From Bdellovibrionia bacterium (GTDB taxonomy: Bacteria; Bdellovibrionota; UBA1018): a stretch of 21,344 nucleotides of DNA. The notes under the pieces are model-generated. The model saw only the letters and a list, made by a program, of their open reading frames with translations, was not told the origin of the DNA and ran no database searches. The position numbers and the translations under genes are program-made. Within the stretch, counting starts at the first letter, position 1. Each line of letters opens with the position of its first letter. Shown piece by piece: positions 1 to 21,344 of this stretch. The stretch is from NCBI GenBank assembly GCA_045805065.1, contig JBJMMA010000026.1, positions 1 through 21,344 of the forward strand, given 5' to 3'.

Positions 1-127
1 AAACCATCTGGAGTCAAAATCTGGCTCAAGCCTTGAAGAAGTCTTTCTCTCAGCCAGGCAGAATTTCTCCAACCGCGGCCTTTTTGTAAACCGAGGCACA
101 AAGGGACCCTGGGACTTTCTAAAGGCC

Positions 128-625
128 ATGAATTACTTCAATGATCTTCCGGAAATCTCATCCAGCGAACAAGAGCGCCTCCGGCAGATCTGGGATCATT
201 TGTTTTTTACAAATCATGTACAAGACTGGACGCAGACTTATTCGCATCTGGCTTGTTCCAAAGAACATGAGATCCCCGCTGAAATCAGAAGATCAGTGGA
301 CCTGACCGTGAAGTCTGCCTTTGGCGATGATTCCTTCGTGTATGACCGCTTCCAGGCTCTTCGTTCCAAGAGATCTCAATGGCTCGATGAGATGGCACAC
401 ATTGACTCTGAGGTTCATGGATCCAACCTCGTTTCCATCGAGGATCTCGAAGCCAGGCAGAACCGCCGTGAGGCCATTGTTCAAGAGCTTGCCAAAACGG
501 AAGACGAGTACCAACAGCTCTTAGGAAAGGTCATGCTGGTTGAGCGAAAGCTTTATACTGAGATGTACCGCGACCTTCAAAAGAGCGGACTCCCCGGCAA
601 TCCTTGCCGAGAATTTAAGTTCTAA
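128..625 (+). CDS. Hypothetical protein, probably alpha-helical/coiled-coil (165 aa)
   Basis: ATG start preceded by AAGG. Charged, helix-like composition in the C-terminal half (LEARQNRREAIVQELAKTEDEYQQLL). The stop lies 3 nt from the convergent mtaB stop. No recognisable motif. Confidence 0.7.
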   Translation: MNYFNDLPEISSSEQERLRQIWDHLFFTNHVQDWTQTYSHLACSKEHEIPAEIRRSVDLTVKSAFGDDSFVYDRFQALRSKRSQWLDEMAHIDSEVHGSNLVSIEDLEARQNRREAIVQELAKTEDEYQQLLGKVMLVERKLYTEMYRDLQKSGLPGNPCREFKF

Positions 626-628
626 CTC

Positions 629-2125
629 TTATTTCACGCGCCCAACAAACGCGACATCGCCATTCTGTGGATCAGTGACAAGCCCAACAGGCACAACCGA
701 GACAAGCTCGTTCCGTGAGTTCTCGACTTCAGGCACAAACACACGCAGATAGTTTGATGTGTATCCAGCCTGCCAGCGCTCAACGCCTTCAAACTTCGCT
801 AAAAGCTCAGAGGACATTCCTTCAGGACCACGTCCCGCGCGCTCAAGAAGAATTCCATCGAGCGAACCGCCGGTTGCACTCAAAGTCTCAAGCACTTTCT
901 CGTGATGCGTGCGCATGCGAGCAAGGCTCAGCTCATTGAGTTTTCTTGCGCGCTTCACTCTTTCATCCTGACGAACCGATCCCGGAAGACGCGTCGCAGG
1001 CGTTCCTTCGCGCTCGCTGTAGGGGAAAACATGAAGTCTTGTCCAAGGAAGAGCGCTTAAGGCCTCATAACCCCATTCAAATTCAGATTCACTCTCACCT
1101 GGAAATCCCGTGATCACGTCCATCCCAACAAACACGCCGCCCACAGGCGCGCGAAGGGCGGCAATTTTCTTCAGGCATGACTCCACTTGTTCAAAGCCAT
1201 AGCGGCGCTTCATCAGACGCAGCACGCGTGAGTGCGGGCTCTGAAGCGAGACATGGAAATGCGGACAAAAGCGCGGCTCGCGCGCCATGAGATCCAGGAT
1301 CTGATCCGTGATTTCTGTCGGATCCAAAGAGCTTACGCGCAGACGCTCAAGAGAAGTCTCCTGGAGAATCATCTGAAAGAGCTCGCCATGTTGCGCGGTC
1401 TCGGCCCAGTCGGATCCGTAATCACCGATATTGGTTCCTGTGATCACAATCTCGCGGATGCCTTCCGAGATGAGCTTACGAACCTGCTCAATGACTTCAC
1501 GCGGACGCAAAGAACGCGCAGGACCCCGTCCGTAAGGGATGATGCAATAGGTGCAAAACGAGTTGCAGCCTTCTTGAATCTTTAAGAAAGCGCGAGTCTT
1601 GCCCGAGTGACCATCCAGATGCGTCGGCGGCACATGGAAGGCTTCGCCCCCTGCAGGCCATTCGCGATCCATAGGATGCTTGGAGAGAATCTCCTCATAG
1701 CCTTGAGCCGCACCCAGAACCTCGCCCTTGCTTGGGGGGTCTTGCGATGCCGTTTGAGCAATCTTATCGAGGATGATTTCAACAAGCTTTGGCTTATCGC
1801 GATTTCCAATGACGTAATGAATTCCCTTGGATGCCGTCAGACGCTCAGGATCCACTTCAGCAGCGCATCCAGTGACCACCACGCGCGCATTGGGATTATC
1901 GCGTGCAAGCTTTGCTGCCATCTTGCGGCTCTGGCGGTCTGCCTCATCCGTCACGGTGCAGCTATTGACGACGCAAAGAACTGAAGAGTCCTGAGAAGCA
2001 GGGGACGCAAGTGCGCCTGCAGGCAGAGGTTTCCAACCCCTCTTTTGCAACTCAGCTTCAATGAGCTGGCTGTCATAGAAGTTCGCTTTGCAGCCTAAGG
2101 TTTTCAGGACGTAGTATGAATCCAT
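629..2125 (-). CDS. mtaB: tRNA ms2t6A37 methylthiotransferase MtaB (radical SAM, MiaB-like family)
   Basis: UPF0004 N-terminal Cys motifs TLGCKAN, VNSCTVT and TGCAA. Radical SAM motif KIQEGCNSFCTYCIIPYGRG. Also DVITGFPGE, HVFPYSEREGTPA and GYTSNYLRV, all typical of MtaB. Confidence 0.9.
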   Translation of the reverse strand: MDSYYVLKTLGCKANFYDSQLIEAELQKRGWKPLPAGALASPASQDSSVLCVVNSCTVTDEADRQSRKMAAKLARDNPNARVVVTGCAAEVDPERLTASKGIHYVIGNRDKPKLVEIILDKIAQTASQDPPSKGEVLGAAQGYEEILSKHPMDREWPAGGEAFHVPPTHLDGHSGKTRAFLKIQEGCNSFCTYCIIPYGRGPARSLRPREVIEQVRKLISEGIREIVITGTNIGDYGSDWAETAQHGELFQMILQETSLERLRVSSLDPTEITDQILDLMAREPRFCPHFHVSLQSPHSRVLRLMKRRYGFEQVESCLKKIAALRAPVGGVFVGMDVITGFPGESESEFEWGYEALSALPWTRLHVFPYSEREGTPATRLPGSVRQDERVKRARKLNELSLARMRTHHEKVLETLSATGGSLDGILLERAGRGPEGMSSELLAKFEGVERWQAGYTSNYLRVFVPEVENSRNELVSVVPVGLVTDPQNGDVAFVGRVK

Positions 2126-3240
2126 CCCCCCCCCAATACCTCGTTCTCCTGGTAAAAGACAATCGCTTGTCCGGGAAAAAGGGGGCCCTGGCGCTCATCA
2201 AATTCAACATGCGCCGTCTGGTTTTCAAAAAAGGTCAATCGGCAGGCTACCGGAGCTTTTTCAGGCAAAATGCGCCCGAAACAGCGCAAGCCCTTGAGCT
2301 GATGAAGCGCTTTAAGCCAATGAGTTCCAAATATTACACATTCTTTCTTAAGAAGCTGCTCAGGGGTCCCCAGCATCATCCCATGATTAGGAAGATCAAG
2401 TCCCACAACTATAAGCCCTTCTGTACTTACCGCCGTAACCTCAGGCTCCACACGCGCTCCCAGCTGGTAGCGGTGGAGTCCGCGATGCTCACCGATCACT
2501 TGATCATTGCCCGTCTTCATCACGCCCTGAGGCCTGAGTGCAGGAGCAAGGCGGCTCTCCACATAAGGAGCAGTGGCTGAAATATTCGAAAAGCAGATGG
2601 CCTGGGAGTTTGAGAGCACGTCCGAAAAGCCGTACTCGGCTCCAAGCTTACTGACCATGTTTCGTGGGAAATTTCCCAATGGAAGCAGGAGCTTTGAAAG
2701 ATTTTCTTGAGACAGAGTGAAGAGAAACGGGCTTTGATCGCGACTCGAATCACCGGCCTGAAGAAGCTGATAACTTCCCGTTCTTGGATCATGAAAGACT
2801 TGAGCCCCATGCCCTGTTGCTACTTTATCGCAACGAAGCTCAGCAGCTTTCGCAAACAGACTTCCAAGCTTCACTTCGCGATTGCAGGGCACGCAAGGAT
2901 TGGGCGAGTGCCCCAGGGAGCGCTCATGAACCAAGTAATCCAGAACTTTCGCCTGATAGAGCGCTGAGATGTCCGCAACGTGAAACTCAATTCCCAGCGA
3001 TGCCGCGGCTTTTTCAGCATGAGATTTCGCGTTTCCACTGGAGCAATGATTCTCAGTTGCGGAAAGCGCTCCTGGAACCTGAGTCTCAAGATACATTCCC
3101 ACAACGTCATGGCCTTGGGTTTTCAAAAGGGCCGCGGTCACGGCACTATGAATCCCACCGCTGAGTCCCACTAAAACGCGCATCCGCTCGTTTTGCGATT
3201 CATGCTTTTGAGGAGAATAAGATCTGGGTCCTTGGGTCAT
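2104..3240 (-). CDS. mnmA: MnmA/TrmU-family tRNA 2-thiouridylase homolog with divergent motifs
   Basis: RVLVGLSGGIHSAV PP-loop, PNPCVPCNREVK, VATGH, DQSPFL, SQAICF and the C-terminal PGQAIVFY..LGGGWI. Lies downstream of iscS. Several invariant residues are substituted (see findings). Confidence 0.8.
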   Translation of the reverse strand: MTQGPRSYSPQKHESQNERMRVLVGLSGGIHSAVTAALLKTQGHDVVGMYLETQVPGALSATENHCSSGNAKSHAEKAAASLGIEFHVADISALYQAKVLDYLVHERSLGHSPNPCVPCNREVKLGSLFAKAAELRCDKVATGHGAQVFHDPRTGSYQLLQAGDSSRDQSPFLFTLSQENLSKLLLPLGNFPRNMVSKLGAEYGFSDVLSNSQAICFSNISATAPYVESRLAPALRPQGVMKTGNDQVIGEHRGLHRYQLGARVEPEVTAVSTEGLIVVGLDLPNHGMMLGTPEQLLKKECVIFGTHWLKALHQLKGLRCFGRILPEKAPVACRLTFFENQTAHVEFDERQGPLFPGQAIVFYQENEVLGGGWIHTTS

Positions 3241-3249
3241 GACTCTCTT

Positions 3250-4425
3250 TTAATTGGATTTTCTAAGTCTCTGCACACTGGCAGAGAGCGCTTCGATAAA
3301 TCGATTCTGGGTCTCTTCAGATATTTCATCACAAAGCGAGACACGAATCGAGGCCGAAGCGGACCCCTTGGAATGCCCCATCGCCATGAGCACATGGGAA
3401 GGTTCATCGACGCCACTGGAGCATGCAGACCCGGAGCTTACGGCAAAGCCAGCCAGGTCCAGAGCAGGCACGAGTCCTGAGCGGTTAATCCCTTCAAAGC
3501 TCAAGCTCAATGTATTGGCAACTCTCGGAGCTCCAGCGCCGTTGACTTTGACTTCAGAGATTCTACCGAGAATCTCTTTTTCAAGCCTTTCACGAACGGG
3601 TCTTACGCGCGAGTCCCATGGAGCGGGCTTGAGTCGCATCGATGCCTCACCCAGCGAAATAATTCCCGCAAGATTCTCCGTTCCGCCACGTCGCAGGCTT
3701 TCTTGGGTACCTAAAATAACGGGAGAGAGCGCTCCATCAAAATGGAGTGGCGCTTTTGCCTTCCAAAGAACGCCCGTACCTGAGAGCGCGCCGATCTTAT
3801 GGCCCGAAAAACTGACGAACGCGGCGCCAAGCTTTGGAAGATCCAGTTCAAGCTTTCCCCAAGCCTGTGCACCATCCAGATGCAGCGGGATCTTTGCTTG
3901 AGCGGCTTTTTCAGAAAGCTTTTCAACATTACTGATCACGCCCGTCTCGTTGTTCACCCAGATTGCGCTGACAAGTCGCGTAGCTGGAGTAACAAGCTCA
4001 GACAATGCTTGAGCATCCGGTGCGCCGTTTGAGTCAATCGGAAGAAAACTCACGCTCCCCCCACGCTCTTTGGTCCAATCGATCATGCGCAAAGTGGCGT
4101 CATGCTCAACCGGGGTCGTGATCCAATGGGGCTTCTCTCCGCGATGAAACGCGGGCTCAAGAACGGAACGAATCGCAAGCTGCGAGGCCTCGGTTCCGGA
4201 CGATGTGAATGTGATTTGATCGGATGAAGAAGATACTCCGAACGAGCGCGCGACGTTCTCGCGCGCGTCGTTCAGAAGCTTTTTTGCCTCTCGGCCAAAA
4301 GCGTGAATACTGGATGGGTTTGGGAGCAATTCGCTCGAAAGCGCTCGCAAGAGCGCCTCCCGGACCTCAGGCCCTAGAGGCGCTCCCGCGTTCGCATCAA
4401 GATAGGTCGCGAACCTTGGTGACAT
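3250..4425 (-). CDS. iscS: Cysteine desulfurase (IscS/NifS, class V PLP enzyme)
   Basis: YLDANA, NPSSIH, VEH, VNNETG, DGAQ, PLP-lysine motif SGHKIG, RGGTEN and the catalytic loop SSGSACSSG. Confidence 0.93.
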   Translation of the reverse strand: MSPRFATYLDANAGAPLGPEVREALLRALSSELLPNPSSIHAFGREAKKLLNDARENVARSFGVSSSSDQITFTSSGTEASQLAIRSVLEPAFHRGEKPHWITTPVEHDATLRMIDWTKERGGSVSFLPIDSNGAPDAQALSELVTPATRLVSAIWVNNETGVISNVEKLSEKAAQAKIPLHLDGAQAWGKLELDLPKLGAAFVSFSGHKIGALSGTGVLWKAKAPLHFDGALSPVILGTQESLRRGGTENLAGIISLGEASMRLKPAPWDSRVRPVRERLEKEILGRISEVKVNGAGAPRVANTLSLSFEGINRSGLVPALDLAGFAVSSGSACSSGVDEPSHVLMAMGHSKGSASASIRVSLCDEISEETQNRFIEALSASVQRLRKSN

Positions 4426-4912
4426 TCGCTTGGGATGCAGGGATCTGGAAGCCGCTCATATCGAGCGCAGCGCCAGCGGCCTTCGGAAGTTCCTGAGTGC
4501 CGCGAGCCTTGCGGATGAGATCTCCCACGGAAGTCGTGGTGAGATACTCTTGCATGATGAGGCCCAGATTTTCGAAATAGGTCTTGGTCAGAACAAACTC
4601 AACGGTGTCGCTCTTCACATCGCCAGTTCCGATCAGATCGCGAGCTGGGTTGATGTTTTCGCCGACGCTGGTGAGGACATCCTTTACGGAGATCTCATCC
4701 ATCGAACGGGACAGAACATAGCCGCCGCCTGGTCCGCGGACGCTCTTCACGACTGCGCCCTTGCGCAAGCGACGGAAGAGTTGCTCCAAGTAATGCAGAG
4801 AAATCTTTTGACGCTCTGAAATTTCCTGAAGTCGAACAGGGCGACCGTTCGAATTGAAAGTCAGATCCAAAATTGCACGAACGGCGTACCGTCCTTTAGA
4901 AGTTAAACGCAT
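4397..4912 (-). CDS. Rrf2-family transcriptional regulator, IscR-like but with no cysteine
   Basis: MRLTSKGRYAV...ISERQKISLHYLEQLFRRLRK...VKSVRGPGGGY is the IscR/Rrf2 winged helix. First gene of the iscS operon, with a purine-rich SD (AAGGGAGA). No Cys in 171 aa. Confidence 0.9.
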   Translation of the reverse strand: MRLTSKGRYAVRAILDLTFNSNGRPVRLQEISERQKISLHYLEQLFRRLRKGAVVKSVRGPGGGYVLSRSMDEISVKDVLTSVGENINPARDLIGTGDVKSDTVEFVLTKTYFENLGLIMQEYLTTTSVGDLIRKARGTQELPKAAGAALDMSGFQIPASQANVTKVRDLS

Positions 4913-4947
4913 AGTTTCTCCCTTTCCCTCTCACAAATCCTAGATAG

Positions 4948-4976
4948 GGCGTATCATGCCGGATTGGGGGTGTCAA
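4948..4976 (-). promoter_or_regulatory. Putative sigma70 promoter of the Rrf2-iscS-mnmA-mtaB operon
   Basis: Perfect TTGACA on the minus strand (4976-4971), a 17-nt spacer ending in TGA, then a weak -10 (TACGCC). Confidence 0.35.
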
Positions 4977-4990
4977 CTAATTGGACACCC
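4968..4990. promoter_or_regulatory. Inverted repeat, candidate operator
   Basis: GGGTGTC-N9-GACACCC overlaps the TTGACA -35 element in the divergent intergenic region. Confidence 0.45.
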
Positions 4991-4991
4991 T

Positions 4992-5016
4992 TTATTTAAC
5001 TTTTTTAGTAGGTCTT
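4992..5016. promoter_or_regulatory. Candidate IscR/Rrf2-type binding box
   Basis: The minus strand reads AAGACCTACTAAAAAAGTTAAATAA. This 25-mer has an ACT-N5-AGT core resembling the IscR type-1 site geometry and lies upstream of the Rrf2 gene. Confidence 0.4.
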
Positions 5017-5078
5017 TGTTAAGCCGCTGAAGCTCTATAGGTAAAGCGCCGAGAAGAATATTGAACGAGGAATAACCT

Positions 5079-5807
5079 ATGGTGACCCCGCCTTCTGGAA
5101 ACAGAAATGATCAACCAAATTCTCCTTTTACCCTCGATAACTTAGGGGGTGATCCGGTTGAAATGCCAAGCGTTACAAAGCTTCTCAACCGCAAGAAACT
5201 GGGGTTGGTTTCCAGTCCTGAAACTAAAACGATTTCAAGACCCCGCTCCGTTTCTACAGCTAGAGCAATCCCAGGACAGCCTCAGATTCAGAAAGTGCAG
5301 CCTCGTAAAGCACGCGCTAAGACCCCTAAAATCGCCTATTGGACACAAGAATCCTTGGCTGCGGCGGATGATACCTTCCAAAAGGCAGTTCACTACCTGA
5401 CTCAAAAAGGTGCGCGCCAGGCGCTTCTTCTTACTCCTCATGATCCCGTCTCTCACAAGCAAAGCAATGCTCGTTTTGATGCGCTTTGTGCGTACATGAC
5501 GGAAGACAAGGAAGAGCTTTGGAGTGGTCTCTCTCTTTCTCCATCTTTGATTCCAGATATCTGGGAAAAACTTTTCACTCAAGGCATCTACGAAATCGTT
5601 CCCAATCTTTCGCAAAAGCATGAGGACGAATCAGCCGCATTTTTGATGCGAGCGTTTGGCCTGAAGGCTACCGAGTTTTTCGTGATTATCCGCTGTGGAT
5701 CGCCCAACGCTTGCACTGGGCTTCTGGCTTTGGTGTCGCCTTTCAGTCTGACCAGGGAAATTGCAGCTGCTTTCAGCGCTCCGAAGAGCGTCGGTCGGGC
5801 CGCGTGA
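5079..5807 (+). CDS. Hypothetical protein (disordered N-terminus, globular C-terminal domain)
   Basis: SD GAGGA about 6 nt before the ATG. 242-aa ORF filling the gap between the Rrf2 gene and tsaE, with a Pro/Ser/Lys-rich N-terminus. Confidence 0.7.
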   Translation: MVTPPSGNRNDQPNSPFTLDNLGGDPVEMPSVTKLLNRKKLGLVSSPETKTISRPRSVSTARAIPGQPQIQKVQPRKARAKTPKIAYWTQESLAAADDTFQKAVHYLTQKGARQALLLTPHDPVSHKQSNARFDALCAYMTEDKEELWSGLSLSPSLIPDIWEKLFTQGIYEIVPNLSQKHEDESAAFLMRAFGLKATEFFVIIRCGSPNACTGLLALVSPFSLTREIAAAFSAPKSVGRAA

Positions 5808-6357
5808 TTTTGATATCCCGAAGGTCTGAGCTCTCGTCTGAAATCGTAAGCTCCACTTTCCAATTCTGACCGGATTTGAGCACCTGCCGCTCAAACTCAG
5901 GCCACATCGAAGTCCATTCGCTCAAGACGATCTTTTGCGAGTCCCAGTAATAGTCGGGAATCCCGCGCTCATCGATCTCCTCTTCGGATCGAATCCGGTA
6001 AAGATCCACATGCACGACACCTCGAATGCTCCGAGCGTTTGCGGACAATGCATACTCATGCGCAATGGCAAACGTGGGACTTCCCTCGGGGGGCTGCTCC
6101 ACGCCTAAGGCTAATAGCAGGTGCCGGGAGAAGGTTGTCTTCCCCGCCCCCATCTGCCCCTCCAAGAGCACGCGATCGCCCACTGAGAGCTCCTGGGCCA
6201 AGCTCTTGGCAAGCCCAGGCAGGTCCTGTTCAGAGCAGCCGCGCTCTTCCTTCCATACTAAGGACGGTTTGAGGTTGCGGGACGTTGGTGACGCCTGTGA
6301 CGCCCGAGGCGACTGCGGTTGGGCTTTGCGGGTGGGCTTTGATTTCTTTGAAGGCAT
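5773..6357 (-). CDS. tsaE: tRNA threonylcarbamoyladenosine biosynthesis ATPase TsaE (YjeE); start uncertain
   Basis: Walker A LEGQMGAGKTTF, SPTFAIAHEY, HVDLYR and EW motifs. Follows nnr/yjeF, as is typical. Confidence 0.9.
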   Translation of the reverse strand: MPSKKSKPTRKAQPQSPRASQASPTSRNLKPSLVWKEERGCSEQDLPGLAKSLAQELSVGDRVLLEGQMGAGKTTFSRHLLLALGVEQPPEGSPTFAIAHEYALSANARSIRGVVHVDLYRIRSEEEIDERGIPDYYWDSQKIVLSEWTSMWPEFERQVLKSGQNWKVELTISDESSDLRDIKITRPDRRSSER

Positions 6358-7897
6358 TGCTGATGTTCTCGATAATATCGGCCGCAGTCATGCTGCGATG
6401 ACCAAACTGTTGAGCTGCAAAATCTCCAGCGACGCTGTGAAGATAAATTCCAAGAAGTGTCGCCTGGAAGGCATCCATTTTCTGACCTAAGAGGCCCCCG
6501 ATCATACCTGAGAGCACGTCGCCGCTTCCAGCAGTTGCCATTCCATCGTTTGGATAATGGTTGAGGTACAAGACATCATCCGGCGAAGTGACAAGCGTTG
6601 CAGCGCCCTTGAGAAGCACGATCGCATGAGTCATGGAGACCGCATCGCGCACGGCTTTCACGGGATCAGAGACTACGACTTCGTTTGAAACGCCCAGGAG
6701 CCTTGCCATCTCGCCTGGATGAGGCGTGAGAACCGTTGGGGCGCGCCGTGCGGCCAGCATTTCGTGAAGCTTATGCGTGGAAATGATATTGAGCGCGTCG
6801 GCATCAATGACCATAGGGCCTTGGTAAATGCTCAAGATCTCTTCGATGACTTGCTGACCTTCAGGGCGCGTTCCAAGACCTGGGCCCACAACGATGCTCG
6901 AATAGGTGTTGAGATTCTTCTTATAGAACTCGTAATCAGGCCCCGAGGTCTTCAGAGGCACAGCCATGGTCTCGCTTGGAAGCTTGATCATGAGCGGCTC
7001 AAAGCCATCTTCCCAGCTTGCGACCGTGACGAGGCCTGTGCCGATCTTATGGCACGCGCGCGCAGCCATGGTGATTGCGCCAATGCGTCCTGGCGTTCCG
7101 CCGACAAGAAGGGTGTGTCCAAAGGAATTCTTGTGGCCGTAAAGATCGCGCTCCGTGAGAAGTCTTCCCATCGGGCCCTTGCGGAGAAGATATTTATCGC
7201 CTTCGTGTTTAAATTTTGGAGGCAGCGAAATATCGACGTTAAAGAGCTCCCCGCGGCGCGCAGCCCCTGGAGGCAGAAAATGACCCAGTTTTGGAAAACC
7301 AAACGAGATCGTCAGATGCGCATGAATGGATGCTCCCACGACGGCGCCTGTATCGCCATTCACGCCGCTTGGAATATCAAGCGCGATGACTTCCTGCGCG
7401 CCCGAGCCATTGATCATTTCAACGACGTCGTAATAAATGCCTTCCAAGCCCCCGCGAAGTCCGGTTCCGATGATTCCATCGACAACCGTGAAGGGGCCGG
7501 GTGAGCTTTGAAAAAAGGATTGAAGATCGGCTGGATTTTCAATGAGGTTCAGGCGCGCTTTCATCGCCTTTAAAATCTGAAAATTCTTCAGTGATGCGCC
7601 TTTATAGCCTGATTCTTCCTGAAGATGGAAAATACGAACCTTGCGATCCAGGCAGAGAAGGCGGCGCGCGACAACGAACGCATCGCCTGCGTTATTACCT
7701 TTACCGGCAAACACCAGGATCTCCGTCGTGCGCCCGGCATGAGGATATTTCTCGGCAATGATTTGAGCGGCAGCGCGTCCTGCGTTCTCCATCAAAACCG
7801 CAGCATCCAGCAGGTACTCCTGCTCAGCCACGCGATCAAGCTCGCGCATCTCACTACTGGTGCAAATCCGCATGGTGTCCCGTGTTTTTTCTTTCAT
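6230..7897 (-). CDS. nnr: Bifunctional NAD(P)HX epimerase/dehydratase Nnr (YjeF)
   Basis: YjeF_N motifs LMENAG, GKGNNAGDA, DGIIGTG and DIPSG. Dehydratase motifs HKNSFG, GPGLG, IDADAL, TPHPGE, LKGA and ATAGSGDVLSG. Confidence 0.95.
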   Translation of the reverse strand: MKEKTRDTMRICTSSEMRELDRVAEQEYLLDAAVLMENAGRAAAQIIAEKYPHAGRTTEILVFAGKGNNAGDAFVVARRLLCLDRKVRIFHLQEESGYKGASLKNFQILKAMKARLNLIENPADLQSFFQSSPGPFTVVDGIIGTGLRGGLEGIYYDVVEMINGSGAQEVIALDIPSGVNGDTGAVVGASIHAHLTISFGFPKLGHFLPPGAARRGELFNVDISLPPKFKHEGDKYLLRKGPMGRLLTERDLYGHKNSFGHTLLVGGTPGRIGAITMAARACHKIGTGLVTVASWEDGFEPLMIKLPSETMAVPLKTSGPDYEFYKKNLNTYSSIVVGPGLGTRPEGQQVIEEILSIYQGPMVIDADALNIISTHKLHEMLAARRAPTVLTPHPGEMARLLGVSNEVVVSDPVKAVRDAVSMTHAIVLLKGAATLVTSPDDVLYLNHYPNDGMATAGSGDVLSGMIGGLLGQKMDAFQATLLGIYLHSVAGDFAAQQFGHRSMTAADIIENISNAFKEIKAHPQSPTAVASGVTGVTNVPQPQTVLSMEGRARLL

Positions 7898-7918
7898 TGG
7901 ATCGATCCTTTTATCTTT

Positions 7919-8689
7919 TTAAGGAGCTCGAATACTGGAAATCATCTCGCGAACGGCCTGGGTCATTCCCACGATGGCTGCGCGACAAACAATGGCGTGA
8001 CCGATATTGTATTCCTCGATCAGTGGAATGCGCTTTCCGTCCAGCGCCGTCTCAAGAGCAGCGGCTGGGCGCACGTTCTCATAATCAAAGCCATGGCCCG
8101 CGTGAGCCCTGAGCCCAAGCTTTCTTGCCATGAGGGCAGCTTTTTCAATTCTCTCAAGCTCGCTCTTTGCTTTCTTGGCAGCTCTTTGACCGGATTTCTC
8201 CTGAGTCGCGATACAATAGCGTCCCGTATGAAGCTCAACCGCATCCGCACCGAGCTCATGAGAAAGCTTGACGGCCTGAACCGAGGGTTCGATGAAGAGG
8301 CTTACTTTGATGCCTGCGCGCTTGAGCTTTTCGATCGCGCCCCCCACCCGCTTTTTGTTTTTAGCGAGATCCAGGCCCCCTTCGGTGGTCACTTCCTGGC
8401 GCTTCTCAGGAACCAGACAACTCCAATCCGGGCGGACGCGGCTTGCGATCTTCACCATCTCTTCTGTTGCGCCCATCTCAAGATTGAGCGGGATCTTGAG
8501 CTCTGCTCTCAAGATCTTTACGTCCGCATCCTGAATATGGCGGCGATCTTCACGAAGATGCACCGTGATCTGATCTCCCCCGGCCTCCTCCACGCAACGC
8601 GCGGCCTCCAGCAGATCCGGATAAGGCGTTCCGCGAAGCTGTCTCAGAGTTGCGACATGATCGATGTTTACGCCTAGCAGAGGAAGCAT
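7919..8689 (-). CDS. pdxJ: Pyridoxine 5'-phosphate synthase
   Basis: LGVNIDHVATLRQ, ITVHLREDRRHI, VPEKRQEVTTEGGLD, ELHTG, HAGHG and EYNIGHAIV. Confidence 0.97.
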   Translation of the reverse strand: MLPLLGVNIDHVATLRQLRGTPYPDLLEAARCVEEAGGDQITVHLREDRRHIQDADVKILRAELKIPLNLEMGATEEMVKIASRVRPDWSCLVPEKRQEVTTEGGLDLAKNKKRVGGAIEKLKRAGIKVSLFIEPSVQAVKLSHELGADAVELHTGRYCIATQEKSGQRAAKKAKSELERIEKAALMARKLGLRAHAGHGFDYENVRPAAALETALDGKRIPLIEEYNIGHAIVCRAAIVGMTQAVREMISSIRAP

Positions 8690-8708
8690 GAGTTTAAGTT
8701 CCTATCGT

Positions 8709-10118
8709 TTATCCCAGAATGCGTTGAATGTTGCTTGCAATGTCTTGCGAAAGCTTCGTGATGACGTCGAGATTTTCGCCCTCAACCATCACGCGAGCCA
8801 GAGGCTCAGTGCCCGAGTAGCGAACAAAGACGCGACCCTTGTTCTTGAGGCTTTCTTCGGCAGCGCGAATCGCCTTTTGAATGCTCTCATGTTGCTCGAG
8901 TGGCTCCTTGCGAGACACGCGAACATCGTTGCGAACTTGTGGAAAGAGTTTGATCTGCTTTTTAAGCTCAGAGAGCGGCTTTCCGGTTCTGCGCATGGCT
9001 TCGAGCACCTTGAGCGCTGCAACAATTCCATCACCCGTCGTCGATTGATCGAGAAACACAACGTGACCGGATTGCTCGCCACCTAAATTGAAGCCATTCT
9101 TTCTCATCGTGTCGACCACGTAGCGATCGCCCACTTGTGCGCGAACCATGGAGATCCCGCGCTCTTTCAAAGTCATCTCCAGGCCGATATTGGACATAGG
9201 CGTTGTGACAACCGTGTTCTTGAGAAGATTTCCTTCTGAAGCCATTTGAAGCGCGCAAAGGCCGATGATCTGATCTCCATCGACAATCTCGCCGTTCTCG
9301 TCAGACAAGATGCAGCGGTCACCATCGCCATCGAGCGAGATCCCGATATCTGCACGATAATGAGCGGTTTCACCCGCAATTTCTTCAGGGTGAAGCGCGC
9401 CGCACTTATCGTTGATATTCAGCCCGTTAGGGCTGACCCCGCGCCGGATGACTTCAGCTCCAAGCTCCTCGAACACAAGAGGCGCCACTTTGTAAGCCGC
9501 ACCATTAGCGCAATCCAGCGCAATACGGACGCCCAAGAGATCCATGTCCTTAGGAAAAAGAGCCTTCAAAAAGACCAAATAGCGCCCATGAACGTCATCA
9601 ATACGGAATGCTTTACCAACAAGATCGCCAGTAGGACGGATCTTATTAATTTCTTGAGTCGTAACGAGACGCTCAATCTCACGCTCAAGCTCGTCGGGAA
9701 GCTTATAGCCATCGGCTGAGAAAATCTTGATTCCGTTGTCTTGAAACGGATTGTGAGATGCGGAGATCATGATTCCGGCATCAGCACGCATGCTTTGCGT
9801 AACAAACGCCACACCCGGCGTTGGCAGCGGGCCGATCAGAACAACGTCTGCTCCCATAGAGCAAATGCCTGAGGCGATCGCGTTTTCAATCATATAGCCC
9901 GAGATACGCGTGTCTTTTCCAACAACAATTCGCGCCCGGCGAATCTGCTTGCTGGATTCCAGGGGCTTCAGACCAATGGGGAGCGAGCTCTTGGCGTTAA
10001 TGAGCGGCGATTGCTGAAGCACATGCGCAACAGCCCGACCAACGGCCATCGCCACTTCGCCCGTCATTGGCCATTCATTGGCCATTCCTCTAATTCCATC
10101 GGTTCCAACTAGCTTCAT
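8709..10118 (-). CDS. glmM: Phosphoglucosamine mutase
   Basis: GTDGIRG, GKDTRISGYM, catalytic SASHNP, metal-binding DGDGDR, GGEQSGH and RYSGTEP. Confidence 0.97.
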   Translation of the reverse strand: MKLVGTDGIRGMANEWPMTGEVAMAVGRAVAHVLQQSPLINAKSSLPIGLKPLESSKQIRRARIVVGKDTRISGYMIENAIASGICSMGADVVLIGPLPTPGVAFVTQSMRADAGIMISASHNPFQDNGIKIFSADGYKLPDELEREIERLVTTQEINKIRPTGDLVGKAFRIDDVHGRYLVFLKALFPKDMDLLGVRIALDCANGAAYKVAPLVFEELGAEVIRRGVSPNGLNINDKCGALHPEEIAGETAHYRADIGISLDGDGDRCILSDENGEIVDGDQIIGLCALQMASEGNLLKNTVVTTPMSNIGLEMTLKERGISMVRAQVGDRYVVDTMRKNGFNLGGEQSGHVVFLDQSTTGDGIVAALKVLEAMRRTGKPLSELKKQIKLFPQVRNDVRVSRKEPLEQHESIQKAIRAAEESLKNKGRVFVRYSGTEPLARVMVEGENLDVITKLSQDIASNIQRILG

Positions 10119-10128
10119 AACTTCTCTC

Positions 10129-11052
10129 TTAATAAAGAGTGACGCCCACTTTTTCGGGGATCACTTTCACCAGTCCCACATCGTCCGGAAGAGTGACTTT
10201 CACTGGTTCCACGTAATGACCTTTGGGCTTCCCGCTCAGATCAATGACCGCATAGACGCGATCCTTATCCAGGGCCTTCAAGCTTTTTGAATCCGCCCTC
10301 ACGAGCACCGTCACGGTTCTCTCGTCTAAGCGGACTTTATAGGAAGACAGAACGCGAATGTCCACGTTCTTGATTCTAAAATTAGGTGCAAGCGGTTGAA
10401 TCTCGATAGCAATTTTTGGAAGCGGCCCATCGAGCTGAACGTTCTGACGCTGAACATCGAGACCTACATCCCGCTCAACCGATTGATGCATTCCGGAGAC
10501 GTCAAAAGGAAGAGTGTTCACTTCCGTGACAGCATCCACGCGGCTTTCAGCGCCTTTGATGCGAACGGTAGGCGGCTTCACTTCCGCTTTCACAATGCGG
10601 TAACCTTCCGGCGGCATTCCCTGAAGCGTTGGACGCACAGGCACTTCGCGGCGTTTCACGTACTCAAGCTTGATGAGGATGGCTGTAGGATTGACCGAGA
10701 GAACTTTCACGCCGATGGGTACGCGAATATTGTCTGAAAAGAAACGATAGGTCACCAGGCCTGGCTTTGCGCCGGCCAAGTTCACGCGAATCGGATCTTC
10801 TCTGCGATCCAAGATGGCGCGCAAGAATGCTTTTGGCCCCGAGAGTCTGAACGCGATGCGATCCGGGATTTCGTTGGATGGAACAATGTCCGCGGGCGTG
10901 ATGACTTCGAGCGGGATTTCTTTTGTGACTTCGACGTTTCGCGATCCCAAAACGACAATCCAAAGCACAATGGCAACGCCTACGGAAATCAGTTTAGTTC
11001 CGATGTTCTGAGTAAAGAAACTCCAGATGTAGGAAAAAAGCTGCTCTAGCAT
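10129..11052 (-). CDS. cdaR: CdaR/YbbR-like regulator of diadenylate cyclase
   Basis: N-terminal membrane anchor (KLISVGVAIVLWIVV) followed by about three YbbR-like repeats (VNLAGAKPG, PPTVRIKG, IDLSGKPKG). Located between cdaA and glmM. Confidence 0.85.
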   Translation of the reverse strand: MLEQLFSYIWSFFTQNIGTKLISVGVAIVLWIVVLGSRNVEVTKEIPLEVITPADIVPSNEIPDRIAFRLSGPKAFLRAILDRREDPIRVNLAGAKPGLVTYRFFSDNIRVPIGVKVLSVNPTAILIKLEYVKRREVPVRPTLQGMPPEGYRIVKAEVKPPTVRIKGAESRVDAVTEVNTLPFDVSGMHQSVERDVGLDVQRQNVQLDGPLPKIAIEIQPLAPNFRIKNVDIRVLSSYKVRLDERTVTVLVRADSKSLKALDKDRVYAVIDLSGKPKGHYVEPVKVTLPDDVGLVKVIPEKVGVTLY

Positions 11053-11055
11053 CGT

Positions 11056-11916
11056 CTAACTCGCACCCCGGCCGTTATGACTTCCGCCACGCGCGGCGCC
11101 ACGCTGATTGAGCCAGTTTCTGAGCTTTCTTGGCAGCCCGCTCTGGCTTCGTGAAATATCCAAAAGCGCAGAGAGGCTTTGACGAATCTCCTGCTCAGAG
11201 AGATTGGTCGTGATCTTGCCGTTCTTAACAAGATGGGCTTCACCGGCTTCTTCCGACACGAGCACAACGATTGCGTCGGAGTCTTCCGTGATCCCAAGAG
11301 CTGCGCGATGGCGCGTGCCGTAGCGCTTATCAATGTTTGGATCTTTGGAGAGTGGCAAAAAGCAGCCCGCGGCTTCAATGCGGCCTTCGCGAATGATGAC
11401 CGCACCATCGTGAATGGGGCTTGAGGGAACGAAGATCGCGTACAAGAGCTCGGCTTTGACTTTCGATTCCAGGCGAGAGCCCGTATCGATGAAATTCTTC
11501 AGGCCCGTCTCACGCTCAATGACAAAGAGGGCGCCGATTCGCTCGTTCGCGAGGCGCGTTGCCGCGCGCGCGATTTCATCGACCATCTCACGCTCTTCTT
11601 CGGCTGAGGCTGATGAGAAGAACGGGTTTTTGCCCACATGCGTGAGCGCGCGTCTCAAGTCATCTTGAAACAGCACGATCACGATGAGGATCAGATAATC
11701 AAAGAAATACGACAGGAGCCAATGTGTCGTGAAAAGCTCAAGCGTTGAGGACAGGAAAAAGCCAATCCCAAGAATACCGAGTCCAGTCAGCATCTGCATC
11801 GCGCGCGTACCGCGGATGAGAAGCAGGATTCGGTAGACGATGAACGCCACGATGCCCACGTCGAGCAGGTCGATCAACCGAAGGCTCGATTGGAGATTAC
11901 GGATTAGATCTCCCAC
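11056..11916 (-). CDS. cdaA: Membrane-bound diadenylate cyclase CdaA/DacA
   Basis: Three N-terminal TM helices, FQDDLRRAL, catalytic HDGAVII and GTRHRAALG, and VSEE. GTG start. Confidence 0.95.
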   Translation of the reverse strand: MGDLIRNLQSSLRLIDLLDVGIVAFIVYRILLLIRGTRAMQMLTGLGILGIGFFLSSTLELFTTHWLLSYFFDYLILIVIVLFQDDLRRALTHVGKNPFFSSASAEEEREMVDEIARAATRLANERIGALFVIERETGLKNFIDTGSRLESKVKAELLYAIFVPSSPIHDGAVIIREGRIEAAGCFLPLSKDPNIDKRYGTRHRAALGITEDSDAIVVLVSEEAGEAHLVKNGKITTNLSEQEIRQSLSALLDISRSQSGLPRKLRNWLNQRGAARGGSHNGRGAS

Positions 11917-11927
11917 GTTGGCTTTAC

Positions 11928-11956
11928 GGGCGTGGCTTGGCTCTTAAGTCACGCCT
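11928..11956. other. Intergenic stem-loop between ftsH and cdaA
   Basis: The plus strand reads GGCGTGGCTT-GGCTCTT-AAGTCACGCC. This gives a 10-bp stem with one G-U pair, which becomes an A-C mismatch on the minus-strand mRNA. No U-tract follows on the mRNA strand. Confidence 0.5.
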
Positions 11957-11976
11957 GTTTCGCAGACTTCACGAAC

Positions 11977-13935
11977 TCAGGCGGGCATTGGAGCGGGCGC
12001 GGCCCCTCCTCCTGTTCCAGAATCAGTGCGTCCAGCTGGCGCAGTCGCCGGAGCTGAGGCATTCGGTGTATTCCCGGTCGAATCGACCACTGCGGGAACC
12101 GGGCGCTCAATCTTGAGGCCCTGACAGATGCGCTCGACTTCTTCGCCATCAATGGTTTCGTACTCAAGAAGAGCCTGAGCCAGATTATGGAGAATCTGGA
12201 TCTTGGTCTCAAGGATCTCGCGGGCGCGACGGTAATTGCGCTCGACGATGTCGCGAACTTCACGATCAATCGTTTGCGCGGTCTGCTCGGAGTAATCTCT
12301 TGCCTGACCGATATCGCGACCCAGGAAGATCTCTTGCTCTTTCTTACCGAAAGTCAAAGGTCCCAAAACATCGCTCATGCCCCATTCGCAAACCATGCGG
12401 CGTGCGAGATCGGTAGCGCGCTCGATATCGTTTCCTGCGCCCGTCGTCTTTTGATTGAGAACAAGTTCTTCAGCCAAACGTCCACCCATGAGGAACGCGA
12501 TATTGTTCTCGGCCTTGTCGCGCGAGAGCGAGATGCGATCTTCGGATGGCAGAGTCATCGTCACACCCAGCGCCATTCCGCGCGGGATGATCGTGACTTT
12601 ATGAATTGGATCCGTGCCCGGCATGAACTTACCGACCAGCGTGTGACCTGCTTCGTGATAAGCAGTCGTGCGCTTTTCGGTATCCGTAAGAACCATGCTC
12701 TTACGTTCAACGCCCATGAGGACCTTGTCTTTGGCGTGCTCAAAGTCAGCCATTTCAAGGAACTTCTTATTGGTACGTGCCGCAAGAAGGGCCGCTTCGT
12801 TGACCAGGTTCTCAAGATCAGCACCCGAGAAACCAGGAGTTCCACGAGCGATGACTTGCAAGTTCACGTTCGCAGCCATTGGGGTCTTGCGAGTGTGAAC
12901 TTTAAGGATTGCTTCACGTCCCTTGACGTCTGGAGCAGAAACCATCACGCGACGGTCAAAGCGACCTGGACGAAGAAGAGCAGGATCAAGAACGTCTGGA
13001 CGGTTAGTCGCAGCAATCATGATCACGCCTTCATTGGATTCGAAGCCATCCATCTCAACGAGAAGTTGGTTCAAAGTCTGTTCGCGCTCATCATGTCCAC
13101 CACCGAGGCCGGCGCCGCGATGACGGCCGACGGCATCGATTTCGTCGATGAAGATGATGCATGGAGCGTGTTTCTTGCCTTGCTCGAAAAGATCGCGAAC
13201 GCGGGATGCACCCACGCCGACGAACATTTCAACGAAGTCAGATCCGGAGATCGAAAAGAATGGAACGCCTGCTTCGCCTGCGATGGCGCGAGCGAGCAAG
13301 GTCTTACCGGTGCCTGGAGGGCCCATGAGGAGCACGCCCTTAGGAATGCGTCCGCCCAGACGGGTAAACTTCTTTGGATCTTTCAAGAATGCGATGATCT
13401 CTTCGAGTTCATTTTTCGCTTCTTCAGCGCCTGCAACATCCTTGAACGTCACGCGGTTTTGATTCTCAGTGAGAAGGCGCGCTTTGCTCTTTCCAAAGGA
13501 CATGGCCTTGCCACCGCCCACTTGGATCTGGCGCATAAACAAAAAGAAGAAAACAAAGAGAAGCAACATCGGGAACCACGAGATCAGCACTTGCTGCCAG
13601 ATCGGAGTTTTCTCCGCCTTTTCGTAGTTAGGAATGATGTTGTTCTTTTCGAGAATCTCGAAAACCTTCGGGTTGGCGGTGTCGCCATTGGCCTCAAAGT
13701 ATTTACGTCCATCCGGACCGGCTTCTTTAAAGGTACCGGTGATCAAGTCATCCGACTTGAACGTGACTTCGGCAACTTTTCCGTCCTTCACGTACGAGAT
13801 GAACTGGCTAAACGAAATGTCCTTGCGATTGCGACTGCCTGGATCGAAAACCTTGAAAAGGCTAGCGAACAAAAGAATCAGAACAAGCCACAGAGCAACG
13901 GTTTTATGTGATGGTTTCATGTATGGAAAACCCAA
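11977..13935 (-). CDS. ftsH: ATP-dependent zinc metalloprotease FtsH
   Basis: Two TM helices, Walker A GPPGTGKT, Walker [30 protein letters not shown] and HEAGH. Start is TTG 13935 (SD GGAGAGG) or ATG 13920. Confidence 0.98.
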
Positions 13936-14001
13936 CCCTCTCCACGAACAAGCCTAGCATGATCGTTTTAAAAAAAGCAATTTGGTGAAGCCTGAGGCAA
14001 A

Positions 14002-15033
14002 CTATTTTTCTTTGCCATTTCCCCGGCTTACCGACTGTATTTTTCGCTCCAGCGTCCAGCGCTCTGTCGCTCGCTGCGGCGCATCTCTTTTTCGGTCCAT
14101 TTTTGATTCAATGTGTCGAGTAAGCTTCCATCCTCCTGGAAGATCGATCTCGCTTTGTTGATTCAGGATCGCTTCCAGGTGTGGCCTTCGTCCTCGAATG
14201 CCAGCGGCCTGAAACAAAATCTCGGGTCCTACTTCACTCTGACCGAATTCGTCAGCTACCCCAGAACCCTGACCCGGAGCCCGAAGAGGAGCTTGAACAG
14301 AAGCTTGAGCCGCAAGGCCCAGCTTCACCAGATGTTCCATGGCCTTTGGAAAAATCTTCTCTACCGTGGGCACAAGTTCTGATCTGATTCTCGCTCTTAA
14401 GAATCTGGGATCTAAATTGCTTTCGTCAATTCGGTACTTTTGTTTCTCTTCTTTTAAATATTTTAAGAGCGTCGATTTTCTTTGAGTGAGAAACGGTCTG
14501 AGTTCTACTCCATGCCGCACCGCAATGCCGCCGCCGTGGGTTTGCGAAGCTCCCGTGAAAAGTCTCCAAAGCAAGGTTTCGGCAAGATCATCGGCTTGAT
14601 GAGCGGTCAGGACGATCGCTTCATGCTTCTCAGCGGCCTCCTTAAAGAAAGCCTTTCGGGCGTCGCGGGCGACTTCTTCCCAGGACCTGCCTTGGTAGGT
14701 TTCATTGATGGCAGGCGCCTTGAGCTTCTTGATTTCAAGCGGAACATCCCAGCGCTTGGCAAAGGCCTTCACAAAGCGAGCGTCCTCGACTGACTTTTCC
14801 CGCCAGCCATGGTCCACATGAAGCAGCCTGATCCCCCCCTTGGGTGCGATCCTCCTGCCGTACTTTATAAGGAGGTGCGCGAGCGCGACTGAGTCCGGGC
14901 CGCCCGACAATCCGATAAGGATATGCGAAGTAATAGGGAGTTCAATGTTCTGCCTTTTAAGGAAGCCAATGACATCCCGGATTAATCGCCCGCCGACTTC
15001 GCCTGGCCGTGGATATGCGCTTTTTTGGAGCAT
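14002..15033 (-). CDS. tilS: tRNA(Ile)-lysidine synthetase, short form
   Basis: GLSGGPDS, HVDHGWR, EEVARDAR, TAHQADDLAET, RPFL and DESN...RARIR. Upstream of ftsH. ATG 15033 is preferred over the longer ORF start at 15078. Confidence 0.88.
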   Translation of the reverse strand: MLQKSAYPRPGEVGGRLIRDVIGFLKRQNIELPITSHILIGLSGGPDSVALAHLLIKYGRRIAPKGGIRLLHVDHGWREKSVEDARFVKAFAKRWDVPLEIKKLKAPAINETYQGRSWEEVARDARKAFFKEAAEKHEAIVLTAHQADDLAETLLWRLFTGASQTHGGGIAVRHGVELRPFLTQRKSTLLKYLKEEKQKYRIDESNLDPRFLRARIRSELVPTVEKIFPKAMEHLVKLGLAAQASVQAPLRAPGQGSGVADEFGQSEVGPEILFQAAGIRGRRPHLEAILNQQSEIDLPGGWKLTRHIESKMDRKRDAPQRATERWTLERKIQSVSRGNGKEK

Positions 15034-15150
15034 TAAGGTAAACGAGATTAACTCTGCCGCTTTAAGAAACGCAATCAAGATTAGAAATCAGTCGCCTGAC
15101 CTCTTGACCATGAGATTAGTTCAGTCTATTAGTCTAACTCTCGCAAACGT

Positions 15151-15227
15151 GTCAGGGTAGCTCAGTTGGTTAGAGCACCGCATTCATAACGCGGGGGTCG
15201 GGAGTTCAAATCTCCCCCTTGACACCA
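15151..15227 (+). tRNA. tRNA with anticodon CAT, most likely elongator tRNA-Met
   Basis: Cloverleaf with acceptor GTCAGGG/CCTTGAC, D arm GCTC..GAGC, anticodon loop TTCATAA (CAT at 15185-15187), T arm GGGAG-TTCAAAT-CTCCC and an encoded ACCA end. The paired G1-C72 and the lack of a GGG/CCC anticodon stem argue against the initiator tRNA. Confidence 0.93.
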
Positions 15228-15339
15228 TTTTTTCACTTTAAGTTCTTCGAGCTCTTCTCCTTAAAGCAATTCTATTATCTTGCGATCTTAATTCCCACGT
15301 TTAGACTTCTGTTGTTCAGAACTCGGTGGGGAGATCGAA

Positions 15340-16995
15340 ATGAGACTCGGAAAACTTTGGATCGTAGTTGGAGTGCTCTTTACTTGCCCCTATGGGTTTG
15401 CAGAAGCACCTCCTAGCTGCATAAACGCTCAGCCGGCCGGGCCCTTCACTGGCGGGAAGTTTATCCCCGCAACCACGTCGAGGCTCGTATTCCGCCTTGC
15501 CGAGTCGAAGGTTTTCGAGGATGGAAGCCTGAACTTCGACGCGAACGTTTACGAGACTGGAACAATCGAAAATCAAGGGAGCAAACTTTCCACCCTTACT
15601 GCTGTAGTCAGCGTGGACGAGCAAATGGCAGGAGGGGAGACAGCGTACATGGCGGTTCGATACGCCGCAAAGAATGGATCTGTTTTACATCTGACCCCTC
15701 TTGATTTTCAGGTTCCCGAAGGGCCGGTCTACACAGCATTTTTCAAAAGCATCGAGAAGAAATTAGAAACAATCTACAAAGCACCCACTACCCTCAGTTC
15801 TGCTCCTATCAGTGGACTCAGTCTGCCAAAATGTAAGCTCCGCACGCCCCATGAGACCTGGATCCTTCAGGCCCGCAGCCTGCCTCTGTCCAAGAGCATG
15901 CACCCAGTGAAGCTGGGCCCGGAGAACGCCTCACTCAAAGATGAGTCTTTGTGGACCGGCGGTGACATGGATCCTCTGCTTTATGTGAAAACCCCGGATC
16001 AGGTTTACATTGGATACTCGACTGAGCGCCCTTACGCATTTGAACATGCTGGGAACAAATACCGATGCTCGACTGAACCCAGCAAAAGAGATCCGACGAC
16101 AGAGCAGGAACGACACCGCATTGCATACGGAGTTTCTGATAAGGATCTCAAGTTACTTTGGACCGATCCAGTATTTGGGGCGGTTTACCAACCTCAGGGC
16201 AAATCGGCTGAACGAGAGTTGGCGGATTTCCGCAAGCGCTACGACTACAATTACGATCTGGTTGCTAAAGACAGCAGAATCATCGCTCCTTCTGAGCCAG
16301 CTCCAGCCCCAAAGCTCAGCGTCACTGACCTCAACGCAAAAATCCCAGTCGTCTACGTCAAGGATTCATTTTCAAGGTATTATCGTTGCACCGCTGACAA
16401 TTTGATTCCGGATATCAGTCGCTTCGTTGAACCGCTGATTTATATCTATTCCGGCAATAAGGAACGAGTCACGGTTTCGCTTGGACCTGAAGTAAAAATC
16501 ATGGGTGCCGATCCTGAGCCCATTAAGAACTCATGGGAAGTGAACACGGATTCCAAAGGACACATGAGAGTGGACGGAGCTCGTGCGTACCGCTCGCTTT
16601 TCTGGGAGGGGCGCGGCCCGGATTTTCCAGCGCCGCCTACCGCCGGAGTCGTGTTGGAGCGCGATCAAGTTGAAACCTATCTTTCGAAACAACTCCCCTG
16701 CCTGGGCCTTCGAGGACGGGAGGTCACGGAGTTCATCCACTACTGGGCGCCAGTTCTGAAACAACATCCGGCAGTACTGATTGATTTTATCTTGAATCAC
16801 GAGGTCGAGCGTTTCGCGCCGCTGATTACGTCACGCCCCATGAAGAAGATCCGCGTCTATCTCAACTATCGTCCGCTTGCTCCATTTGACGACAAGGGCT
16901 TCCCGCGAAAACACTTCCCTACTCTGTCAAGACCGGAAGACAATCTTCTCATCGAGTGGGGCGGAATCCATTGGGCCGATTCGGAGCTTCGCTAA
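15340..16995 (+). CDS. Secreted protein with a C-terminal 'KPVIYLYP...EWGG'-type domain of unknown function
   Basis: SD GGGGAG and a signal-peptide-like N-terminus. C-terminal motifs EPLIYIYS, YRSLFWEG, LGLRGREVTEFIHYWAP, APL..IRVYL and IEWGG match a widespread uncharacterised family, recognised from memory. Confidence 0.8.
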   Translation: MRLGKLWIVVGVLFTCPYGFAEAPPSCINAQPAGPFTGGKFIPATTSRLVFRLAESKVFEDGSLNFDANVYETGTIENQGSKLSTLTAVVSVDEQMAGGETAYMAVRYAAKNGSVLHLTPLDFQVPEGPVYTAFFKSIEKKLETIYKAPTTLSSAPISGLSLPKCKLRTPHETWILQARSLPLSKSMHPVKLGPENASLKDESLWTGGDMDPLLYVKTPDQVYIGYSTERPYAFEHAGNKYRCSTEPSKRDPTTEQERHRIAYGVSDKDLKLLWTDPVFGAVYQPQGKSAERELADFRKRYDYNYDLVAKDSRIIAPSEPAPAPKLSVTDLNAKIPVVYVKDSFSRYYRCTADNLIPDISRFVEPLIYIYSGNKERVTVSLGPEVKIMGADPEPIKNSWEVNTDSKGHMRVDGARAYRSLFWEGRGPDFPAPPTAGVVLERDQVETYLSKQLPCLGLRGREVTEFIHYWAPVLKQHPAVLIDFILNHEVERFAPLITSRPMKKIRVYLNYRPLAPFDDKGFPRKHFPTLSRPEDNLLIEWGGIHWADSELR

Positions 16996-17864
16996 TCCTG
17001 ATTCTGACACTGGTGGCAACGGCCTCTGCAGCTGAAGATTCGGCTGAATCCTGCCGCGAGTGTCACAAAAGCCAGTATACCGAATGGACAGGATCAAGAC
17101 ATCACGCTGCTTATGACAACCCGATCTTTCAGAGGGGTCATCGCAGGGATCCAATTCTGCGCTGTATAACCTGCCACACGCCGACGGATGAGCAACGAGG
17201 TGCTATCGAGGAACATCAGGACACTCCGCTCATTCACGAGGGGGTCACTTGCGTCAGCTGCCACTTGGATGGACATTCCAGCGGCTCGAAATATCTAAAG
17301 GAGCCTGAACTGTGCGCACGTTGTCATCAGTTCAAGTTTCTTCGCGGAGGCGAGTTCGCCCAGCGTACCTACTCTGAATGGCAAGCCTACCGAAAACAAG
17401 GTGGCACAAAAACATGCCAGGACTGCCACATGCCCGGCGGATCACACTCATTCTTAGGTGGGCACTCATTGAAGAAGCTGAGAAAAGCCCTTCAGATCCG
17501 TTGGTCAAAGAATTCGGAGGCCGCTGTTGTCTGGATCAAGAACGTAGGCGCGGGTCATGACGTTCCAACCGGAGATGTCTTTCGAGAATTAAAAGTAGAA
17601 GTGAAAGAACGAGGAAAAAGCTTTTATAAACCGGTTACTTCAATAGGCCGAAATCCTTTCTTCCGGTCAGTCAACGGTGACTCGGTCCTAGCGTGGAAAA
17701 ACAACAATGCGCTTCGGCCTGGGGAAGAGCGCAAAATTCTGATCAAGGTGAAGCATCCGGTGAGCGTGCGGGTCATCTACTACTATGAGGGACGAATACC
17801 CGAACTTGATCTCCTCGATGGCGATCAGCTAGCCCATTTAGTTGTCGCCGAGAAAAAGTACTGA
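16956..17864 (+). CDS. Exported multiheme c-type cytochrome (5 CXXCH, c554-like N-terminus)
   Basis: Signal peptide (ILILTLVATASA). Heme motifs CRECH, CITCH, CVSCH, CARCH and CQDCH. Y.EW..S.H follows heme 1, and the C-terminal region carries NVGAGHDVPTGD..R. Start is GTG 16956 or TTG 16971. Confidence 0.9.
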   Translation: MGRNPLGRFGASLILILTLVATASAAEDSAESCRECHKSQYTEWTGSRHHAAYDNPIFQRGHRRDPILRCITCHTPTDEQRGAIEEHQDTPLIHEGVTCVSCHLDGHSSGSKYLKEPELCARCHQFKFLRGGEFAQRTYSEWQAYRKQGGTKTCQDCHMPGGSHSFLGGHSLKKLRKALQIRWSKNSEAAVVWIKNVGAGHDVPTGDVFRELKVEVKERGKSFYKPVTSIGRNPFFRSVNGDSVLAWKNNNALRPGEERKILIKVKHPVSVRVIYYYEGRIPELDLLDGDQLAHLVVAEKKY

Positions 17865-18203
17865 CTAAAGCGTCCTGATCATCACTCCTGAAATCCCAGT
17901 ACGGCCCGTGAACGAATTCATCTTGGACACACGCGTGCTAATCACCGCATTAGCACCATGAGAGGCTGCTTTTTCACGTAATAGGTCATAAGCAGCTTTT
18001 GCTTCGCCCAGAGTATCCACAGCGATGCTTCCGATAACTTCGTAACGGATCTTAAGGGTATCGCTTGCGTAGACCTTCACGTCTTGAGCAGGAACTCGTG
18101 AATAGCTCTTAGCTCCATCTTGAATGTAGACGGGAGCAAAAGAACAACCGCTCAGAACAGCCAACATTCCGATCCACGCAGATTTGTAGTGAGAGCTTTT
18201 CAT
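17865..18203 (-). CDS. YbjQ/UPF0145-like (putative heavy-metal-binding fold) lipoprotein
   Basis: Lipobox LSGC and the pattern YEVIGSI...LREKAASHGANAVI...GISGVMIR. Confidence 0.7.
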   Translation of the reverse strand: MKSSHYKSAWIGMLAVLSGCSFAPVYIQDGAKSYSRVPAQDVKVYASDTLKIRYEVIGSIAVDTLGEAKAAYDLLREKAASHGANAVISTRVSKMNSFTGRTGISGVMIRTL

Positions 18204-18571
18204 TACTGTTGATCTCCAAAACGCACTGCGAGTCCTGTTGCGCGAACTGAGGCTTCCCAGAATCCTTCATTGACCTCAAGCCTCAGGCCAACCACAGCAT
18301 CTGCACCGATAAGACTTGCTTGATTGCGAAGCTCTTTGATTGCCTGACTCGAGTCATTTCCACCGTCAGCGTTAGCGACGACTGCACCGATGGTCTCGTA
18401 CGGTCTGCCAATATTGCTTGTTGAATAGATCTTAATTTCTGAGGGACTTGTCTTTGCCGGGCTTCGTGAGGAGTCCGCAGTCCGGAGATGTCCGCCGGTA
18501 GAGCAGCTACTCAGCAGAAGGATTCCCAATGCAGCAACAAATCGAATATTTCCATCTATTCTTGAAGTCAT
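18203..18571 (-). CDS. YbjQ/UPF0145-like lipoprotein, paralog of the downstream gene
   Basis: Lipobox LSSC and the pattern RPYETIGAV...AIKELRNQASLIGADAVVGLR...ATGLAVR. TAATG overlap with the next gene. Start uncertain (ATG 18571, ATG 18595 or ORF start 18607). Confidence 0.72.
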   Translation of the reverse strand: MTSRIDGNIRFVAALGILLLSSCSTGGHLRTADSSRSPAKTSPSEIKIYSTSNIGRPYETIGAVVANADGGNDSSQAIKELRNQASLIGADAVVGLRLEVNEGFWEASVRATGLAVRFGDQQ

Positions 18572-18626
18572 GTTTGAGATTCTGAGTTCGAACATGCTTT
18601 CAGTCAAACCTTTTGTCCCATTCAGG

Positions 18627-19061
18627 TCAAACCACCCACTGGCTCAACAAGACTTTCATCAACAGTAAAGATCGAACACTCCAAAAAACCGTTCTGAACC
18701 AATTGGTCGCAACGAGTCGTCGCCAAACGGACTCAGTGAACCCTGATTCGAGCTGACTATGGCAAGGCACGCTGAATGCGGCGGTCGCACCCCAGACTAA
18801 TAGCAGTAAACCGAGATTGATCCAAAGTTCTGGAGTGCGGCTGCTCCAAAGGAGCATTCCTGCCGAAATGAGATCGGCAGGCATCAAAACACCTACGATC
18901 CAAGTGATCCGCTTCTCATGGAAACGCTGAAACTCAACGAACCGAGCCCGGTCAATATAAACAAAACTTGGATAATGAACGAGCTGCATCACCCAGATCA
19001 GGCCCGTCAGACTGAAGCAGGAAAAGAGTTGGACTATCCACCAGAGCTTGGAATCGGTCAT
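18627..19061 (-). CDS. Conserved integral membrane protein (about 4 TM)
   Basis: Hydrophobic segments with motifs LTGLIWVMQLVHYPSF, F.RFHEKRIT, SVPCHSQL and RLVATNWFRTVFW. ATGA overlap with the upstream gene. Confidence 0.8.
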   Translation of the reverse strand: MTDSKLWWIVQLFSCFSLTGLIWVMQLVHYPSFVYIDRARFVEFQRFHEKRITWIVGVLMPADLISAGMLLWSSRTPELWINLGLLLLVWGATAAFSVPCHSQLESGFTESVWRRLVATNWFRTVFWSVRSLLLMKVLLSQWVV

Positions 19062-19543
19062 TTCTCTCGTCTCTTATGCGCGGCTTCGACTGCGGCTTGA
19101 ATTCTTTTCTCACGTGTCTCGGGTTTTGCCGCCTCATCAATGCGTCTTAAGATAAAACTTTTTTGTCCATTAGGCACAGCCTCAAAATCCTTCAGCACTC
19201 CTTCGGCTTTCAGGGCACTCATCAAGTCCTTGGGAATGGAGACCTCAGCAGTCCGATCGCGAACCGTAATCTGAACCCGGACGCGATCCCCTTCCTTGAT
19301 CTTTGTCGCCTTACGGATCTCGGCTTTGACTCGAATATTATGCCGTCCTCCTCCGACTGGATACAGACTGATGAGAAAAGGCTTCGAATTATTGACCGTG
19401 GCCATGACTGGAACAGGCCCCTTCGTTCCCAGGGCCAAGGTAATCTTGGCTGGGACGGGGATCCCAAAATACTCCAGTTCATCCGAGATGCGTTCTAATT
19501 TGGACTGAAACGAAAGCTGCTTTTCTGCTGGAGGACGTTTCAT
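19058..19543 (-). CDS. DUF1905 plus YdeI/OmdA-associated domain protein
   Basis: GPVPVMATVN...SLYPVGGGRHNIRVKAEIRK..IKEGDRVRV is DUF1905-like. IPKDLMSAL...IDEAAKPETREKRI is OmdA-like. Confidence 0.85.
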   Translation of the reverse strand: MKRPPAEKQLSFQSKLERISDELEYFGIPVPAKITLALGTKGPVPVMATVNNSKPFLISLYPVGGGRHNIRVKAEIRKATKIKEGDRVRVQITVRDRTAEVSIPKDLMSALKAEGVLKDFEAVPNGQKSFILRRIDEAAKPETREKRIQAAVEAAHKRREK

Positions 19544-20298
19544 AGAGTTTTAGCTTTCTTTGCCACCCATTTACGAAACTCAGAATTGACATCATCAATT
19601 CCACAAAAAGTGCCTAGATACTTTTCAAGCTTCTTTCCAACCGAAAGCTGCAAAAGCTGATCAAGCGAACAATGAGACGCAATCATTTCAACGAGCGCTT
19701 GTGATGCCTGATAGTGATAGCGCGCACCATTGGTTGCGACACCCATGAATGGATGATTGAGCGTCAGCACATCAATGGAAGGCTGAGTTGCAAGCCAGGC
19801 GTAGTCAACACTCCAATGAGATTGATCCAAAGCGGCTTTTCCTTTTTTCACCAAAGGCTGATGGTTAGAAAGAGAGTTAGCAAGCCCTTCCTCAAGCCAC
19901 TTTGGAACAGCGCCTTTATACTTCTGAAAAAGAATCACGTGCACAAGCTCATGTCCAAAAACGGACTCAAAATTAGTTTCAGACACACGTGGGCCAAGAT
20001 GAACGGAATTATCGCTCTTTCGGGAAAACGCCAGCACGCTGTCATCGTAGCCATGAGTTTGCCGAAACTCCTGCTGATCCAGATGCCAGACCAGTCGAAC
20101 TTTTCGAATATCCCACTCCAGCTTCGATTGAATCCGCTCGACTACGCGGTTCACTAGCGCTGGCTTGAGCCACGCTGGAGCATCATCGCAACGGACTTCA
20201 TTGGTATCGACGACTGCGGCGCGAGCCTGGGTCATGACCAAGCCAACGAGCAAGAAAAACAAGTGGCGCTTTACACCCAGCGCTTGAGCTCTTATCAT
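19540..20298 (-). CDS. Secreted zincin metallopeptidase-like protein (peptidase MA clan)
   Basis: Signal peptide ending ARA. HEXXH motif GHELVH followed by PKWLEEGLA, which supplies the gluzincin third ligand. Confidence 0.8.
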   Translation of the reverse strand: MIRAQALGVKRHLFFLLVGLVMTQARAAVVDTNEVRCDDAPAWLKPALVNRVVERIQSKLEWDIRKVRLVWHLDQQEFRQTHGYDDSVLAFSRKSDNSVHLGPRVSETNFESVFGHELVHVILFQKYKGAVPKWLEEGLANSLSNHQPLVKKGKAALDQSHWSVDYAWLATQPSIDVLTLNHPFMGVATNGARYHYQASQALVEMIASHCSLDQLLQLSVGKKLEKYLGTFCGIDDVNSEFRKWVAKKAKTL

Positions 20299-20314
20299 AA
20301 ATCAAGAATAGCAA

Positions 20315-20378
20315 CTGTACTGAATCTGATACACCGATATCTTCATCTCGACTTCAAAATGACCTGATTTCAGTACAG
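20315..20378. repeat. Perfect 10-bp inverted repeat with a 44-nt spacer
   Basis: CTGTACTGAA (20315-20324) and TTCAGTACAG (20369-20378) in the divergent intergenic region. Confidence 0.7.
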
Positions 20379-20396
20379 ATTACAGCGAAAACTCTG

Positions 20397-20412
20397 CGGC
20401 ACGGTCCTTGCT
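20397..20412 (+). promoter_or_regulatory. Sigma54 (RpoN) -24/-12 promoter
   Basis: CGGCACGGTCCTTGCT matches YGGCACG-N4-TTGCW with exact GG-N10-GC spacing, about 40 nt upstream of the beta-barrel gene start. Confidence 0.7.
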
Positions 20413-20454
20413 GTTTTGACCTCACATTACAAAAAACAAGGAGCACCTGTCTTG

Positions 20455-20967
20455 ATGATTCGATCTAAGATTTCCGTCCTCGCACTCTTGGTTCTTACAA
20501 TGAGCTCACTGGCTCATGCCTCCCACTCCACTGAATCATCCAAGCCTTCAGGCGAAGGAGGAAACATTGGCATCGGCGCGATGTTTGGCGACCCGACAGG
20601 CGTTGATCTCAAATACTGGCTTGAGAGCACGCGCGCTCTTCACTTTGGCCTGGCTTATTCGTTTGATCACTACGGCGAGTTGATGGGGAATTATCTTTTT
20701 GAGTTTCCGAATGCGTTCAAAGGAAAAGAAGGAGCGCAATTTGTTCCGTATGTCGGGATCGGCGCGGCGTTTTTCTTTGGAACAGACAACGATTTTCACG
20801 GTCACAACGATAGCGCCGCACTGGGGATGCGAATCCCTCTCGGGGTTGAGTTTCTTCCGCATGGAGCGCCTATTGGAATCACCGCTGAAATCGCGCCTGG
20901 CATTGGGTTGATTCCTAGCACTTTTGGATTTATCCAAGGATACGTTGGCGCGCGGCTTTACTTTTAA
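20455..20967 (+). CDS. Small outer-membrane beta-barrel protein (DUF3996-like)
   Basis: SD AAGGAG, signal peptide ending AHA, GIGAMFGDPTGVDLKYW, PYVGIG, GMRIPLGVEF, and a terminal amphipathic strand ending RLYF. Confidence 0.82.
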   Translation: MIRSKISVLALLVLTMSSLAHASHSTESSKPSGEGGNIGIGAMFGDPTGVDLKYWLESTRALHFGLAYSFDHYGELMGNYLFEFPNAFKGKEGAQFVPYVGIGAAFFFGTDNDFHGHNDSAALGMRIPLGVEFLPHGAPIGITAEIAPGIGLIPSTFGFIQGYVGARLYF

Positions 20968-21021
20968 GCTCAGCATCAATTGTTGCCACAGGGTCCTAGC
21001 TTTGCATATCAGACATGCATC

Positions 21022-21344
21022 GTGAACTCGGATCTCATTGTTTTGTCACACTTGCGTTGGGATTTTGTCTATCAACGACCGCAGCACCTTCTGACGCGAT
21101 TTGCTAAGCAGTGTCGTGTTTTCTACATTGAGGAACCCTGGATTGAAGGCGAGCAGCCCAGACTCGAGATTATGGTTCGAGAAAACGGGGTTCGTCGAGT
21201 AGTGCCTTTTTTTCCACCGGGTCTGACAGAGGAAGAGACGAATGCCATTCTGAAGACGCTGATTGATCAACTGATCACTCAGCATTCACTGCGGGAGTAT
21301 GCGCTTTGGTATTACACACCTATGGCGCTTCCCTTCACAAAACA
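21022..21344 (+). CDS. Glycosyltransferase, 5' part, truncated by the window end
   Basis: The open frame reads DLIVLSHLRWDFVYQRPQHLLTRFAK..RVFYIEEP...LWYYTPMALPF, the N-terminus of a GT family often linked to UDP-galactopyranose mutase. Absent from the ORF track because there is no stop in the window. Start is GTG 21022 or TTG 20980/20983. Confidence 0.85.
   Translation, partial: MNSDLIVLSHLRWDFVYQRPQHLLTRFAKQCRVFYIEEPWIEGEQPRLEIMVRENGVRRVVPFFPPGLTEEETNAILKTLIDQLITQHSLREYALWYYTPMALPFTK

Follow-up and report, generated by a model that had tools for sequence, protein, structure and literature searches.

The window analysed here is a stretch of 21,344 nucleotides from the MAG of an uncultured member of the Bacteriovoracaceae (94% complete). 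It carries four genes on the reverse strand that form an Rrf2-NifS-MnmA-MtaB operon, a gene arrangement kept across the order. The first gene (4397..4912) encodes an Rrf2/IscR-like regulator, with 103 bits to PF02082 and 115 bits to TIGR00738 (cut-off 73.3), and shares 99% amino acid identity with its counterpart in the sister species. The second (3250..4425) encodes a putative NifS/IscS-like cysteine desulfurase (PF00266, 187 bits), whose best NCBIfam matches are the NifS and IscS models, all of them under the equivalog cut-off. After a gap of 9 nt comes an MnmA-like gene (2104..3240; PF03054, 170 bits; PF20258, 52 bits), a degenerate paralog of the C-type MnmA. The last gene, mtaB (629..2125), encodes the ms2t6A37 methylthiotransferase MtaB (TIGR01579, 374 bits against a cut-off of 357) and shares 22 nt at its start with the MnmA-like gene.

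The MnmA-like gene starts with ATG and encodes 378 amino acids with no internal stop. It is full length and has no frameshift, as described in a previous sequence-only reading, and the eight motif strings that this reading had listed as divergent or retained are all present where it placed them. Read on the reverse strand, the PP-loop is SGGIHS (3145-3162), with His31 at the position of the PP-loop Asp, and TGHGAQ (2800-2817) retains TGH with Gly at the Tyr position of the canonical TGHY. Further along are RDQSPFL (2722-2742), PRNMVS (2650-2667), LSNSQAICF (2590-2616), YQLGARVEP (2443-2469) and GPLFPGQ (2167-2187), so that, besides the Asp and the Tyr, the motifs KDQSY, KxxVR, DSQ, YTIGQR and RAITPGQ are altered. 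The earlier comparison with a TGHYAR consensus stands for the change of Tyr to Gly but not for the final Gln, since canonical copies of this group read TGHYAQ. The Cys triad of C-type MnmAs, said to be intact, is present and invariant within the clade: CVPC (2884-2895) is the CxxC (Cys116 and Cys119), invariant in a 12-row clade alignment, and the distal Cys216 in ICF (2593-2595), the third cluster/persulfide cysteine, is invariant in both clade alignments. At the first Cys motif the protein has one Cys (NHCSS), while homologs P0010 and P0011 have a CC doublet.

The protein scores under the cut-offs of both main NCBIfam MnmA equivalog models (NF001138, 270 against 284; TIGR00420, 231.2 against 236.95), and the copy of the sister species (G001) obtains 272.2 and 230.9 with the same models; a sole-copy operon MnmA of a relative reaches 433.8, above the equivalog cut-off. 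As a reference for both canonical kinds of MnmA we used 78 alignment positions, each conserved to 90% or more and occupied by the same residue in two sets of proteins from relatives, 15 sole-copy operon MnmAs and 18 D-type MnmAs. The MnmA-like protein deviates at 28 of them, among which are the basic residues of KxxVR, the Tyr of KDQSY, the YTIGQR motif and R325/R352. By this comparison its deviation exceeds chance. Which of the changed residues touch ATP or tRNA in E. coli MnmA is judged here from conservation. The copies of the window and G001 have the lowest K+R counts (31-32 against about 42). Neither net charge nor K+R count separates the 19 degenerate proteins from the 15 sole-copy and the 18 D-type ones, so that a loss of RNA-binding charge as a general feature is unsupported.

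The AF2 model of the protein has a pLDDT of 91, and Foldseek aligned it with 2hma, 2der and 2deu, which include E. coli MnmA, with TM scores of 0.81-0.87 over 366-376 columns; residues 15-375 align end to end with the solved MnmA chains. The three-domain architecture of MnmA (HUP catalytic domain, central PRC-barrel and C-terminal beta-barrel) is present. By profile, the central domain PF20259 scores 16.4, under its cut-off of 27, whereas PF03054 and PF20258 are above theirs. Prediction of a complex of the MnmA-like protein with MtaB gave run scores of 0.39, 0.00 and 0.00, which count neither for nor against such a complex.

The sequence-only reading would not have survived if the operon gene had been the only mnmA of the genome and had restored s2U34; a second, canonical copy was found on contig C90. 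It encodes a D-type MnmA of 411 aa with SGGVDS, PNPDILCN, TGHYAQ, KDQSYF, DSTGICF and YTLGQRKG, and passes both cut-offs (472.6 bits for NF001138 and 436.8 for TIGR00420). The two proteins are homologous over their full length, with 31% identity and the same Pfam domains. The D-type MnmA differs from the MnmA-like protein in having all canonical motifs, DxxC in place of CxxC and an approximately 3-fold lower dN. Very probably it is this protein that makes s2U34 in this lineage. Coexistence with a canonical paralog, together with loss of a catalytic residue, here the PP-loop Asp, is a mark of a Ctu2/Ncs2-like pseudoenzyme paralog of a PP-loop thiolase, and the MnmA-like protein shows it. No desulfurase match was found in the 4-4.5 kb or so examined on each side of the D-type gene. 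A separate IscS-IscU pair is encoded on contig C13, which makes the operon NifS a dedicated desulfurase. TusA (PF01206) was not found in the 94%-complete genome, in a search that covered TusA alone among the Tus proteins.

Analysis of ten full-length clade members (43-89% identity) bears on whether the substitutions are maintained, a point on which the sequence-only reading turned. Residue 31 is His in eight and Phe in two, and Phe is unable to stand in chemically for Asp at this position. TGHG or TGHR occurs in the whole clade, where the Cys triad, SGG..S, TGH and DQS show no variation. Across residues 20-376, 98 of 357 columns are invariant, and 66 of 196 in the N-terminal domain; conservation of this domain, including S27, G28, G29, S32, TGH and DQS, equals that of active MnmAs. 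Retention of ATP binding with His31 is a possibility, and the conservation of the N-terminal domain would also suit kept catalysis. Between the genome under study (G000) and its sister species, the operon MnmA copy has a dN of 0.229 and a dN/dS of 0.12-0.15, the D-type copy a dN of 0.07 and a dN/dS of 0.03-0.06, and the operon NifS a dN/dS of 0.13-0.15; these values are approximate, as they come from one species pair with a dS of 1.5-1.9, near saturation. The ratio of the operon copy indicates purifying selection, and together with the conservation of the substitutions in homologs it settles that they are not peculiar to this assembly. By these measures, and given its fold, three cysteines and N-terminal domain, the MnmA-like gene is not a decaying pseudogene.

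Single-protein scans of genome and metagenome contigs gave no relatives of the MnmA-like gene, and an alignment-based metagenome scan yielded nothing full-length with more than 30% identity; its one higher match, L088, is a fragment of 29 residues with 55%. Contigs from four soil-metagenome runs cover the gene in fragments only. One of 201 nt (3082-3282) has 0 differences and spans the PP-loop codons, and it may derive from the source sample. An artefact of assembly or sequencing, or a strain-specific lesion, was considered and given next to no chance: G001 (68% identity) and 10 more homologs from the databases carry these substitutions too, and there is no frameshift or stop.

Purifying selection on the operon copy, the clade-invariant Cys triad, SGG..S, TGH and DQS, and the full MnmA fold could also mean that the protein is an active s2U34 synthase. 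It would be an additional, Fe-S-dependent isozyme that the adjacent NifS feeds directly, perhaps serving specific tRNAs or conditions, with His31 replacing Asp in ATP/Mg binding. The position of the desulfurase just upstream, which resembles that in the yrvO-mnmA pair, fits this view, and the relatives L106 and L109, with two near-canonical MnmA copies each, indicate that two active MnmAs can coexist. We nevertheless consider it rather unlikely. The PP-loop Asp is reported to be strictly conserved in MnmAs, and the D13A variant of Thermus thermophilus MnmA is described as losing thiolation altogether while still binding the Fe-S cluster (PMC7025502). In addition, two clade members carry Phe at position 31, more than a third of the universal positions (28 of 78) are changed, the scores lie below the equivalog cut-offs, and the operon gene decays to total motif loss wherever a second MnmA exists.

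Comparison with relatives places this decay in context. A canonical operon MnmA is the sole MnmA found in 20 of 20 genomes; of the 35 genomes with a non-canonical operon MnmA, 33 have a further MnmA that is canonical. No second MnmA was found despite a degenerate copy in G037 (64% complete) and in G054, for which no completeness is given. Across the relatives compared, canonical motifs are lost from the operon copy in step with the occurrence of another MnmA. The association is phylogenetically clustered: on well supported branches there are only four independent contrasts, all four pointing as expected (sign test, p 0.125). Degeneration is graded, from mild to total loss of the PP-loop and cysteines. 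The 19 full-length degenerate copies include 17 with the Cys triad and eight with the PP-loop Asp, and 18 of 69 operon copies match none of seven motifs. Since the operon gene of distant relatives has lost all three cysteines, a sulfur or cluster carrier role is not a universal reason for its retention. Of 70 operons with enough sequence to cover this position, 69 have an intact full-length ORF there. In the operon of L132 the MnmA gene is missing, a clean loss from which it follows that the gene is dispensable in places.

This graded loss, the clean loss in L132 and the long terminal branches of the degenerate copies (0.8-3.9 against about 0.2-0.5 in sole-copy operon genes) are what would be expected of a functionless relic in slow decay after displacement by the D-type enzyme. 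Such a relic would be kept by its position between nifS and mtaB, by translational coupling and by the overlapping mtaB start, for which the 22-nt overlap speaks. We find this improbable. The dN/dS is 0.12-0.15 and not close to 1, the ORFs are full-length and intact in nearly all operons, and more than a quarter of the columns are invariant in the ten clade members (98 of 357); moreover, operon position constrains only the 3' end and not 1.1 kb of reading frame.

The joint occurrence of a degenerate copy and a canonical MnmA, seen in 33 of 35 genomes, could alternatively reflect a non-catalytic subunit, like Ctu2/Ncs2, that would form a pair with catalytic D-type MnmA and assist in positioning the tRNA. 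Bacterial MnmA is not known to act with a partner subunit. Within the superfamily Ctu2 is a precedent, being described as a diverged paralog of Ctu1, devoid of the cluster cysteines and needed in vivo (PMC10067955). However, redundancy alone predicts the co-occurrence equally, the neighbours of the degenerate gene are nifS and mtaB and not the D-type gene, and a canonical copy (D-type or other) without an operon copy was found in G015 (86% complete) and in the genome of L132. We regard a subunit role as very improbable.

The reading that we prefer, with a probability of roughly 0.6, is that the protein is a C-type MnmA that has been displaced, has ceased to adenylate U34 and has been retained for a non-adenylating role, probably in handling Fe-S or sulfur together with NifS and MtaB, a role that we infer. 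The pseudo-enzyme part of the sequence-only reading gains ground through the change of the PP-loop Asp to His or Phe, the inactive D13A precedent reported in PMC7025502 and the motif loss that tracks a second MnmA. The other suggestions of that reading, an Fe-S/sulfur carrier (perhaps for MtaB) or a thiotransferase acting on a different substrate, are conjecture. In the proposed sequence of events, the operon-resident MnmA would originally have been C-type and [4Fe-4S]-dependent. The canonical D-type MnmA elsewhere in the genome would have taken over s2U34, and the operon copy would then have lost the adenylation step as the PP-loop Asp became His or Phe and other motifs were altered. In the likeliest mechanism it would still bind an Fe-S cluster or receive sulfur from the adjacent NifS-like desulfurase, and would serve in a non-adenylating accessory role, for example in supplying sulfide or a cluster to MtaB or in binding the anticodon loop of the tRNA of MtaB, instead of thiolating U34.

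A wider proposal, which we put forward only tentatively and hold to be doubtful as a whole, is that in Bacteriovoracia and Oligoflexia the MnmA of the nifS-mtaB operon has repeatedly become a non-adenylating MnmA-fold protein after another MnmA took over s2U34. In lineages such as the present one the [4Fe-4S] site would have been kept, and the protein would be a dedicated, NifS-charged sulfide or cluster donor, or an anticodon-loop adaptor, for MtaB. A bolder variant would make the MnmA-like protein an ATP-independent, cluster-dependent s2U34 desulfidase, that is, an eraser.

MnmA usually passes for an enzyme that is uniform and nearly universal in bacteria, and the name given to the present gene by automatic annotation is "tRNA-specific 2-thiouridylase". 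Here is a bacterial group with MnmA-fold proteins that have very probably moved past tRNA thiolation and are selectively kept near a desulfurase and MtaB, and such operon genes call for caution before they are counted toward s2U34 capacity. A literature search gave no paper that combines MnmA with the term pseudoenzyme and, among the records listed, none on a degenerate bacterial MnmA paralog. The relatives provide a natural series, from intact enzyme through an Fe-S site without adenylation motif to loss of all motifs, that could separate cluster binding from adenylation in MnmA, two functions reported as debated for the E. coli enzyme (PMC8053098, PMC11784392). The protein may also act as an accessory factor of MtaB, an enzyme for which the source of sulfur is unsettled; if the NifS-charged donor reading is true, it would be a missing sulfur-supply partner of MTTases. 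The degenerate copy in L126, a record titled Bacteriovorax stolpii, suggests a cultivable relative for genetic tests of the role.

Among published systems, the C-type MnmA of T. thermophilus shares with the MnmA-like protein the three-domain fold, the triad of CxxC and distal Cys, and a Cys at the site of the first motif, CC. Its Cys105 and Cys108, the equivalents of Cys116 and Cys119, are reported to bind a [4Fe-4S] cluster, and active C-type variants without the CC motif are noted by Shigi et al. 2020 (PMC7025502). The protein studied here differs in the change of Asp to His, of the TGHY Tyr to Gly and at 28 of the 78 positions, in its single Cys for CC and in its score below cut-off. The Rrf2 regulator that precedes the desulfurase can be likened to B. 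subtilis yrvO-mnmA, where cymR precedes yrvO. The abbreviated s2U pathway of B. subtilis YrvO-MnmA (PMC5372745) likewise has a dedicated IscS-like desulfurase directly upstream; here the NifS-like gene is adjacent, and TusA, the only Tus protein searched for, was not found. Unlike in YrvO-MnmA, the desulfurase-adjacent MnmA is degenerate, the canonical MnmA is encoded elsewhere and MtaB has joined the operon. Ctu2/Ncs2 offers the other parallel, a degenerate PP-loop U34 thiolase paralog described as long retained alongside its catalytic paralog Ctu1/Ncs6 (PMC10067955). The two belong to separate PP-loop subfamilies; the MnmA-like protein keeps the cluster cysteines that Ctu2 is without, and its gene is linked to nifS and mtaB.

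The MnmA-like gene (2104-3240, minus strand) encodes a 378-aa product without internal stops, in which Pfam recognizes the MnmA HUP domain (PF03054, 170 bits) and the C-terminal barrel (PF20258, 52 bits), while the central PRC-barrel model stays under its cut-off (16.4 vs 27). It also falls below the cut-offs of both NCBI MnmA equivalog models (270 vs 284 and 231.2 vs 236.95). The AlphaFold2 model, built from an 80-row alignment, has a mean pLDDT of 91.0 and a pTM of 0.89, and superposes with TM 0.80-0.87 on S. pneumoniae MnmA (2hma) and the E. coli MnmA-tRNA complexes (2der, 2det, 2deu). All motif strings quoted in the sequence-only reading were found at the expected codons, and its description of a full-length MnmA homolog with many altered motifs is borne out by the intact ORF, the profile matches and the MnmA-fold model. 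A family search of the same genome revealed a second, canonical MnmA on contig C90, so the operon gene is not the sole mnmA. This protein of 411 aa carries SGGVDS, PNPDILCN (D-type), TGHYAQ, KDQSYF, KKDSTGICF, YTLGQRKGL and RAVTPGQ; its HUP domain scores 277 bits vs 172 for the operon copy, and the two equivalog models give 472.6 and 436.8 bits.

Comparison with 15 operon MnmAs of single-MnmA relatives and 18 D-type MnmAs yielded 78 reference positions that are at least 90% conserved and have the same residue in both sets. The operon copy deviates at 28 of them, including D31H, Y145G, K167R, Y171P, K193R, R197S, D211N, T259Q, Q262A, R325L and R352G. The PP-loop Asp is described as strictly conserved across both MnmA types by Shigi et al. 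(PMC7025502), who report that the D13A variant of TtMnmA keeps its Fe-S cluster but does not thiolate, and who identify Cys105, Cys108 and Cys200 as the cluster ligands. Protein searches returned homologs with 56-89% identity (P0001-P0009) and 43-44% identity (P0010, P0011), the others having around 40% or less. Invariant in the 12-row alignment of this clade are the Cys triad, SGG..S, ATGH.AQ, RDQS, LPLGNFP and the C-terminal GQ.IVFY...E.LGGGWI. The His singled out earlier at position 31 is present in eight of the ten rows covering the site and replaced by Phe in two. Because Phe occurs there, the alignment argues that residue 31 would no longer have an acid or metal-binding role in the clade. 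Assembly error as a source of the substitutions was discarded, since they are conserved in homologs.

Mean pairwise identity within the clade is 0.62 in the N-terminal, 0.43 in the central and 0.63 in the C-terminal domain. Against one sister species (G001; 68% aa identity in the operon MnmA), dN/dS is 0.12-0.15 for the operon MnmA (dN 0.229), 0.13-0.15 for NifS, 0.035-0.09 for MtaB, 0.03-0.06 for the D-type MnmA (dN 0.07) and 0.02 for Rrf2; the ratios are rough because dS is 1.2-2.1 for all but Rrf2 (0.35). Even so, all of them lie far from the neutral value.

The window protein was used as query against 40 relatives, of which 36 gave a match, and all 56 matched places were examined; no MnmA match was obtained with this query in G011, G013, G020 and G040 (genomes 72-89% complete). 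All the matched operons keep the order Rrf2-NifS-MnmA-MtaB, apart from those of three genomes, which have no NifS. Fifteen genomes have one MnmA, which in all 15 is the operon copy and always a canonical C-type protein (SGGVDS, PNPCxxCN, TGHY, KDQ[ST]YF, DSQxICF, YTxGQ[RK], AITxGQ). Twenty genomes, counting the one studied here, have two MnmAs, and without exception their operon copies are altered. The second copy is D-type in 17 and C-type in three (G008, G009 and G027), exactly the genomes lacking NifS in the operon; their loci (L026, L043 and L034) read Rrf2-MnmA-MtaB, and the second MnmA of G027 appears to be without the distal Cys. Altered PP-loops include SGGIHS, SGDVDS, SGGPES, SGGVNS, SGRADS, SGSAHS, SGGPSS, SGGVAS, GGGGAS, SGGSKS, SGGPKS and GSSVAS, and some altered copies keep SGGxDS with other motifs gone. 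None of the 19 full-length degenerate copies retains D211 or T259; 17 still have the Cys triad and eight the PP-loop Asp. Two genomes have other contents: G015 (86% complete) has a D-type copy only, and the sole MnmA found in G037 (64% complete) is an incomplete, degenerate operon copy.

With the Rrf2 protein as query, a wider scan gave 80 loci, of which 22 lie on contigs examined before; 69 of the 80 contain an operon MnmA. Scored on seven canonical motifs, with lower bounds for three that reach contig ends, 19 of these have 7/7, 18 have 0/7 (PP-loop and cysteines gone) and the others are intermediate; the radical-SAM CxxxCxxC of MtaB is kept in most of these loci. In one locus, L132 (5480-8738), the MnmA-like gene has dropped out cleanly and the operon reads Rrf2-NifS-MtaB; the MtaB frame begins at 7212, right after the end of NifS at 7208, and the genome has one canonical MnmA elsewhere. 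The association was then examined by a PF03054 search of 20 genomes new to the analysis. A 7/7 operon copy was accompanied by a single match in 5/5 genomes, a 0/7 copy by two matches in 5/5 (canonical elsewhere, 259-268 bits; operon copy, 43-66 bits), and an intermediate copy by two in 4/5, G054 having the degenerate copy alone (124 bits). The genomes of L102 and L095 have two copies each. Those of L106 and L109 (G056, G057), with near-canonical operon copies, have two high-scoring MnmAs (252/266 and 248/267 bits); the slight motif changes of these operon copies (YTIGKK, AMAPGQ) may represent an early stage of degeneration. Overall, a canonical operon copy goes with a single MnmA in 20/20 genomes, and a non-canonical one with a second, canonical MnmA in 33/35.

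On the MnmA tree, from which two partial rows were left out, the D-type copies form a single clade (support 100), and terminal branches measure 0.8-3.9 for operon copies from two-copy genomes vs about 0.2-0.5 for sole-copy operon genes. On the MtaB tree, the one- or two-copy state requires nine changes, at least four forced by well supported branches. The association between motif loss and a second copy is descriptively strong but statistically not established, because there are just four independent supported contrasts, all in the expected direction (4/4, sign test p 0.125).

The MnmA-like gene is the third of a tight minus-strand operon. The Rrf2/IscR-like regulator (4397-4912, minus strand) precedes the NifS/IscS-like cysteine desulfurase (3250-4425, minus strand), which ends 9 nt ahead of the MnmA-like start. 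The regulator is much better conserved than its partners, with 99% aa identity to the sister species and 80-93% across the 80 loci of the phylum. MtaB (629-2125, minus strand; TIGR01579, 374 bits, cut-off 357) has its ATG 22 nt within the MnmA-like gene. Directly before this ATG, nine consecutive G on the coding strand (2126-2134), a homopolymer prone to slippage, code for the conserved GGGW at the MnmA-like C-terminus and could double as a ribosome-binding site. A separate IscS-IscU pair is present on contig C13, and neither SufBD nor TusA was found in the assembly (94% complete); the operon desulfurase is therefore an extra, dedicated one.

Other anticodon-loop modification genes in the window are TsaE (t6A37 synthesis, PF02367; 5773-6357, minus strand), next to the operon on its upstream side, t6A37 being the nucleoside that the operon's MtaB methylthiolates, and, farther along, a TilS-like PP-loop protein (PF01171; 14002-15078, minus strand). 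ARAGORN identified 44 tRNAs on all contigs of the genome, among them tRNA-Glu(UUC) and tRNA-Gln(UUG); tRNA-Lys(UUU) was not found by it in this 94% complete assembly, tRNA-Lys(CUU) being the only tRNA-Lys. The remaining window genes include an ordinary cluster of cdaA (DAC domain), ybbR/cdaR and a glmM-like phosphomutase followed by FtsH (8709-11916, minus strand). Four ORFs of 183-551 aa have no Pfam family at E<=1e-5 (5079-5807 and 15340-16995, plus; 19540-20298, minus; 20416-20967, plus), and the longest of them (551 aa) is followed by a multihaem cytochrome c-like ORF (16956-17864).

The operon copy thus lacks a residue essential in the single C-type MnmA tested, is constrained and folded, and retains the cluster-binding cysteines; across the group, motif loss in the operon gene tracks MnmA redundancy. 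It probably no longer adenylates U34, and we infer that it still binds a cluster or takes sulfur from NifS. The 0/7 copies of distant relatives and the clean loss in L132 show that retention is not always through cluster chemistry and that the operon gene is not absolutely required. More speculatively, the protein might serve MtaB, whose auxiliary cluster requires external sulfide according to the mechanism summarized in PMC5372745. The same source describes a similar arrangement in B. subtilis, where the desulfurase gene yrvO also lies upstream of mnmA, and YrvO and MnmA are sufficient for s2U. A precedent for keeping a non-catalytic paralog of a U34 thiolase is Ctu2/Ncs2, as described in PMC10067955.
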